Program-made: the position numbers and the translations under genes | Notes under the pieces: model-generated | Databases searched by the model: none | Seen by the model: only the letters and a program-made list of their open reading frames with translations | What the model was told of the DNA's origin: nothing | Assembly: GCA_963716985.1 (NCBI GenBank) | Contig: OY970323.1 | Coordinates: forward strand, 544,001 to 608,000 | Origin: an uncultured bacterium | GTDB taxonomy: Bacteria > Chlamydiota > Chlamydiia > Chlamydiales > SM23-39 | Length of the DNA stretch: 64,000 nt | Reading direction: 5' to 3' | Shown: positions 1 through 64,000 of the stretch, one piece after another | Numbering within the stretch: the stretch's first letter is position 1 | Layout of the letters: each line of letters begins with the position of its first letter

Positions 1-215
1 ACATAAAAGATCTGGGGGTCTTAATTAAAGAAAAAGCGCGAGAAGCGAAGATTAATGAAGTCAATTCTGATGCTAAAAATGCTGATTATAATATAGGGTA
101 CCTTATGGCTTTCCATGAAATAATTGTCCTTATGAAGCATCAGGCAATGGTTTTCAATATTGAACAAGAAGATATTGGTTTGGCTGATATAAATGCAGAA
201 ACAGATTTGTTATAA
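1..215 (+). CDS. 3' part of a small acidic protein, probable immunity protein of an upstream toxin cassette (truncated by window edge)
   Basis: Open frame from nt 3 to TAA 213-215 (IKDLGVLIKEKAREAK...YLMAFHEIIVLMKHQAMVFNIEQEDIGLADINAETDLL). AT-rich like the two downstream immunity genes; role inferred from position. Confidence 0.55.
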   Translation, partial: IKDLGVLIKEKAREAKINEVNSDAKNADYNIGYLMAFHEIIVLMKHQAMVFNIEQEDIGLADINAETDLL

Positions 216-216
216 G

Positions 217-244
217 CTCGACTTTGCAACTTTTTGCTGCATAA
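217..244 (-). mobile_element. Isolated IS right-end remnant (CTCGACTTTGCAAC terminus)
   Basis: CTCGACTTTGCAACTTTT matches the right terminal repeat of the IS ending at 61433. The 28 bp also match the reverse complement of 52556-52582 with one indel. Confidence 0.65.
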
Positions 245-325
245 ATCATGCCGTCTGAAGTACTCGTTTCACTATAGCCCGTCCATTCCGTTACTGTCGA
301 TTTTGGCGTTGGCTTTGCCAAAGGC

Positions 326-1198
326 TTGCCCAAAGGAGTTATGGAATCGGGCCACCAATTGGCCACATTTGCATCTGAGCTGGTTTCTCATCCAATCGAT
401 ATCGGTAATAATGTATGCAGAGCATTTACAAGTCTTGCAAAACTTGCCCTTTCTCAGGAATGGGCGACTTTAAGTCAGTCGCTGGCACCCGAAGTATGTC
501 AGCTTGTCAATGAGTGGAACCTACTTTCATCTCAGCGGCAGGGAGAGCGTTCCGGATACATCGTTGCCAAATATGGCGGAGATATTTTGATCCCCGGCGC
601 TGCGGCCAAAGTGCTCTCGAAAGGCATCGAAGGAGCCAAGGAGATCGCCCTTGCTGCCAAAAATTTAGAAACCGCAGAACAAACACTTGCTCTGGAAGCA
701 CTCTCTCAATCTGCCCGGAGTTCTACAGCCTTTGCTGAAATGTCGACGCAATTAAGTACTGAATCTGAGAAGATCGTAATCACGACGAAGGGGGAGAAAT
801 TTCTTCGAGAAAATGGTCTTTGGGAATCGTTTCAGAAATGTAGAAGGGCAGAAAAGTTTCTTGAACCATTTCAGGGCCAATATTTACCTGAAATTCGCGT
901 GAGGGATTTGATTCATGAAGCAGGGATGCCAACGTTCCCTCGTCCTCAAGGAATACCGAATAATTTTCGAATTACATTTTCAGACAAAGGTGCTGGAATG
1001 AAATATGTGCATCCGAATGATGAAGGAACTTATGTAAGAGTCATGCCAGGGAAATCTCATAGTCAGTTTCCACATCAACAAAAACCTTATGTGGTTCGAA
1101 TGAAGAATGGTCAGAATTTAGATAAATTAGGTAATAATGTATCTCAGGGTGCTATTGAGGCGCATATTCCATTAGATGAATTTTTTTATATAGAGTAA
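326..1198 (+). CDS. Polymorphic toxin C-terminal module 1 (orphan, 5'-truncated); putative nuclease/RNase-type toxin tip
   Basis: Frame open from ~278 with no convincing start. Conserved linker, then a C-terminal domain with YVHP, RVMPG, QQxPYV, GN and AHIP motifs. Followed directly by a small acidic gene; paralog at 1794-2414. Confidence 0.65.
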   Translation: MPKGVMESGHQLATFASELVSHPIDIGNNVCRAFTSLAKLALSQEWATLSQSLAPEVCQLVNEWNLLSSQRQGERSGYIVAKYGGDILIPGAAAKVLSKGIEGAKEIALAAKNLETAEQTLALEALSQSARSSTAFAEMSTQLSTESEKIVITTKGEKFLRENGLWESFQKCRRAEKFLEPFQGQYLPEIRVRDLIHEAGMPTFPRPQGIPNNFRITFSDKGAGMKYVHPNDEGTYVRVMPGKSHSQFPHQQKPYVVRMKNGQNLDKLGNNVSQGAIEAHIPLDEFFYIE

Positions 1199-1202
1199 TT
1201 AT

Positions 1203-1571
1203 ATGGGCATTGAAAATATTGATAAAAAAAGTTTTATGAAAGATTTTTTTGACAACATGGATTTGATTGCAGACAAAGAACAACAAAAAAGGGCATGGAT
1301 AATGGGGATCGGCCCTGTTTACTATGATTTTGATGAAGCAGTGATCATTTTTTTTGAGCACGTTGAAATTATTTTAAAAAATTATAGAGATTTTAATATT
1401 GATGAAAGTCAGCATCTTTTATTAAAATCATTTTCGAATGAGTTTAAAACTTTTTCTGATGAACATGATTGGCCACAAGACTTTATAGACACTCCCAAGT
1501 GGACGAAGATTACAGAAATGGCCAAAGAAGTGCTAGATGCTTTTCATTGGGAAAGGCATTCGAGCAAATAA
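1203..1571 (+). CDS. Putative immunity protein 1
   Basis: 122-aa acidic/aromatic protein 4 nt after toxin module 1; paralog of 2411-2782. Confidence 0.65.
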   Translation: MGIENIDKKSFMKDFFDNMDLIADKEQQKRAWIMGIGPVYYDFDEAVIIFFEHVEIILKNYRDFNIDESQHLLLKSFSNEFKTFSDEHDWPQDFIDTPKWTKITEMAKEVLDAFHWERHSSK

Positions 1572-1594
1572 ACGTCCTTATAGTCAGTTTCCAC

Positions 1595-1700
1595 GGCCAT
1601 TTTCATAATTCCGACATTTCGATCCCCCATAACGGCTCTCAAGCCGCTTGATTTTCCGGCGATTTACGAGCCCACAATTTCGCTCGGTTTCGCGGCCTGA
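1595..1700 (+). repeat. ~106-bp dispersed repeat, copy 1
   Basis: Aligns with the reverse complement of 52627-52732; core CTCAAGCCGCTTGATTTTCCGGCGATTT is identical. Confidence 0.8.
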
Positions 1701-1793
1701 CCGGTAGGTCGATGACTCCTAACAACCATCTTCTCACCTCAGCAGCAGGGAGAGCGTTCCGGATACATCTTTGCCAAATATGGCGGAGATATT

Positions 1794-2414
1794 TTGATCC
1801 CCGGCGCTGCGGCCAAAGTGCTGTCGAAGGGCATCGAAGGAGCCAAGGAGATCGCCCTTGCTGCCAAAAATTTAGAGACGGCAGAACAAACCCTTGCTCT
1901 GGAAGCCCTCTCTCAATCTGCCAGGAGTTCTACAACCTTTGCTGAAATGCCGACGCAATTGAGTGCTAAAGCCGAGGAGATAGTAATCACGACGAAGGGG
2001 GAGAAATTTCTTCGAGAAAATGGTCTTTGGGAATCATATGAAAAACATGAAAGAGCTCAGGAATTTTTAAAACCATATCGAAAACAATATCTTTCTGAAT
2101 CTCAAGTACGAGAACTGATTCACCAAACCGGAATGCCTACATTTCCAAGGCCACAGGGAATTCCAGACAATTTTCGTGTAAAAATCTCAGATCGAGGAGC
2201 TGGCATAGAATATGTGCATCCGACTAATGTACACATTCGCATCAGAGTTATGCCTGGGAAGCCTCACAGCTCTAATCTAGCTCAGCAACGTCCCTATGTA
2301 ATTTTTTCAAAACACGGAAAAGTGTTTGATAAAATAGGAAATATCGTGGATCCTTCGTCACCCGAAGCTCACATTCCATTGGATGAATTTAATCTTTCAA
2401 GGATTGGATTATGA
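1794..2414 (+). CDS. Polymorphic toxin C-terminal module 2 (orphan, 5'-truncated)
   Basis: Homologous frame starts at ~1731 just after a stop, with no ATG. 1735-2035 is near-identical to 528-828; the toxin tip diverges but keeps RVMPG and AHIP. Confidence 0.65.
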   Translation: MIPGAAAKVLSKGIEGAKEIALAAKNLETAEQTLALEALSQSARSSTTFAEMPTQLSAKAEEIVITTKGEKFLRENGLWESYEKHERAQEFLKPYRKQYLSESQVRELIHQTGMPTFPRPQGIPDNFRVKISDRGAGIEYVHPTNVHIRIRVMPGKPHSSNLAQQRPYVIFSKHGKVFDKIGNIVDPSSPEAHIPLDEFNLSRIGL

Positions 2415-2782
2415 AAATTTCTGATGAAGATAAAAAACAGATATTACTAGGTTTTATTAAAATATTTACACGTATTTATGATAAGGAATATCAGCAAAGA
2501 GTTTGGATTGACGGAAGAGGGCCGGAATGCGACGATTTTGACGATACAGTGTGCGATTTTTTTGGAGTCGGCGACTCGATTATAGAAAATTATAAGGACT
2601 TCGGGATTACGGATCAGCAGAAGCATCTTTTGATGCGATTTCGTGATGAATTTAAAACTTTTTCTGATGAACATGATTGGCCCCAAGACTTTATAGACAC
2701 TCCCAAGTGGACAAAGATTACAGAAATGGCCAAAGAAGTGCTAGGTGCTTTTCATTGGGAAAAAAAATCTCCTAAGAATTAA
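2411..2782 (+). CDS. Putative immunity protein 2
   Basis: ATGA overlap with toxin module 2; paralog of 1203-1571 with a near-identical C-terminal ~38 aa. Confidence 0.65.
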   Translation: MKISDEDKKQILLGFIKIFTRIYDKEYQQRVWIDGRGPECDDFDDTVCDFFGVGDSIIENYKDFGITDQQKHLLMRFRDEFKTFSDEHDWPQDFIDTPKWTKITEMAKEVLGAFHWEKKSPKN

Positions 2783-2857
2783 GAGATTTCTTCTCTTGGG
2801 GTACGCGATCTTCCGGGCGCCAAAAAAAGGAGATCGTTCGATCTCCTTGCATGGTTT

Positions 2858-5380
2858 TTAAGTGTTGCTAGGCACGCTGATCGCAGGAGGTTCAACGGGT
2901 TCTTTCTTTTCCTGTTCGATGAAGAAGATCTCGTTATTTTTCGTAGAGATAATGTAATCTTTTTGGAGGTTCGGGAAGAGAAGAAGCTTTTCTGCAAGAG
3001 GATCTTCCAAATAGTGCTCGATGACCCGTCGCAGAGGCCTTGCTCCCATTTCGGGCTGAAATCCTTTTTCAACGAGGAGGATTTTGGCAGCGTCATCCAG
3101 AGTTAGGTGAATGTTTTTATGGGCTACTCGAGATTGCAGTTTGTTGAATTCGAGATCGACGATCTTCAGTAAAGACTCCTTGTCGAGCGTCTTGAAGACG
3201 ACGATGTCGTCGAGTCTATTGATGAATTCCGGTTTGAAATGCTTCTTTACGGCTCCTTCGATCTTTTGTTTCATGTTGTTATAATCGAGAACACCCTCTT
3301 TGGCGCTGAATCCCATCTCCGATTTTCGAATGAGATCGGCACCCAAGTTGGAGGTCATCACGATGATCGTATTGCGGAAATCTACCTTTCTTCCGAAAGA
3401 GTCGGTGAGCCGTCCCTCTTCCAGGATCTGCAGAAGAAGATTCATCACATCCGGATGCGCTTTTTCCACCTCATCGAAAAGGATGACGCAATAGGGACGC
3501 TGCCGCACCTGTTCAGTGAGCTGTCCTCCCTCTTCATATCCGACGTAGCCCGGGGGAGAGCCGGTGATGCGGCTGACGGCAAATTTTTCCATGTATTCCG
3601 ACATGTCTACTTGAATGAGAGCATCTTCTCCGCCAAACATGTGTTCGGCAAGAAGGCGCGCCATGTGTGTTTTCCCCACTCCGGTAGGGCCTAAGAAAAG
3701 GAAAGAACCAATGGGCCGGTTCGGATCTTTGATGTCGGCCCTGCTTCTGCGGATGGCCCTGCAGACGGTGCTCAAAGCTTCTAATTGTCCGATGACGCGG
3801 GTAGAGAGGGATTTTTCCATGTTGAGGATTTTTTCCGTCTCTCCTTGGGTCAGGCGAGAAACGGGAATGCCTGTCTGTCTTGCAACGATTTTTGCAATGT
3901 CCTCTTCGTCTACAATGGTCCGATGCTCTTCTTTTGAATTTTCCCATTCATTGCGGATTTGCTGCAGTTTGTCCCGAAGATTTTTTTCCGAGTCGCGTAA
4001 GTTTGCCGCCTTTTCATAATCTTGTTTGTTGATCGACTCTTCTTTTGCGAGACGGAGCTTTTCAATATCGGCTTCGTATTGGGTGATCTCGGTGGGCTGG
4101 TGCATCATGGTAATGCGCGCTTTGGCCCCGGCCTCATCCATCAGGTCGATGGCCTTATCGGGAAGGTAGCGGGCGGAAATATAGCGATCCGAGAAATGGA
4201 CGGCGCCCTTGATGGCGGCGTCGGTATAGTTGCATTTGTGATGCTCTTCATATTTGGGTTTGAGGCCATACAAAATTTGGGCGGTCTCTTCTAAGGTAGG
4301 GGGCGGAACGTGGATTTTTTGGAAGCGCCTCTCGAGGGCGGCATCTTTTTCGATGTGCTTGCGATACTCGTCGAGAGTGGTGGCTCCGATGCACTGAATT
4401 TCTCCGCGAGACAGTGCGGGCTTTAAAATATTCGACGCATCGATGGCTCCTTCCGCAGCTCCGGCGCCCACGATCGTATGTAGCTCGTCGATGAAGAGAA
4501 GGATGTTGCCATTCTTCTTGATTTCATCCATGACGGCCTTGATGCGCTCTTCAAATTGACCGCGGTATTTGGTTCCGGCGATCATCAGGGTCAAATCGAG
4601 AGAGATGAGCCTTTTCCTGCGCAGATTGTCGGGAACCTCTCCATGAACAATCGCGTGGGCAAGTCCTTCGACGATCGCAGTTTTTCCAACTCCGGCCTCT
4701 CCTACGAGAACGGGATTGTTTTTGCGCCGTCTGCAAAGAATGAGGATTAATCGTTCTACCTCTGATTTTCTTCCGATGACGGGATCGAGTTTTCCCTCTC
4801 TGCAAAGCTCCGTGAGGTCGTGTCCATAGGCGCGAAGGGCCGGTGTCTTATCAGCGGCAGAGCGATCACTGCTTCCGCGCGGCGTGTTTGCGGCGGAGGG
4901 TGCTTGGCCATTGACGCTGCCGACCGGCGGCAGCTGCAAATTAAAGGTTTCGAGTTCTTTTAATACCTCTTTGCGCACCTCTTTTAAGTTCACGTTCAAG
5001 TTCTCTAAGACCTGCACGGCCACTCCGTCGTTTTGCCTTAAGAGGGCGAGAAGCAGATGCTCGGTCCCGACGTAATTATGGTTGAGGTTGGCAGCTTCTT
5101 CGTTGGCGCATTCGAAGACCTTTTTGACCTTGCCCGTAAGAGCAGGATCGCCGTAGACCTGTGTCTCAGGACCGAATCCGACCACTTTTTCGATCTCCGC
5201 TCTGGCCACATCGTAGGTGACGTTGAGATTACGAAGGACGTTGACGGCAATGCCCTGTCCGAGCTTTAGAAGGCCTAAAAGGATGTGCTCCGTGCCGAGA
5301 TAGTTATGATTGAGTTTCTGCGCCTCTTTTTTGGCCAGTTTGATCACTTGTTTGGCTCTATTGGTAAATTTATCAAACAT
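2858..5380 (-). CDS. clpC: ATP-dependent Clp protease ATP-binding subunit ClpC
   Basis: N-terminal Clp repeats ([20 protein letters not shown]), two Walker A motifs ([16 protein letters not shown]), short UVR middle domain, MGF ClpP-docking loop. Confidence 0.97.
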
Positions 5381-5429
5381 AAAAAAGCCCCTTGTCTGCT
5401 AACATAAATGATAACAATTTACGCAATTT

Positions 5430-5456
5430 TTTGCACTCGAATTGTTCAAGTGCTAA
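5430..5456. promoter_or_regulatory. CIRCE element upstream of clpC
   Basis: TTTGCACTC-N9-AAGTGCTAA versus consensus TTAGCACTC-N9-GAGTGCTAA; 50 nt upstream of the clpC start. Confidence 0.8.
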
Positions 5457-5658
5457 TTTTTTCAAAAATTTTCTTTCTACCCGTCTCTTTTGTGCTTATA
5501 AATGAAAATCTAATTTTTACGCTGTAAAAATATGGCCCGGGAAGAAATTAAAAAAAATTCTTACATCCGCGCGCGAAAAAGAGGCTAAAAACCAGCGAAA
5601 GACAGGGGTGGATTTTTTTTAAAAAGCCTCCTATAGTTGGCAAAAAAGGAGGTCCTCT

Positions 5659-6384
5659 TTGCTCTCCCTGATCGACACCGGCACCCATCCGGCCATATGG
5701 AATATGGATTGGGATGCCCAATTTTTAGAAAGTCTGGACCCTAAGGTTTGCCTCCTCCATTTTTACGAGTGGGAAAAACCTTCGATTAGCTTTGGCCATT
5801 TTTTGGATCCGAAAAAATTTTTGGATCTTCAGAGAATCGAAGAAGAGGGGATCGATCTTGCGCGCCGCCCGACCGGCGGCGGCATTACCTTTCACTTATG
5901 GGATTTTGCCTTCTCTCTCTTTGTCGGGGCGCAAAATCGCGCTTTTTCTCAAGTTCCTCTGGAAAATTACCGAAGAGTCAATCGCGCCGTCTTAAGCGTT
6001 GTCAGTGAGTTTTTGCAAAAAGAGAGCCATCTGCAAACGGAAGAAAAGAGTCCTTTGGACGAATCGTGTAAGAATTTCTGCATGGCCCATCCGACGAAAT
6101 ACGACGTGATTGTGCAAGGGAAGAAAGTGGCGGGCGCTGCGCAAAGAAAGACAAAAAGGGGCTTTTTACATCAGGGAACGATTTTTTTGATTCCTCCGAA
6201 CAGCCGTCTTTTAAAAAAGATTCTTCTGCCCGAAGCGAATATTCTTTTTTCTCTGAAAAACAGCATGGTTTCTCTTTTTCCCGAAAAGAGGGATCTGTCC
6301 GATGTGAAAAAGAAATTACAAAAGCTTCTCTTTCATCAATTGCAGAAAAATTTGCAATCCTCAGAGTTATTCCCTATAATTTGA
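5659..6384 (+). CDS. lplA: Lipoate-protein ligase family protein
   Basis: RRPTGGGITFH, KKVAGAAQR and LHQGTI motifs; GGAGG RBS before a TTG start. Confidence 0.9.
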   Translation: MLSLIDTGTHPAIWNMDWDAQFLESLDPKVCLLHFYEWEKPSISFGHFLDPKKFLDLQRIEEEGIDLARRPTGGGITFHLWDFAFSLFVGAQNRAFSQVPLENYRRVNRAVLSVVSEFLQKESHLQTEEKSPLDESCKNFCMAHPTKYDVIVQGKKVAGAAQRKTKRGFLHQGTIFLIPPNSRLLKKILLPEANILFSLKNSMVSLFPEKRDLSDVKKKLQKLLFHQLQKNLQSSELFPII

Positions 6385-6405
6385 TTCCAGCTTTGAGGAT
6401 TTTTT

Positions 6406-7923
6406 ATGGCACAAGATCAAAAACATGCAATTTCTCCTACTCGACTGGAAGATTATTCCGAATGGTATCAAGAGGTAATCAAAGCATCCGACCTGGCCGA
6501 ACACTCGCCGGTGCGCGGATGCATGGTAATCAAACCCTGGGGCTATGGCATCTGGGAGAACATCCAGCGGATCATGAATGCAAAGATTAAAGAGACCGGA
6601 CATCAAAATGCCTACTTTCCTCTCTTCATTCCCTTGAGTTTTTTTGAACGGGAAGCCGAACATGTGGAGGGTTTTGCGAAAGAGTGTGCCGTTGTGACCC
6701 ACTCTCGTTTGGAAAAAAATAAAGAGGGCAAACTGGTTCCCGCCGCGCCCTTAGAAGAGCCTTTGATCGTTCGGCCCACATCGGAAATGATCATCGGAGA
6801 GATGTTTTCCAAGTGGGTGCAATCCTGGCGCGACCTGCCCCTTTTGATCAATCAGTGGGCCAACATCGTTCGCATGGAGATGAGAACGCGCCTTTTCCTT
6901 CGCACGACCGAATTTCTCTGGCAGGAAGGACATACCGTTCATGCAACGCAAAAAGAGGCCGAAGAAGAGACCGGAAAGATGCTGGATGTCTATGCCAAGT
7001 TTTGCCACGATATTTTGGCAATGCCGGTCATCAAGGGAGAAAAAACGGCTGCGGAGCGATTCCCCGGAGCTGTGAGTACCTATGCAATCGAAGCCATGAT
7101 GCAGGATCGCAAGTCTTTGCAAGCAGGCACCTCTCATTTTCTGGGTCAGAATTTTGCTAAATCCTGCCACATTCGCTTTACCGATGAAAAGGGTGATTTG
7201 CAGTATGGCTGGACGACCTCTTGGGGTGTTACGACCCGCCTGATCGGGGGCATTATCATGACCCATAGCGATGATGATGGCCTCGTGCTGCCTCCGCGGA
7301 TTGCTCCTTTGCAGATCATACTTCTGCCCATTGTGCATCAGCAAGAGGGGAGGCAAGAGCTTCTCTCCTATTGCAGGAAGATACTCGAGGAGTTGAAGAA
7401 AATTTCCTATCATGGATCTCTGCTCGAGGCGGCACTCGATGATAGCGACAAGAGGGGAGGAGAGAAGAAGTGGGGCTGGGTGAAAAAGGGAGTGCCTCTT
7501 CGTATTGAAATCGGTCCTCGCGAAATGCAAAACGACATGCTCAGCGTTGCTAGAAGAGATCAGATGGGACAGGTCCGGCAGATGAAACGGCAAGCTTTCA
7601 TCGAAGATGTGGCAAAAATTTTGGACGATCTGCAGGAAAATCTTTTGCTAAGGGCCACATCTTTTCAAAAGGAGAACACAAAACTCATTGATTCCAAAGA
7701 AGAGCTCTTTCGGTTTTTCACTCCCCAAAATGAAGGAAAACCGGAAATCCATGGAGGCTTTGCCCTGTCGCATTTTTGCCAAGATCCAAAAACAGAAGAA
7801 GAGCTGAAAAAAGAGCTCAACATCACTGTTCGGTGCATTCCCTTGGGAAAAGAAGAAATGGGAAAATGCATCATTACCGGCGCTCTTAGCAAACAGAGGG
7901 TCATTTTTGCGAAGGCATATTAA
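6406..7923 (+). CDS. proS: Proline--tRNA ligase, eukaryote/archaea-like type
   Basis: RPTSE, FLRTTEFLWQEGHT and QAGTSHFLGQNF motifs; C-terminal AKAY; no INS editing domain. Confidence 0.96.
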   Translation: MAQDQKHAISPTRLEDYSEWYQEVIKASDLAEHSPVRGCMVIKPWGYGIWENIQRIMNAKIKETGHQNAYFPLFIPLSFFEREAEHVEGFAKECAVVTHSRLEKNKEGKLVPAAPLEEPLIVRPTSEMIIGEMFSKWVQSWRDLPLLINQWANIVRMEMRTRLFLRTTEFLWQEGHTVHATQKEAEEETGKMLDVYAKFCHDILAMPVIKGEKTAAERFPGAVSTYAIEAMMQDRKSLQAGTSHFLGQNFAKSCHIRFTDEKGDLQYGWTTSWGVTTRLIGGIIMTHSDDDGLVLPPRIAPLQIILLPIVHQQEGRQELLSYCRKILEELKKISYHGSLLEAALDDSDKRGGEKKWGWVKKGVPLRIEIGPREMQNDMLSVARRDQMGQVRQMKRQAFIEDVAKILDDLQENLLLRATSFQKENTKLIDSKEELFRFFTPQNEGKPEIHGGFALSHFCQDPKTEEELKKELNITVRCIPLGKEEMGKCIITGALSKQRVIFAKAY

Positions 7924-7955
7924 TGCCAAGGCATACTAATGCCGAGGCATACTAA
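7908..7955 (+). repeat. Three tandem 16-bp copies of the proS 3' end
   Basis: TGCGAAGGCATATTAA / TGCCAAGGCATACTAA / TGCCGAGGCATACTAA. Confidence 0.85.
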
Positions 7956-7998
7956 ACGGAAAACATAAAAAAGATTTTTCATAGGAGAGACAGACTTT

Positions 7999-10323
7999 AT
8001 GATGCAGTTTTTGCGCAAATACCAACGCTATATCTTCATAGTCATTACCGCATTCATTGTGATTTCATTTTCCTTTTTTGGGACCTTTAGTTTGCAGTGG
8101 GGTTCGCAAAAGAAGAAAGAGATTAAGGTTGCAGAGCGTTTGGACGGCTCCGAATTGACCTACTCTTCCGTGGAAAAGATGTCGCGATTTCTCTCATCGG
8201 ACAGCGAAAGTTTGCGCAATACCAGAGAGCGCTTCATGCCCAACCTTTTCAATGACGGCGTGATTGAAAAAGATTTTTTGGAAAGCAAAATCATCTCCCA
8301 TCTCGTTGCCCATTATTTCGAAGATCTAAAACCCCACTTGCAGCTCATGTTGGACCGCGTGCAGCACTATATTCCCTACAAACATCCGGAAACAGACGCG
8401 CTCAGTTCCATGATGGTTTGGAATCAGCTCGCCCCTTCGATTAGCCAAGGATTGCTTGATCTCCGCAAGGAGAAAGAGGTCTCTCTTGCCTTTTTTTCCC
8501 GCCTCTTTGATCTCTATCTTGCGGAAAAAAGCTTTCCGCCCGAAGCCTTGCAAAGAGTTCTCATCTATCAGCAAAATCAAAATCCCTCTCTTCCTGTAGA
8601 CATGCGGCTTGTGCAGGAGGATTTTTCTCTCTTTTCGCTGCATACGATCTCCGATTGGTTCGGCCAAAATTTTATTGACATGATCAGCCAGTTCATCCTC
8701 AACGCGGCATCGGTTGCAAAAGAAAAGGGGTATCAGGTAAGCGAAAGGGAAGCTATTTTTGAGCTCAAAGAGAACTTAAAAAAAGGTCTCAAAAAATGGG
8801 GCCTTGAGATGAAAGAGGGAGATTTCCGTCAACACCTGCAAATGCTCGGAATGAGTGAGGAAGACACGATAGAAACCTATCGGCAGATCCTGCTTTTTAG
8901 AAGATATTTTCACGATATGGGCGGCCATGTTTTTCTCGATGCTCAACCCTATAAAGAGATCGCGGCTTTTGCTGCAGAGTCGGCCCTTGTGCAATTGTTT
9001 GATCTGCCTCCTTACTTACAGCTGAAAAACTTTCATGATTTGATGCTTTTGGAGGTCTATCTTCAAGCAGTCTATCCCCACAACAAGAATCCCTTGGAGC
9101 TGCGCGGCGATGGCGATCCGATCGAATCGGTAGAGAAAAGGGCTCCCGACCTTGTGGGCAAGAACTATCAGATCCGTCTGAGAGAAACAACCAAAGAGCG
9201 CGTCCTTTTGCGCATTGGAGAAAGAGAGCTTTGGGAGTGGGAGATGAAGGAGCCTTTTTTTAAGGAGCTCAAAGAAAAATTTCCTTTTCTTGCCCATGTT
9301 CAAGCAGCAACTGCGCAAAAGCGGTTTGAAGCGTTAGAAAATCTCACCTGGGAAAAAAGAGAAGAGGTGGATCGCTTTGCCCGCGATCGAATTTTAGAGG
9401 GCCATCCTACCTGGATTCAAGAATCTCTCATCGCCTCTTCACAAAAAGAGATGCACCTGGACCTTCGCCTCGGAAAGAGCCAAATTGTTTTAAAAGGGGT
9501 ACAAAGCCCGGAAAAACTTTTTCCCATTCTTGAAAAAGCACCCCTCCTTTCCCAAGAGAGCCTTACGAGCGAGGAGAAAAAAGCAATCGAAGCGCTCAAA
9601 TTTTTTACTCAAGATAAGGAGCATTACTATTCCATCGAACTCGTGGGCCGCGACAAAGAAAAACACATCCTTTTATTTGGAGAGGCTCTGAAGGATGGGA
9701 CACTAGAGCATATGCTCGATTCCTTTTTAGAAAAGCATTATGATGAGGCCAAGGGCAGGAGGCCCGATCTTTTTGGCTTGCAAAAGCCTTTTGATGAAGT
9801 CAAAGACCAGATCGGCAAGATTGTCTTCGTAGATCTTTTGAAATCCATCGATCAGGATTATAGCAAGCAGATCGGAAAAATCACCTGGGAAGAGGGCAAT
9901 GGCTCCTTGGATTTTTATGCAAAACATCGACTTTTCTGCCATGTGCGAAAACTTCGCGAGAAGATCATGAATCAAAAAGATCCCTCGCTCTTTCTTCAAA
10001 AAAATGAAAATTCTCTGGCAGATCAATGGAAGATGAAAGAAAAAACGCTCGACGTAGATCGAACCTTTGATCCCTCCTGGGTGAGCAGTCAACTCTTCAA
10101 AAAGAAGAAGGTGGACTGGTCCTCCGTTCATGTCGAATCTTCGGGAAGTATCGCCTTCTTTCACGTTCTGGAATGGAAGCAAAAGCCGGCCGCTTTTGAA
10201 GAAGATCTTCTCTTGAATCAAAAAAAGCTCTCTTTTGAGGCGCAAGGTTATTTGACGAAGAAGCTACTCAAGAGAATGCAGGAAAAGAGAGCCATTGTCT
10301 TGCCGATTAGGAAAGAAGATTAA
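7999..10323 (+). CDS. Conserved chlamydial membrane-anchored protein (SurA/PpiD-like N-terminus)
   Basis: 774 aa; FLRKYQR followed by an N-terminal TM; lies between lplA and gcvH as in chlamydial genomes. Confidence 0.75.
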   Translation: MMQFLRKYQRYIFIVITAFIVISFSFFGTFSLQWGSQKKKEIKVAERLDGSELTYSSVEKMSRFLSSDSESLRNTRERFMPNLFNDGVIEKDFLESKIISHLVAHYFEDLKPHLQLMLDRVQHYIPYKHPETDALSSMMVWNQLAPSISQGLLDLRKEKEVSLAFFSRLFDLYLAEKSFPPEALQRVLIYQQNQNPSLPVDMRLVQEDFSLFSLHTISDWFGQNFIDMISQFILNAASVAKEKGYQVSEREAIFELKENLKKGLKKWGLEMKEGDFRQHLQMLGMSEEDTIETYRQILLFRRYFHDMGGHVFLDAQPYKEIAAFAAESALVQLFDLPPYLQLKNFHDLMLLEVYLQAVYPHNKNPLELRGDGDPIESVEKRAPDLVGKNYQIRLRETTKERVLLRIGERELWEWEMKEPFFKELKEKFPFLAHVQAATAQKRFEALENLTWEKREEVDRFARDRILEGHPTWIQESLIASSQKEMHLDLRLGKSQIVLKGVQSPEKLFPILEKAPLLSQESLTSEEKKAIEALKFFTQDKEHYYSIELVGRDKEKHILLFGEALKDGTLEHMLDSFLEKHYDEAKGRRPDLFGLQKPFDEVKDQIGKIVFVDLLKSIDQDYSKQIGKITWEEGNGSLDFYAKHRLFCHVRKLREKIMNQKDPSLFLQKNENSLADQWKMKEKTLDVDRTFDPSWVSSQLFKKKKVDWSSVHVESSGSIAFFHVLEWKQKPAAFEEDLLLNQKKLSFEAQGYLTKKLLKRMQEKRAIVLPIRKED

Positions 10324-10324
10324 G

Positions 10325-10957
10325 ATGCTGGAAGATTTACCCCTTCTTTCGTTTTTTCCTTTCTTTTCCATCTGCATTGAGTGTTTGCATTTAGGAAATA
10401 AAGAGAAATGGACACAGGATCATCTCATTCCTTCCACTTCTCCATATCTCGATGAGAAGCCCTTTGCCGATCTCTATTTTGGCTGGCGAGAAAATGCTCT
10501 TTTGTTTCGTCTCGATAGCAAGAAGCCCTTTGAGCATGTAGAAAGAGCCGATTACAAGAATGGGGATGCCCTTGAGATTTTTATCGATACGCGCGATCTC
10601 AAAACAAGAGGTAGTTCGGCTTTTTGCCACCAATTTCTCTTTTTTCCCGAAAAAGTGGGGGGGTATTGGGCCAAGGAGATCACCCAGTTTCGCTCCTCTG
10701 AGATCCATCCTCTATGCGATCCTCGAGAATTGGGAGTAGAGAGCCGCTTGTCATCTTCTACCTTTTCTTTAGAGATCGAGATTCCTGTCTCTTGTCTTTA
10801 TGGATTCGATCCTTCTCGTTTTGATCGATTCGGCTTTGCCTATCGGCTCCACCGCCCCGCGGACAATCCCCAGAATTTTTGTCTCTCTTCCTTCGAGTTT
10901 TCTCTGGAAAGACAACCCTCTTTCTGGTCTAGTGTAAAAATGATCAAAGAAAAATGA
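10325..10957 (+). CDS. Hypothetical protein, possible DOMON/CBM9-like beta-sandwich
   Basis: GDALEIFIDTR and LEIEIP motifs; tightly coupled to both neighbours. Confidence 0.6.
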   Translation: MLEDLPLLSFFPFFSICIECLHLGNKEKWTQDHLIPSTSPYLDEKPFADLYFGWRENALLFRLDSKKPFEHVERADYKNGDALEIFIDTRDLKTRGSSAFCHQFLFFPEKVGGYWAKEITQFRSSEIHPLCDPRELGVESRLSSSTFSLEIEIPVSCLYGFDPSRFDRFGFAYRLHRPADNPQNFCLSSFEFSLERQPSFWSSVKMIKEK

Positions 10958-11328
10958 AGGTACGCATGAAATTTTCCAAATCACATGCTTGGGTAGAGCT
11001 CAAAGGCACTATTGCAACCGTTGGTATTTCTCAAGAGGCGCTAGAGCTTTTGGGAGAGATTGTTTTTGTGGATCTGCCAACGATTGGCAAAGAGATCAAG
11101 ATCGACGAGCCCTCCGTTCTTTTAGAAGCCTCCAAAGCAGCTTCGGATTTCTACTCTCCGCTTTCCGGGAAAATCGTAGCAGTGAATGAATATCTGAAAA
11201 ACAATCCCGCTCTTTTGAACGAGAGTCCGGAAAAAAAAGGATGGCTCTACCGGATGGATATTTCGAAGAAAGAAGAAATCGACCATCTCCTCGATGAGAA
11301 GGAGTATCGCATCTTCGCCGGAGGCTAA
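10954..11328 (+). CDS. gcvH: Glycine cleavage system H protein (lipoyl carrier)
   Basis: SHAWV, GEIVFVDLP, EASKAASDFYSPLSG (lipoyl-Lys), GWLY. Confidence 0.93.
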   Translation: MKVRMKFSKSHAWVELKGTIATVGISQEALELLGEIVFVDLPTIGKEIKIDEPSVLLEASKAASDFYSPLSGKIVAVNEYLKNNPALLNESPEKKGWLYRMDISKKEEIDHLLDEKEYRIFAGG

Positions 11329-11329
11329 A

Positions 11330-11572
11330 ATGAAAAAGAAAATTACCTGCAAAACGGGTCTGAAAGAAGAGATCATCAACAAAGAAGTGTTTGATCGAGA
11401 AGTCGCTCTATGTCACATGCTTTCTCGGGAAAACAATGGAACGTGCGGCTGGGGTGTCTGCGCTCATTGCGGCGTCATTCCTCTTTTGGTTAAATTGCAC
11501 AAAGGAGAGTTGTTAGAAAAGCCGAATGAAATAAGTAAAATCAAACACGAGTTTCTCAATCTTGCAAAATGA
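11330..11572 (+). CDS. Small Cys-rich hypothetical protein
   Basis: 80 aa, GGAGG RBS, CxWGxCxxCG motif. Confidence 0.6.
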   Translation: MKKKITCKTGLKEEIINKEVFDREVALCHMLSRENNGTCGWGVCAHCGVIPLLVKLHKGELLEKPNEISKIKHEFLNLAK

Positions 11573-12111
11573 TGCTGGGAATAAATTTTCGAGAAGTACA
11601 AAGGGTTTTTCACGTTTGTCTGCAAAAGCTGTCATCCGTTTTTTTTCCGCCCATCTGCCTTCATTGCGATAGAGAAATGCCGCACAATCAATCGCTTTTT
11701 TGCGAAGGGTGCGCGCAGCTTTTGACCCTTTGCGATTTGGCAAAAGATGCACGGTGCGGCTGTTTATTTGAACAATTAGGGCCGGCGCTTACTCTCTATT
11801 CCTGTTTTGCCAGAGGATCCCAAGTGCTCTTTTCCAAAACGCTTGCCTCCTACATGGTGGTCCAGATGGATCGTATGGGCTGGCCGGAGTTTGATGCGAT
11901 TCTAAAACCCTCTAGAAAAGAGCCGAAGGCCATGAGAGATCTTGCACGCGAGCTTGCTCTCCTTCTTCAAAAAAAAATCAGCTCTTCTTCCGAAAAAAAG
12001 GGCGTCTATTTGGTGATTGCTGCAACAATCGATGAAGAGACGTTAAGACAAAAAGAGGCAATTTTCCAAGGATCCAAGATTTATGGGATGGGAATTTTTC
12101 GAAAATTTTAA
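11569..12111 (+). CDS. ComF-like double zinc ribbon protein with degenerate PRTase half
   Basis: FFPPICLHC...FCEGC; the VDDV-TTG loop is absent. Confidence 0.6.
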
Positions 12112-13433
12112 GATGCGATATTCCGTTTTGCCAGTTCTACCTGTCGTTTGAGCGAATGGTTTTTTTCGATCTCTTGAGAAATTTTCTTCCAGGCATGCAA
12201 GAGCGTCGAGTGGGTTTTTCCTCCAAAGGAAGAGGCAATTTTCATGAGAGAGTCGTCCATGAGTTCTTTGGCCAGATACATCGCCACCTGTCTTGGAAGC
12301 GCAATTTCTTTCAGCCGAGACTCTCCTTTCAGATCGCTCACTCGCGCTTCAAAAACCGTAGCAACGCTTTTTAATATGCTCTCGACGGTGATCTTGTTTT
12401 GAGGGGGGCGATAATCGGAGATCTCTTTTAAAAAGTTTTCTGCAATTTTTTCCGTCATCTCCAGATGCATCAGACGGCAATAAGCAGAGAGGCGGTTGAT
12501 CACTCCTTCCATTTGCCGTACGTTGGTATAGGCGCGGTCGGCAATGAAGAAGGCGACATTCTGGGGGATCGCGATCCCTTTTGATTCGGCTTTTTGCTGG
12601 ATAATGGCCACTCGGGTTTCAAGTTCGGGAATTCCGATATGCGCCACAAGCCCCCATTCCATACGGGCGATCATTCTCTCGGAGAGCTTGAGCTGGGAGG
12701 GCGGTTTATCAGAGGTGATGACGATTTGCTTATTTTGATTGATCAGGCTTTCGAATGTGTTGCAAAATTCCTCTTCGAAATTGAGGCGATTTTGCAGAAA
12801 TTGGATATCGTCGACGAGAAGAACGTCGAGGTTGCGGTAAAATCGCTTCATCTTATCGCTCGATTTATTGCGCAAGCTGTCGACCAGGTCATTAATAAAA
12901 GATTCCGTTGTGATGCATTGGACGGTGAGTTTTTTTAACGTCTTTTGCACCTCGTGGCCGATTCCATGCAACAGATGGGTTTTGCCAAGGCCAACGCCTC
13001 CGTGAATGAAGAGGGGATTGAAAGACTTTCCGGGCTTTGCCGCAACCCCAAGAGCCGCTGATTTGACAAACTGGTTGGAGGGGCCCTCCACAAAGCTTTC
13101 AAAGGTATAGTTCGGATTGAGGTTGCCGCTCTGAGCTTTGGGAAGAGGGGGAAGCGGGGGAGCGATTGTGATCTTTTTTTCCGTAGGCGAGATGATAAAT
13201 TCGATTGCAGGCTCTTTTGACGCTGTGGGAAAAAGAGCGAAGAGATCTTCCTTATAATTGTCTAAAAGATACTCCTTGACGAAGATGTTTGGCACCTCAA
13301 GGGTAATGGATTTTTCAGATGCGGACACAAAGCGGATAGGAGAGAGCCAGTTTTGATACTCTGCGAGGGAGCATTTCTTTTGCACGAGCTCTAAAAACTG
13401 CACCCAAAGATCCTGAAGGTTTGTCGTGAGCAT
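12108..13433 (-). CDS. dnaA: Chromosomal replication initiator DnaA
   Basis: [43 protein letters not shown]. Confidence 0.97.
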
Positions 13434-13646
13434 TTTGAAAGTTTTTCTTCTTTTTTGGAGGCCTTTACAAGATCAGACTCTAACAGCTCACTTCTTAGGG
13501 CGCAAGCGAAAATTCGAGAGAAAATGTGCATCGAATTTAACCAAAAAGATCTTAGGTTTTTAAGAAAAAAAAGAAACCTTTCATGAGCTGAAAATGAAAT
13601 TTCACAAGTGGATTGTCTGCTTGGAATCGATGAGAATTTTTGTGAT

Positions 13647-13973
13647 CTAGCGTTTTTGAAGTTTCGAAAATACCGAAGACCAGAAATCTTCACAAAAATC
13701 CCAAGGAACCAAAACAGGAAAAAGAGCAACGTCGGAAAGAAGAATGGGTCCAATAATTACAGCAATGATATCGCTTGAAAATCCAAGATGTGAAAAAATG
13801 GCCGCAAGAATAAAAAAAACAGCATTTGCAATCACCAAAATATTCCCGATCATGTAGGGATTTAAAGGCTTTGATTTGTTCTCCCTTGAAAATAAGGCAA
13901 AAAGATTTGATCCCGGAGCAATGGAAAGGGTTGTAGCTTTGATCATTTTTTTTCCTCCTGATTGCATACCCAC
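13647..13973 (-). CDS. Small hydrophobic hypothetical protein (Inc-like)
   Basis: Bilobed hydrophobic segment of ~45 aa; not part of the core gene order. Confidence 0.45.
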   Translation of the reverse strand: MGMQSGGKKMIKATTLSIAPGSNLFALFSRENKSKPLNPYMIGNILVIANAVFFILAAIFSHLGFSSDIIAVIIGPILLSDVALFPVLVPWDFCEDFWSSVFSKLQKR

Positions 13974-14467
13974 TTAACGCCAGTTACTGCAAAGTAAAAC
14001 AGGCCGACAAAACTCGCATAATATACAGCCGAAGCCGCGTAGCAGGTTGCTTGATAAAAAAGATTGTTTGGGGTGGCGAACCATTTATTGCATTCCCTAT
14101 ATGAGGCGAAGGCAAAGGAGCCAAAAGTAAGTATGCTGAATAAACCTACTGCTATACAGTTGATGAGATCCGCGCTCATTCTCGAGGCAGTATCAATTTT
14201 TTTGGAACCTGCATCCATCATAATTTTGATGACCACAAGGCCGCAACCTAAAGTTGTTCCTACTAAAAAACCCATGGGACCGCCCAGGCAAACACCCCCG
14301 AGCGCACCTCCGGCAATTCCACTAAGTGAAACTTTTGTTCCCGGTGAAAAATAACTTGTATCTGTTTTCATCCTATTGACAGCGCGGAAGCCTACTTCTT
14401 TAGGGGTGGGAGGAAGCGCCGCTCCTTTATTAACTGTTAAAGAAAGGGGTCCTGCGACCCCTGTCAA
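13943..14467 (-). CDS. Membrane protein with glycine zipper (Inc-like)
   Basis: GIAGGALGGVCLGGPMGFLVG plus two further hydrophobic helices. Confidence 0.55.
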   Translation of the reverse strand: MTGVAGPLSLTVNKGAALPPTPKEVGFRAVNRMKTDTSYFSPGTKVSLSGIAGGALGGVCLGGPMGFLVGTTLGCGLVVIKIMMDAGSKKIDTASRMSADLINCIAVGLFSILTFGSFAFASYRECNKWFATPNNLFYQATCYAASAVYYASFVGLFYFAVTGVKWVCNQEEKK

Positions 14468-14712
14468 TCCACGTAATCTACTTAAGGGAATTACGTGATT
14501 TGAGTTTATGCAAAAGAAAAGTTTTTCTCAAGAATGATTGGGAGTTTGTAGCAGCTCCCTCTCTAAATGAGAAATTTGAAGCACGGCTGCTCTCGTTCGC
14601 GATTCGAAAAAAGATAGCGAACGTTTGCGAAAATTTTTGCTTGCCTTTGTCTATGAAAAAAACCTTCGGCGGGAGCTCCTGGGGGGGGTGGGGACTCAGA
14701 TTGGAAGCTCTG

Positions 14713-15108
14713 TTATGAATGGCTTTGGATCAAAGCTTCTGCTTGCTGCGCGATTCTTACATTGGGGCAGCGCTCCAGCACTTTGGCCTGCAGAAGTCCC
14801 TGCTTCTTATAACCGATCGAAAAGAGGGCTTTGGACCGATTGAGAATCGTCGGATAATGATTGGGATCGATCTTCAGCGCGCGATCGAGATATTCCAGAG
14901 ATTCAAGCCCTTTTCCCATCTGCAGATAAATCGCTCCGAGCATTTGCAAGTCGTAGGTTCCTTTGGGATTGAGCAAAACCAGCATTTTGAAAAAATCAAG
15001 AGCAATGTCGAATTTTCCTTGTTGTGCGTAGGCAGCGCCCACAAATCGGACATTATTGACGGTGTCAGCGTCCCATCCGAGAAGATCTGCCCAATTCTGT
15101 TTTGCCAT
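14713..15108 (-). CDS. TPR protein (chlamydial CT274-like, T3SS chaperone-like)
   Basis: Three TPR-like helical pairs; position between dnaA and the dcw cluster. Confidence 0.8.
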   Translation of the reverse strand: MAKQNWADLLGWDADTVNNVRFVGAAYAQQGKFDIALDFFKMLVLLNPKGTYDLQMLGAIYLQMGKGLESLEYLDRALKIDPNHYPTILNRSKALFSIGYKKQGLLQAKVLERCPNVRIAQQAEALIQSHS

Positions 15109-15113
15109 AGAAA

Positions 15114-15539
15114 TTATCCTGCAAGGAACTGCCGTCGTCCATGATTGCTCAGGCGCAGGAGTTCTTCAATTTTTTTGGTTCTTTCAATAAAAGAGCTAAC
15201 GATTCGACTTTCGTTATCTTCGGGCTTTGGAAGGGTGGTAATGGTTTGTTTGAGTTGTTCGACGTCGAGTCCCGGAATGAGTTGATCGCCGAAGACGAAT
15301 TTAGAAGGAACGGCAATTGAAGGGGGAAAATCGGCCCACGTGCTTTTCTCCTTTTCTCCTAAGAATTCCGGGCGAACAAAGGAAGGATGGAGTGTAAGGC
15401 TCTCTGTTCTATGGGGAATCTCCATGGAGTCTTTAATAAAGGAAGAATCATAGCGCTCTGCATTCTCTGCGTAAGCTCTTGACACCTCTATACCCATATC
15501 TGCAACGGTTTTGGGAGCTACCTTTTCGAAATCTGCCAT
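15114..15539 (-). CDS. Conserved chlamydial hypothetical protein (CT273-like)
   Basis: WADF-P and QLIP motifs; directly upstream of the TPR gene. Confidence 0.65.
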   Translation of the reverse strand: MADFEKVAPKTVADMGIEVSRAYAENAERYDSSFIKDSMEIPHRTESLTLHPSFVRPEFLGEKEKSTWADFPPSIAVPSKFVFGDQLIPGLDVEQLKQTITTLPKPEDNESRIVSSFIERTKKIEELLRLSNHGRRQFLAG

Positions 15540-15740
15540 GAAAATACCTTTTTCGATCATTGTAGCAGGTGGATCTTTTTTTCAAAGCTCCCTCTTTTCC
15601 CACAATTGCGGCGCTGCCGCAGATATGAACAGCTTTTGGCAAGGAGTTGGCAGACTCGCGTATTTCTTTATTAAGTTGCTGATAGAAAATGAGATAAGTA
15701 TGGGTAATGAGCCTATTTTTTTACGGGATTTGGGAGGCAG

Positions 15741-15781
15741 TTTTCAACAAGTTTTCCACAATTTCCCACCGGTTGTTCATA
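15741..15781 (+). promoter_or_regulatory. Helically phased DnaA-box-like cluster
   Basis: TTTTCAACA, TTTTCCACA (consensus match), TTTCCCACC and TTGTTCATA at 10-11 bp spacing. Confidence 0.5.
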
Positions 15782-15868
15782 AAATTTTATTTCCATTTTA
15801 AGCCTTTTGCCTTCAGCGTCTTGATCAACGAAATGCGGGGTGCGATAAAAAGAGTTTTTTGAAAATTA

Positions 15869-15924
15869 TTGCCAACTTTTTTCTTTGAGTGCTAGTATGT
15901 GGAAAACGGTGGGAATCCCTGTGG
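15869..15924 (+). promoter_or_regulatory. Sigma66-type dcw promoter with GTGG MraZ-box repeats
   Basis: TTGCCA-N18-TAGTAT with an extended TG; GTGG at 15899, 15909 and 15921. Confidence 0.55.
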
Positions 15925-16421
15925 AAGAGTTTCAAGGCGCTCCATTTTTTAGCGGTGCTGTAGATGCCAAGCTCGATAGTAAAAATCGCTTGGTCCTTCC
16001 CCATTTTATGCGCTATGGCCTTGTAGAAGAGGGGAGGCTCGAGTGCACAATTGGCTTAAGTTTGGGCGGCTGTCTTGCCATTTACCGACGATCGGACATA
16101 TTGAAGATTGCCAAAAAGTTCCAGGAGAACCTCTATGTTGCAAAATACCAAAAGTTCTTCACCCTTTTCTTTTCCACTCTGCACCACACAACTTGCGATA
16201 AAATCGGACGCATTTCTATTCCTTTTCGTTTGAAAAATGCAGTGCAAATGGAAAAGGAGATTGTCATCGCCGGCGTTTTGAACAAAATCGAGATCTGGCC
16301 GAAAATGATCTATGAAAAGCATCTGAAGGATTTGTTAGAGGGGAAAGATCCCGAGTTGGATTTTGCGAAAATGACCGAAGAGGCCTTTGCTCTATTAAGA
16401 GAGGAAAAGCAGATACCGTAA
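15921..16421 (+). CDS. mraZ: Transcriptional regulator MraZ
   Basis: LDSKNRLVLP, CDKIGRISIP and IEIW motifs; first gene of the dcw cluster. Start uncertain (GTG 15921 chosen; the ORF opens at 15885). Confidence 0.92.
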   Translation: MEEFQGAPFFSGAVDAKLDSKNRLVLPHFMRYGLVEEGRLECTIGLSLGGCLAIYRRSDILKIAKKFQENLYVAKYQKFFTLFFSTLHHTTCDKIGRISIPFRLKNAVQMEKEIVIAGVLNKIEIWPKMIYEKHLKDLLEGKDPELDFAKMTEEAFALLREEKQIP

Positions 16422-16422
16422 C

Positions 16423-17304
16423 ATGCACGAACCGGTTTTACTAGAGGAGATCGAAGAGATTTTTTCCCACGTTGCAATCAAGGTTTTCTTTGATGGAACC
16501 GTGGGAGCCGGAGGCCATGCCAAGAGAGTGTTAGAAAAACACGGGGAAATAGAGCTTTATATAGGGTGTGATCGCGACCCGACGGCTTTAGAGATCGCAG
16601 CGAAGGAGTTGGCCCCTTGGGGAAAAAAATTGCGATTTGTTCGGGGCAGTTTTTCTGAAGTGGAAAACTTTCTTGCAAAAGAAAAAATAGGATGTATAGA
16701 CGGCGCTCTTTTGGATTTGGGCGTCTCTTCCATGCAGCTCGATACGCCCGAGAGGGGCTTTAGCTTCCAAAGAAGCGGAAGGCTCGACATGAGGATGGAT
16801 CCGGACATCGAGCTTACTGCAGAGGAGATCGTCAATCGATATTCTGAAAAGGAGCTGAGCCGCATCTTCCGTGATTTTGGGGAAGAGCCTCAATGGAGAA
16901 AAGCGGTGAAGGGCATCATCGAAGCGAGGCGCAGGAAGCCCATCCATACAACAAAGGAGCTTTCCGAGCTTCTCGAAAAGGTAGTGAGAAGAAGGGGAAA
17001 GATCCATCCGGCCACTCGAGTCTTTCAGGCCCTGCGCATGGAAGTGAATCAAGAGTTGGCCTTGCTGCAGATAGGGCTTGAGGAAATTTCCCGCCGTCTC
17101 TGTCCGAAAGGGAGAATGGGAGTGATTAGTTTTCATAGTTTAGAGGACCGCATCGTGAAGTTCACTTTTAGAGATCTTGTGAAAGAACATACTCACTTTC
17201 AACTCGTGATGAAAAAACCTAAGAGCGCCTCTAGAGAAGAGGTGAGAAAAAATCCTCGTTCGCGAAGTGCAAAATTAAGAGCTATAGAAAGGGTCGCTGT
17301 ATGA
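16423..17304 (+). CDS. rsmH: 16S rRNA m4C1402 methyltransferase
   Basis: HEPVL, DGTVGAGGH, DLGVSSMQLD, SFHSLEDR, NPRSRSAKLR. Confidence 0.97.
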   Translation: MHEPVLLEEIEEIFSHVAIKVFFDGTVGAGGHAKRVLEKHGEIELYIGCDRDPTALEIAAKELAPWGKKLRFVRGSFSEVENFLAKEKIGCIDGALLDLGVSSMQLDTPERGFSFQRSGRLDMRMDPDIELTAEEIVNRYSEKELSRIFRDFGEEPQWRKAVKGIIEARRRKPIHTTKELSELLEKVVRRRGKIHPATRVFQALRMEVNQELALLQIGLEEISRRLCPKGRMGVISFHSLEDRIVKFTFRDLVKEHTHFQLVMKKPKSASREEVRKNPRSRSAKLRAIERVAV

Positions 17305-17654
17305 ATAGGGCACTGCTCGTGCGTTTTGTTGTTTGTCTTTTTTTCTTCTGCTTGTGTCTTTATTTTTACCTGGATCGGCAAAATCGATTGACTAGATTGA
17401 AGATCGAGCTTCCTCAGCTCATTAAAGAGGTCGAGGCGATCCAAAATGAAAACCAACGTCTTCGCTATGAGATCGATCGGTTTGAAAATCCTTCCCATCT
17501 TCTTGAGCTTGCTCAAAAAGCAGAGTTTTCTCATTTAAAACATCCTCACATTGGTGATATTCTAACCGTTGCAGAAGGGATGGCGCTTCAAGATCAGAAA
17601 AATGATCCAGAGCCTTCTTCTTATTCCATTTCTGTGACTGTTGGAGCGAAATAA
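17301..17654 (+). CDS. ftsL: Cell division protein FtsL-like
   Basis: TM plus leucine-zipper coiled coil between rsmH and ftsI. Confidence 0.75.
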   Translation: MNRALLVRFVVCLFFFCLCLYFYLDRQNRLTRLKIELPQLIKEVEAIQNENQRLRYEIDRFENPSHLLELAQKAEFSHLKHPHIGDILTVAEGMALQDQKNDPEPSSYSISVTVGAK

Positions 17655-17656
17655 AA

Positions 17657-19678
17657 ATGCCTAACAAATGGGCCCATTTTTCTTCTGATCATCGAAGACT
17701 TGTCGTGATTTCCATCTTTCTTTTTTTGCTCTTTTGCCTGCTCATCATGCAGTTTTATAAAGTGCAGATCATCGAAGGGGAAAAATGGGCAGAACAAGGA
17801 AGAGCGCAGCATGAGCATCTGGTCATCGAGCCCTTTATGCGTGGCTCTTTTTTTTCCAACACATCCGTGAAAGAGGGACAGCCGCAGGAAGATCTTGCCT
17901 TTGTCATGGATGTTTTGAAGTTCCATCTTTTCATTGATCCCGAAGCCCTTCCCGATCCTCTGAAATCAGAGATTGCGAAAAAGATTTTTGCATTTTGTCC
18001 TCTATCTTCTCAAGAAGAGAGAGAAAAGGTTTTGCACTCCTTCTTTCGAAAAAGCAGGTCGCGCAAGATTGTCTCTTGGATGGATCGAAACACGAAAGAA
18101 AAGATCCTTCAATGGTGGACTCCTTACGCGAAAAAACATAAAATTGCTTCCAATGCAATTTTCTTCGTTCAGGATTTTAAACGCTCCTATCCTTTCTCCT
18201 CTCTTCTAGGACAGGTTCTTCATACGGTGCAGCAACAGAGGGATCCCACAAGCTTTCAAAATATTCCGACGGGAGGCCTTGAGCTCTACTTCCAAAAAGT
18301 TCTCTCGGGAAAACTCGGGAAAAGGGTCATTCTGCGCTCTCCCAGGCATCCTCTCGATACGGGAAGAGTGATCCAAAATCCTGAAAACGGCGCCGATATT
18401 TATTTAACGGTCAACCACTACCTGCAAGCCATTGCCGAGGAGGAGCTCAAAATCGGCATCGAAAAGATCCATGCAAAGGGGGGATGGGCGTTGATGATGG
18501 ATCCTGTGAGCGGAGAAATTTTGTGCGCCGCTCAATATCCCTCTTTTGATCCAACCCGTTATCGGGAATACTTTAATAATCCCGCATTGGAGCAGCACAC
18601 GCGCATCAAGGTAGTCAGCGATGCTTTTGAGCCAGGAAGTATTTTTAAGCCCATAACACTTGCCATCTGCTTCAAGGCAAATGAAGAGCTAATCCGGGCC
18701 GGAAAAGCCCCTCTTTTTTCTCCTCAAGAAAAGATCGCCACATCCAATGGAAAAGTTCCGGGAAGGGCCGCTCCGATCAAAGATGGACATAGGCACAATT
18801 TTCTGAATATGTATTTAGGGCTGCAAAAGTCTTCGAACGTCTACATGTCGAAGCTGATCCTTCGAGTGGTCGAGCGCATGGGAGATGAATGGTATCGAAA
18901 AGCGCTTGTCGATCTGTTTGGGTTTGGATTCAATACCAATATCCAGCTGCCGGGAGAAAATCCCGGAAAAGTCCCCACTCCGGGCAAGCTTCATCCCAAC
19001 GGAAAGCTGGAATGGTCTCTGTCGACTCCCTATTCTCTTGCGATGGGGCATAATATTCTGGTCTCCAGCATGCAAATGATCAAAAATTATGCCATGATCG
19101 CCAATGGAGGATGGGAGGTGCATCCGACGCTTGTGCGGAAGATCGTGAAGAAAAAGGTCTCGGGCGAAGAAGAGGTTTTTTATGAGCACAAGGTGAACGT
19201 GCATGAGAGAAAAAGAATATTATCAAGCGCAAGCACGAAAGAGATCGTTAAGGCCATGAAGTTTGTGACCAAGCCCGGAGGAACGTCGCCGTGGGCAGAT
19301 GTGGAAGGATATACCGAAGCCGGAAAGACCGGCACTTCAGAAAAAATCATCGATGGGAATTATTCTCATCAGCATTATATTTCTTCTTTCATCGGGATGG
19401 CTCCGGCAGACCGTCCGCGATTTGTTCTTATGGTTGTTGTCGATGAGCCGGAAGTAAAATACATTCCCGGCATGGGAAAATCCTATATGGGAGGCGTTTG
19501 CGCAGGCCCCATCTTTCGAGAAATTGCCAAACGCTCTTTGCAATATTTAGGAGTTGTTCCCGATGATCCTTTTGGGTATCCTTTTGGCGATCCCAGGCGG
19601 GATCCTAAGAAAGTTGACTGGATGAATGAGGTAAAAGAGATGAATGAACTCTATCATCGATGGAACGGGGGATCTTAA
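17657..19678 (+). CDS. ftsI: Penicillin-binding protein 3
   Basis: SxxK (GSIFK), SSN and KTGT motifs; N-terminal TM. Confidence 0.93.
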   Translation: MPNKWAHFSSDHRRLVVISIFLFLLFCLLIMQFYKVQIIEGEKWAEQGRAQHEHLVIEPFMRGSFFSNTSVKEGQPQEDLAFVMDVLKFHLFIDPEALPDPLKSEIAKKIFAFCPLSSQEEREKVLHSFFRKSRSRKIVSWMDRNTKEKILQWWTPYAKKHKIASNAIFFVQDFKRSYPFSSLLGQVLHTVQQQRDPTSFQNIPTGGLELYFQKVLSGKLGKRVILRSPRHPLDTGRVIQNPENGADIYLTVNHYLQAIAEEELKIGIEKIHAKGGWALMMDPVSGEILCAAQYPSFDPTRYREYFNNPALEQHTRIKVVSDAFEPGSIFKPITLAICFKANEELIRAGKAPLFSPQEKIATSNGKVPGRAAPIKDGHRHNFLNMYLGLQKSSNVYMSKLILRVVERMGDEWYRKALVDLFGFGFNTNIQLPGENPGKVPTPGKLHPNGKLEWSLSTPYSLAMGHNILVSSMQMIKNYAMIANGGWEVHPTLVRKIVKKKVSGEEEVFYEHKVNVHERKRILSSASTKEIVKAMKFVTKPGGTSPWADVEGYTEAGKTGTSEKIIDGNYSHQHYISSFIGMAPADRPRFVLMVVVDEPEVKYIPGMGKSYMGGVCAGPIFREIAKRSLQYLGVVPDDPFGYPFGDPRRDPKKVDWMNEVKEMNELYHRWNGGS

Positions 19679-21145
19679 GTGAAATTAAAAAACCTCTTCA
19701 GCAACATTCGAGATTTGCATTGGGTGGGGTCCAAAGAGATAGAAATTTCCGGCCTTTGCAACGATTCGAGACGAGCGGCCCCCGGCAATCTTTTCCTTGC
19801 TAAACGGGGTCATGCCTTCGACGGCACTGCGTTCATTCCCGAAGCTGTTTCCAACGGAGCGATTGCTGTTTTGACCGATTGGGCCGATCCCTTTTTAGAT
19901 AAAAAGATTGTGCAGATCATTCATCCGGATGCTTCTCTGATCGAGAGCGAGATCTCCGCCCGTTATTATGGCTTTCCAAGTCGTGAACTTTTTCTTGTAG
20001 GAGTCACGGGGACGAGCGGAAAAACGACCAGCTGCTATTTGATCCGGCATCTCTTGGAGAAGAGCGGCATCTCCTGTGGGTTGATGGGCACCGTAGAAAT
20101 CATCGCGGGAAAGATGGTCTACCCCTCCTCTATGACGACCTTTGATGCTCTGACCAATCAAAAGCTGATGAGGGAAATGGTCAATGGGGGGAATAAAGCC
20201 TGTGTGATGGAGGTCTCTTCCCATGGACTGGACCAGGGAAGGGTGGGACACATCGAATTCAATGCAGCGCTTTTTACCAACCTCACCCATGAGCATCTCG
20301 ATTACCATCAGACGATGGATCTCTATTTTTCTTCGAAGCAAAAGCTTTTTACCGCTCTTTTGCAATCGAAAAAAGGAAGAAAGACCTTTGCCCTTTTAAA
20401 CGCCGATTCTCCCTATAGCGAGCGGATACGCCAAGGCTGTTTGGCCGAGATTTTGACCTATGGAATCCACGCTAAAGCCGACCTTCTGGCAAGCATGATC
20501 GAATCGAGCGTGAAAGGAACGAAAGTTTGCCTTTCCTACCAAAACCAAAGTGAAACTTTTTCCACGCCCTTGATAGGCACATATAATGTATCGAACCTTC
20601 TTAGCGCCGTCTCGGTAGGGCTTTCCCTTGGACTAACTCTTCATGAAATGAAAGGGGTCTTTTCTGATTGTCCGCAAATTCCCGGAAGATTGGAGCGCGT
20701 TATACAGAAACACCCTTTTTCCGTTTTTGTCGATTATGCGCATAAAATCGATGCTTTAGAGCAGGTGCTGCTCTGTTTGCGGCAAGTTGCCAGAGCCCGG
20801 ATCTTGACGCTCTTTGGATGCGGAGGGGACCGCGATCGAGAAAAAAGACCGCGTATGGCGCAAGTGGCCGAAAAGCTTTCCGATTTCGTCGTTGTTACCT
20901 CGGACAATCCGCGATCTGAAGATCCGCAGGCGATTGTCGACGAGATCCTTCCCGGTTTTTCCTCCTCGAGATATCTCGTGGAATTGGATCGACGGTTGGC
21001 CATTGAAAAGATTTGTCAAATGGGGCGAAAAGATGACGTGGTTTTGATTGCAGGAAAAGGACACGAGGCCTATCAGATTTTTGCTCATAAGCGGCAGGAG
21101 TTTGACGATCGAAAAATAGCCAAGGAAGTGTGCGATGCTCTTTAG
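19679..21145 (+). CDS. murE: UDP-MurNAc-tripeptide synthetase
   Basis: GVTGTSGKTT, MEVSSH, DYAH, DNPR (mDAP specificity), AGKGHE. Confidence 0.96.
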   Translation: MKLKNLFSNIRDLHWVGSKEIEISGLCNDSRRAAPGNLFLAKRGHAFDGTAFIPEAVSNGAIAVLTDWADPFLDKKIVQIIHPDASLIESEISARYYGFPSRELFLVGVTGTSGKTTSCYLIRHLLEKSGISCGLMGTVEIIAGKMVYPSSMTTFDALTNQKLMREMVNGGNKACVMEVSSHGLDQGRVGHIEFNAALFTNLTHEHLDYHQTMDLYFSSKQKLFTALLQSKKGRKTFALLNADSPYSERIRQGCLAEILTYGIHAKADLLASMIESSVKGTKVCLSYQNQSETFSTPLIGTYNVSNLLSAVSVGLSLGLTLHEMKGVFSDCPQIPGRLERVIQKHPFSVFVDYAHKIDALEQVLLCLRQVARARILTLFGCGGDRDREKRPRMAQVAEKLSDFVVVTSDNPRSEDPQAIVDEILPGFSSSRYLVELDRRLAIEKICQMGRKDDVVLIAGKGHEAYQIFAHKRQEFDDRKIAKEVCDAL

Positions 21146-21800
21146 AAAAAAACTTGCGTTTTTTGCGCTTTTCATTTTTTTCCCCTTTTCGATGCAGCTT
21201 TTTTCTGCAGAGCCTGCATTGAAGCGCCATGCACGTGCAGCATACCCTCTCATTGTCCTGGATCCCGGCCATGGAGGATATAATGTCGGAGCGAGGGGAA
21301 AAAAACCTTCTTGTGAAGAAAAAAAACTCGCTTTATTGACGGCAAAAATGACCAAAAGACATTTAGAAGATCTCGGTTATCGCGTGGTTTTGACCCGATC
21401 GAGCGATTTTTTTGTCCCTTTAGAAAGACGCGTTTTTATTGCCAACCATTCTCGAGGGGAGCTTTTCGTCAGCATCCATTTCAATTCTTGCCCCAGCAAA
21501 GAGGTGCAGGGCATCGAAATCTATTATACCGAGTCTCAAGAGAACAAGCGGCGCTCCTTGGATTCCAAAAAGCTTGCGCATGCGGTTTTAGGGAAAACGG
21601 TGTTGCGCACGAATGCTCTTTCTCGGGGCGTTCGATCTGCGAATTTTTACGTGACTCGAGAGACCAACATACCCGCCGTTTTGGTGGAGGGGGGGTATAT
21701 CACCAATCTTGCAGAGCGCAAGCAGCTGCGCAGCCGCGATCATTTAGAAAAGATCGCCTCCGGCATTGCCGAGGGCATCCACCATTACTATCGCTCATAA
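21135..21800 (+). CDS. amiA: N-acetylmuramoyl-L-alanine amidase
   Basis: LDPGHGG, FVSIHFN, AVLVEGG (Amidase_3). Confidence 0.93.
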   Translation: MLFRKKLAFFALFIFFPFSMQLFSAEPALKRHARAAYPLIVLDPGHGGYNVGARGKKPSCEEKKLALLTAKMTKRHLEDLGYRVVLTRSSDFFVPLERRVFIANHSRGELFVSIHFNSCPSKEVQGIEIYYTESQENKRRSLDSKKLAHAVLGKTVLRTNALSRGVRSANFYVTRETNIPAVLVEGGYITNLAERKQLRSRDHLEKIASGIAEGIHHYYRS

Positions 21801-21847
21801 GATTTCCGCGGTTTGGAGCCTCTATAGATTCGCCTGAGTTGGAGAAC

Positions 21848-23232
21848 CTGATCCTTACACACAAGTCTAAAATTTAGTATACTGTTCCTTTTTTAAAAGG
21901 AGCGGTATCATGAAAGAACAATGGATTTATGAACAATTTTCTACTATCGATGTAGGAGATGCCCGCCTGCAAAAGAGGGCCGTTGACGTTGCTATAGGTT
22001 GCGCAGAACATCCTGAAGAGTCCCTGGCAGGACGCTTTGATAAATGGGCAGATCTCCAGGGAACTTACCGCTTTTTTAATAATCCTAAAATTACACATCA
22101 GGCGCTTCAACAACCCCATTACGATCAAGTCTTAGAAAAGGCGCGCTGGTCGGAACAGCTTGTTCTATTTATTCAAGATGGTTCAGAGCTTTTGTTCAAT
22201 TCCCATCCATGGACACATGGACTTGGACCAACCGCGGACAGTAACGGAAATGGACTCATGTTTCACTCATGCCTGGTCGCCAAATATCATGAATCTGAAG
22301 AAACCGAAATTTTGGGACTTGGTTACCAGGAGGCTTGGGTGCGTCCCGAAGAAAAATCGGCGAGTGATTCGAAAGAATCTGAGGTGTGGCTGAGGACGTT
22401 AGAGAAAATGGGACGTCCCCAGGAGAACTGGGTGAGCGTTGGCGATCGCGCCAATGATATTTATGATTTTTTGAATAATGCAAATAGGCTGGGGTGGAAA
22501 TGTGTAGTGCGGGCGCGACATGATCGCAAAGTCGAGATTGATGGCGAGAAGACACGTCTTTTTTCATGGATTCGTCAACAGACAGCCAAGTGTACATCCA
22601 CGCTGTATGTGAAAGCAAAAGGCGAAGAATTTGGTGGTGAAGTGACACTGGAAATAACTTGGGTCAAAGCGAAATTGTTTCCTCCAGGAAATGGGGGTTC
22701 AGCAGGTGAAGAAGTGACGTATATTCGAGTGTGGTGTCCCGATAGGCCCAGGTTAGAATGGCTATTGGTTACGAATCTTCCTGTCAACAATCAAGAAGAC
22801 TCCCTAAGAATCGTCAGAATCTACCGCCGACGCTGGCTTATAGAGGATTATCATAAGGCGGTCAAAACGGGCTTTCGAATCGAAGATAATCAGCTTAAAC
22901 AGGCGAGCCGAATTCTTGCACTATTTGGAATGATTGGGGTGATAGCGACGCAACTTTTATCGATGAGAGAACAATGTCGGTTGTCTCCGGAAACACCGGT
23001 CGAGGAAAAAGTGCCCAAGCCTTGGATTACGCTCATAGAAAGGCATCTGATGGTGAAATTGAAAACGGTGAAAGATTTCTGGCGTTCTCTGGCTCGTATG
23101 GGGGGTTTTATAGGGCGCAAATCAGATGGGGAGCCTGGGTGGCAAACAATTTGGAAGGGTTATAAACGATTGCAAGACATGTTAATGGGAGCGCTTTTAG
23201 GTTGTGGATGTTGACTTGTGTATAAGGATCAG
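21848..23232 (+). mobile_element. IS4-family (IS50/Tn5-like) insertion sequence, intact
   Basis: 20-bp TIRs CTGATCCTTACACACAAGTC / GACTTGTGTATAAGGATCAG resembling IS50 ends; 10-bp target duplication GTTGGAGAAC (21838-21847, 23233-23242). Confidence 0.95.
21910..23214 (+). CDS. IS4-family transposase
   Basis: GDARL, YREK motif (YRRRWLIEDYHKAVK), GGFIGRKSDGEPGWQTIWKG. Confidence 0.95.
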   Translation: MKEQWIYEQFSTIDVGDARLQKRAVDVAIGCAEHPEESLAGRFDKWADLQGTYRFFNNPKITHQALQQPHYDQVLEKARWSEQLVLFIQDGSELLFNSHPWTHGLGPTADSNGNGLMFHSCLVAKYHESEETEILGLGYQEAWVRPEEKSASDSKESEVWLRTLEKMGRPQENWVSVGDRANDIYDFLNNANRLGWKCVVRARHDRKVEIDGEKTRLFSWIRQQTAKCTSTLYVKAKGEEFGGEVTLEITWVKAKLFPPGNGGSAGEEVTYIRVWCPDRPRLEWLLVTNLPVNNQEDSLRIVRIYRRRWLIEDYHKAVKTGFRIEDNQLKQASRILALFGMIGVIATQLLSMREQCRLSPETPVEEKVPKPWITLIERHLMVKLKTVKDFWRSLARMGGFIGRKSDGEPGWQTIWKGYKRLQDMLMGALLGCGC

Positions 23233-23373
23233 GTTGGAGAACGCTTTCAAAAGCAATTATATTTTTTTAAATTATCATCTGTTTTTTCATTAATCAAATG
23301 CTCCAATTCTGCAAATTAAAATTTTTATTGCTAAAATAAATAAAAACCAGTAATTTAATTAAATAGGCGCAAA

Positions 23374-24033
23374 ATGCGGCAAAAGGAGAAGTTTATGTCG
23401 GTAAGTCCCTGGAAGAAAATGTGGTTTCATCCACGAAAGGCCATTCAATCCATTGTGGCAATTTCCCCCAATTATGGTTTGAAGATGTTATCATTTATCT
23501 ATGGTATTGTTTCATTGTCTGGTCTGGCGCAGGCTTTTTCACTGGGTTCTTATGTAGGTTTTTTACCCTTAATTCTTCTCCTATTAATCATCGCGCCCTT
23601 TTGGGGATATCTTACCTTTACCTTCATTTCGTGGATCGTTTATCAAGTAGGAAAATGGTTGAAGGGACGTGCTTCCTACACGGAAGTAAGAGCGGTGATT
23701 GCTTGGGCCAACCTTCCCATCATAGTGACTCTTGTCATCGGCTTGTGTTTTCTCTTAAGTTTTGGAGAAACGTTCTTTCAAGGCTTCTCCAACACTTATC
23801 TTTTGAATTATCACATGTATGTGCAGCTCTTTATTCTTTCTTTGGGGCAGATAGGGGTCGGAATCTGGTCGATTGTAATATGTGTGTTAGCCCTTTCGCA
23901 GGTTCAAAAATTTTCCATTGGCAAGGCCATTGGCAATCTTCTCATTGTATCGGCTTTTGTGATCGCAGCAGCTATACTCATTAGTCTGCTTGTTTTATGG
24001 GGACTGGTTAGCAAGGGAGTATATGCAATTTAA
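23374..24033 (+). CDS. YIP1-family membrane protein
   Basis: W..MW.HP motif and five TM helices; start may be 23395. Confidence 0.75.
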   Translation: MRQKEKFMSVSPWKKMWFHPRKAIQSIVAISPNYGLKMLSFIYGIVSLSGLAQAFSLGSYVGFLPLILLLLIIAPFWGYLTFTFISWIVYQVGKWLKGRASYTEVRAVIAWANLPIIVTLVIGLCFLLSFGETFFQGFSNTYLLNYHMYVQLFILSLGQIGVGIWSIVICVLALSQVQKFSIGKAIGNLLIVSAFVIAAAILISLLVLWGLVSKGVYAI

Positions 24034-24197
24034 AAGAAGATCTCTTTGGGAGTGATTTTTAAGCAGTTGCAGCTCCTTTTGTTCTTGGACCGACCGTCAT
24101 CTTGAAAATGGGATAAGGGGTTGTTTGGTAGTCTCTCAAGGAGGACACCCAAGAAGATCGAGAAGCTGCTTTTTTATCCTGGCTATTGCCGTGTGCT

Positions 24198-24565
24198 GGG
24201 TCTATAAAATTGGCGAGTTGCAAGCCCGCGCAAAGTGCCCATCACAATTAAAAAACATGGTGAAAGCTGAAAAGTATTTTTCGCTTGGGCCTTGACCTGA
24301 TCCGCCGAGGTCTATTCAGAGACGATCCTTCTCTCTTGGAGGGGTTGACTGTTTTCCACTATTTAGGACTCGCTAGCAAGGAAGCTGTTATATGAAATCA
24401 TCATTTTTTTTGTGTTCAGAGAGACCTGCCTAATGCAAGTATCTTATATCCAATTGCTTATTTTTTCAAAACCCCTGGTTATTGAATGCTAACGGCTTGA
24501 AAAAATTAAATTCTTAATCCGCTTGTAATTAATAATTTGAAATCTCTAAATAATGGAAATATTTG
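24198..24565 (+). repeat. Tandem-duplication unit, upstream region of copy 1 (resumes at 27624 after two IS)
   Basis: Colinear similarity to 28237-28610. Confidence 0.85.
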
Positions 24566-25947
24566 GGTTCATCCGACAAATGCGTACCTGGACTCATGTA
24601 GATGATAAAGTCGTAATTTAAAATATTCCATATCTCGAAAGCCATACGCTTGCCTTTTCATCGTTTTAATCTTGTTGTTTATGCCCTCTGCTCCGGCGTT
24701 TGAAATGCGATGTTTGAAATAGTTCAACAGCCCTATCTTATATCGGTGCAACGTTTTGACCACCCGTCTTAGTGGCTTCAATCCCGTTGCCAAGGCGTCG
24801 ATTCCCCACATGGTCAGAAAATGTTCCGCATCTTCCACGGAATCTTTCTTCCAGAAAAGCTGAAACTGTTCTTTTAAAGAATGAGCCAAATATAATGGCG
24901 CATTCACTGTAAGTAAAACATCCAGTCGCGTTTTGTTTTCCAAGTCTAAATTGTCATAATTCGTCAGGAACAAAAACCGACTTCCCTTCAGCGCCTTCGC
25001 ATCATTCCCATTCAGATTCTGTTGCTGATCTTTTCTTACTTCGTCTAGAGCTTTGTTCAATATAGCGGTCACATGAAAATGGTCGAATACCACATCCACA
25101 TTCGGCAAAAATTCTTGCGCTGCTGAATAGTACGATGTGCTCATGTCCATGGCGATTGCCTTCAGTTTGGGCGCGCGCTTTGCCAGCTTCTTGAAAAATG
25201 GAGCAACAGCTTCTACAGTTCTTCCCTCTACAGAATGAATAATTCTTCCCGACCGAAGATCTGTGAAAACCGTCATATATTCATGCCCTTTTCGTATGCT
25301 AAATTCATCGACGGTAATGTATTCCAAATCTTCCAGAGAGATTGTTTTATAGAGCGCTGCCAATTTTTCTTTGTGAATTCTTTTGACGACATTCCAGCTG
25401 ATGTTGAGGAAACGCGAGACATCCAGGAGAGTGCTGAAATGCAAAAGATCCAACACGTGTGCCATCATTGAGCGTACCATTCGAAATTTGCCTTTCATAA
25501 AAGGCAATTGAGGCCACCATGTACGGCCACATTGAGGACATTCGACTCGGTGTAACAGCGCATTCAGAAAGCATGGCTTGCCGCCAAATGGAACCATTTT
25601 AAATAGTCGCCTTTTCTGTCCTTTGAAATTTGTGTGTATCCATCCGCATTTGCATTGAGGGGGATCGACCATTTCGGCGTAGATCGTAATCGTTCCCGCT
25701 TCAAATTTGGTAGAATGGTATTGAACTCCACTGATTCCATATGCATGATACAAAAGAGAAGTAGACATAAAAGAAGCCTCCCCGCAAGGGTGTTGGTTAC
25801 AAGCTCCTTTTATACGTCTACTTCTTTTGTTTCTGCCAGCTTTTCAAAATCTCTCATAACTCATAACGCTCTTATAATCAATGTCTTTAAAAATCTATGG
25901 ATTTAACGCTTTTTCCTGGCTATAGGTACGCATTTGTCGGATGAACC
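24566..25947 (-). mobile_element. ISL3-family IS, copy 1 (1382 bp)
   Basis: 24-bp TIR GGTTCATCCGACAAATGCGTACCT; 8-bp TSD AATATTTG. Confidence 0.95.
24569..25768 (-). CDS. ISL3-family transposase
   Basis: Zn-finger cysteines; VDEF, AMDMS, FDHFH and EGINNKIKTMKRQAYGFRD motifs. Confidence 0.95.
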   Translation of the reverse strand: MSTSLLYHAYGISGVQYHSTKFEAGTITIYAEMVDPPQCKCGWIHTNFKGQKRRLFKMVPFGGKPCFLNALLHRVECPQCGRTWWPQLPFMKGKFRMVRSMMAHVLDLLHFSTLLDVSRFLNISWNVVKRIHKEKLAALYKTISLEDLEYITVDEFSIRKGHEYMTVFTDLRSGRIIHSVEGRTVEAVAPFFKKLAKRAPKLKAIAMDMSTSYYSAAQEFLPNVDVVFDHFHVTAILNKALDEVRKDQQQNLNGNDAKALKGSRFLFLTNYDNLDLENKTRLDVLLTVNAPLYLAHSLKEQFQLFWKKDSVEDAEHFLTMWGIDALATGLKPLRRVVKTLHRYKIGLLNYFKHRISNAGAEGINNKIKTMKRQAYGFRDMEYFKLRLYHLHESRYAFVG

Positions 25948-25956
25948 AATATTTGT

Positions 25957-27608
25957 TGTTAGCGTTTTATTGAAATGTCCTCTTTTTGCGTTTTATTGAA
26001 ATGTCCGCATTTAGAGGAATAGCGACATTGTTACTTCTTTATAAGAATAATTTTAACATTTATTTATTAAAAAATCCAGGTCTTTTCAAAGGGAGAGCGC
26101 GAGAGGGTTTCCCTCTCGCCTCCCTCTTTAAATGATTATCTAGAGCCCAACCGAAGGGCGGGAGCAAAGGTGCTCGGCAATTGCCCCTCCTCCCTTATTC
26201 AAACTGAGGGACTCTTTTAGCAAGCGAGCTTATGTTTATTTGAAAAGCCTCTGGGTCCTCGCTTCCAAGGATGTCGACGACTTGGGCGATAACGGCAGCG
26301 CTCTTTTCGTTCAGCCAACTTCACTATCAATTCTTTTGCACTAACCACTTCTGTTTGTGCTTGCATTTTGTGGTGTGGTACTGCTGTGAGTTGTTTACCT
26401 CGATATTCGATGGAAACAACTCCGTCTTTTGTCTCCAAAACGGTAACCTCGGCATTTCTCAGAATGTATTCGTGACAAGGTGCTATCACTTGATAAATCA
26501 CATTGTCGTATTGTAGAGTTAGATTTTTGGACAATCTGCGATTGGCCTTGAGGCAAAATATCTTGTCTAGGCTGTATGAGGGTAATAAGGGTTTATGCGC
26601 GTTGCTCGGATCTTTCGGTGCTTTGGCGAATTTTTGATTAAACTTGAGTAGAAATGATGGTAAAAATGCATTTGCAGCCTCGATGTCGCAGATCTTGGCT
26701 ATACGCATCGCTTTGATCAATCGATTCTGAAAGTCCCGATTGCGCCTTTCAACGCGCCCTTTTGCCTGTGGTGAATTGGCGCAGATCAGTGTTATGTCCA
26801 GCTCTTCCATGGCTCTGCCGAATTGAGTTCTTCCATCTCCAGTTAAAGCGCCTTCATGGTTCACTCGAAAAACACTATGTTTGTCCGGATAAAACGCCTC
26901 TGGTCTACCATGCTTTTCAATGTATTCTCGGGTTGCCTGGAAGTAGTCAAATGTATTTTCAGATTTCACAAATTTCAAATGCATTGTCTTACTCGTTGCA
27001 TCATCGATGAATACCAGGAGAGTGCATCGCGGTCCCCGGCCTTCGAACCAGTCGTGCTCCGAGCCGTCGAGCTGAATGAGCTCGCCCATTTTTGATCGTC
27101 TCTGTCTCAATGGATGTACTTTCAATTCCCGGATTTCATTTGGATGCCACAGGCCATTTTCGATCATCACTCTACGCACTGCGCTAACCGAAAATTTCGC
27201 CGCTCCGCTTTCAATCAAATACTCATGGGCCAGGGTGGGACCAAAATCGCGATGGTCTTCCTGCTTGAAGAACTCTAAAATTTGAGCCTTTTTTTCTTGA
27301 GAAAGCCGGCGATTGCCTGGAACTCCCACTTTCCCGGAAACGATCCCTTTTGGGCCTTCAACCCTCAATCTCTTCAATAAACGCCTAAACTGCCTGGGAC
27401 TTATTCCTAAACTCCGGGCGCCTTTTGATTGCTTTAACCGGCCTTCTTTGACAGCTGTAAAAACTTCTAATCTCGTTAATTCCCTGAAACTCATTGACAT
27501 ACGCTCCTCCATTTGATCGCCTCCTCATTGGTAATCAACAACTTGTGATTACCAGAAAGAGGACATTTCTAAAAAACGGAAAGCGGACATTTTAAAAAAA
27601 CGCTAATA
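25957..27608 (-). mobile_element. IS1202-type (ISNCY) IS with long target duplication
   Basis: Ends TGTTAGCGTTTTATTGAAATGTCC / GGACATTTTAAAAAAACGCTAATA with repeated AAATGTCC sites; 15-bp TSD TGAACCAATATTTGT (25942-25956, 27609-27623). Confidence 0.88.
26217..27512 (-). CDS. IS1202/ISNCY-type DDE transposase
   Basis: GELIQLDGSEHDW, IDDATS, QFGRAM, SPQAKGRVER, C-terminal HPWK. Confidence 0.92.
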   Translation of the reverse strand: MEERMSMSFRELTRLEVFTAVKEGRLKQSKGARSLGISPRQFRRLLKRLRVEGPKGIVSGKVGVPGNRRLSQEKKAQILEFFKQEDHRDFGPTLAHEYLIESGAAKFSVSAVRRVMIENGLWHPNEIRELKVHPLRQRRSKMGELIQLDGSEHDWFEGRGPRCTLLVFIDDATSKTMHLKFVKSENTFDYFQATREYIEKHGRPEAFYPDKHSVFRVNHEGALTGDGRTQFGRAMEELDITLICANSPQAKGRVERRNRDFQNRLIKAMRIAKICDIEAANAFLPSFLLKFNQKFAKAPKDPSNAHKPLLPSYSLDKIFCLKANRRLSKNLTLQYDNVIYQVIAPCHEYILRNAEVTVLETKDGVVSIEYRGKQLTAVPHHKMQAQTEVVSAKELIVKLAERKERCRYRPSRRHPWKRGPRGFSNKHKLAC

Positions 27609-27690
27609 TGAACCAATATTTGTTTTACAAATTATTTTATTATTGTTATAATTATATTATAAAAAATAAAAATAGGCAAAAGATTTTATT

Positions 27691-28143
27691 ATGTCCTTCA
27701 CGGTAACAAGAGAAATTATAGCAGATTTGGATTGCCACAAGCAAATGAATATTAGTTTGTGTGATATTCGCGAGGTTGATAAAGAAAGGGAAATCCACAA
27801 AATTATTATTGGTTCTGTTTTTAAACGCTGTTTGAATTGCGTAGCCTATTCCCGCAGCTGGCTCAAAGCACATTTCCGCTGTTGTAAGCTTAATTTCTGC
27901 TTTTGGAGGCTCGGTACGCAATACCCTAGGCGATACATAATACTAAAACTTAAATCTGTATGGATAGAAGAACAAGATTTGCGCAACGCAATTGAAAAGA
28001 AGAATCAATATTTCGTTGTGGAAAAGGGGGATATTGCAGGGCTGAATCCTAAGGCTGTGGATGAAGTAAGGGTAAAGAGATTTGGACCTGTAACCTCACT
28101 TGAGGTAGTAAAGATTCCCAAAGAGCAAATGCAGGAAGTGTAA
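27691..28143 (+). CDS. Hypothetical protein, paralog A
   Basis: Shares SVFK, AYSR, KKNQYFVV and VTSLEVVK with 28679-29266. Confidence 0.7.
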   Translation: MSFTVTREIIADLDCHKQMNISLCDIREVDKEREIHKIIIGSVFKRCLNCVAYSRSWLKAHFRCCKLNFCFWRLGTQYPRRYIILKLKSVWIEEQDLRNAIEKKNQYFVVEKGDIAGLNPKAVDEVRVKRFGPVTSLEVVKIPKEQMQEV

Positions 28144-28236
28144 CATCATTTCTGTAAACTGCCGCATTCTTAAGTCTTTAAAAATGAGCTATATAATCAT
28201 TTCATTCTAGGTCTTCTCCAGCCACGCCGTCGGGTC

Positions 28237-28678
28237 GGGCCTATAAAATTGGCGAGTTGCAAGCGCGCAAAGTGCCCTCCACAATTAAAAAACATGGGTA
28301 AAAGCTGAAAAGCATTTTTCGCTTGTCTTGATCTGATCAGCCGAGTTCTCTTCGGGGAGGGGCCTTCTCTTTTGGAGGGGTTGACTGTCTTCCATTATTC
28401 AGGATTCGCCAGCAAAGGAGCTTTTATTTGAAATCGTTTTTTGCTGTGTATAGAGTGAGTCTGTTAAAATATGTCTGCCATAAGTATCTTGTATTCAGTG
28501 GATTATTTTTTCAAAAATCACTAGTCAGTTAGTGCTAATGGCTTAAGAAAATTAAATCCTTAATTCTATCGTAATTAATTGGTTAAAATATCTAAATAAT
28601 AGAAAGAATTCATTTACAAATTATTTTATAATTGTTATAATTATATTATAAAAACATTAAAATAGGCTGGGGGACTTT
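28237..28678 (+). repeat. Tandem-duplication unit, upstream region of copy 2 (uninterrupted)
   Basis: Similar to 24198-24565 plus 27624-27690, including TTGTTATAATTATATTATA. Confidence 0.85.
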
Positions 28679-29266
28679 ATGTCAGTCATGGAAACAAAAA
28701 GGGTAGTAGCGGAGGCAAGAATGATTGTCGCATCTTTGGGTGATGGCAATAAAATGAAAATTGCTTTGTTAGGTATGAACAAAGACGGTACGACGGGCTC
28801 TAGGATAAATTCTGTTTTTAAGAAGTTCTCTTTGGATTACGCAGCCTATTCTCGCTTTTCGTGTATAGCACATTTCATCAGTTGGTGTGGTGGTGATGAA
28901 TACACAATAATAAAACTTGAAAATGTATGGCAAAAAAAATCAGGTTTGGGAAAAACAATTATAAAAAAGAACCAATATTTTGTTGTGAAGAAGGACGACA
29001 TTACAACGCTGCATGGTGCTGTTCAAGGACAAGTACAAGTACAAGTAAATAAATCTGGATCTGTAACCTCGCTTGAGGTTGTAAAGACTCCCGAGGAGGA
29101 AGCTCAGGAAGCTCAGAGAGCGAAGAAGCAAGATCAGAAAGCAAGGCAAATGTTTGAATCCACTCTCGGGCCCCTTTTCGATCAAAAGCTGCAAACTAGG
29201 CTTCCAGCCACGGAAAACTTACAGCGAACGAAGCACCAGTATGGGTCTAACGAACCACCCATATAA
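28679..29266 (+). CDS. Hypothetical protein, paralog B
   Basis: Paralog of 27691-28143 with a longer C-terminus. Confidence 0.7.
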   Translation: MSVMETKRVVAEARMIVASLGDGNKMKIALLGMNKDGTTGSRINSVFKKFSLDYAAYSRFSCIAHFISWCGGDEYTIIKLENVWQKKSGLGKTIIKKNQYFVVKKDDITTLHGAVQGQVQVQVNKSGSVTSLEVVKTPEEEAQEAQRAKKQDQKARQMFESTLGPLFDQKLQTRLPATENLQRTKHQYGSNEPPI

Positions 29267-29279
29267 AAAAAACCGCTTA

Positions 29280-29490
29280 TAAAATCCATTGATCGGGTAG
29301 TAGCTCGTCGAGACGATTTGCTGGATGGCTCATATACCTCCGTAGGAGATCTTCTAAATATTCACGGGGATTGATCTCTAGTCCTCGGCATGTTTGAACT
29401 AATGATAGCAATACTGCGACAGTCTCGCCACCCTCCATGCTACCAAAAAAAGCCAATTTTTTCTTCCTATCGCAAGCCTTTGGTGTGCCG
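29280..29490 (-). pseudogene. IS66 TnpC transposase C-terminal remnant
   Basis: AIGRKNWLF and, after a frameshift, QTCRGLEINPREYLEDLLRRYMSHPANRLDELLPDQW. Confidence 0.85.
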
Positions 29491-29594
29491 GTCTAAAGCC
29501 TGTGGAGCTGCCTAGGTTGTCAGAAGCTGTAAAGCACGAATCTTTCGTCTTTTTGCCGAGGTTCAAATATTCCTGTCCAATCGCCCACAAACTA

Positions 29595-30074
29595 TTAGAG
29601 AAAAAGCGAGAAGATCGTATCTCTGCATCCAATGTATTTAAAAAAACAGACGATTTTTGCTGATACGCTCTTTTCTTCTTTCATTTTTGAAAGGGCGGTT
29701 AAAAGGTCGTCGAGAGAAAGGAAAAGGCCGACGAGACCCATGCTGCCGATTCCTCCGCACCAGTAGGGCCCGGTTTCCAGATTCTGCGAGATAGGGGCAA
29801 GGAGTTCTTCTAGACGGGCTCTAATTACCACGAGCTCCTCTTCGCTTTTGTTTTTGAGCTCAGCATAGAGATTTTTCCCTCCCAAACTCTTTAAATAACC
29901 ATGCAGAGATTCTAAATAGTTCATCGCTTTATGCAGATCAAAGCTGGGAGTGGAATCGATCATCAATCCTTGCATTGGAGGCGCTGAGGTGAGCATCTCA
30001 GGGGCAAAACGCTCCTCCCCTGAGGTGAGTGCTGTTAGAGGGAAAAGAAAGAGGCAAAGAGCGATCTTTTTCAC
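29595..30074 (-). CDS. Hypothetical protein with signal peptide
   Basis: MKKIALCLFLFPLTA; co-oriented with the upstream gene. Confidence 0.55.
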   Translation of the reverse strand: MKKIALCLFLFPLTALTSGEERFAPEMLTSAPPMQGLMIDSTPSFDLHKAMNYLESLHGYLKSLGGKNLYAELKNKSEEELVVIRARLEELLAPISQNLETGPYWCGGIGSMGLVGLFLSLDDLLTALSKMKEEKSVSAKIVCFFKYIGCRDTIFSLFL

Positions 30075-30081
30075 GGATTTC

Positions 30082-30735
30082 CTACAGGTGAGGGGTTTTT
30101 TTTAAAATCGCATCGCAGATTTCAATCAAGAGCTCCGCATCACCCGGCAAGAGATCGTTTTCGGGATCGGAAAAATTGGGATTGAGAGAAGCGCTGGTTT
30201 GAAAATTCTCTTTGGCATTCTGCACACGGCCGAGCAGCAGTTCTTTCACTCCTTGGACGATGTAATAGCCGGGATGTTTGGGGTTTATCTGGATGGCAAT
30301 CTCAATATTTGTTTCGACCGTAGTGAGAAGGGTGGAAAATTCTTTTTGCATCATTTCCCGACTGGAGGGCGTTTCGACATCTTCAGCAAAGTCCTCTTCC
30401 CATTCTTGCAGCCTTGCGCTGATTTCGGCGAGTGCATCGAGCGCTTTTTTGTAATAGAGCGCAGCTTTTTGTTCTTCGGGATTTTCCCTCTTGGAAAAAG
30501 GAAGCCGGAAATCCTTTTGGCGATTAAAGGAAAGGGGTGGATCTTCTCGTTTTTGGACGCGATCTTGTGCTTTTTCTTCTTTCGGGGCGAAGTGTTGGAA
30601 AATGCCTTGCAGCTGGTTGGTCTCATGAGGAAGGGTAGTTGCAAAAGCGTTTTGCCCCAAAAAAAGAAAGAATGCGAGAAGTTTGAGAGAGAGGGAAAAC
30701 TTTTTCTTCTCAAAGGAAAGAAAATTTTTGATCAT
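30082..30735 (-). CDS. Exported TPR-like protein
   Basis: Signal peptide ending AFA; TPR-like AIQINPKH and SASLNPNF. Confidence 0.6.
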   Translation of the reverse strand: MIKNFLSFEKKKFSLSLKLLAFFLFLGQNAFATTLPHETNQLQGIFQHFAPKEEKAQDRVQKREDPPLSFNRQKDFRLPFSKRENPEEQKAALYYKKALDALAEISARLQEWEEDFAEDVETPSSREMMQKEFSTLLTTVETNIEIAIQINPKHPGYYIVQGVKELLLGRVQNAKENFQTSASLNPNFSDPENDLLPGDAELLIEICDAILKKTPHL

Positions 30736-30805
30736 AGGCTCTCTTGCTTGAAAAAAGAAAAAACATTCTAGGAGCCGCTGAGAAAGAGAGCAAGGAGAAA
30801 TTTTG

Positions 30806-30878
30806 CGTCCCCGACACGAGTTGAACGTGCGACCTGTCGCTTAGGAGGCGACCGCTCTATCCGCTGAGCTACGGGGAC
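30806..30878 (-). tRNA. tRNA-Arg(CCT)
   Basis: GTCCCCGTAGCTCAGCGGATAGAGCGGTCGCCTCCTAAGCGACAGGTCGCACGTTCAACTCGTGTCGGGGACG folds as a cloverleaf; anticodon CCT; CCA not encoded. Confidence 0.95.
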
Positions 30879-30961
30879 AAAGAAGAAGGATTGTAACGAA
30901 TAGAGCCTTTTTTTGAGGGAGATTTTTTGAGATTTTTAAAAAAAAGCGCTCTGGAAAGATC

Positions 30962-31954
30962 CTATGAAGTCGGCGACCCTTGAGGAGCTTGTTTTGGGTC
31001 AAGATGTGGCGCAAGAGAGTGTAAATGATAGGTTCCGATTGCTGGAGATGTCGAGTAATCAACCACAAGACCACCTTGTGTTGCTAGGTCGAAAACTTCC
31101 TGGGCTCTCTTTGAAGGTTTTCCGTCGGAATTGTAGGGCATTTCGAATCGAAAACAATCAAATCCACCAAGCCTTGGATTGCATGCATCTGGCAGAAGAG
31201 CACATACTTCTTCTGGAGAGGTGCACTTCTTGATTTGATCTTTAGTAGGGAGTGGACTGGTTGCGGGAAGAAAACGTCTTTCTTTCGAAGGGGGAGGTAG
31301 TTTTCGCGGTTCTCCCGCCCGAGCAAGAGGGCTGTGTAACGGAGGGCAGCAACTAATAGCTATGGCTAATACACCAACCAAAGGCGCGATTTTCCAGGGA
31401 AATTCGATTTTGAAGGCTCCATTAGAGGCAGGAGGGGGCGTTAGAGAATGGGCAATAAGAGCAGAAAAATTGCCGGTAAGCGGTAGCGGCCTTTGAAAAA
31501 ATGCCTTTTTCACAGTATGTATGGCCCCGAAATGATAAAGCAAACCTGCGGCAATCAGACAGCCGGCGAGCAGCCCATACGTTTTTAATGCCGTTTTGTT
31601 GCAGGGAAGATAGCTATTTTCTTGGGCTTGGCTCAGCTGCTTGAGAGCTTTTTCACTCTCTTTGCGGCTACTATAGTTTTTCCAGCTGACGTAGGTGTGG
31701 TTATAGGTCAAAGCGCCAACATTATAGCAAAGCGATCCGATCAGCCCACAGCCAATCGTGGCATCCAATAATGCTGAAAAAAACTCCGCAAGGGTACGTA
31801 GGGCCCGATTCTGGACGTTGGCAGCTCGATCGAGCAGATGGCTCCAAGAGCGCCAGCCGTAGCTTGCTTGATCTATTTCCAATGGTTTTTGGGCCGAAAA
31901 TAGATCACGGCAGAAGGGATTAAAATATTGATTAAGAAGCTTTGTTGCGTTCAT
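30962..31954 (-). CDS. Hypothetical membrane protein, Pro-rich (effector-like)
   Basis: 330 aa, several hydrophobic segments, extended TATAAT box upstream. Confidence 0.6.
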   Translation of the reverse strand: MNATKLLNQYFNPFCRDLFSAQKPLEIDQASYGWRSWSHLLDRAANVQNRALRTLAEFFSALLDATIGCGLIGSLCYNVGALTYNHTYVSWKNYSSRKESEKALKQLSQAQENSYLPCNKTALKTYGLLAGCLIAAGLLYHFGAIHTVKKAFFQRPLPLTGNFSALIAHSLTPPPASNGAFKIEFPWKIAPLVGVLAIAISCCPPLHSPLARAGEPRKLPPPSKERRFLPATSPLPTKDQIKKCTSPEEVCALLPDACNPRLGGFDCFRFEMPYNSDGKPSKRAQEVFDLATQGGLVVDYSTSPAIGTYHLHSLAPHLDPKQAPQGSPTS

Positions 31955-32160
31955 AGTTCGGGATGTTTTTTGATAATATTATACCATCTATGTCTTTTAT
32001 TTTCAAGGGAAAGAGTTTTGCTATAAACTTATAATAATAAAAAAATTCTTAACATGGGATCCGTTTAGTCTTGAGGCTCAGGTGCTTATAAATTCCTCTC
32101 TGACCTTTAGTTTTCATGGGGAGCATTCGGAGAAAAATAGATAGATATTGTAAAAAAAGT

Positions 32161-33969
32161 TTATTCGTTGGCTTTGAGGACTTCCATAAAGGCGCTTTGG
32201 GGAATCTGCACTTTGCCGATTTCCTTCATGCGCTTTTTCCCCTTTTTCTGCTTTTCCCAGAGTTTGCGCTTGCGTGTGATGTCCCCGCCATAGCATTTGG
32301 CGGTCACGTTTTTCGAAAGTGCGCCAATCGTCTCTCGCGAAATGATCTTCCCTCCGATCGCAGCTTGAATCGGAACTTTAAAGAGCTGTTGGGGAATGAC
32401 CTCTTTGAGTTTTTTGCAGATCGCCCTTCCTTTGCTTTCCGCTTTGGATCGATGAACCATGCAGGAAAATGCATCGACAGGCTCTTCGTTGACCCGGATT
32501 TCGAGCTTGATGATGTCTCCCTGCTCATAACATTCGAACTCATAGTCAAAAGAGCCATAGCCGCGGGTGATCGATTTGAGCTTGTCGTTGAAATCGGTGA
32601 GAATTTCGTTCAAGGGCAAACGATAGGTCAAGAGAAGACGTTTGGAATCGAGGGACTCGGTTTTGAGAAGGTTGCCTCGCTTGTCCATCCCTAAATTCAT
32701 CACGGCTCCTAAATAATCGGAAGGGACCATGATATGGCTTTTGACCCAAGGCTCTTCGACGGACTCGATAGAAGACGGGTCGGGATAATGGGCTACGTTG
32801 TCAATCTCTTTCTGCGTACCGTCGCGAAGAGTGATGCGATAGACAACGCTCGGCGCGGTTGTGATGATGTCTAGTTCAAATTCTCGTCTCAGTCTCTCGA
32901 AAACGATCTCGAGATGCAAAAGGCCCAGAAAGCCGCAGCGAAAGCCAAAGCCAAGCGCCTGGCTGCTCTCCTGTTCGATATAAAGAGCGGAATCATTCAA
33001 CTGGAGTTTGTTGAGAGAGTCGCGAAGGAGTTCATAATCGGAAGAGTCGACGGGATAGATGCTGGCAAAAACAACGGGAGAGATGAGTTTAAATCCGGGA
33101 AGGGGGGTCTGTGCGGGATCTTTATTGAGCGTGATCGTGTCGCCGATCTTCATATCGGCAGTATTTTTCATGTTGGCCGTAAAGTAGCCCACTTCTCCGG
33201 GCCGAAGAACTTCTACCGGTTTTTCGTTGGGAGAGAAGATGCCTACTTCCAGCACTTCAAAAACCTTGCCGGACGACATCATGCGGATCTGCGTTTTTTT
33301 TCGAATCTCTCCGCTGATGATGCGTACGTAGGCCATGGCGCCGCGATAGGGATCGTAGTGGGAATCAAAGACAAGGGCGCGAAGGCGATTGTCTTCCGGC
33401 TCTTTGGGGCAGGGGATTTGCGTGAGTATGCGTTCGAGGATCTCCTCCACGCCCTTTCCGGTCTTCCCGGATGCCAAAACGAGATTTTCCGTGTCGATTC
33501 CCAAGATGTCTTCGATCTGTTTTTTGACCTCATCGGGCTGGGCGGAGGGCAAATCAATTTTATTGAGAACGGGAACGATCTCTAGGTTTCTGTCCATGGC
33601 CAAAAGAACGTTGGCAAGCGTTTGCGCCTGCACGCCCTGGGTGGCGTCAATGATAAGGAGTGCGCCCTCGCAAGCAGCAAGAGATCTGGAAACTTCATAG
33701 GAGAAGTCCACGTGGCCCGGGGTGTCGATGAAATTGATCTGATAGGTCACCTGATTTTTTGCCGTGTAAAACATGGTGACGGGATGGGCTTTGATCGTAA
33801 TGCCGCGCTCTCTTTCAAGGTCCATGCTGTCGAGAAACTGTTCGTGCATTTCTCTTTTCGGAACGGTATTGGTGATTTCTAAAAGCCGGTCGGCCATGGT
33901 CGATTTGCCATGATCGATATGGGCGATAATGGAAAAATTGCGAATGTTGTCTCGATGATACTCAAACAT
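32161..33969 (-). CDS. lepA: Elongation factor 4
   Basis: [41 protein letters not shown]. Confidence 0.98.
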
Positions 33970-34158
33970 AACAATCCAAGTAGCTGTCCGGCAGAAGCTT
34001 TCTGTTGTCCGCGGGTTGTTCTTCTAGAATATTTTGAGTGAAGAATAGCAGAAATGCACAATTCGTCCCAGCCTTAAAAGAGCGGTTTTCTTGCATTCTT
34101 TAAAGACAAATTGCAGCCGGAGCCTTCTTGCTTTATGCAGGAAATGGGGGTTTGCGTT

Positions 34159-35220
34159 TTAGAGCTCTCTTGCGCACTCATCGATCGTTGCCAAAAAGTT
34201 CGGGGATAAATTGTCTGCAATCTCCACGGCGAACTCTTGGCTCTCTCTCACAAGGTGTTGGAGGTCGATAGAAGGCGTTTCTTCTGCTGCCAAGCGTTCC
34301 GTATGGAGGGAAAATGCTCTTTTTTCATACACGCGGAGCCTTGCGTAGTCAGTGCGCAGTTGATTGATTTTGCTTTCAGGATCTGGAGGAAGAAATCTTT
34401 GTAATCCGGCGGTAGGCGGAGTAGAAGATCGAATGATTTGCTCGGCAAGGGCACTTGAAAATCGACGAGTCTTTTTTCGTCGTTCTCCTTGGTAGGCGGC
34501 TCGAGCGGCTCTGTATAATTCGGTGTTTGGCAAAAAAGTAAGATCGTTTCGAATCACGGCTCTGATGAGTAGTCTAAAAGCATGATTTTCCGCGCAGCTT
34601 TCTAAATAACGTCTTTTTTCTTCCCATATATGTGTTATTTCATTTCCTTCCCCTGCATAGTCTGTTGTTGTTGCTGTACATATCCCTGAAAGCAATGCTA
34701 CCGGTATAATTACTGGTGTTGAGGTTGCAATTGTTTGTTCTAAGAAGAACAGGTCCGTCGCTATTCCTAGTGCTCCGCCAATTGTAACGACTGTTGTCAG
34801 TTTCACTAACAATGGTAGTGATCTTGACGACTCGTACGCGATTATTCCCGATACAACTCCTGCCACTGCAGTGAATGCTCCTGTAGCTTTGGCTATTCCT
34901 CCGCTTGTCACTATTCCTGCGAATCCTGCGATAACTCCTGCCACAATTGCGATTTGTTTTATTCTTAAGATTTGTAGAGGCAAAGAAGCATAGCCGCGAA
35001 ATTTCTCTGCAAATGTGGTGTAGGTATTTTTTTCAAACTCACTCACTGGATCAGATCGTAAAATGTTTGTGTAAAAGAGGGAGGCCTTTCGAAAAAATGG
35101 ACTTGTGGAAGCACATGCACGCAGGTCTTTTTGGCAGTCTGATATTTTCGAGACGATGGAGTCCCAGAGCTCCGGCGGAAGATTGCCGGGATTTGATCCC
35201 GCTATTTCTACTGTTGTCAT
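34159..35220 (-). CDS. F-box-like plus membrane-hairpin protein (putative effector)
   Basis: N-terminal LPPELWDSIVSKI..KDLRACASTSPFFR; long Gly/Ala-rich hydrophobic middle; C-terminus similar to 61537-62508. Confidence 0.65.
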   Translation of the reverse strand: MTTVEIAGSNPGNLPPELWDSIVSKISDCQKDLRACASTSPFFRKASLFYTNILRSDPVSEFEKNTYTTFAEKFRGYASLPLQILRIKQIAIVAGVIAGFAGIVTSGGIAKATGAFTAVAGVVSGIIAYESSRSLPLLVKLTTVVTIGGALGIATDLFFLEQTIATSTPVIIPVALLSGICTATTTDYAGEGNEITHIWEEKRRYLESCAENHAFRLLIRAVIRNDLTFLPNTELYRAARAAYQGERRKKTRRFSSALAEQIIRSSTPPTAGLQRFLPPDPESKINQLRTDYARLRVYEKRAFSLHTERLAAEETPSIDLQHLVRESQEFAVEIADNLSPNFLATIDECAREL

Positions 35221-35431
35221 GATGTCCGCAAAATAATTGTTTTATATTGTACTCTTTCAGTTTTAATTTTTCAATTATGATTATTTTTTAAAGCTTGTTT
35301 CTTTGATTGTTTTTCAAAGACCGTGAGGAAAAAGCTCGAACGCTTCCTTTTGTCGTTAGCTGGGCCAAGAGGAACTTAAGTATTTCATTGCCAATAATTA
35401 ATTTTATCTTTAAAGTTTCTTAAAAAAAAAT

Positions 35432-36813
35432 GGTTCATCCGACAAATGCGTACCTGGACTCATGTAGATGATAAAGTCGTAATTTAAAATATTCCATATC
35501 TCGAAAGCCATACGCTTGCCTTTTCATCGTTTTAATCTTGTTGTTTATGCCCTCTGCTCCGGCGTTTGAAATGCGATGTTTGAAATAGTTCAACAGCCCT
35601 ATCTTATATCGGTGCAACGTTTTGACCACCCGTCTTAGTGGCTTCAATCCCGTTGCCAAGGCGTCGATTCCCCACATGGTCAGAAAATGTTCCGCATCTT
35701 CCACGGAATCTTTCTTCCAGAAAAGCTGAAACTGTTCTTTTAAAGAATGAGCCAAATATAATGGCGCATTCACTGTAAGTAAAACATCCAGTCGCGTTTT
35801 GTTTTCCAAGTCTAAATTGTCATAATTCGTCAGGAACAAAAACCGACTTCCCTTCAGCGCCTTCGCATCATTCCCATTCAGATTCTGTTGCTGATCTTTT
35901 CTTACTTCGTCTAGAGCTTTGTTCAATATAGCGGTCACATGAAAATGGTCGAATACCACATCCACATTCGGCAAAAATTCTTGCGCTGCTGAATAGTACG
36001 ATGTGCTCATGTCCATGGCGATTGCCTTCAGTTTGGGCGCGCGCTTTGCCAGCTTCTTGAAAAATGGAGCAACAGCTTCTACAGTTCTTCCCTCTACAGA
36101 ATGAATAATTCTTCCCGACCGAAGATCTGTGAAAACCGTCATATATTCATGCCCTTTTCGTATGCTAAATTCATCGACGGTAATGTATTCCAAATCTTCC
36201 AGAGAGATTGTTTTATAGAGCGCTGCCAATTTTTCTTTGTGAATTCTTTTGACGACATTCCAGCTGATGTTGAGGAAACGCGAGACATCCAGGAGAGTGC
36301 TGAAATGCAAAAGATCCAACACGTGTGCCATCATTGAGCGTACCATTCGAAATTTGCCTTTCATAAAAGGCAATTGAGGCCACCATGTACGGCCACATTG
36401 AGGACATTCGACTCGGTGTAACAGCGCATTCAGAAAGCATGGCTTGCCGCCAAATGGAACCATTTTAAATAGTCGCCTTTTCTGTCCTTTGAAATTTGTG
36501 TGTATCCATCCGCATTTGCATTGAGGGGGATCGACCATTTCGGCGTAGATCGTAATCGTTCCCGCTTCAAATTTGGTAGAATGGTATTGAACTCCACTGA
36601 TTCCATATGCATGATACAAAAGAGAAGTAGACATAAAAGAAGCCTCCCCGCAAGGGTGTTGGTTACAAGCTCCTTTTATACGTCTACTTCTTTTGTTTCT
36701 ACCAGCTTTTCAAAATCTCTCATAACTCATAACGCTCTTATAATCAATGTCTTTAAAAATCTATGGATTTAACGCTTTTTCCTGGCTATAGGTACGCATT
36801 TGTCGGATGAACC
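35432..36813 (-). mobile_element. ISL3-family IS, copy 2 (1382 bp)
   Basis: Same TIRs as copy 1; own 8-bp TSD AAAAAAAT; near-identical sequence. Confidence 0.95.
35435..36634 (-). CDS. ISL3-family transposase
   Basis: Protein identical to that of 24569-25768. Confidence 0.95.
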   Translation of the reverse strand: MSTSLLYHAYGISGVQYHSTKFEAGTITIYAEMVDPPQCKCGWIHTNFKGQKRRLFKMVPFGGKPCFLNALLHRVECPQCGRTWWPQLPFMKGKFRMVRSMMAHVLDLLHFSTLLDVSRFLNISWNVVKRIHKEKLAALYKTISLEDLEYITVDEFSIRKGHEYMTVFTDLRSGRIIHSVEGRTVEAVAPFFKKLAKRAPKLKAIAMDMSTSYYSAAQEFLPNVDVVFDHFHVTAILNKALDEVRKDQQQNLNGNDAKALKGSRFLFLTNYDNLDLENKTRLDVLLTVNAPLYLAHSLKEQFQLFWKKDSVEDAEHFLTMWGIDALATGLKPLRRVVKTLHRYKIGLLNYFKHRISNAGAEGINNKIKTMKRQAYGFRDMEYFKLRLYHLHESRYAFVG

Positions 36814-36839
36814 AAAAAAATTTTGTCAGGAAAACAAAC

Positions 36840-37895
36840 ATGGGAATCATTGCCCCAAAAAGCCTGTCGAGATGCAAAGATCAAAGAGATTCCCATGGGG
36901 AATTTTTTGATAGCGGGGAGTTTTTTTCTTTCCCCGTCAATGATAAGATTAATCGGCTGGCTCTTGGAAAGATAGCGCTGAGGCGCAATGCGATTCCCGG
37001 CAGCCGTTTGGTTGCGACGGCCTCCCATGACTTCATGATGGAAATTCTGCCCGATATTTTTGGATCGAAAGCCAAGAAAAAAAAGTCCCTTTTTTATCAT
37101 GCCAATCTTCTCCCTGCGAAGAAGGATGTCTTGGTAAAAGAAGAAATATTGCCGCCGATTGGCATTTTTGGCGAGGAGGGTAGCAGCTGGATGATTGCCC
37201 TCATGCAGTTTTGCATCTTTATCCCAAGCATACGGGCAATGTTTAATTATGTGCCTCCCAGTTTTTCGGAGTTCATGCGCTTTGTGGATCTATATCGTTT
37301 GGACCAGGTAAAAAACAAGAGCGTCACAGGAGCGAGAACGGAGCCCTTGATCGAGCGTCTTCTGGAGAGATTTTCTAGAGATTTTTTCTTGAGAGGCAAA
37401 GAGATCGATCTGTACCTGGTTTTAAAAAAAATGATGGAATTCTTCCTTCCGCCGCGCGAGATGGGCCGGACGAGCAATTTTTTGGCCTACCGTCCCGAAT
37501 GGCAGCTCGATGCTGATTTACGAACCCTTGAGAAATATTCTTCTCTGGAACACTTCTTGCACGAGGAGCTTTTGGCGCGAGAGCTTCCCGCGGAACTTTT
37601 GATTGCTCTTTCCTGCATCTTTGAAAAAACGGAGAGGGGATCTTTGCCGGAACACTTGAAAGGCTACTATCTTTTTTCCAAAGAGAGCCGTCCAGTTGCC
37701 TACGAGCTTATCTCTTTTATTGAATATCGAAGAGATGAGTTTTCTCAAGGCGCATATGTTGCTTATGTAAAAGTAGAAAATGGCTGGTATCAATGTATGA
37801 ACGAGAGGATCGCTGCCATGCGCTCCAACCATTTGAACATTGCTCTGGAAAGAGGATTTCTATTTTATTATCGGCGTCAACGAATGCAATCGTAA
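36840..37895 (+). CDS. USP/C19 deubiquitinase-fold protein lacking catalytic residues
   Basis: Cys-box-like GIFGEEGSSWMIALMQ and His-box-like YELISFIEY...GAYVAYVK...WYQCMNERI. Confidence 0.6.
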   Translation: MGIIAPKSLSRCKDQRDSHGEFFDSGEFFSFPVNDKINRLALGKIALRRNAIPGSRLVATASHDFMMEILPDIFGSKAKKKKSLFYHANLLPAKKDVLVKEEILPPIGIFGEEGSSWMIALMQFCIFIPSIRAMFNYVPPSFSEFMRFVDLYRLDQVKNKSVTGARTEPLIERLLERFSRDFFLRGKEIDLYLVLKKMMEFFLPPREMGRTSNFLAYRPEWQLDADLRTLEKYSSLEHFLHEELLARELPAELLIALSCIFEKTERGSLPEHLKGYYLFSKESRPVAYELISFIEYRRDEFSQGAYVAYVKVENGWYQCMNERIAAMRSNHLNIALERGFLFYYRRQRMQS

Positions 37896-37941
37896 AGAAA
37901 ATCTGTCGTTTTTGAAAACGTCATTTTTGAAAAAGTTTGAA

Positions 37942-37981
37942 AAAAAAGGCCCGGCATCTGAAAAAATGCCGGGCCTTTTTT
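37942..37981. terminator. Bidirectional intrinsic terminator
   Basis: AAAAAAGGCCCGGCAT-N8-ATGCCGGGCCTTTTTT between convergent genes. Confidence 0.85.
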
Positions 37982-37987
37982 GGGATA

Positions 37988-39556
37988 TTAAACAGCAGCC
38001 GTCGGCTCTGTTTTTTTCGCTTCTGCTTTAGGTAAAGCAGAGTCGCTCTTGGCCTCTTTTTCTGCAGATTTTGCAAGAAAGAGCTTGCTGAGCGAGTTCG
38101 CAGATACCATCCAAATAAAGATGATCGCAAAAAGGATCACGGCAATATAAGGGGTCATCGCAGCGATTGAGCCTAAGCCTAGGATCAAGCCTTGCTGAAT
38201 GAGAGATCCTCCTGATTTGCCAAGACGGGCGCCCACGACATCAATCGCAGCTTTCCCCTTGACTTTCGATTCGTCGTCCAAAGGAATGTAGGCCATTTCT
38301 TTGGTGGGATCGAAAAGAGAGTATTTGCAGGTTTTGCTCATGATATTTTGAACGGCGCCTACGATGACGGCCAGCATCAGGGGGTTCGTTCCGAGCGCAG
38401 CAATCATTCCCATCATCGAGTCTTTGAAGAGCACGAAGGAGAAGAAAGCAGTTCCCGTAATGAGCAGAACAACGGGCGTCACGAGAGCGGCAACCTTCCA
38501 ACCGAAGCGGCGGATGGTATTTCCTCCCACAAAGAGCATCATGAGAACCGCAATGAATCCGGTGCAAGTGGAAAAGGCTCCCATAAATGCGGAGTAGTCA
38601 TTGGAGTTGGGATATTGGAGTTTGAGCTGGCTTTTCCAGGTGACTTCCACGATGTTGATCGAAATGCCATAAGCGATCACCAAGATAGCAAGCAGTCCCA
38701 GGTATTTGGACTGAGCCAGTTGGAGGAAGCTTTCTTTCATGGAAAGTTTTGGCTTGGATTTTTTCGCAACTTTTTGTTGATTTGCTTCAAAAAATCTTGC
38801 ATCGGTTAAAACATTTTTTTGGATCCACCAGTAGAGAGCAATAATGCATATGCCGGATACGACGATCATGCTCATCAAATAGTTTAATGAGACTCCCCAG
38901 GCATCCACTCCGGCAGGAACTTTTTCACGGATGTTGGAGGCAAAGATAATTGCAGGTCCCGAGAAGAGAAGGGCTAAGTTAGCGCCAAGCCCAAGCAAGG
39001 AGTAGAAGCGCTTGGCTTCGACAACCTTCATGATGTCATTTGCAAATCCCCAAAAGAGAAGGGAGAGGACAACGCTTCCCCAAAGCTCGGAGAGTATGTA
39101 GAAAAGAGCGTAGCTCCAGTTGCGGTAAATGGCAATGAACCCCATAAATCCTTGAGGCAGTACGCCTTGGAGATAGTCGGCGAATTGCGTGGGATGCAGA
39201 AACCCTTTTGCCGGATAGATGACCAGGGCAAATAGGGCAAAGAAGATCACAAAGGGGGTGATGGTTGCATAAAAAAGCGCAGGCTTGCTGAGTTTGTTGC
39301 TGAGCTTTGCATAGATCAGCATGAAAACGATTGCGGAGGGCAAAACTCCCCAAAATTTAATGAAGGGGATGGCTTCGGCTCCGGATCCGGGCGCTGTTAC
39401 GATGAGCGTGTCCTTTGTATCGCGCAGAATCGTATAGTTAAAAGATATGAAAAAAAACATGAGAAACATGGGAAGAAGTTTCTTGAGCTCATAATTATGG
39501 ATGGGCCAAAGAAAGGATCTCCATTTTCCGAATGCGGATTTTGTGTTTGCAGACAT
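37988..39556 (-). CDS. tlcA: ADP/ATP translocase (Npt1/TlcA family)
   Basis: ELKKLLPM, LRDTKD, GAEAIPF, FWGFAN, KEMAYIPLD, GKSGGSLIQQ. Confidence 0.95.
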   Translation of the reverse strand: MSANTKSAFGKWRSFLWPIHNYELKKLLPMFLMFFFISFNYTILRDTKDTLIVTAPGSGAEAIPFIKFWGVLPSAIVFMLIYAKLSNKLSKPALFYATITPFVIFFALFALVIYPAKGFLHPTQFADYLQGVLPQGFMGFIAIYRNWSYALFYILSELWGSVVLSLLFWGFANDIMKVVEAKRFYSLLGLGANLALLFSGPAIIFASNIREKVPAGVDAWGVSLNYLMSMIVVSGICIIALYWWIQKNVLTDARFFEANQQKVAKKSKPKLSMKESFLQLAQSKYLGLLAILVIAYGISINIVEVTWKSQLKLQYPNSNDYSAFMGAFSTCTGFIAVLMMLFVGGNTIRRFGWKVAALVTPVVLLITGTAFFSFVLFKDSMMGMIAALGTNPLMLAVIVGAVQNIMSKTCKYSLFDPTKEMAYIPLDDESKVKGKAAIDVVGARLGKSGGSLIQQGLILGLGSIAAMTPYIAVILFAIIFIWMVSANSLSKLFLAKSAEKEAKSDSALPKAEAKKTEPTAAV

Positions 39557-39679
39557 CTTATCTTTCCTTTAGTAGAAGATTTAGCTAAAGAAGGTATTGT
39601 AGGCCTTTTTTTTGTTAAAAAACAAGAAAAAAGAAGGGGAAAAATTTGAAAAAAGGGGAATGAAAAGATTTTGAAAAAG

Positions 39680-39713
39680 AAAAACCTTTGAAGGAAAACC
39701 TTCAAAGGTTTTT
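39680..39713. terminator. Intrinsic terminator
   Basis: Perfect 15-bp stem AAAAACCTTTGAAGG/CCTTCAAAGGTTTTT. Confidence 0.8.
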
Positions 39714-39729
39714 GCGACAAAAAAAATTA

Positions 39730-40248
39730 TCAATTGGAAGCATCGCACATTTGAGAAGCGATGAGCTGCATTGCCTGGACGGATTCGACGTATCCGGTCC
39801 AAAGTTCCTGCTCAATTTTATTGTGGCGTATGGATTGGATCAATTCTCTCTTATAGCCTGCAAGAGATTTTTTAGGGCTCAGAATTCCAATAATTTCTTG
39901 ATCTCCGGCGAGCCTTGCAATATTGAGCATTCTTTCGAGTTGGATGCGGGAAAAAGTAATCTGGTCTCTTCTTTTGCGCGATCCCCTTGGAGCTCTTTGT
40001 TTGGGTGCAACGATGATGGGTTTTTCTACGCTAATGATGAAGCGCTCAATTAATGTGGAGAGCTCTTCGGGCTGCTTTGTTTTCATTTTTCTTAAGGTAA
40101 AATGGTGCATATAGCCGCCGGAGGTCATTGGCAGATATTTGCAGAGCTCATTTTCCTTTCTTACCCCTAATTTTTTGATAGCCCGTGAAATGTATTCTTC
40201 AATTTCTTTAAGGCTTTTTGTTGTTCTTTTATTTAGGGTTTCGTTCAT
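39730..40248 (-). CDS. Conserved chlamydial basic protein (CT066-like)
   Basis: KENELCKYLP, GGYMHHFT and RAPRGSRKRRD; adjacent to npt1. Confidence 0.8.
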   Translation of the reverse strand: MNETLNKRTTKSLKEIEEYISRAIKKLGVRKENELCKYLPMTSGGYMHHFTLRKMKTKQPEELSTLIERFIISVEKPIIVAPKQRAPRGSRKRRDQITFSRIQLERMLNIARLAGDQEIIGILSPKKSLAGYKRELIQSIRHNKIEQELWTGYVESVQAMQLIASQMCDASN

Positions 40249-40555
40249 AGGTTCTTTCCTTTATTTGTGTGTTAGTTTTGATCTGTTAGTGCGGATTTTA
40301 TTTAACCTTTCTCTTCTTTGTCCACAACAAATTTGTGTCATTCATTGCAAGATTTTGGCTAATAATCGCTCTTTTTTTCTTGTAATAAGCGGATTATATA
40401 AGCAAGAAACGTTTTTGTGCAAGAGATGTTCTCTTTTTTTCATTCAAAAACGATTTTATTATTTCTGTTTTTTGTTTGGTGGAGCAATGTTTATGCGGTC
40501 TGTTGTTTTTTTTTAGAGTAAATGATAACCTCTTAAACGCATGGTGAAAATTTTT

Positions 40556-41692
40556 ATGAAAAAAAGCATTTGTCTTTTGGGAAGTACGGGATCGGTGGGC
40601 CGGACGACATTGGATGTTGTTCGTCAAATGAAGAATTTATTTCAAGTTCATGCGCTGGCTGCAAAGTCAAATATTGAAGTGATCAAACAACAAATTGAAG
40701 AATTTTCTCCAAAAATTGTTGCAGTTTATGAGGAAAAAAAAGCGCAAGAGCTGCGCGCGTCTTTTCCCCATCTTCCGATTGTTTCGGGAAAAGCGGGATT
40801 GATTGAAGCCGCCTGTGCTGAAGAGGTGCAGCTCGTCGTGGTGGCAATGAGCGGTATGGAGAGCTTGCCTGCCACTCTAGCTGCCATTCGCGCCAAAAAA
40901 GTTCTCGCTATCGCCAACAAAGAGACCCTGGTATCTGCCGGGCAGCTCGTGATGGACGAGGTGAAAAAGCAGGGGACTCTCTTATTGCCCATCGATAGCG
41001 AGCACAATGCCATTTTTCAGTGTTTGAAGGGAGAAAATGCGAAAATAAAGCGTTTGATTTTGACCGCTTCGGGGGGCCCTTTTCGAGAGTTCTCTATGGA
41101 TCGGTTGAAGAGGGCTACCCTGAAGGAAGCCCTTTGTCATCCGACCTATCGAATGGGCACCAAAATTACCATCGATTCCTCGACGTTGATGAACAAGGGA
41201 CTTGAGGTGATCGAGGCGCACTATCTTTTTGGAGTCGGCGTCGATCACATTGACGTGGTCGTCCATCCGCAAAGCGTCATTCATAGTTTCGTGGAGTTCA
41301 TCGATGGCTCGATTCTGGCGCAAGCATCGGACCCCAACATGTTTTTTCCCATTCAATATGCACTGAACTATCCCGAAAGAAGGGAAAATCACCTGCCTCC
41401 CTTTGATTTTAGCAAATATCCAAAGCTGGAATTTTTCCCCCCGGATAAAGAAAAATTTCCCTGCCTTTCGCTGGCGTATGAAGCACTGAAAATCAAGAAA
41501 AGCATGCCCTGCTTCATGAATGCCGCCAATGAAATTTTAGTCGAACGTTTTGCGCAAGGGGAGATTTCCTGGGCGGGCATTGGAGAGAAGTTGGAAAAAA
41601 TCATGTCTTCCCATCGAGAGGTAGATCTGGTAAATTTAGACCTGCTTTTCGAAGTGGACCGAGAAGCGAGAAGAATCGCCATGAAAGCGTAG
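40556..41692 (+). CDS. dxr: 1-deoxy-D-xylulose-5-phosphate reductoisomerase
   Basis: LGSTGSVG, ANKET, PIDSEH, LTASGGPF, KITIDSSTLMNKGLE. Confidence 0.97.
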   Translation: MKKSICLLGSTGSVGRTTLDVVRQMKNLFQVHALAAKSNIEVIKQQIEEFSPKIVAVYEEKKAQELRASFPHLPIVSGKAGLIEAACAEEVQLVVVAMSGMESLPATLAAIRAKKVLAIANKETLVSAGQLVMDEVKKQGTLLLPIDSEHNAIFQCLKGENAKIKRLILTASGGPFREFSMDRLKRATLKEALCHPTYRMGTKITIDSSTLMNKGLEVIEAHYLFGVGVDHIDVVVHPQSVIHSFVEFIDGSILAQASDPNMFFPIQYALNYPERRENHLPPFDFSKYPKLEFFPPDKEKFPCLSLAYEALKIKKSMPCFMNAANEILVERFAQGEISWAGIGEKLEKIMSSHREVDLVNLDLLFEVDREARRIAMKA

Positions 41693-41711
41693 CAAAGGAG
41701 CTAGGAGCATA

Positions 41712-43619
41712 ATGATCAGCCATATTTTTTCCATTTTTCTGGCAGTTATCGGAATCGGACTTCTGATTTTTCTCCATGAACTGGGCCACTACTTTATGGC
41801 GCTGAAGAGAGGGATGCGCGTCGAGGTTTTTTCCATTGGTTTTGGCCGTCCGATCTATTTTTGGTATCGAGGCCAGGTCAAGTGGCAGATTGGTTCTTTG
41901 CCCTTTGGCGGCTATGTAAAGATCGCCGGCATGCAAAAAGAGGGGAGCCAAGAGGCAGAAGAGATCGAAGGTGGTTTTTTCGCTAAAAAACCCATCGATC
42001 GACTTCTTGTTGCCTTTTCGGGCCCTTTTGCAAATATTCTCTTTGCTTTTCTGGTCTTTGCCCTTCTCTGGTCTTCCGGAGGGAGGGAGAGTCAGCTCTC
42101 TAATCATACCCAATACATTGGGTGGATCGATCCCGATTCCGCCGTTTATAAAAACTCGCTTCGGCCCGGCGATCGAATCCTCAATTATGATGGGCAGCCC
42201 TTTCATAATTGGAACGATCTTGTTTATGCCTCTGCCCTGAAGCGCTCTTCGATTCGAATAGAGGCTGAAAAAGTCCACCGATTTTCCAATCGCAAAGAAG
42301 TTTTTGATCAGAGTTTTCCTCCCTATCAAGATGCGCGCATGATCGATGGGATCAAGACCGTCGGTATTTTTTCTCCTGCCTCCTATCTTTTTTATGTTTC
42401 CCCAACTGGAATTTCCCCTTATTCCCCGATGATCCAAAGCGGTATTCGGGAAGGGGACCGCATTGTTTGGGTAGACGGCTCTCTCGTTTTTTCTCCGCAA
42501 CAATTATCTTCCCTTATCAACGACGGCTCTCTTTTCTTGACCGTTCAAAGGAACCATACGGTCTTTCATGCACGAGTTCCTCGAATGGCGCTTGCGACGC
42601 TCCACCTCTCTCCCAAAGAAAAAGCGGAAATAGATGATTGGCGCCTGGACGCTTCGTTGAAGAAGAAATTGGACACGCTTTTTGTGATTCCCTATTTATT
42701 GAACGATCAGGGAGTGGTAGAAGCGCAATTAACAGAGGAATATGTCGGCTTCGATGAGAGAAACCCCTATGCGCTGCCTCTTCTGAAAAACGATCGAATT
42801 TTGGCAATCGACGGAGAAAGGATCTCCTCGCGGAAAGAACTTCTTCAGAAAATCCAACAGCATCGGATGTTGATCATCGTCGAAAGAAAAGCCCGTCCGA
42901 TGATTTCTTGGAAAGAGGCCGATCGGAGCTTTGAAAATTTTGTTTCGATCGATGATTTGCGCACCATTGTCTCATCGATCGGCAGGAAAATTGCGATTCT
43001 TTCTTCCCATGACCTCCATTTATTAAATCCCGCAGTTCCAACGACTCTCAAAGAGATGGCCGAAAGAGGGGATTTAGAGACGGCCAAGAGATTAGCGCTG
43101 GCGCAAAAAGAGATAGAAGATATGCGCGAAGGGGATAGCAAACAGAGAGCTCTTCAAGAGTTTGGAAAAGAGACGTCGAAACTTGTTTTAGGCCTGCCCA
43201 TTCAAGATTTAAAAATAGGTTATAACCCGAATCCTTTTTCCCTCTTTAAAAAATCCACGATGGAGATCTATAAAACCCTCTCCTCCCTCATTCGCGGCCA
43301 GCTGCATCCCAAATGGCTTGCCGGACCTTTGGGCATCGTGCAGATCGTGCAAAAAAGCTGGGAGACCGGAGTAAAAGAGACGCTTTATTGGTTTGGGTTG
43401 ATCAGTCTGAATTTAGGTTTTTTCAACCTCTTGCCTCTTCCCGTTTTAGACGGTGGCTATATTCTGCTTTCCCTCTTTGAAATCGTGACGGGAAAACGTT
43501 TGAAGCCAAAAACTTTGGACCGCTTGATCTTCCCATTCTTTGTTCTTTTGATTTTATTATTCCTATTTATCATGTATCAGGACGTCATCCGAATATTTGG
43601 AAGATTTTTTCATTTTTAA
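41712..43619 (+). CDS. rseP: Site-2 (RIP) metalloprotease RseP with PDZ domains
   Basis: HELGH, GGYVKI, NLLPLPVLDGG. Confidence 0.93.
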   Translation: MISHIFSIFLAVIGIGLLIFLHELGHYFMALKRGMRVEVFSIGFGRPIYFWYRGQVKWQIGSLPFGGYVKIAGMQKEGSQEAEEIEGGFFAKKPIDRLLVAFSGPFANILFAFLVFALLWSSGGRESQLSNHTQYIGWIDPDSAVYKNSLRPGDRILNYDGQPFHNWNDLVYASALKRSSIRIEAEKVHRFSNRKEVFDQSFPPYQDARMIDGIKTVGIFSPASYLFYVSPTGISPYSPMIQSGIREGDRIVWVDGSLVFSPQQLSSLINDGSLFLTVQRNHTVFHARVPRMALATLHLSPKEKAEIDDWRLDASLKKKLDTLFVIPYLLNDQGVVEAQLTEEYVGFDERNPYALPLLKNDRILAIDGERISSRKELLQKIQQHRMLIIVERKARPMISWKEADRSFENFVSIDDLRTIVSSIGRKIAILSSHDLHLLNPAVPTTLKEMAERGDLETAKRLALAQKEIEDMREGDSKQRALQEFGKETSKLVLGLPIQDLKIGYNPNPFSLFKKSTMEIYKTLSSLIRGQLHPKWLAGPLGIVQIVQKSWETGVKETLYWFGLISLNLGFFNLLPLPVLDGGYILLSLFEIVTGKRLKPKTLDRLIFPFFVLLILLFLFIMYQDVIRIFGRFFHF

Positions 43620-43731
43620 GGAAGTTTTTTGGTACACGTTCACGGGGCGTGGGGGGGGGCAATGAGAAATATCGGGTTGAAGACATCTGATTCTCGGAAA
43701 AGGGGGGGGCGGCCGTTTCTTGTTGTTTATT

Positions 43732-44004
43732 TTAGAAAAGTTCCGAATGAGTGCCTAAACGAACAAAGGTTATCGTTTTTTCTGTTCTGTCGATTTGGTA
43801 GATTAGAACCCAATCGTTTTGGACATGACAATCACGAAATCCTTTTCACTCGCCTTTTAAAGAATGGTCGCAATATTTAGGATCTAAGATTTTCTCTTGA
43901 ATTAGCTGGTTCACGACATGGGTTAACGTTGAAAAATTTCTCTTTTGCTTACGAGATTTTTCTTTGTCTTTCTCAAATTGTTTCGTGGTTTTTGGAAAGA
44001 GCAT
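43732..44004 (-). pseudogene. yafQ: YafQ-family mRNA interferase with premature TGA
   Basis: MLFPKTTKQFEKD...DHSLKGE*KGFRDCHVQNDWVLIY...RLGTHSELF; TGA at 43846-43848 replaces the expected Trp; missing from the ORF track. Confidence 0.88.
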
Positions 44005-44315
44005 CACTTCTCAAGGGATTCGAAAAAATCTGCTACAGAATCAAAATCGATAAGGTCTTTTTTCTCTTTGGCACTTTTTAGAGCTGCTCGAGTTTCTTTG
44101 TTGGGAGTGTGAGGGTGCGAGCATTTTTTTAATCGCATTCTTACGCTCTCAAGAACAAATTCATTTAAGGTTTTTTCTTCATGGGCAGCAACCATTTTCA
44201 TGTATTTTCTTTCTTGAGAAGAACATTCAATGGCTAGCCTTACTTTTTTGGCGCGAGCAATAGGTTTTTTTTTCGAGAAAAGTCTTCTCTGCCTTTTTGC
44301 TTTGGTAAGAGGCAT
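44004..44315 (-). CDS. Type II antitoxin (RHH-type, DinJ/RelB-like C-terminus)
   Basis: AGGAG RBS before ATG 44315; TPNKETRAAL...FDSVADFF; TGATG overlap with yafQ. Confidence 0.75.
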   Translation of the reverse strand: MPLTKAKRQRRLFSKKKPIARAKKVRLAIECSSQERKYMKMVAAHEEKTLNEFVLESVRMRLKKCSHPHTPNKETRAALKSAKEKKDLIDFDSVADFFESLEK

Positions 44316-44475
44316 TTTTACGAACTCCTGTTCAAATTGTGAATTTATAACAAATGTACATTTAAATAAATGGTGAATTTCTTTCTCGTTTTTTGCGTGG
44401 CACAGATGGGACAGCAATAGAAGCTTGTTTATAGATTAATGAGCGTTGGATTCCGGCTGCTTGCAATAAATTTAT

Positions 44476-44502
44476 AAGGGCTGTTTTTGAAAAACAGCCC
44501 TT
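44476..44502 (-). terminator. Probable dnaK terminator
   Basis: AAGGGCTGTTTT/AAAACAGCCCTT hairpin 12 nt past the dnaK stop. Confidence 0.6.
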
Positions 44503-44514
44503 GGGTGAGATGAC

Positions 44515-46419
44515 CTATTTTTTCTCTTCGGGCTCGATAATTTCTGCTTCGGCTTCTTCCACGTCATCCGGCTTTTTGCCTTGCGATGCGTGGGGAGATG
44601 GGCCTTGCTGTCCTTGCGTCTTTTGCAGCTCTTCTCCGATCTTTTGCATGTGGGTTTGCAGCTCTTGCATCGAAGAGCGGATCTGAGAGATGTCTTTGCT
44701 TTCGATGGCTTTTTTCAGAAGGTCGATTTTGCCTTGAATGTCAGAGACGACCGGTGCGGGGAGACGGTCTTTGTACTCTTTCAAAGATTTTTCGGCGCGA
44801 AAGACTAAGGCATCGGCCTCGTTTTGCACCTCGATCTCTTCTTTTTTCTTGCGATCCTCTTCCGCATGGATCTCGGCCTCTTTGATTTTTGCTTTGATCT
44901 CTTGGTCGTTCAAGCCCGATTTGGCTTCGATACGGATTTTCTGCTCTTTGCCCGACTGTTTGTCTTTGGCGGAAACGTGCAAAATACCGTCCGCATCGAT
45001 ATCAAAAGCCACCTCGATTTGCGGCATGCCGCGAGGAGATGGAGGAATATCGCTCAAATCAAACCGTCCGATCTCCTTATTGTCCTTTGCCATGGGTCTT
45101 TCTCCTTGGAGAACGACGATGGTCACGGCGGGCTGATTATCGCTGGCAGTTGAAAAGACCTGTTTTTTCTGGGTGGGGATCGTGGTATTTCTTTCGATGA
45201 GAGGAGTCATCACGCTGCCAAGCGTTTCGATGCCAAGGGTGAGAGGAACAACGTCGAGAAGAAGGATGTCTTTCACGTCTCCTCCAATGATTCCTCCTTG
45301 AATGGCAGCGCCAACGGCAACGGCTTCATCGGGGTTCACTCCTTTATGAGGCTCTCTTCCAAAAATTTCCTGAACCATCTTTTGTACCGCGGGCATGCGG
45401 GTCATGCCGCCGACGAGAATCACCTCTTCAATTTGGCTGGCGGAGAGTTTGGCGTCTTTGAGAGCTTTTAAGCTAGGCTCTTTTGTTCTGTCGATGAGAT
45501 CGTGGCAAAGGCTTTCGAGCTTGGATCTTGAGAGCGTTAGCGTCAGGTGTTTGGGGCCCGATGCATCCATGGAGATGAAGGGCTGATTGATCTCTGTGGT
45601 CTGCGTGCCGGAGAGTTCGATCTTGGCTTTTTCTGCCGCATCGCGGAGACGCTGCAGGGCCATTTTGTCTTTGGAAAGATCGATGCCATGCTCTTTTTTG
45701 AACTCATCGAGAAGAAAGTGGATGATGCGATCGTCGAAGTCATCGCCGCCGAGATGGGTGTCCCCATTGGTGGAGAGAACTTCAAAAACGCCGTCGCCAA
45801 TTTCAAGAATGGAGATGTCAAAAGTTCCGCCTCCCAGATCGTAGACTGCAATTTTCTTATTGTGCTGTTTGTCCAGGCCATAGGCAAGAGCTGCTGCCGT
45901 TGGCTCTGGAATAATTCTCTTCACGTCAAGACCTGCAATGCGGCCGGCATCTTTGGTCGACTGTCTTTGCGAATCGTTGAAATAAGCAGGAACAGTGATG
46001 ACAGCTTCGGTGACTTTTTCTCCGAGATAGCTTTCGGCGGTCTCTTTCATTTTGATCAGAATCTGGGCTGCCGCCTCTTCCGGAGTGATTTTTTTGCCGT
46101 CGATCTCAAAAACGGCATCGCCGTTGGCATTTTTTGTGATTTTATAGGGAACGGTTTTGATTTCCGAAAGAACCTCGTCATATTTTCTTCCGATGAAACG
46201 CTTGGTCGACGAGAGCGTTTTTTCCGGATTCGTGACGGCTTGGCGCTTGGCCGGAATTCCGACCAGGCGTTCATTTCCCTTATAGGAAATAACCGAGGGG
46301 GTAGTTCTGGATCCTTCTGCATTTGGGATAACTCTGGGCTCGCCACCCTCCATGATCGCAACGCAGGAGTTGGTGGTTCCAAGGTCGATGCCAATGATTC
46401 TTTTCTTTTGCTTGTTCAT
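44515..46419 (-). CDS. dnaK: Chaperone DnaK
   Basis: [25 protein letters not shown]. Confidence 0.98.
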
Positions 46420-46430
46420 AGTTGCTCCTT

Positions 46431-47009
46431 TTATATGTTATTTTGAGGGTTTTTTTCCTCTTCTTCCAATGAGGGAGAGAGGGTTTCTGCTATTCTTTTT
46501 TTTGCTACTTTTACGCGCGCGGCCCTTAGGGTTCGGTGGCCGCTTTTATATCCTTTGGAAAACTCTTCTAAAATCATTCCGTCGGGATGTTGATCGGTTT
46601 CGACGATTTCCATGGCTTCGTGCAGATGGGGATCGAAGGCATTCCCCAGAGAATGATAGGCAACGATTCCATAGTTGTGCAGGATGTCGCGAAATTGCGC
46701 AACGATCATCTGAAATCCCGAGGCCCACTGTTTGATATCTGCGCTGCAATTTCGTGCGCTTTGAAGCGCTGTTTCAAAACTGTCGAGCGGCAAAAGAAAT
46801 TCCGCGATGGTATTTTCCACGGCAAGGCGGATGGTTTCTTCTTTTTCTTTTTGCAAACGTTTCCGGGTGTTTTCGGTGTCGGCAAGAAGCCTCATGTATT
46901 TGTCTTTGTATTCATGCAGCTCCCGGTGAAGTGCTTTTTTCGCAGATTCTTCTGTTGCTTCTTCTTGCGGGGCCGATTGCTGCGCCGGCTCTTCTTTTTC
47001 TTCTGTCAT
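46431..47009 (-). CDS. grpE: Nucleotide exchange factor GrpE
   Basis: [21 protein letters not shown]...LRAARVKV. Confidence 0.96.
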
Positions 47010-47025
47010 AGGACGCGCCTTTTTT

Positions 47026-48177
47026 TTAAAGTTTTTTATTTTCGAGCAGGATAGAGGGGTTGCTTTTCCCCTGAGATTTTTGCTTTTCTATAAGCTTTGC
47101 GGCAGAAGGTGCGTGGAATGGAATTTTGAACTTATATACGTTCTTCGTGAACGTTTCCGAAAGGTGGTTCGAAAAGCTGTCTAAAATGCCGAAAAGCTCC
47201 TTATAAGGGAGCCTTAATGGGCCCAAAAGAGCGACGGCTCCAACGGGAATCTGTCCGATGAAGTAGGGAGCGGTGAGAATGGAGCATGTGGTTGCAAAAG
47301 GAGAAAATGCAAAGAGCTCTTCTCCGATCCAGCAGGAAAGCCGGCCGATCTTGCAACATTCGTTGAGCAGGGGACGGATGAGGGACAAATCTTCGAAAAG
47401 CTGGAGTACGTGGGCAAAGGAAGAGGGGTCTTTAAACTCCGCATAGGAAAGGAGTTTGGAGAGCCCCGTATGAGAGATGAGCTCGGAGCTGGATTGCATC
47501 GATCCGATGAGATGGCGCACGATGATCTCATTATAAAAATATTGGGCAAGTTTCGAAACGCCCTCTTCTTCGATTTTGGGGTTTTCTCCTCTTCCCAATT
47601 TCCAGAGGAAAAAATCTTCAAGTTTTTTGAGCTGCTTCAAAGAGAGCTCTTTTGGAAGATAAAGAGTTTCCGTTTGAATCAGGCCGAAGTCGGTCACAAT
47701 GATGGCAAGCACGCGCTTATTTCCCATGTCTACAAGCTTGATCGTTCGGATAAAATCCTGATCGAGCGCCGGCATGAGAAGAAAGACGCCGCACTGAGTG
47801 AGATGGCTTAAGTTTTCAGCCGCCTCTTGCAAGTAGGCAGAAAGCTCTTTTCCTTCGTTCTTTAAATGCACACGGAGAAACTGCTGCGCCTCCTGGGAAA
47901 TAGTAAACTCTTCGAGACAATGGTTGGCATATGTGCGAAACGCAAGGCTGGTAGGGATCCGTCCGCCGGAGGAGTGCTGCTGCTTCAAAAGTCCATTTTT
48001 TTCGAGCTTGTTGAAATAGTTGCGAATGGTCGCAGAGCTTAAAAATTCAAACCCATTTTCTTGAAGGGTATGCGAGCCTACGGGCTTATTGGTTTTCAGA
48101 AAAAGCTCAATCACGCCGAATAAAAGGGCATGTTCTCGATCTTTTTTAGCCACTCTTTTGTTTGCGATCTTCTTCAA
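47026..48177 (-). CDS. hrcA: Heat-inducible repressor HrcA
   Basis: PVGS, SSATIRN, HSSGGRIPT, LGPLRLPY. Confidence 0.95.
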   Translation of the reverse strand: MKKIANKRVAKKDREHALLFGVIELFLKTNKPVGSHTLQENGFEFLSSATIRNYFNKLEKNGLLKQQHSSGGRIPTSLAFRTYANHCLEEFTISQEAQQFLRVHLKNEGKELSAYLQEAAENLSHLTQCGVFLLMPALDQDFIRTIKLVDMGNKRVLAIIVTDFGLIQTETLYLPKELSLKQLKKLEDFFLWKLGRGENPKIEEEGVSKLAQYFYNEIIVRHLIGSMQSSSELISHTGLSKLLSYAEFKDPSSFAHVLQLFEDLSLIRPLLNECCKIGRLSCWIGEELFAFSPFATTCSILTAPYFIGQIPVGAVALLGPLRLPYKELFGILDSFSNHLSETFTKNVYKFKIPFHAPSAAKLIEKQKSQGKSNPSILLENKKL

Positions 48178-48178
48178 G

Positions 48179-48205
48179 CTGGCACTCGTCTTTTAAATTT
48201 GCTAA
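48179..48205. promoter_or_regulatory. CIRCE element of hrcA-grpE-dnaK
   Basis: CTGGCACTC-N9-ATTTGCTAA immediately upstream of hrcA. Confidence 0.75.
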
Positions 48206-48248
48206 ATATTTATATTTTACCATAAGGGGATTTTGAAGGCAATTACTT

Positions 48249-48275
48249 TTAGCAATCAATGGGGTTAATTGCTGA
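48249..48275. promoter_or_regulatory. Second CIRCE-like element
   Basis: TTAGCAATC-N9-AATTGCTGA. Confidence 0.5.
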
Positions 48276-48325
48276 TTTTATCTGCTAACTACATAATATT
48301 AAGACAGTTGCTTGGCATAAAAAAA

Positions 48326-50365
48326 CTATTTTTTTAAGAGTCGAAGACTGTTGAGCCCTACCAGAAGCGTTCCCCCTTCATGCAGGATCACGGCAATCCA
48401 GAGTGGAATCAGTCCAAGAAGCGCCGGCAGAGAGGCCAGGCAGATCACCAGCAGGGCAAAAAGGAGGTTTTCTCGAACGATTTTTTGGGTTTTGCGGGCT
48501 TTTTCGAGTAGCCACGAGATCAAAAAAATCTCATTGTTGAGAAGGATCGCGTCGGCCGCGTTGACGGCGGTTGCACTTGCCATCTGCCCCATGGAAATGC
48601 CTACGGTAGATCGTGCAAGGGAGGGGGCGTCATTGATCCCATCGCCGACCATGATGAGCCCCCCTTTTTGAGAGAGTTTCGCAACTTTTGCGAGTTTGTC
48701 TTCGGGACGAAGCTTTGCAAAGATCTGATCGATTTGCAGCTCATGTCCAATGACTTGCGCATTTTCTAGACTATCGCCGGTTAAGATTAAAGGCTCCAAA
48801 TGACGGCATTTTAGCTGCTCGATGAGTTTTTTTGCCTGTTTTCGAAGGGTGTCCTGAAAGTGAAAAAGAAAGGGGGTGGAGCAGATCAAGAGCAGAGAAA
48901 TGATGGACCCTTTTTTTGAAACATCTGACAGAGCTTTTTGCAGAGACTCTTTCTGGTCATTGGACAAAAACGTTTCGATAAAAGAGGGCTTACCGACGCG
49001 CACATCAACAAGCTTGCCTTGGAAAAGAACTTTTCCTTGCACTCCATCTCCGGGGAAAGAGAGAAAGTCTTGGACGGGAAGAGCAATGAGTTTTTTTTCT
49101 TCAGCTCCTTTGCAAATCGCGGTTGCGATCGGATGCGTGCTTGCCTTTTCCAATGAGGCTGCCAATTGGAGGGCGTCCTCTTGGGTAAGGGAGGTTTTCT
49201 CCAGAGGTTCGATGGAAGAGCAGATGAGTTTTCCTTCCGTCAAAGTACCCGTTTTATCAAAGGCAACAAAGCGGCTGGCGCAAAGAGCGTCTAGAATGGA
49301 CCCTCCTTTGAGGACAATTCCTTTTTTTGCAGCAGAAGAAATGGCGCTCAGATAGGCCGAAGGGATGGCAATAATGAGTGCACAAGGAGAGGACGCAATC
49401 AAAAAGGTCAGCGCGCGATAAATCGATCCGTCTAAACCAAAATAGGAGAGGGAAAAAAAGAGGGGAGAGAGGAGCGCAAAAAAAATAGTGGCACAGATGA
49501 TAAATAGGGAATAAACCTTTCCGAAGCGATAGAAAAAACGCTCGATTTTTGGTTTTTTTTCGGCCGCGGAAGAGATGAGCTTGATGATTTGTAAGATGGT
49601 AGAGTCATTTCCCTCTTTTGTAGCGCTGATCGACAACGCTCCCTCCAGGTTGAGGGCGCCTGCGGGAATTTCGCTGCCGCTATTCACGCTGATGGGAAGA
49701 TTTTCTCCCGTGAGATGGGCGATGCTGATCGAAGATCGTCCGTCGATGACCCTTCCGTCGACGGGGACCATTTCGCCGGCTTTTACGAAAAGTTTCATCC
49801 CCACTTGAATATCTTGCATCGATTTCTCGACAAGAGAGCCATCTTTTTGGAGAAGATAGGCGCTTGATGGAATGTATTGGCGCAAGCTATGAAGAGTCGC
49901 TCTTGTTTTGAAGGAGACGGCATTTTCGAGCGCACATCCAAGCGCAAACAGGACAAGCAAGAGAGCTCCTTCAAATGGGCTGCCAATGGCGAGGGCAAGA
50001 AAAGCGGATAGCGTCATGAGAAGGTCGAGATTGATTTCGAGTCGTTTCAAATCCTCCACCGCATAGATCACGGAAGGAAGTCCCATCAAAAAATAGACAA
50101 AAGAGAGCAAAAAAAAGCCCAGGGAATGATTGACGGAAAAAAAGCCAAGAGAAACTAGGAAAAGAGCGGAAGAAAAAAGAGCGCTTTTTAAAGGAAGGTT
50201 GCGGATCCATTTCCGAGAATTTTTTTTGAGAAAGGGGCTGACGCTTTCTTCTTTGCCATAGGCGAAGAATTCGTCAAAGATATAGGGCTTTGCCTTTCTT
50301 ACGAGATCCATGTTTTGAGAAAAAAGGTTGTGCTGATGATCAAAAGGGAAATTCCTATATGCCAA
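48326..50365 (-). CDS. zntA: Heavy-metal P-type ATPase, P1B-4 subclass
   Basis: TGE, SPC, DKTGTLT, GDGINDAP, HEGGT. Confidence 0.9.
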   Translation of the reverse strand: MAYRNFPFDHQHNLFSQNMDLVRKAKPYIFDEFFAYGKEESVSPFLKKNSRKWIRNLPLKSALFSSALFLVSLGFFSVNHSLGFFLLSFVYFLMGLPSVIYAVEDLKRLEINLDLLMTLSAFLALAIGSPFEGALLLVLFALGCALENAVSFKTRATLHSLRQYIPSSAYLLQKDGSLVEKSMQDIQVGMKLFVKAGEMVPVDGRVIDGRSSISIAHLTGENLPISVNSGSEIPAGALNLEGALSISATKEGNDSTILQIIKLISSAAEKKPKIERFFYRFGKVYSLFIICATIFFALLSPLFFSLSYFGLDGSIYRALTFLIASSPCALIIAIPSAYLSAISSAAKKGIVLKGGSILDALCASRFVAFDKTGTLTEGKLICSSIEPLEKTSLTQEDALQLAASLEKASTHPIATAICKGAEEKKLIALPVQDFLSFPGDGVQGKVLFQGKLVDVRVGKPSFIETFLSNDQKESLQKALSDVSKKGSIISLLLICSTPFLFHFQDTLRKQAKKLIEQLKCRHLEPLILTGDSLENAQVIGHELQIDQIFAKLRPEDKLAKVAKLSQKGGLIMVGDGINDAPSLARSTVGISMGQMASATAVNAADAILLNNEIFLISWLLEKARKTQKIVRENLLFALLVICLASLPALLGLIPLWIAVILHEGGTLLVGLNSLRLLKK

Positions 50366-51021
50366 AGAACCGCATCCGGTATCTTATTTTTGGCAAAGTG
50401 GGCAGAGGAAGCGGCAAGCAGGCCCATGAGAACCAGGCCGGTGGCAAATATTCCCCACGCGGGCAGGAAAAAAAGAGCGAGCAGCAGAAAGAGAGAAGAG
50501 ATCGCTCCTCCGATGAGCGCTCCGATCCCCAGCGTTAAAGGATGATCAAAGCTTTCCAAAACGATTCCCATTTCCTCTTCGATCATCACCTGCAGCAGGC
50601 GGTTGTCATTGGCCATCAGAACATCTACGGCCTCTTCTAAAAGTTTTCCGGAAAAACCCTTGGCTTGATAGATGGCTTCCAATTCTTTTCTTTCTTGCGG
50701 CCGATGATGGGTGATTTCCCATTCTTCTTTTTCGATGATTCGGTGCAAGCGTTGGAGCCTCTCCCATCCCGCATAGGTGGAAAAGAGCATTTTCCATAAA
50801 AACCACCCTGCCAAAAAGAGAATGAGGGGGACGGGAAAAAAAAGATGGGGAAAGGCAATATAGAGTATCCAAAAGAGAAGGATGGTCTCCTTGGCCGTCG
50901 AAAGGGCATGCGTATAGGGCGGAGGCATTTCGGATTCTAGAAAATCCGAAGAGACGCTTTTTTTTTGCATTTTAAAAAAGCGTTGGATCTGGAGCCAAAG
51001 AGATTTTTTCTTCTCTTTCAT
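50299..51021 (-). CDS. VIT1/CCC1-family metal transporter
   Basis: EEWEITHHRPQERKELEAIYQAKGF...MIEEEMG domain between TM blocks. Confidence 0.8.
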   Translation of the reverse strand: MKEKKKSLWLQIQRFFKMQKKSVSSDFLESEMPPPYTHALSTAKETILLFWILYIAFPHLFFPVPLILFLAGWFLWKMLFSTYAGWERLQRLHRIIEKEEWEITHHRPQERKELEAIYQAKGFSGKLLEEAVDVLMANDNRLLQVMIEEEMGIVLESFDHPLTLGIGALIGGAISSLFLLLALFFLPAWGIFATGLVLMGLLAASSAHFAKNKIPDAVLWHIGISLLIISTTFFLKTWIS

Positions 51022-52307
51022 CGAACAGCTTTGGGCGTCAGCTCAGAAATCTCATCTTCTAAATATTTATGAAGTACGGTTGGGATCGTAACAGAGCCAT
51101 CTTCTTTTTGGTTATTTTCCAAAAGAGCTACCATGAGCCTTGAGGTGGCCACTCCGGATCCGTTTAAGGTATGTAAAAGCTCGGGCTTTTCCCCTTTTTT
51201 TCGAAAACGGATTTTGGAGCGTCTGGCTTGATAATCGGTGCAATTGGATACCGAAGAGACTTCGTAATATCGGTTTTGTCCGGGAAGCCATACTTCGATA
51301 TCGACGGTTTTTGCAGAAGCAAAAGACATATCTCCCGTACATAAAAGCATGTTGCGATAATGGAGTCCAAGCCCTTGCAAAACTTCTTCGGCAGATGCCA
51401 TCATGATGTCAAAAACCTTTTCGCTCTCATTGGGCCGTGAAAAGCAAAAGAGCTCTACCTTATTGAATTGATGGGTGCGAATGAGGCCGCGCTCCTGTTT
51501 TCCCGCAGCGCCGGCTTCTCTGCGGAAGCATGGGGTGTAGGAGACATATTTGATGGGGAGCATTTCTTCTTCGATGATCTCATCAAAGTGAAGGCCATTT
51601 AAAGCCACTTCGGCCGTTGGAATGAGATAGAGGTTGTAATCTTCGTCCTTAATTTTGTAGAGCTGGCTTTCAAATTTGGGCAACTGTCCGGATCCATACA
51701 TGATTTCCGGTTTGACCAAGAGAGGAGGCCATATTTGCGTAAATCCATTTTTTTTATGGATATCGAGCATATAGTTCAAAATGGCCCATTCCAACCGAGC
51801 TCCTAAGTTTGTATAGACGATCCACCCGGAGCCGGAGATTTTGGCGCCTCGTGCAAAGTCGAACAAATGAAGTTTTTCATTGAGCTCGACGTGATTTTTG
51901 AAAGGAAAGGAAAACTCTGTTTTTGCTCCGTATGTTTTGATGCAGACGTTGTCCTTGGGTTCGGGAGCGATGGGGACGAGGTCTAAAGGGATATTAGGAA
52001 GAAGGGCAAGTTCGTAATCTCTCTTGCTTTCCAGATCGGCAATGTCGCGATCGAGCGTAGCGATCTGATTGCCGATTGCATCCATCTCTTTCATCAAGGA
52101 CGCGGCATCTTGTTTGGCCTGTTTTTTTTGACCGATTTCTTTGGACGCGAGATTTCTTTTAGATTTGAGTTCTTCGGACTCGGTTTGCAGCTTTCGGAGC
52201 GATTCGTCTAGGGCCAAAACCTTTTTCAGATCGGTTTCGGGGACCTTTGTTTTTAAACGTTTTTCGACGCCTTTTGGATCTTTGCGAATCAATTTAATAT
52301 CAATCAT
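51018..52307 (-). CDS. serS: Serine--tRNA ligase
   Basis: MIDIKLIR, LIPTAEV, FRREAG, HQFNKVE, HTLNGSG. Confidence 0.98.
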   Translation of the reverse strand: MIDIKLIRKDPKGVEKRLKTKVPETDLKKVLALDESLRKLQTESEELKSKRNLASKEIGQKKQAKQDAASLMKEMDAIGNQIATLDRDIADLESKRDYELALLPNIPLDLVPIAPEPKDNVCIKTYGAKTEFSFPFKNHVELNEKLHLFDFARGAKISGSGWIVYTNLGARLEWAILNYMLDIHKKNGFTQIWPPLLVKPEIMYGSGQLPKFESQLYKIKDEDYNLYLIPTAEVALNGLHFDEIIEEEMLPIKYVSYTPCFRREAGAAGKQERGLIRTHQFNKVELFCFSRPNESEKVFDIMMASAEEVLQGLGLHYRNMLLCTGDMSFASAKTVDIEVWLPGQNRYYEVSSVSNCTDYQARRSKIRFRKKGEKPELLHTLNGSGVATSRLMVALLENNQKEDGSVTIPTVLHKYLEDEISELTPKAVR

Positions 52308-52555
52308 GGTTTTTTCCTCGACAATGGGTCAACTATTTTTTCTCTATCAAACACTCTATTTAGCAAAAAAGTCAATGGTTCTCTCAAAGCTTTCATTGGT
52401 TTTTTTGTGGTATTCAATGATTTCTAAAAGCTGTACAGTGGCAAAGGACGTTTCTTCTTAGTTCCGCTTATTCTAAAAGGGTTAATGGTCGTCTTTCCGG
52501 GTTTTCTAAAAATGAGCAGCATCAAAGATCCCGGCGCGATGAAAGAACTCCAGAC

Positions 52556-52582
52556 TTATGCAGCAAAAAGTTGCAAGTCGAG
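52556..52582 (+). mobile_element. IS right-end remnant (degenerate)
   Basis: TTATGCAGCAAAAAGTTGCAAGTCGAG; reverse complement matches 217-244 with one indel. Confidence 0.6.
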
Positions 52583-52626
52583 ATAACGAGCTATTTTTTT
52601 AAATAGCTAACTGATGCGATTTTGCA

Positions 52627-52732
52627 TCAGGCCGCGCAACCGAGCGAAGTTGTGGGCCAAGAAATCGCCGGAAAATCAAGCGGCTTGAGCGCCGCTATTG
52701 GGGTAGCGAATGTGAAAATTGTGACAATGGCC
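52627..52732 (-). repeat. ~106-bp dispersed repeat, copy 2
   Basis: Matches 1595-1700; supplies the last codons and stop of the LRR gene. Confidence 0.8.
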
Positions 52733-53960
52733 CCCCAATTCTTCCGAAGACCCACGTAGCCTCATCCTTCGGAAATCCAATTGTCAATTTGCGCAGATTT
52801 CCTATGGCATCCGGGATGACTTTGATTTGATTGTGATGAAGAAACAGGAATTCCAAACTGCCAAGCTTTTCTATTGCATCCGGAATGACTTGGATTTGAT
52901 TGTCATGAAGAGCCAGCTCTCGCAAATTGACAAGATTTCCTATGGCATTCGGAATGACTTGGATTTGATTTTGCGCAAGATGCAGCTTTTTCAAATTGAC
53001 AAGCTTTTCTATTGCATCCGGAATGACTTGGATTTGATTTTCCCAAAGATACAGCCCTTGCAAATTGACAAGATTTCCTATGACATCCGGGATGACTTTG
53101 ATTTCATTGCAAGAAAGAGCCAGCTCTTGCAAATTGACAAGATTCCCTATGACATCCGGGATGGCTTGGATTTGATTGAGACGAAGACACAGCCTTTGCA
53201 AATTGACAAGATTTCCTATGGCATTCGGAATGACTTTGATTTGATTGACCGAAAGATTCAGCTCTTGCAAATTGACAAGATTTCCTATGGCATTCGGAAT
53301 GACTTGGATTTGATTGCCCGAAAGATCCAATCTTTGCAAATTGACAAGATTTCCTATGGCATCCGGAATGAATTGGATTTGATTGCCCGAAAGATCCAGT
53401 CTTTGCAAATTGGGACAATACTCAATCAATTCTTGTGGAATGAGCGTAAGGCCTTTGTCCCGGAGATCAATCACAGTTACTGAATGGAAATGCTTTGGAT
53501 GGTTTTGTAAAAATTCTCTAACAATTTTGGCTTTCTCTGAAATACACGTTTTTTGTGTAATTTGACTCCGCGCCTCTGTGGGGAGCATTGGCTCAAAGAC
53601 TGTAAGAAGATCTTTATCCTTAGCAGTCTGAACCATTGCTATCTTTGCTTCTAAATCCACGAGTCGCGCATCTAAGACTTCGCGGAGACATGGAATAGGC
53701 GCAATTCTCTTTGCCATCTGAGAAAGATAGCATCTGCAATAAGCAGGATTCTCCAGACGTCGTTCATCAAGAGGAGGGAAAAGAAAAATTCCATCCGAAG
53801 CTTTTTTGATCTGTTGAATTTTGTCTGCCAAGGCAGGAGTTACGCATGCTTGCGTATGTCTATCCACTGCCCCTAAATTGAGAACGTCTCGGACCGACAA
53901 AAAATTGCTAATTTTTATCCACTGGCGTGGACCTAAAGAGCTAACTCCTGACATAAACAA
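52695..53960 (-). CDS. F-box-like plus leucine-rich-repeat protein (putative effector)
   Basis: N-terminal WIKISNFLSVRDVLNLGAVDR; nine 23-aa LxxLxLxxNQIxxIPxxIGNLVN repeats. Confidence 0.9.
   Translation of the reverse strand: MFMSGVSSLGPRQWIKISNFLSVRDVLNLGAVDRHTQACVTPALADKIQQIKKASDGIFLFPPLDERRLENPAYCRCYLSQMAKRIAPIPCLREVLDARLVDLEAKIAMVQTAKDKDLLTVFEPMLPTEARSQITQKTCISEKAKIVREFLQNHPKHFHSVTVIDLRDKGLTLIPQELIEYCPNLQRLDLSGNQIQFIPDAIGNLVNLQRLDLSGNQIQVIPNAIGNLVNLQELNLSVNQIKVIPNAIGNLVNLQRLCLRLNQIQAIPDVIGNLVNLQELALSCNEIKVIPDVIGNLVNLQGLYLWENQIQVIPDAIEKLVNLKKLHLAQNQIQVIPNAIGNLVNLRELALHDNQIQVIPDAIEKLGSLEFLFLHHNQIKVIPDAIGNLRKLTIGFPKDEATWVFGRIGGPLSQFSHSLPQ
52790..53410 (-). repeat. 69-bp tandem repeats encoding the LRRs
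   Basis: Recurrent CAAATTGACAAGATTTCCTATGGCAT at 69-nt period. Confidence 0.9.
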
Positions 53961-54010
53961 ACTCCATATTGTTTTTTTTTAATTATATTATAAACCTTAT
54001 AACAATTAAT

Positions 54011-54263
54011 CTCGACTTTGTGCATTTTTTGATCTGATAGCCCAAGGTCATTTGCTTCAATCTGTAAAATAAAAAGTTGATAGAGAGTGCCGCTTTGCGC
54101 ATACTATTTGGTTTACTACAACAAAATGGTAGGCTCTCATGGACTCTCTATCGTCAAACACTTTAGCAGTACTCACCCTTTTTTCAGTACTTTTTTCAAA
54201 ACCTTCTTGGAAAGCTCTAACACTTCTCCTTGGCAATCTTGTTTGTACTGACAAAATAACCGT
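54011..54263 (+). mobile_element. Left-end fragment of the IS701-like element with intact terminal repeat
   Basis: CTCGACTTTGTGCATTTTTTGATCTGATAGCCC..., colinear with 59721-59973 including the first transposase codons. Confidence 0.88.
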
Positions 54264-54471
54264 TTAACATTTTGTATATAAAATTATAATATATGCCAAT
54301 AATTAAAATATTTTATTTATAACACTTATTAAGTGGGTGAAATAAGGAAATAATGGCTCATCCCGCGTACGAACAGTGCGGGGGGTCAAATTTTCTCTTG
54401 TTTTTCCTCTTATTTGTACTTGCGAAAGAGCTACTTCTTTGCTACTATGCATCCTTTCCAAAAAGGTGATT

Positions 54472-55608
54472 ATGGCTCGTCTTGCTGTTGCTAAATGCCC
54501 CCTAATTTTAAGATACCATCGCTTGATGGATGCTTTTGCCAAATCGGATGATGAGAGAGACTTTTATCTCGACAAAATGGAGGGATTTCTTGTCTATATC
54601 GATCTGGACAAAGGGGAAGAAGAACTCAAAGCCGTTGAAGAAGAATTTTCCAAGAATGGCGAGAGGTATGCGCTTCTCCCGAAGATGACTTTTTTTGAGA
54701 TCAAAAAGTTCATGGAAGGGTTTATCCAGGAAAAGGTGTATGACATCGACACCAAAGAAAAACTTTTGGATATCATTAGCGCAAAAGATGCGCGAGAGAA
54801 TTTTTTGGAGTTCATCTACGATAACTTGACCGAACTTGAAAAATGGCAGCTTTATTATCAGGAACGATTCCGTATACGCATCATTGAATGGCTCCGTTCT
54901 CTAGAGATCCAATTCGTATTCGAAGAAGATCTCGATATTCCAAGATCTTTGGTGGAAAAATTGAAAAAGAGCCTTTTTGACGAGAAGATCCCCAAAGATA
55001 TAACAACTGCAAGAGAGACGCTGATTGCTAAAGCAAAGACCTACTATTCCAATGAAGCGCTCAATCCACGCCCTAAGAGAGGAAGACCTCCGAAACAAGC
55101 GGCCAAAATCGCAATCGAGCCGCAATTCACGGGAGATCTTTATACGACGGTGCCCTCGGCGCTTCGCCTTTTTCTTTATATTCCCGACATTACCAATGCT
55201 TCTTCAGTGACCTTTTCTGCAAAATTCGAAAGCGAAGAGCATCTTCTGGCATCCCTTCGAGGCAGCAGCCGTATGAAGATTGATGAAAAACTAGAAGCTC
55301 TCTCGCAACGATTGGAATCGCTGCAAAATCTTTCCAGCCGTTTGGCAGGGCGGGAATCTCCTTTGGGGATCGAAAAGGTCAAAAAGCCCTTTGCTCCGTT
55401 TTCCAGGCCTAAAATTAGCGAAAGGAAAGAAATTTCTCGCGAGCCTCCAAAAGAAGAAAAGGTGGAGACTGCTGTCGAGCAGATCCTTCCCAAAAAGAAA
55501 GGTCGTCCGGTGAAGGAAGAGGAGATACCACGTCCTCCTTCGCGCCGCTATGGAGGGATCAAGAAAGTCACCCCCATCACCAAACCCAAGGATAAGAAAT
55601 CCCGATGA
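54472..55608 (+). CDS. UPF0158-family chlamydial protein
   Basis: LMDAFAKSDDERDFYLD, EKVYDIDTKEKLL, LNPRPKRGRPPKQ. Confidence 0.8.
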   Translation: MARLAVAKCPLILRYHRLMDAFAKSDDERDFYLDKMEGFLVYIDLDKGEEELKAVEEEFSKNGERYALLPKMTFFEIKKFMEGFIQEKVYDIDTKEKLLDIISAKDARENFLEFIYDNLTELEKWQLYYQERFRIRIIEWLRSLEIQFVFEEDLDIPRSLVEKLKKSLFDEKIPKDITTARETLIAKAKTYYSNEALNPRPKRGRPPKQAAKIAIEPQFTGDLYTTVPSALRLFLYIPDITNASSVTFSAKFESEEHLLASLRGSSRMKIDEKLEALSQRLESLQNLSSRLAGRESPLGIEKVKKPFAPFSRPKISERKEISREPPKEEKVETAVEQILPKKKGRPVKEEEIPRPPSRRYGGIKKVTPITKPKDKKSR

Positions 55609-57641
55609 GCTGTGTTGTAAAAGAGCTCCACGCTTCAATCGGATCTTTGGATCGAAAGAGGATTCTTTCGGTTTGGGAAACGATGTGTATTGCACGCGCT
55701 GCCGATACGAAGATGAGCATTTTGGCCAAACAGAACAAGGGAGGCTCTTTTTTCTTATCGACTGCAGGCCATGAGATGGTGGGCGCCGTTTGCGCTTCTT
55801 TCCTAACTCCCGGAAAAGACTGGTCGTTTCCCTATTATCGAGATCGCGCGTTTGTCATTGGGCTTGGCTCTTCTTTGATTGATATTATTGGAGCTTTTTT
55901 AACAAGAGAGGTCGCGCACCATTCGGGCGGCCGCATGATGCCGGACCATTTTTCACACAAATCTTTGCGTATTCCCTGCCAATCGAGCTGTGTCGGTTCG
56001 CAATATCTCCAAGCAGTGGGCCTTGCGAAGGGCATTTCTTTGCAGGGGTTGGATGAGGTGGTTTATGTCTCCGGAGGCGATGGATCTACGTCGCAGGGAG
56101 ATTTTCATGAAGCGCTCAATTTTGCCTGCATCCATTCGTTGCCGGTCCTTTTTGTGGTGCAGGACAATGGATGGGCCATTTCGGTTACTTCCAAGGAGCA
56201 GACTGCCGGCGCCTCTATTGCCAATCGCGCGCGAGGATATCACAATTTAAGCGTTTACGACGTGGACGGGTGCAATTATTCGGCTCTTTCTCAAGCGATG
56301 ATTGCATCGATTTCTAAAGCACGAAAGGGTGAGGGCCCCTCTTTGATCGTGGCCCATGTTTCCAGGCTCTCTTCTCACGCGGCGAGCGATGATCAGACCA
56401 AATACAAAGATGCTGCCCTCATTGCCGAAGAGCAAAAAAGAGATCCGATCCTTCTTTTTGAACACTGGATGGTTGCAGAAAAGATCATTCAAAAAGAAGA
56501 TCTTCTACAAAGAAAAAAAGAATGTGCAGAAAAAGTCGAGATTGCCACTGTAGAGGCTGAAAAAATGGCATTTCCCAAAAAAGAAGGGGTGATGAAACAC
56601 CTTTTCAAAGAATATACTATCACCTCTTCTTGCAACGAAATCTCTTCCTCTCCGATTGTCATGATGGATGCTTTGAATCGAGCGCTTGTGGAAGAGATGC
56701 AAAGAGATCCGAGCGTTCTTGTATTTGGGGAAGATGTGGCCCATAAAAAAGGGGGCATTTTTGGCGTCACCAGACAACTGACAGAGAAGTTTGGAGAAAA
56801 GAGATGCTTTAATACACCGCTTGCCGAGTCGACGATTGTCGGCATTGCGATGGGCCTTGCCTTTGATGGATATCATAAACCTGTAGCTGAGATCCAATAT
56901 ACCGATTACGTATGGCCGGCTTTAAACCAGCTCGCCAATGAACTTGCAAGCGTACATCATAGATCCAATGGAGAGTGGAATTGTCCGATCGTTGTCCGTA
57001 TGACCACCGGAGGATATATCCAAGGGGGCCCTTATCATTCGCAGAGTTTGGAGGCTCTTTTTGCGCATATCCCCGGTCTGAAAGTGGCGATCCCTAGCAA
57101 TGCTTCCGATGCCAAACGATTGTTGAAGGCCGCGATTCGCGATCCCAATCCGGTTGTTTTTCTGGAGCACAAAGCGCTTTATCGACAGCATTTTTTCTCG
57201 GCAAGACCGGAGCCCTCTGCAGAGGATCTTTTAGCTTTTGGAGAAGCAAACATTGTCAAGGAAGGCAAGGATGTAACAGTGGTTGCCTGGGGCATGATGG
57301 TCCCGATGGCCTACGGAGTGGCCGAGCATTTGCAAAAAGAGGGGATTTCGGTGGAGCTCATCGATCTGCGCACCCTTGTTCCTCTGGACATGGAAACGAT
57401 TCTTGCTTCCACGCGAAAAACGGGCAAGGTACTCATCGTTCATGAATCTTCCAAAACCTGTGGTTTTGGCGCCGAGCTTTGTGCAAGAATTGTCGAAGAA
57501 TCTTTTATGGATCTCGATGCTCCCATTCAACGGCTGGGAGGAAAAGATTGTCCGATTCCTTTTTGCAAGGATTTGGAAGACGCCGTGCTTCCTCAAAAAA
57601 AAGACATCGAAGATGCCATCCGAGCACTCAACTCTTTTTAA
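55605..57641 (+). CDS. 2-oxoacid (branched-chain-type) dehydrogenase E1, fused alpha/beta
   Basis: TPP motif GDGSTSQGDFHE...NGWAIS; beta-domain GEDV, TPLAES, HSQS, LIDLRTL. Confidence 0.93.
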   Translation: MSCVVKELHASIGSLDRKRILSVWETMCIARAADTKMSILAKQNKGGSFFLSTAGHEMVGAVCASFLTPGKDWSFPYYRDRAFVIGLGSSLIDIIGAFLTREVAHHSGGRMMPDHFSHKSLRIPCQSSCVGSQYLQAVGLAKGISLQGLDEVVYVSGGDGSTSQGDFHEALNFACIHSLPVLFVVQDNGWAISVTSKEQTAGASIANRARGYHNLSVYDVDGCNYSALSQAMIASISKARKGEGPSLIVAHVSRLSSHAASDDQTKYKDAALIAEEQKRDPILLFEHWMVAEKIIQKEDLLQRKKECAEKVEIATVEAEKMAFPKKEGVMKHLFKEYTITSSCNEISSSPIVMMDALNRALVEEMQRDPSVLVFGEDVAHKKGGIFGVTRQLTEKFGEKRCFNTPLAESTIVGIAMGLAFDGYHKPVAEIQYTDYVWPALNQLANELASVHHRSNGEWNCPIVVRMTTGGYIQGGPYHSQSLEALFAHIPGLKVAIPSNASDAKRLLKAAIRDPNPVVFLEHKALYRQHFFSARPEPSAEDLLAFGEANIVKEGKDVTVVAWGMMVPMAYGVAEHLQKEGISVELIDLRTLVPLDMETILASTRKTGKVLIVHESSKTCGFGAELCARIVEESFMDLDAPIQRLGGKDCPIPFCKDLEDAVLPQKKDIEDAIRALNSF

Positions 57642-58224
57642 GAAATGCGCTTTACTTCTTTTGCCTTTGATCGCTTGAAAATTTTTTTCAAAGATTGCTC
57701 ATCGACGCGCTAACGAAGCTATCGAGCATGCTTCTAGCGTGAGTTTATTTTAAAACTTTCAAAAATTGAACCTAACGATCTTGTGATGAATTGGATGGAG
57801 CAAAAACTAATGGTATACACCAACACTTTCTATTTTGAGCGGCTTCAGGTGCACTTTTGACAAGTTTAAAGTCTTAAAAAGCTCTTGTTGTCGATTGATG
57901 CATTTTGTTTCCAATCTCAACCTCCAAAGGATGTAAGAGACTTGTTTTCAAAATTCCCCTGTTTGAATTTTTTCACCAGCAGCTTTTCCTATCGGTATTT
58001 ATGTTTACGGAAAAATTGCGGAAATTTTTTTTTTGAAAGGCTAGCTTTTTGGCAATATTATTGAATCCGTTTCGAATTCAGTGGCCATAGAATCTTTTTG
58101 ATCAGGGCCTTTATCTCGACATGAGATAATTGCGCGCAAAGAGGGTTGCTCCTTTAAAACGGAGTAGCTATAGCTCTCCAATGTAACCGCGACCCATTTA
58201 AGGGTCAAAAACAAGGAGCAACCC

Positions 58225-59262
58225 ATGAAGTATTTTGTAGGTTTAGACGTTTCTATGAAAAACACATCTATCTGCATTGTAGACACAGAGGGAAAAATTG
58301 TCTACGAAACAACCGCGAGTACCGACCCGCATATTTTGGCAGATACAATTGAGAAAACGGGTTTCAAAAGTGAACTCGTAGGTTTCGAAAGCGGCTCTCT
58401 CAGTCATTACTTATTGCAAGGATTTCGAGAACGAGCTTTGAGTGCAGTTTGCATGGATGCAAGAAAAATGAGTGCCATTCTTTCTGTTCGTGTAAACAAG
58501 ACTGATAAGAATGATGCAAGGGGAATCGCCGATGCGCTCAGAACAGGAACGTTTTCTCGAGTACATGAAAAGCCACAGGAAGCTATCGATAGAGGCGCTA
58601 TTCTTTCTATGAGGCGATGTTTGGTGAGCCAACGTACTGATATCAAAAATCATATCCGAGGAATTTTGAAAACATACGGTATCCGTCTTGGTTCTGTTGG
58701 TCCTGCAAAATTCACAGAAACAGTAAAGCAACGCATTCAGCAGATAGATCCTTTGGTACAAAAGATAATGACAGGGTCGCTTGAAATTTTCGATCTACTC
58801 ACAAAACAGCTTTCTCGAATAGACCAAGAACTCTTGCAATTGGCCCGTGCAGATAACGAAGTGAAGCTCCTGATGACAGCTCATGGCGTAGGGCCAATTA
58901 TAGCACTGACTTATAAAGCTGAAATTCATGACGCCCATCGATTTTCCAATTCTCGTGCTGTCGGCGCATATCTTGGGATGACTCCGACACAATATTCTTC
59001 TGGAGAAACAAGTAAGCAAGGAAGAATCTCGAGATGCGGTTCCAGCGAGCTTCGATCACTGCTAACCGAAGCTGGGCTTGTGGTTCTTACGAGAAGCAAA
59101 AAATGGAGCAAGCTCAAGGCATGGGGGCTTAAAATCATGAGAAAAAAAGGTATTAAAAAAGCATCCTTGGCTGTTGGGCGAAAATTAGCAGTTATCATGC
59201 ATCGAATGTTGATAGAGAAAAAAGAATTTATATGGGGAGAACCGCCCAGTAAAGCAGCGTAA
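58225..59262 (+). CDS. IS110-family DEDD recombinase/transposase
   Basis: GLDVS, GFESG, KTDKNDA (DEDD); C-terminal YSSG serine motif; AGGAG RBS. Confidence 0.96.
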   Translation: MKYFVGLDVSMKNTSICIVDTEGKIVYETTASTDPHILADTIEKTGFKSELVGFESGSLSHYLLQGFRERALSAVCMDARKMSAILSVRVNKTDKNDARGIADALRTGTFSRVHEKPQEAIDRGAILSMRRCLVSQRTDIKNHIRGILKTYGIRLGSVGPAKFTETVKQRIQQIDPLVQKIMTGSLEIFDLLTKQLSRIDQELLQLARADNEVKLLMTAHGVGPIIALTYKAEIHDAHRFSNSRAVGAYLGMTPTQYSSGETSKQGRISRCGSSELRSLLTEAGLVVLTRSKKWSKLKAWGLKIMRKKGIKKASLAVGRKLAVIMHRMLIEKKEFIWGEPPSKAA

Positions 59263-59703
59263 ACTGTTCTTCACTTGAGCAATATTGGTGGATCGCATTG
59301 GAGCGGTCGAGATAGAGAGTAAAAATCATGAGTCAATATACAGGAACACCGAAGAAGTGGGCAAATACGTTGCAAAGTTGGCACATAGATGCCGTTCTCG
59401 ACATTGTATTGTCCATTTCATTCGGATTTCATGGTGGGGCGAGGAGAGAAAATGTACTCCTCAAAAAAAGACCCCGGAGAGAACGGTGGATTCTTCCTGT
59501 TGTTTGGACAAAAATGAAAACTTTTTATCCCGGCGTCTGTGCTCGTTTTTTATCCGGTCCCCAAGGCTTCGCTCACAAGTGAGGAACCGGAAAAAAAACT
59601 CCGCTAGCCGCCTTGAAGGGAAAGAACATTAAATAAGACCTTGAAAGTGTGTGATTTAAGCCTGCTTTTGAGCAAAGGATTATAAAATGACATAAGAGCA
59701 CTC
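59263..59703 (+). ncRNA. Putative bridge/seekRNA region (exact ends unknown)
   Basis: Stem-loop 59354-59419 whose internal loop carries GTTGCAAAGT and TCTCGAC, matching the two halves of the target site. Confidence 0.75.
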
Positions 59704-59844
59704 TTGCGCGCAATTAGAGAACTTTGTACATTTTTCGATCTGATAGCCCAAAGTCATTTGCTTCAATCTGTAAAATAAAAAGTTGATAGAGAGCGCCTCT
59801 TCGCGCATACTATTTGGTTCACTAAAACAAAATGGTAGGCTCTC

Positions 59845-61404
59845 ATGGACTCTCTATCGTCAAACATTTTAGCAGTACTCATCCCTTTTTCAGTACTTTT
59901 TTCAAATCCTTCTTGGAAAAAAGCTCTGACCTTATTACTTGGCACGCTTTTATGCACTGGCAAGAGAACCGTGTGCGCGGCTCTGCGCGCAATGGGTCTT
60001 GAGCATCAGGCGGGTTTTTCAAAGTACCATCACCTTTTAAACCGGGCGGAATGGTCGTCACTCAAGGCAGCGAAAATCCTATTCTTTATGTTGCTTATCT
60101 TTGTCTCCGATCAGCATCCTTTGGTTCTGCTCATTGACGAGACATTGGAGCGCAGGCGTGGCAAGAAGATAAAAGCAAAGGGCTATTATCGAGATGCGGT
60201 TCGATCGTCACAGTCTCGAGTGGTCAAAGCCATGGGTTTGAAGTGGCAGGTTATGGCGCTCTCTGTGAAATTGCCGTTTATGTCGAGAGCACTTGCATTG
60301 CCTTTTTTGAGTGCACTGGAGCCTTCTAAAAAATGTGATGAAGCGAAGAAACGTCGGCACAAAACCTCATTAAAATGGGCGAGTCAGATGGTCTTACAGG
60401 TGCGTCGATGGGTAGGTAAGGCGCGATCACTAATTCTTGTTGGCGATGGAGGATATGCTGCGGGACAGTTGGCTCTGAACTGTATCTGTTCTGGGGTGAC
60501 TCTTGTTTCGCGACTGAAAATGAATGCAGCCCTGTTCGATTTCCCGGCCAAAAAACGTCCCGGTCAAAGGGGACGTACAGCACAGAAGGGCGTCAAATTG
60601 CAAAATTTTAAACAGATGCTATCTCTGAAGGGATTGCCCTGGAAAGAAATGGAAGTAGTCGGTTACGGCGGAGAGAAACGGGTAGCTCGCGTGCTGTCTA
60701 ACACATGTATGTGGGGAGCCGATGGAGTGACTCCTATTCCCATCCGATGGACTTTGGTGGTGGATCCTACAGGAAAACTTGATCCTCTACCTCTTATGAG
60801 CACAGATCCACTCATGACGGCAGAACGTATGATAGAATTATTTATCGATCGCTGGGGACTTGAGGTCACATTCGAGGAAACACGTGAACATCTTGGCGTA
60901 GAGACCCAGCGGCAATGGTCGGATCGAGCAATAGCCCGATCGACTCCCATACTGATGGGGCTATATAGTTGTGTATGCCTAATGGCAAATCGATTGGGAC
61001 AGGTAAAGTTGCTGAAAGTAGAGGCAACTGCTTGGCACCAAAAAGAACAAGTCACATTTTCCGATATGTTGAGGGCTGTGCGCATGGTAATATGGAGGGA
61101 TAATTTAATTTCCGGGAAGACTAAAATCACCCCTTCCGTGGAAAATATTACTCCGGAAATGGTGGATTGGATGGATGATCCTAAAAACGGCAGTTGAACC
61201 GCTCCGCATGACCTGAAAATTGTAAATTTCTCTCTCAGAAATAAATTCTATCTTGAACTTTCACGCCCACCCAATAGGTGAGTGGATAAATTTGAGCAAT
61301 AACATTGATTTTTAGAGGAGAATCGCGAAAGTTTTGATTGTGCGGAGCGGTTCAACTGCCGTTTTTAGGATGATATAGTAAGGCGAGTGCTTCAGGCGGC
61401 CTGA
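59845..61404 (+). pseudogene. IS701-like DDE transposase with C-terminus truncated by a MITE (ORF 59845-61197)
   Basis: LIDETLERRRG, LVGDGGY, RWGLEVTFEETR. Removing the MITE restores ...DWMDDIVRRVLQAA* ending at 61404. Confidence 0.85.
61180..61369. mobile_element. 190-bp MITE
   Basis: Perfect 29-bp TIR CCTAAAAACGGCAGTTGAACCGCTCCGCA; 5-bp TSD ATGAT; no coding capacity. Confidence 0.9.
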
Positions 61405-61536
61405 GCTAAGCCGCTAAAAGTTGCAAAGTCGAGTTTATAATTTAATTTAAAAATGGAGGTATTTTATGCTTCAAATTCCTGGATATAGAGATCCTCTACT
61501 AGTGCTCTGTCATAGTTAAAATTTAGGATTATAAGT

Positions 61537-62508
61537 TTGGCAACGGTCGGCATAAACTCAAGTCAATTTATCCTAAAATTAAAGGGTGACAGAGCACTAG
61601 CCTATCAATCGCAATCTGTGGAAACGTTTCCTGAGAGAATTCATAGATATGCTATGATAACTAGGGCTATAGCAGGAGGAGCAGGAGCAGTAGCAGGAAT
61701 AGAAGCAGGAGTAGTAGTAGCAGTAGCAGGAATAGAAGCAGGAGTAGTAGTAGCAGTAGCAGGAATAGGAGCAGGAGTAGTAGTAGCAGTAGCAGGAGGA
61801 GTAATAGGAGCAGAAGTAGGAGTAGTAGCAGGAGCAGTAGCGGGAGGAGTAATAGGAGCAGTAGCAGGAATAGGAGCAGGAGTAGAAGTAGTAGGAGTAG
61901 TAGTAACAGGAGTAGTAGGAGCAGGAGTAGTAGCAGCAGTAGCAGGAGGAGTAATAGGAGCAGAAGTAGGAGTAGGAGTAGTAGTAGGAGTAGGAGTAGG
62001 AGCAGCAGCAGCAGTAGCAGGAGTAGGAGTAGCAAGAGCAGTAGCAGGAGGAGCAGTAGGAGCAGTAAGAGCGCCGAATGAAAAAAGAAAACAACAAGCT
62101 TTTTGCCGGGCTATTCTTTCGAACCATTTTCAAGCTTTATCCAATGCACAAAAAGCAGAAGATAAAGAAAACTTTTCTGTTATGATGGCAGAGGCCTTGG
62201 AGCGTATATCTCAAATCACGGTGCAGCAGCTTATTCTCTGTGAAACAGAGCCTACAGAAAGAAACATGCCACCGGCTCTTTATTCTATTATTTCCGAAGG
62301 GAATCGCTTAAGAGATATTCGCGAACATTTTCGAGGGCTTTCTGAAGGTCAAAAAAGGCAGTTGGATTTGCTTTCCGAAGAAGAGCCTCGAGATTCAGTC
62401 CTTTCAAGTCTAAGAAGAGATGGAAGATCTTTGGCAGGAAGTATTTTGGTAAGCAGAAGAATGAATCTTCTTTTTCAAGAATTTGCAGAAGCTGCGGCAG
62501 CGCTTTGA
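61537..62508 (+). CDS. Gly/Ala/Val-repeat membrane protein, paralog of 34159-35220; 5' end possibly frameshifted
   Basis: ~134-codon hydrophobic low-complexity tract; GGAGG plus ATG at 61466 lies in another frame. Confidence 0.6.
   Translation: MATVGINSSQFILKLKGDRALAYQSQSVETFPERIHRYAMITRAIAGGAGAVAGIEAGVVVAVAGIEAGVVVAVAGIGAGVVVAVAGGVIGAEVGVVAGAVAGGVIGAVAGIGAGVEVVGVVVTGVVGAGVVAAVAGGVIGAEVGVGVVVGVGVGAAAAVAGVGVARAVAGGAVGAVRAPNEKRKQQAFCRAILSNHFQALSNAQKAEDKENFSVMMAEALERISQITVQQLILCETEPTERNMPPALYSIISEGNRLRDIREHFRGLSEGQKRQLDLLSEEEPRDSVLSSLRRDGRSLAGSILVSRRMNLLFQEFAEAAAAL
61669..62070 (+). repeat. GNA-triplet low-complexity repeat (GCA/GGA/GTA/ATA/GAA)
   Basis: Almost every codon ends in A; higher-order 33-bp unit AGIEAGVVVAV occurs three times. 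Confidence 0.9.
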
Positions 62509-62761
62509 AGCCGCTGATAGTTCAAAAACTTTAAGCAACCGTTCAAGACTTCTTGTTTTTTCAGCACGTGAATTTCTTCGTGCATTATAGACAATTGAAT
62601 ACGCATTTTAGTCGCGTGTAAGATTTTCTCCAAAAAACAAAAGCAGGAGAAAAACGTTACGGCTAAACGAATCTCTAACTTTTTTTCAGCAATTTTTCTC
62701 TTGCTTTCCTTCCTTTGTTCCGCCATTTTAATCTGAATGTTTTTCAAAAGCGGACTCGTTT

Positions 62762-63013
62762 ATGACTCAAATATTCCTCCAGCTATCGAAAGAACAGAAA
62801 GATGCTTCCATGGAGTCCATTCAGAAGTATCTTTCAGAAAATTATGCAGCTTTTGTGCTCATTACCTGTTCGAAAGCTTCGCAAGAAGGGGACATGCAAG
62901 CGGAACTGCTTTACAATGGGGATCATGTGTTGATTTCTTATCTCATTGACAATGCGCAGCAGATCTTGGATGGGTCAAAAGATCAATGCGAAAATTCTTC
63001 CGAATCTCTCTAG
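62762..63013 (+). CDS. Small conserved hypothetical protein
   Basis: 83 aa; FVLITC...GDMQAELLYNGD...YLIDNAQ. Confidence 0.6.
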   Translation: MTQIFLQLSKEQKDASMESIQKYLSENYAAFVLITCSKASQEGDMQAELLYNGDHVLISYLIDNAQQILDGSKDQCENSSESL

Positions 63014-63116
63014 ACAGAAAAAATGACAAATCCGTTATATAAGGAATAAAGAGGGGGATTTACCCAATATTGGCGTTGGAGTATCCTGCTCTTGGGTTGT
63101 GCATGAGGAGTTCGTG

Positions 63117-64000
63117 GTGTTTTCGGTTCTTCGAGAGTTTTTCGTAAATGAAAAAAAAGAAGAGGATGCGCTTCTTTTTTGGGCTTTTTTGGGGCCGTTT
63201 TTTCTCCTATTCACCTTTGCCTTTTTAGGGGTTGCTTTTCCCGATCTTTGGGCAATGACTTTTTTGGGCCTTCTTCTTTGCTGGAAGTTGAAAAGACGCG
63301 GCTGTTTCATTGCTCTTTTCGCTCTGATCAGTTTAGCTTTGTATCAACACATGAGGATTGATCATCATCTATGGAGATTCGCAGTCGAGCTTTCACTCGG
63401 ACTCAACTTGGCAATAACGAATTTTTCACTAGAACATCTTTTTGCCCAGATCGCATCTCTAGGTAAGCATCGCGCCAATCTATTGCAGAATATCTCTTTT
63501 ATGGAAGAGGAGATGCGAAGAGCGGACAGCTTTCATCTGCAGCAGCAAAAAGGACTGCAAGAAACGATCGCTCTTCTGCAAAAAGACACGAGGGAAAAAA
63601 CGGAAAAAATCTCCTCTTTGGAACTTTTGATGCGCACGCTGAAAAGAGCTTTAATCGAAGAAAAAAGAGAAAGAGAAAACGTGCTGATCTCTGCTTTGGA
63701 AGCGGAAAGAAAAGCAGCTCTTTTATCTTATGAGCTGGAAGAACTAAAAAAAGAGGAAAAGATCCTAAAGGAAAAAAATCCCATCAAAGGCTTGATCGAC
63801 GATCTCAATGCGCTTCGTCAAAAGCAGTATCAAGCAGAGCTTCTTGAAAGGACAGGTGCACAAAAAATAGAAGAAAAAGAGGGGGAGATAGAAAACGATC
63901 AAAAAATATCGAAGGAAAAGATTCTTCTTCTCGAAAAGAGCTTGCAAGAGATGTGCATGAAGGCTGGAGCATTAGAAAAGTTGCTGCAAGAAAAGAGGAA
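63117..64000 (+). CDS. Membrane plus coiled-coil protein (runs off the window end)
   Basis: GAGGAG RBS, GTG start, about four TM helices then a long E/K-rich coiled coil; no stop seen before 64000. Confidence 0.7.
   Translation, partial: MFSVLREFFVNEKKEEDALLFWAFLGPFFLLFTFAFLGVAFPDLWAMTFLGLLLCWKLKRRGCFIALFALISLALYQHMRIDHHLWRFAVELSLGLNLAITNFSLEHLFAQIASLGKHRANLLQNISFMEEEMRRADSFHLQQQKGLQETIALLQKDTREKTEKISSLELLMRTLKRALIEEKRERENVLISALEAERKAALLSYELEELKKEEKILKEKNPIKGLIDDLNALRQKQYQAELLERTGAQKIEEKEGEIENDQKISKEKILLLEKSLQEMCMKAGALEKLLQEKR

Follow-up and report, generated by a model that had tools for sequence, protein, structure and literature searches.

The locus analyzed here raises the question of how one insertion sequence (IS) came to lie inside the terminal repeat of another, and whether the inserted element itself selected this site. 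The window, i.e. the whole stretch of 64,000 nucleotides of contig OY970323.1, stems from an uncultured bacterium of the order Chlamydiales, and a sequence-only reading of it had described an IS1111-type element inserted at a 2-nt core into the left end of an IS701-like element. We confirmed that this nested arrangement is real. Its probable explanation, to which we assign a likelihood of about 0.87, is that an intact IS1111-type element, guided by a bridge/seekRNA from its own 3' region, recombined into the terminal repeat of an IS701-family element. The parts of the composite are:

58110..58114, no strand: TTTAT, left copy of the 5-bp target-site duplication of the host element (right copy 61434-61438); window sequence
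58115..58120, + strand: CTCGAC, outermost 6 nt of the host left terminal inverted repeat, severed, the last two being the AC core; 15 intact left ends begin CTCGACTTTGT...
58121..59722, + strand: complete IS1111-type insertion sequence; junctions, Pfam/NCBIfam profiles, copy search
59723..61433, + strand: remainder of the host IS701-family element with its transposase gene (59845-61197) and right terminal repeat ...CAAAGTCGAG, ending at 61433; ORF, DDE_5, NF049999, copies

At the left junction, TTTAT (58110-58114) and CTCGAC (58115-58120) are followed by the IS1111-type element from position 58121. At the right junction, the element ends with ...TTAGAGA-AC at 59722 and TTTGTACATTTTTCGATCTGATAGCCC begins at 59723. 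AC is present at 58119-58120 and again at 59721-59722, and the adjacent bases differ between the two junctions, which bears out the proposed 2-nt core. Excision of 58121-59722 in silico restored the left terminal repeat of the IS701-family element: the rejoined end reads CTCGAC-TTTGTAC..., as at 15 intact left ends elsewhere in the genome, with the insertion point 6 nt from the tip. The matching TTTAT duplication that had been seen on both sides of the composite is indeed present at 58110-58114 and 61434-61438, and 5-bp duplications also occur at other IS701-like copies, e.g. ATTAC at positions 209936 and 211457.

The host element spans 58115-61433 and is interrupted by the IS1111-type element. 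Its transposase scored 296.8 bits with NCBIfam NF049999 (cutoff 170) and matched Pfam DDE_5. As is characteristic of the IS701 family, this DDE transposase is combined with terminal inverted repeats (ends CTCGACTTTG..., inverted) and a short, here 5-bp, target duplication. The genome harbors 12 full-length copies of the IS701-like element that are 97-100% identical. CTCGACTTTG occurs 44 times genome-wide, namely at 15 intact left and 15 right IS701-like ends, at nine internal sites of a third IS of 1.39 kb and at five other places. Since it recurs at IS701-like ends, the rejoined sequence is the normal end of the 12-copy element and not a chance match. Only one of the 31 ends of the IS701-like element is occupied by the IS1111-type element. 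An unsplit left end had also been located at 54011. The similarity is real (54015-54213 against 59721-59919, 94% identity), but it belongs to a solo fragment and not to a full copy:

54011..54263, + strand: solo left-end fragment (about 250 bp) of the IS701-like element with unsplit terminal repeat; window comparison, 88% over query positions 1-250

The inserted element (58121-59722, counting one copy of AC, at the right end) is a complete 1602-bp IS of the IS110 family, IS1111 type, and the only full copy found in a copy search of the 2.07-Mb genome. Its assignment to the IS1111 type was upheld by the DEDD transposase, the subterminal repeats and the long 3' non-coding region. Its ends and coding region are organized as follows:

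58121..58139, + strand: left end, 6-nt extension ATGAGA (58121-58126) followed by the left subterminal inverted repeat TAATTGCGCGCAA (58127-58139); 13-nt inverted match of the ends, layout as in relatives
58143..58224, + strand: long-range left-end stem in which GGGTTGCTCC (58143-58152) pairs with GGAGCAACCC (58215-58224); alignment with relatives
58225..59262, + strand: transposase/recombinase of 345 aa, N-terminal DEDD (RuvC-like) and C-terminal Transposase_20 domains, the latter with GMTPTQYSSG; ORF, Pfam, NCBIfam, structure match
59704..59722, + strand: right end, right subterminal inverted repeat TTGCGCGCAATTA (59704-59716), extension GAGA (59717-59720) and core AC (59721-59722)

The subterminal repeats form a perfect 13-nt inverted match (58127-58139 with 59704-59716). 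The outermost bases at the two ends show no inverted repeat and the junctions have only AC in common, in agreement with the IS110 family, in which long terminal inverted repeats and duplications beyond a short core are lacking. As in the IS1111 group, the upstream non-coding region is short (104 nt, 58121-58224) compared with that downstream (460 nt, 59263-59722). In the recombinase, Pfam detected PF01548 (DEDD_Tnp_IS110; residues 5-151, 3e-18) and PF02371 (Transposase_20; residues 214-296, 5e-23), and the profile NF033542, 'IS110 family RNA-guided transposase', matched with 252.3 bits (cutoff 140) over positions 1-341 of 343. The C-terminal region matched the structures of ISCro4 and IS621, and the SG of GMTPTQYSSG aligned with the SG of ISCro4. 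For the IS1111 group, subterminal repeats of usually 11-13 bp and transposases of 330-350 aa with a GL-P----S/TG motif have been described (PMC11187229), and the 345-aa protein with GMTPTQYSSG agrees with this. The terminal extensions deviate: whereas left extensions of 7 (or 6) nt and right extensions of 3 nt, 9-10 in all, characterize the group, the left one has 6 nt here and the right one 4 nt followed by the 2-nt core. The total is 12, which divides into 6+6 or 8+4 according to the side to which AC is assigned. Relatives have the same layout, and we regard the extension lengths as a departure from the IS1111 group in detail that leaves the kind of element unchanged.

The left-end stem covers the ribosome-binding site AAGGAG (58213-58218) directly upstream of the ATG and would probably dampen translation. 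In genome G059 the stem consists of GGCTTACTCC and GGAGTAAGCC, equivalent to two compensatory changes. Calling the element chlamydial proved apt, as its nearest relatives are found in Simkaniaceae and Rhabdochlamydiaceae MAG records. A tblastn search of plasmids with the transposase yielded only generic 'IS110 family' labels with a best identity of 43%; matches on enterobacterial plasmids, which were not identified as IS5075, had about 28% identity.

If the element chose its site, the DEDD recombinase would have been directed by a bridge/seekRNA with two internal loops, encoded by the element itself at 59340-59500 in the non-coding region downstream of its transposase gene. The following features were assigned to this putative RNA:

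59340..59500, + strand: predicted bridge/seekRNA, outer stem (59340-59346 with 59494-59500) around a target-binding and a donor-binding stem-loop; fold, covariation, covariance model
59370..59378, + strand: target guide T (equivalent to RTG) UUGCAAAGU, complementary to the top strand AC+TTTGCAA right of the insertion; covariation with right flank
59380..59393, + strand: conserved small hairpin GGCACAUAGAUGCC between the two target guides; fold and alignment
59396..59402, + strand: target guide B (equivalent to LTG) UCUCGAC, identical to the top strand of left flank plus core and so complementary to the bottom strand; left flanks TCTCG-AC
59427..59435, + strand: donor guide T' (equivalent to RDG) UUUCAU+GGU, the first six pairing with the left extension ATGAGA including one G:U; covaries with the left extension
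59478..59484, + strand: donor guide B' (equivalent to LDG) AGAGAAC, identical to right-end extension plus core; end comparison, relatives

The predicted fold has a z score of -2.4, 15 of 37 pairs show compensatory changes in a five-sequence alignment, and a covariance model built for the RNA found it in 19 of the 151 genomes that sampled the phylum. An Rfam scan of 57900-61600 (E <= 1) returned a chance miRNA-like match only and no curated bridge-RNA family. Two small ORFs in the 3' region (59285-59632 and 59328-59582) were treated as spurious, as they have no Pfam match and overlap the RNA. Guide T lies 5' of guide B, the two being arranged around the conserved hairpin within a long stem. Within the target loop, guide T would bind the top strand on the right-hand side of the crossover, guide B would bind the bottom strand on the left-hand side, and both would span the AC core. 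Taken together, they would spell (T)CTCG-AC-TTTGCAA, corresponding to the tip of the terminal inverted repeat of the 12-copy IS701-family element. The donor loop would recognize the element's own right and left tips through AGAGAAC and UUUCAU, respectively. Across four element types the 6-nt donor guide T' tracks the left extension, with one mismatch in two of them (in G059, CAUUAU occurs with ATAGTG, and in G048, AAGUAU with ATACTG); the two bases of T' that face the core are non-complementary in most relatives (GG, AA or GA). Donor guide B' and the right end switch together to AAGGAAC in G048. At the level of sequence, the locus thereby combines what is expected of a seekRNA, i.e. a structured RNA with guides to both target strands that overlap at the core, and a second loop recognizing the donor.

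Given that the target loop spells the IS701-type tip, the IS, presumably circular with abutted ends, would have recombined into that repeat 6 nt from the tip, leaving the AC core on both of its sides and no further duplication. A circular intermediate, a junction promoter and processing of the RNA are likely by analogy with the IS110/IS1111 literature. A candidate junction promoter across the abutted ends (TTGCGC, 17 nt, GATAAT) has 8 of 12 consensus matches, a moderate fit, and a promoter consensus scan of the integrated element gave nothing notable.

The 14-mer specified by the guides has eight exact sites in the 2.07-Mb genome, all of them right ends of the IS701-like element, and none of the eight is occupied by the IS1111-type element. 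Among 17 sites with one mismatch, seven are right ends, nine are internal to the third IS and one lies elsewhere. The host copy itself offers such a site at its other end:

61420..61438, - strand: unoccupied right terminal repeat of the same host copy, minus strand ACTCGACTTTGCAAC, one mismatch to the guide-specified 14-mer; genome position 605434, minus strand

The occupied left repeat reads TTTGTAC where the guide specifies TTTGCAA, so that five of seven positions match (six with G:U) and the two mismatches are distal; over the whole site the guides spell 12 of 14 target positions. It had been expected that other copies of the element would share these flanks. This held for the left side, where CTCGAC directly precedes two further remnants whose outer flanks differ, but the genome contains no second right junction. 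Since both the full copy and the right junction are unique, the case for site specificity in this genome is based on the left junctions together with the guide.

Relatives of the element extend the comparison. For 23 distinct pairs of guide and right flank, 111 of 161 non-core positions matched, as compared to a mean of 1.95 of 7 (28%) for non-cognate combinations; none of 100,000 shuffles reached 111 matches and the maximum was 81. Two mis-registered rows are included among the 23 and count against the covariation. Poor fits were seen for G038:C17 (2/7) and G232 (3/7), and G060 carries a 15-nt insertion in the guide region. The guide B position and the left flank likewise change together (TAT-AC in G059, GGG-AC in G048, TTTCA-AC in a Simkaniaceae MAG). 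In the relative from G034, which is 88% identical, left ends abut (A)TCTCG-AC in three contexts, a single palindromic structure accounting for two of these with its arms. The IS701-like element was not found in G033, G034, G038, G048 and G059, the assemblies of which are fragmented. The earlier description of the element as RNA-guided has thus gained direct sequence support: a target loop in the 3' region can pair with either strand of CTCG-AC-TTTG(CAA), and guide and flank covary in relatives.

These data also bear on the possibility that the site was not chosen at all, the element having landed by chance or through a loose preference for AC motifs, the repeat location being coincidental and the insertion having been kept because it is harmless. 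The single full copy with its single right junction, the two guide mismatches at the occupied site and the presence of some relatives at guide-unmatched sites (G038:C17) would agree with this, as would the half-matched insertion described for IS621 in bioRxiv 10.64898/2026.08.31.748434. We nevertheless consider such an unguided landing improbable, as the guides spell 12 of the 14 positions, the exact 14-mer is confined to IS701-like ends, the TCTCG-AC left flank is common to the two remnants and the G034 left ends, and guide-flank covariation lies far above that of shuffles.

Alternatively, CTCGAC could be part of the IS110-type element, with the true left end at 58115 and UCUCGAC serving as a donor guide. 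(T)CTCGAC precedes every left end seen here and in G034, and the palindromic derivative in G034 has CTCGAC/GTCGAG at both sides, as this idea would predict. However, it is exactly those six nucleotides that complete the host left repeat, as judged from the 15 intact ends, and TTTAT lies outside them. In relatives (G059, G048, the Simkaniaceae MAG) the same loop position varies with the left flanks, the subterminal repeat and 6-nt extension align across relatives only when AC is taken as the boundary, and the donor ends are already matched by a separate loop. We therefore regard an element end at 58115 as very unlikely and retain guided recombination into the IS701-type repeat.

With respect to the integrity of the assembly, the right junction was crossed without differences by one metagenome contig (X1 record 6, 59338-59750), which reaches only 28 nt beyond it where our criterion was 31 nt; metagenome X1 may be the sample behind the genome assembly. 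None of the listed metagenome contigs bridges the left junction in the window's own context, and one contig joins a different left flank, that of a 61-nt remnant locus, to the left end and continues to 58324. The left-junction findings and the repeat nature of both partners would agree with an artefactual joining of repeats. We nevertheless hold this to be highly improbable: the genome consists of one 2.07-Mb contig, a mis-join is argued against by the restoration of the repeat to the base and by the matching TTTAT duplication, the right junction is crossed by the X1 contig, and the site is the one predicted by the element's own guide.

IS4321 and IS5075 are reportedly IS1111-type elements with subterminal inverted repeats that reside at a fixed position and in fixed orientation inside Tn21-type terminal inverted repeats. 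The element described here resembles them as an IS1111-type element with subterminal repeats inside the terminal inverted repeat of another transposable element. It differs in that the host is an IS701-family IS of a chlamydia-like bacterium and not a Tn3-family transposon of proteobacteria, and in that the insertion lies only 6 nt from the tip.

Among elements with seekRNAs, ISEc11, ISKpn4, ISPst6 and ISPa11 have a top-strand guide 5' of the bottom-strand guide with overlap at the crossover (PMC11187229). Our element agrees with the IS1111 elements of that account in the downstream non-coding region, the guide order, the overlap at the crossover, the repeat length, the protein size and the motif, and differs in its extensions (6 nt on the left and 4 nt plus AC on the right, compared with the reported 7 and 3, or 6 and 3). 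The accessible part of the same account describes target matches only, whereas a clear second loop for the donor ends is present here. With the IS621 bridge RNA (PMC11208160) it shares two programmable loops with one guide per strand, both extending over a 2-nt core, a donor top-strand guide that pairs discontiguously like the RDG, and a DEDD recombinase with a C-terminal SG. In contrast to IS621 as presented there, the RNA is 3'- and not 5'-encoded, the guide order in each loop is reversed, the core is AC instead of CT and the subterminal repeats are long. The IS621 protein itself is only distantly related to the recombinase (phmmer E = 6e-7, C-terminal region only). Repeated sequences that contain inverted repeats, and that provide many harmless landing sites, are likewise used by IS1111/IS110 elements directed at REP sequences or attC sites, such as ISPa11, ISPpu9 and the IS1111-attC group (PMC11187229; PMC12288879); unlike the targets described for those, the target in our case is the functional end of a transposable element or MITE, as it also is in at least four related genomes. 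In the open-access literature searched, neither an IS1111-type element from chlamydiae nor an IS110-family element targeting an IS701 end turned up, and the supplementary tables of PMC11208160 and PMC11187229 may list comparable targets. We conclude that the case clearly adds a further example to a known kind of element and leaves the known mechanism unchanged.

Inverted-repeat ends of MITE-like elements also serve as targets in at least four other genomes, with the crossover 5-6 nt from the tip; in further genomes the targets are not of this kind. Sites with TATAC before the crossover number 42 in G059, and those with GGGAC 151 in G048; the target in the Simkaniaceae MAG is a short hairpin with only three exact sites. 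A strict test for terminal-repeat targets, which required that the 14 nt formed by the AC core and the adjacent 12 nt of right flank recur in inverted orientation no more than about 1.4 kb away and with at most two mismatches, was positive in only 3 of 26 loci, and given this proportion we do not claim terminal-repeat targeting as a general habit of the relatives. A bolder reading, which we put forward only tentatively and consider rather doubtful, is that an IS1111-type lineage in the chlamydial order repeatedly rewrote its guides to home on the terminal-repeat tips of locally abundant DDE-type ISs or MITEs, with a crossover always 5-6 nt from the tip. Such a hyperparasite would gain safe, multiplying landing pads and disable the occupied end, and it would represent natural guide reprogramming driven by conflict between mobile elements.

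Whether or not this applies, the locus provides a natural case in which the target of an RNA-guided recombinase is legible directly from its own guide, and it extends bridge/seekRNA elements to chlamydia-like bacteria. It also illustrates how mobile elements nest in each other's ends in a small, IS-rich genome of the intracellular type. The design of IS1111-type guides could be informed by the covariance model and by the guide/target pairs, more than 20 in number, that were reprogrammed naturally while the AC core stayed constant. Immobilization of the host IS701 copy by the insertion, which the sequence-only reading had suggested, is plausible, with one of 31 ends occupied. We infer that the split left end would be unusable by the IS701-type transposase; the host copy would then be immobile until the IS excises, and elements of this kind would serve to restrain other ISs. 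Precise excision is possible for IS110-family elements.

Two further modules were noted within the composite:

59527..59612, no strand: palindromic module of about 85 nt between bridge RNA and right end; 82-84% matches in G007, G056 and G022
61180..61369, no strand: 190-bp MITE with terminal repeats of about 29 nt and an ATGAT duplication, in the last codons of the host transposase gene; lacking in the other 11 full copies, many solo copies

The spacer from the bridge RNA to the right end measures 215 nt, compared with 43-89 nt in relatives, and the palindrome, which within this genome is present only in copies of the IS1111-type element, makes up part of the excess. The 190-bp MITE replaces the last nine residues of the host IS701-type transposase.

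The IS1111-type element lies precisely within the terminal repeat of its host. From the left, TTTAT (58110-58114) is followed by CTCGAC (58115-58120), the 1602-bp insert (58121-59722) and then TTTGTACATTTTTCG..., with AC as the sole sequence common to both junctions. The insertion layout with AC at both junctions, as claimed in the sequence-only reading, was found to match to the base. The matching TTTAT duplication claimed for the host is also there: the host closes with the inverted sequence ...CAAAGTCGAG, and the second TTTAT comes next. An unsplit left end had been placed at 54011; it is present and belongs to a solo left-end fragment of about 250 bp. The host, which spans 58115-61433 once the insert is set aside, encodes an IS701-family DDE transposase (NF049999, 296.8 bits), and the genome, a single 2.07-Mb contig, carries 12 full-length copies of this IS701-like element (97-100% identical) plus fragments. 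The sequence CTCGACTTTG occurs 44 times in the genome, distributed as follows:

15 sites: intact left ends of the IS701-like element
15 sites: right ends of the IS701-like element
9 sites: internal positions in a third IS, about 1.39 kb long
5 sites: other locations

Only one of 31 IS701-like ends is occupied by the IS1111-type element. There, 1.6 kb now separates the outer 6 nt of the host repeat from the remainder, and the earlier hypothesis that the insertion immobilises this host copy is reasonable; precise excision of the IS1111-type element would undo any such immobilisation. The same host copy carries a second insertion, a 190-bp MITE (61180-61369) that replaces the last 9 codons of the transposase gene. 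This MITE has terminal repeats of approximately 29 nt and a 5-bp ATGAT duplication; it is not found in the other 11 full IS701-like copies and is present in many solo copies genome-wide.

The inserted element has the following features:

58225-59262: transposase of 345 aa with both Pfam domains of IS110-family transposases, carrying GMTPTQYSSG
58127-58139 and 59704-59716: subterminal inverted repeats, perfect over 13 bp

The transposase scores 252 bits against NCBIfam model NF033542 ('IS110 family RNA-guided transposase'), and the non-coding parts of the insert are short on the 5' side (104 nt) and long on the 3' side (460 nt). In Siddiquee et al. (PMC11187229) and Durrant et al. (PMC11208160), subterminal repeats, a long 3' non-coding part and transposase features separate the IS1111 from the IS110 group, and the repeats, the short 5' and long 3' parts and the 345-aa transposase of our element agree with the former as portrayed there. 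The terminal extensions differ: the left one has 6 nt and the right one 4 nt in addition to the core, as opposed to the 7 and 3 given for the IS1111 group in PMC11187229. The Pfam domains and NF033542 score point to the IS110 family, the anatomy supports the proposed IS1111-type identity, and the element is, judged by its sequence, a new member of this group. The genome holds one full copy and four fragments. The flanks of other copies had been named as a check, and both left boundaries kept among the fragments (two of the four) directly follow CTCGAC, each with different outer DNA; one of these fragments has lost internal sequence, the deletion beginning at a 4-nt microhomology (ACAT) with the left junction. 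At the left end, a conserved long-range stem (58143-58224), with two compensatory changes in the related genome G059, covers the ribosome-binding site of the transposase gene and may limit translation. In the 3' region, a palindromic module of about 85 nt (59527-59612) lies between guide RNA and right end. Within the genome it is confined to copies of this element, contig ends in G007, G056 and G022 match it at 82-84%, and relatives lack the module and have much shorter spacers.

The stretch 59340-59500 is predicted to fold into an outer stem around two stem-loops, the first of which is a long stem whose internal loop places guides on either side of a small conserved hairpin. The guide segments are:

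59370-59378: guide T, UUGCAAAGU, first stem-loop, complementary to top-strand AC+TTTGCAA
59396-59402: guide B, UCUCGAC, first stem-loop, same as top-strand TCTCG+AC and therefore pairing with the bottom strand
59427-59432: UUUCAU, second stem-loop, pairing with the left tip ATGAGA with one G:U pair
59478-59484: AGAGAAC, second stem-loop, identical to the element's right tip plus core

Guides T and B share AC as their overlap, and the one for the top strand precedes the other, an arrangement also reported for IS1111 seekRNAs (PMC11187229) and opposite in order to that of IS621 (PMC11208160). Next to UUUCAU, the two bases expected opposite the core are non-complementary; according to PMC11208160, the corresponding guide of IS621 likewise pairs discontiguously.

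The 14-mer set by both target guides occurs eight times in the genome, each time at an IS701-like right end, and the 17 sites with one mismatch comprise 7 further right ends, 9 internal sites in the third IS and 1 other. Because of this distribution, the RNA reads as one written for the terminal repeat of the IS701-like family. The occupied site is a left end with two core-distal mismatches (TTTGTAC versus the guide-specified TTTGCAA), and is a second-best site for the sole surviving full copy. Reports on IS621 describe mismatch tolerance (PMC11208160) and half-matched insertion (bioRxiv 10.64898/2026.08.31.748434). The third IS (9 copies, one around 630139 of the genome's contig C1, outside the window) has the internal site TCTCGACTTTGCGA, one mismatch from the guide-specified target, and none of these nine sites is occupied by the IS1111-type element.

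A mis-join of the nested arrangement is unlikely, since the repeat is restored exactly, the duplication matches and the guide predicts the site. Contigs from four metagenome runs were compared with 57900-60100. One contig (record 6 of run X1, which may be the source sample) covers 59338-59750 without difference and extends 28 nt past the right junction, the criterion being 31 nt; none of the contigs from the four runs spans the left junction as it stands in the window. X1 record 1 continues from the outer flank of a 61-nt remnant locus into no less than 204 nt of the element's left end, up to 58324, which may reflect a longer copy at this locus in that population or the assembler's handling of repeats. 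Record 17 of run X3 shows the 61-nt remnant with different sequence directly left of CTCGAC, and the states of the locus in the two runs may represent strain polymorphism at the boundary or an effect of repeat assembly. The observation made in the sequence-only reading is confirmed, and its interpretation is supported and now has a mechanistic basis. By analogy with studied IS1111/IS110 elements, the element would leave its site as a circle in which the two ends abut. The abutment would bring together, across the junction, a promoter-like pair of hexamers, TTGCGC and GATAAT with 17 nt between them, that agrees with the consensus at 8 of 12 positions, and a recombinase-RNA complex would exchange strands at AC between donor junction and target.

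Searches at the DNA level and with a covariance model detected the same RNA in 9 of 103 family genomes and in 19 of 151 genomes of the phylum sample, spread over six families; the 27 genomes of family f4 gave no covariance-model match. Among records that carry a name, the closest protein relatives come from MAGs of Simkaniaceae (74% identity) and Rhabdochlamydiaceae. A matching 1.3-kb contig from an unclassified 'Proteobacteria' MAG, in which one end repeats the other in inverted orientation, was set aside. Compensatory changes in 15 of 37 pairs (5-sequence alignment) support the RNA structure. Guide positions vary with the flanks: across 23 distinct pairs of guide and right flank, 111 of 161 non-core positions match, a conservative count because the rows of loci L068 and L135 were mis-registered in scoring (by eye 7/7 and 5/7), while non-cognate pairs average 1.95 matches of 7. 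None of 100,000 shuffles reached 111 (highest, 81), which is a strong indication and not a probability, as related genomes are non-independent. Misfits are G038:C17 (2/7), G232 (3/7) and G060, where the guide region has a 15-nt insertion. The donor loop covaries as well: in G048 the RNA and the right end both read AAGGAAC, and the 6-nt donor guide tracks the left extension in the genome under study, G059, G038 and G048. That the element is RNA-guided, as first claimed, is supported by the fit of the target guides and by guide/flank covariation in relatives. Weak matches to the donor-loop half of the guide-RNA model in the genome under study (C1:673755-673867, minus strand; L077) and in G033:C7 (L070) probably stem from a related element that has decayed. 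The sister-family genome G157 has at least 20 near-identical guide RNA copies with flanks TAT-AC-TCGTTT..., which suggests an active burst.

Several relatives also target repeat tips. In G059, the right flank starts with TCGTTCCGTT at all four junctions seen, and TATAC plus TCGTTCCGTT is the terminal-repeat tip of a MITE at 42 sites, with conservation between copies beginning exactly at TATAC. The target in G048, GGGAC followed by TGTTGAAATC, is a MITE repeat tip at 151 sites where conservation begins at the first G. In G034, a palindromic element about 90 bp long supplies the right flank with one of its arms, and the predicted full target stands at the end of the other; G232 has an inverted copy of the flank 145 nt away. 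In these four genomes, a distance of 5-6 nt separates the crossover from the tip, and the match of the left-hand guide is limited to these few bases and the core. Repeat-tip targeting is not universal among relatives: under strict criteria, an inverted copy of the target was detected nearby at only 3 of 26 loci. For the Simkaniaceae MAG, the guides match the target 7/7 and 8/8, and this target is a short hairpin that has no more than three exact sites.

IS4321 and IS5075 insert in Tn21-type terminal repeats, and this is the closest described behaviour. Beyond prior knowledge are the host phylum, the IS701-family end as a target and the evidence that elements in sister genomes carry guides rewritten for unrelated MITE repeat tips. 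No prior report of such an element or target was found in the open-access literature searched.

Among the relatives, loci L056/L075 (G059:C16) and L045 (G059:C18) are transposase-less or internally deleted, retain both ends and the guide RNA and occupy the same kind of target as full elements; they could be non-autonomous, guide-carrying mini-elements. Locus L039 (G034:C102, about 1041-1175) is a palindromic derivative in which a left end is followed by its own tip in inverted orientation. It is bordered by CTCGAC and, at the opposite side, GTCGAG, as if an inverted duplication had taken in the flank.

Follow-up and report, generated by a model that had tools for sequence, protein, structure and literature searches.

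A probable IS1111-type bridge/seekRNA element in the terminal repeat of an IS701-family insertion sequence of a chlamydia-like bacterium: a comparative sequence analysis

The window, i.e., the whole stretch of 64,000 nucleotides that was analysed, contains an insertion sequence (IS) of the IS701 family, hereafter the host IS, into which a second mobile element coding for an IS110-family recombinase is inserted. About 14 other full copies of the host IS occur in the genome, and CTCGAC (58115-58120) corresponds to the first 6 bp of its left terminal repeat in the window. The second element lies within this left terminal repeat, at TCTCG-AC-TTTGTA. Depending on the end considered, the host IS starts with CTCGACTTTGTACATTTTT, reading ...CTCG/ACTTTGT... 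in the 15 uninterrupted left ends of the other genomic copies, or terminates with ...AAAAGTTGCAAAGTCGAG, which is identical in 14 of the 14 right ends read. The empty site reads tCTCG-AC-TTTGTA and the occupied site TCTCGAC/ATGAGA... at its left junction and ...GAGA/ACTTTGTA at its right one; because this comparison of empty and occupied host left repeats places both junctions, the boundaries of the inserted element are those listed in Table 1, with the AC core present at both junctions. A whole-genome search identified a single intact copy of the element, which is full length only at this position. On the minus strand, the right terminal repeat of the host IS reads CTCGAC-TTTGCAAC and fits the guide described below perfectly, as regards both its core and its right half.

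Two other features were noticed in the vicinity. A miniature element of 190 bp with inverted ends of about 30 bp (61180-61369) is inserted close to the 3' terminus of the gene for the host IS transposase; the open frame of this gene now stops inside the insertion, and some 13 further copies of this miniature element, most of them with 89-100% identity, are distributed in the genome. Just past the host IS, an open frame of 323 amino acids (61537-62508) contains in its middle part a long low-complexity G/A/V run made of GAGVVVAVAG-like repeats.

Table 1. Position of the element, of the host IS and of the predicted RNA features in the window.
Feature	Position	Strand	Remark
IS1111-type (IS110-family) element	58121-59722	+	1602 bp including one copy of the AC core; junctions from empty-site comparison
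Host IS (IS701 family)	58115-61433		Ends defined from its genomic copies
Host IS target duplication TTTAT, 5 bp	left 58110-58114, right 61434-61438		Read in the sequence
Left target half + core, TCTCG-AC	58114-58120	+	Same letters as 3' guide 59396-59402
Core AC + occupied right target half TTTGTA	59721-59728	+	Host IS left repeat resumes here
Host IS right terminal repeat, ...GTTGCAAAGTCGAG	61420-61433	-	Unoccupied
Host IS transposase, IS701 family, 450 aa	59845-61197	+	Pfam DDE_5; NCBIfam NF049999, 297 bits
Left subterminal inverted repeat TAATTGCGCGCAA	58127-58139		Partner 59704-59716; kept in relatives
Recombinase gene, 345 aa, intact	58225-59262	+	Directly upstream of the guide-RNA region
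Putative whole bridge/seek RNA, ~160 nt	59340-59500	+	Basal stem, target arm, donor module
Basal stem	59340-46 / 59494-59500	+	With closing stem CCGAA/UUCGG, carries the target arm
Target-binding arm	59349-59425	+	Closing stem CCGAA/UUCGG, outer stem, internal loop, inner hairpin 59379-59394
Target-binding loop, 66-nt stem-loop	59354-59419	+	One half of the two-loop guide RNA
Outer stem	GAAGTGGGCAAATAC 59354-59368 with GTATTGTCCATTTC 59406-59419	+	
Inner hairpin GGCA/TGCC	59380-83 / 59390-93	+	
Internal loop strands	GTTGCAAAGT 59369-59378; TCTCGAC 59396-59402	+	
5' target guide UUGCAAAGU	59370-59378	+	Guided positions established in relatives
3' target guide UCUCGAC	59396-59402	+	Top strand of left target half + core
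Donor-binding module (second loop)	59426-59484	+	Guides match the element's own ends
5' donor guide AUUUCAU + 3-nt linker GGU	59426-59435	+	Linker opposite the 2-nt core
Donor-module stem GGGGC/G-CCCC, hairpin GAGGAG/CUCCUC	59436-59475	+	Stem 99.7% paired, compensatory changes
3' donor guide AGAGAAC, after GG (59476-84)	59478-59484	+	
-10-like hexamer GATAAT	58125-58130	+	17 nt from TTGCGC (59704-59709) only if the ends are joined

The recombinase comprises the Pfam domains DEDD_Tnp_IS110 (PF01548, E = 3e-18) and Transposase_20 (PF02371, E = 5e-23) and reaches 252 bits, for a cut-off of 140, against the NCBIfam model NF033542 ('IS110 family RNA-guided transposase'). Its matches with the solved structures of ISCro4 and IS621 are weak and limited to the C-terminal domain (E = 5.8e-7 for IS621). 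The recombinase displays the motif G251-M-T-P254-TQYS-S259-G260, in which G251, P254 (at least 90%), S259 and G260 are conserved among 16 aligned homologues, and its length falls inside the range of the IS1111 group, described as having recombinases of 330-350 aa with a G-L-x-P-x4-S/T-G motif, an N-terminal DEDD/RuvC-like domain and a C-terminal PF02371 domain (PMC11187229). At least 7003 homologues, among 8000 scored, were found at E <= 1e-3, full-length ones reaching 83% identity. The best 120 share 60-83% identity with the recombinase, with the exception of a 302-aa entry at 94% (P0021), which is taken to be a decayed gene copy of the same genome, and, where the sources of the homologues carry names, these are names of chlamydial MAGs. 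The locus had been proposed in a first-pass annotation as a new candidate programmable recombinase; the IS110-family recombinase is intact indeed, but, rather than a new kind of enzyme, it is very probably one more member of the IS1111 group. The genome also harbours three copies of a different and longer IS110-family recombinase (G000:C1:414640-415857, 790985-792202 and 1525826-1527043), with open frames of 485-491 aa scoring above the NF033542 cut-off, together with fragments at 413589, 852899 and 856639.

The non-coding DNA of the element is unequally distributed, with 460 nt downstream of the recombinase gene (59263-59722) versus 104 nt upstream (58121-58224). The subterminal inverted repeats are perfect, all 13 of 13 positions agreeing with the reverse complement of the partner, and the terminal extensions which lie outside them consist of 6 nt on the left (ATGAGA) and 4 nt on the right (GAGA), giving 12 nt together with the 2-nt core.

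The 66-nt stem-loop recognized in the downstream non-coding stretch has a minimum free energy of -22.9 kcal/mol (z = -3.65), and none of 200 shuffled sequences was as stable. The outer stem and the inner hairpin enclosing an internal loop, on which the first-pass annotation was built, read in the sequence as they had been described, and the 66 nt fold in this manner. Each strand of this internal loop contains the AC core. The 3' strand had been equated with the left target half, and the two stretches are identical. The 5' strand had been matched to the host IS right end, to which its reverse complement is equal, and to the occupied left end over 8 nt with one wobble, which corresponds to a single G·T position. 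More precisely, UGCAAAGU, the 3' eight bases of the 5' guide (59371-78), forms base pairs with AC-TTTGCA on the top strand. The reverse complement of 59370-78 is ACTTTGCAA, whereas the occupied left repeat reads AC-TTTGTAC, so that G59372 faces a C in the host right repeat and a T, as a G·T wobble, in the occupied left repeat. Such matches between guides and flanks are far above chance at this locus. However, the 10/10 match previously claimed for the first guide holds for the letters and not for the guided length, which covers AC and about 6 nt. In the family, positions 3-7 of the right half match the flank in 28-34 of 38 and position 8 in 21 of 38. Positions 9 and 10 do so in 7/38 and 9/38, respectively, as expected by chance, and they were consequently rejected as guide bases; position 10 (G59369) is nearly invariant in relatives and behaves as a scaffold base. 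Since these two positions match the flanks at chance level, the guided site amounts to about 5 + 2 + 6 bp, i.e., about 13 bp.

Another observation concerns the dinucleotide AU at 59403-59404, which follows the left target guide and is the same as the dinucleotide (AT) that opens the left end. In one relative, represented by the twin loci L106 and L025, both bases changed together, and L037 shows a joint change at one position, while L103 misfits. The dinucleotide may represent a handshake-like extension as in IS621, these events being too few to claim it.

Besides the target-binding loop, correctly recognized in the first-pass annotation, a donor-binding module which had been missed lies just downstream. 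Its 5' guide AUUUCAU is complementary, apart from one G·U, to ATGAGAT (58121-27) at the left end, the core being not fully paired by this guide. Its 3' guide AGAGAAC agrees at 7/7 positions with the stretch 59716-59722 that closes the element and comprises the right end and the core. A donor-loop outer stem UUCAU/GUGGA suggested by the folding of the single sequence was dropped: relatives do not maintain this pairing, and preference is given to a junction which the basal stem and the target arm close.

The ends of the whole RNA, at 59340 and 59500, are taken from the conserved structure and should be read as predicted ends. A scan of the region 57900-61600 against Rfam at E <= 1 yielded no match to any family, including any bridge or seek RNA family; a microRNA match inside the gene (22.9 bits for a cut-off of 100, E = 0.48) was dismissed as a chance hit. 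A scan for promoters and terminators returned 5 promoter-like sites for 2.8 expected, none of them on the plus strand ahead of the RNA, and it revealed neither a sigma-70-like promoter on the plus strand between the gene and the RNA nor a terminator after the RNA. The -10-like hexamer of the left end and TTGCGC of the right end come to stand 17 nt apart when the two ends are joined, and, when the ends of relatives are set side by side, the right end of many of them reads TTGACA or TTGACT. By analogy with the joined ends of these families, which form a promoter with -35 and -10 hexamers (PMC11187229), TTGCGC-17 nt-GATAAT may act as a junction promoter.

A total of 158 loci of relatives, 78 from genomes and 80 from metagenomes, was available for comparison. 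The RNA region corresponds in most relatives to the conserved part of the 460-nt non-coding stretch, as detected by blastn. In a plain MAFFT alignment of 58 distinct sequences, the scaffold is conserved and the loop strands are hypervariable, and RNAalifold predicts 23 pairs, 17 of which show compensatory change. When the complete structure of 42 pairs is laid on this plain alignment, 83.1% of the cells are paired versus at most 54.1% when the pairing partners are slid; on the model-fitted alignment of 62 distinct rows, the corresponding values are 89.5% versus at most 49.5%, and 37/42 pairs exhibit compensatory changes on both sides. The outer stem is 93.5% paired and the inner hairpin 99% on the plain alignment, and pairing of 88-99% is obtained for these helices on the model-fitted one. 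Because the model-fitted alignment leans towards the model and biases the covariation counts in this direction, the figures from the plain alignment are the more conservative; the kinship among the sequences likewise inflates the shuffle tests. The covariance model, built on the plain alignment with its 42 pairs, gave 107 matches when the window was added to the 158 loci; 105 of them fall on the strand of the recombinase, just downstream of its gene, and the remaining 2 correspond to a second, inverted copy on one contig.

The conservation pattern also bears on the coding capacity of the region. Two open frames overlap it, one of 84 aa at 59328-59582 and one of 115 aa at 59285-59632, and the region could in principle encode a small protein. 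This reading has been rejected and has a practically negligible likelihood: hairpin loops and linkers differ among relatives by indels of 1, 2 and 4 nt, variation is concentrated in the loop strands and not at third codon positions, and the conservation follows the helices.

The location of the RNA region within the 3' untranslated part of the recombinase transcript would similarly agree with a conserved stretch that serves as DNA, e.g., as a binding site for the recombinase, or as a plain structure of the mRNA 3' end such as a terminator or a stabiliser, its likeness to the target being a by-product resulting, for example, from a captured target. This is highly improbable. The compensatory changes preserve helices of RNA, including G-U pairs, and the two target halves are carried by opposite strands of the internal loop, in opposite sense, and split exactly at the core, whereas a captured copy would be contiguous and in a single sense. 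In addition, the guides change along with the flanks in 72 distinct pairs while the scaffold remains constant. In the guide-RNA reading favoured here, the guides have been confronted with their DNA partners in relatives, using element boundaries set from the subterminal repeats alone, independently of the guides.

In a first set of 45 distinct guide pairs, the right half matched its own flank at 4.8/7 positions versus 2.2 in cross comparisons, and the left half at 4.1/5 versus 1.6. In the larger set of 72 distinct guide pairs, the right half reached 5.15/6 own versus 1.93 cross (n = 46) and the left half 4.13/5 versus 1.43 (n = 54), values attained in 0 of 10,000 permutations in both cases. 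Among the loci with both boundaries, at least 9 of the 11 non-core positions are matched in 30/38 and at least 10 in 19/38; fewer than 9 are matched in 7/38. The donor guides follow the same rule, as the 5' donor guide matches nucleotides 3-7 of its own left end at 4.39/5 positions versus 3.10 cross (n = 46 distinct pairs; 0/10,000 permutations), and 3 of the 4 distinct combinations show a 3' donor guide identical to the right end, the fourth one (L058) probably resulting from a misplaced boundary. Among these three are the donor variants AAGGAAC and AAAGAAC, changed in both the guide and the right end of the relatives concerned. Throughout the clade, the AC core does not vary. A telling example is L100, with a recombinase 81% identical, which resides in the same repeat sequence; the repeat belongs there to one end of a short element, about 150 bp long, both repeats of which are of the "left" type; its guide variant ...ACTTTGTA replaces ...ACTTTGCA and fits its own site. 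Of the 64 mismatches between guides and targets among relatives, 15 are wobble-compatible versus 6 reverse transitions, an enrichment which is suggestive only. Many relatives (loci L028, L036, L052, L112, L143 and others) share a common target, A(T/A)TAG-AC-(C/T/A)TCTT(G/T), with left flanks that are unrelated and right flanks that are alike for about 50 nt. This pattern would be expected from insertion into the end of another mobile element and, as far as such flanks can tell, the hunting of ends may be common in the clade.

The compared sequences directly show the anatomy of the element, the covariation of the RNA structure and, for each of the four guides, covariation with its partner in the DNA. 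On this comparative evidence, the element very probably represents a genuine IS1111-type bridge/seekRNA system. The naturally programmed guide RNA proposed in the first-pass annotation was supported accordingly, with stems that covary, loop strands that both covary with the flanks and an adjoining intact gene of the IS110 family; two of the points by which it was to be judged, folding with covariation across homologues and covariation of guides with targets, turned out in its favour.

A plausible course of events can be drawn by analogy with the known systems. The recombinase would be directed by the RNA of about 160 nt encoded just downstream of its gene, which would be transcribed and bound by the enzyme. 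The target guides would jointly specify a site of about 13 bp which, around the AC core, corresponds to the outermost part of the terminal repeats of the IS701-family IS, and the second module would hold the element's own ends in a like manner. As in IS621 and ISEc11, the element would be excised as a circle, the joined ends of which would form a promoter, and a tetramer of the RNA-loaded recombinase would then align the circle junction with the target and swap strands at the AC core.

The state of the element in this genome leads to a more reserved view of its mobility. Free sites are abundant, comprising 15 sites CTCGACTTTGCA and 15 sites CTCGACTTTGTA, i.e., about 30 in the genome; the T that completes the 13-mer precedes 8/15 of the former and 10/15 of the latter, and the perfect 13-mers number 8. 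Since a single copy is found despite some 30 free sites, the element may be inactive or barely active. One may even consider that the bridge-type RNA and the recombinase gene no longer move, and that the present copy is the stranded remnant of an old invasion. The contrast between one intact copy and 30 free sites with the 12-nt repeat motif is in line with such a fossil, as are the scan devoid of any promoter-like site before the RNA in the integrated state and three decayed pieces found elsewhere. The latter consist of a fragment of the recombinase gene with 95% identity (G000:C1:1985097-1985989), a solo left end of 61 nt still joined to the TCTCGAC flank (G000:C1:1181470-1181537, minus strand), both of which are remnants of earlier insertions, and an orphan piece of RNA. 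Against this, the recombinase frame is full length with all the family-invariant residues, and the two ends, both inverted repeats, the RNA stems and all four guides have remained intact and agree with the flanks as they now stand; moreover, a low copy number is common for such elements and their expression is expected mainly from the circle junction, as described in PMC11187229. A fossil is considered somewhat improbable.

The orphan RNA copy (G000:C1:1717898-1718302) deserves a mention of its own. It is 98% identical to the window copy, includes only the last ~75 nt of the recombinase gene and is devoid of the right end. All four guides are identical to those of the window copy. One C in the donor stem is replaced by U, the pair being retained as G·U. 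This copy, which lacks a recombinase, could serve as a source of guides in trans. A second repeated element of the genome ends in AATCTCGACTTTGCGATCATGTCGC, the first 12 nt of which fit the guide-specified 13-mer, and occurs in 9 copies, including one in the window at about 22536 (minus strand); 0 of the 9 copies are occupied. This element may offer a further class of targets.

At least 72 different target guide pairs have been found on one constant scaffold and donor module, several of them directed at the outermost bases of other mobile elements. It is tempting to regard the clade as a natural retargeting series of end-hunters, in which G59372 would let one RNA address both non-identical ends of the host IS and the orphan RNA would operate in trans, a scenario put forward as a rather improbable speculation.

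The mechanism is already in print, as are the 3' position of the RNA within IS1111 elements and the insertion of some members into the terminal repeats of other mobile elements; the bridge/seek RNAs of the IS1111 group were demonstrated or predicted in 2024 (PMC11187229, PMC11208160). Among the listed titles and abstracts from the literature on IS110 and insertion sequences in Chlamydiae, no paper was found on such an RNA. The picture of how these systems work is left unchanged by the present element, which adds a well-resolved and intact bridge-type system from a little-studied lineage, the chlamydia-like bacteria, with all four guides readable, and another case of an RNA-guided element parasitising the ends of other insertion sequences. 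Its main value resides in the clean natural series of target guides carried by one scaffold, which provides comparative data on the guide length, the tolerance to mismatches and wobbles and the constraints on the scaffold. Orthogonal pairs of recombinase and RNA might possibly be obtained from it.

With respect to the choice of target, IS4321/IS5075 are reportedly IS1111-type elements that insert specifically into the terminal repeat of another mobile element, in which they ride and which they disable. The present element differs from them by its host, an IS701-family IS and its miniature derivative, and by the target sequence. The IS1111 elements associated with seekRNAs, e.g., ISEc11, ISPa11, ISKpn4 and ISPst6, constitute the closest term of comparison in structural respects (Siddiquee et al. 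2024, PMC11187229). As in these elements, the recombinase combines the DEDD domain, PF02371 and a G-x-x-P-x4-S-G motif. The longer non-coding region lies downstream of the recombinase gene, as is typical of the IS1111 type, and the 13-bp subterminal repeats agree with inverted repeats which are usually of 11-13 bp and perfect or nearly so (PMC11187229). The order of the segments is also the same, the seekRNA of the IS1111 group having its top-strand match 5' of its bottom-strand match with an overlap at the insertion point (PMC11187229, PMC11208160), and there is no target duplication beyond the shared core, while the joined ends would carry -35 and -10 hexamers (PMC11187229). The terminal extensions depart from the published description, itself given with exceptions, of 7 bp on the left and 3 on the right, occasionally 6 + 3: 12 nt separate the subterminal repeats at the joined ends here versus 10 or 9 (PMC11187229), a spacing treated as a subgroup variation. 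Unlike ISEc11, ISPa11, ISKpn4 and ISPst6, the present element belongs to a chlamydial, environmental lineage and would target the terminal repeat of an IS701-family IS.

The likeness to IS621 (Durrant et al. 2024, PMC11208160; Hiraizumi et al. 2024, PMC11208158) extends to the same two recombinase domains and to the partition of the RNA into a target module and a donor module, in each of which one guide reads one strand and a second guide the other, with a common core of 2 nt where they meet. A discontinuous pairing of the guide for the right side of the donor also occurs in both: 9 nt of RNA are used for 7 nt of DNA in IS621 (PMC11208160), and a 3-nt linker stands opposite the 2-nt core here. 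In contrast, the RNA is located 3' of the gene here and 5' in IS621, the order of the guides within the loop is reversed (PMC11208160), and the core is AC instead of CT. Finally, as judged from the predicted fold set against the published text on IS621, the donor guides of the present RNA would flank a stem opening into a multi-branch junction instead of residing in a separate closed internal loop.
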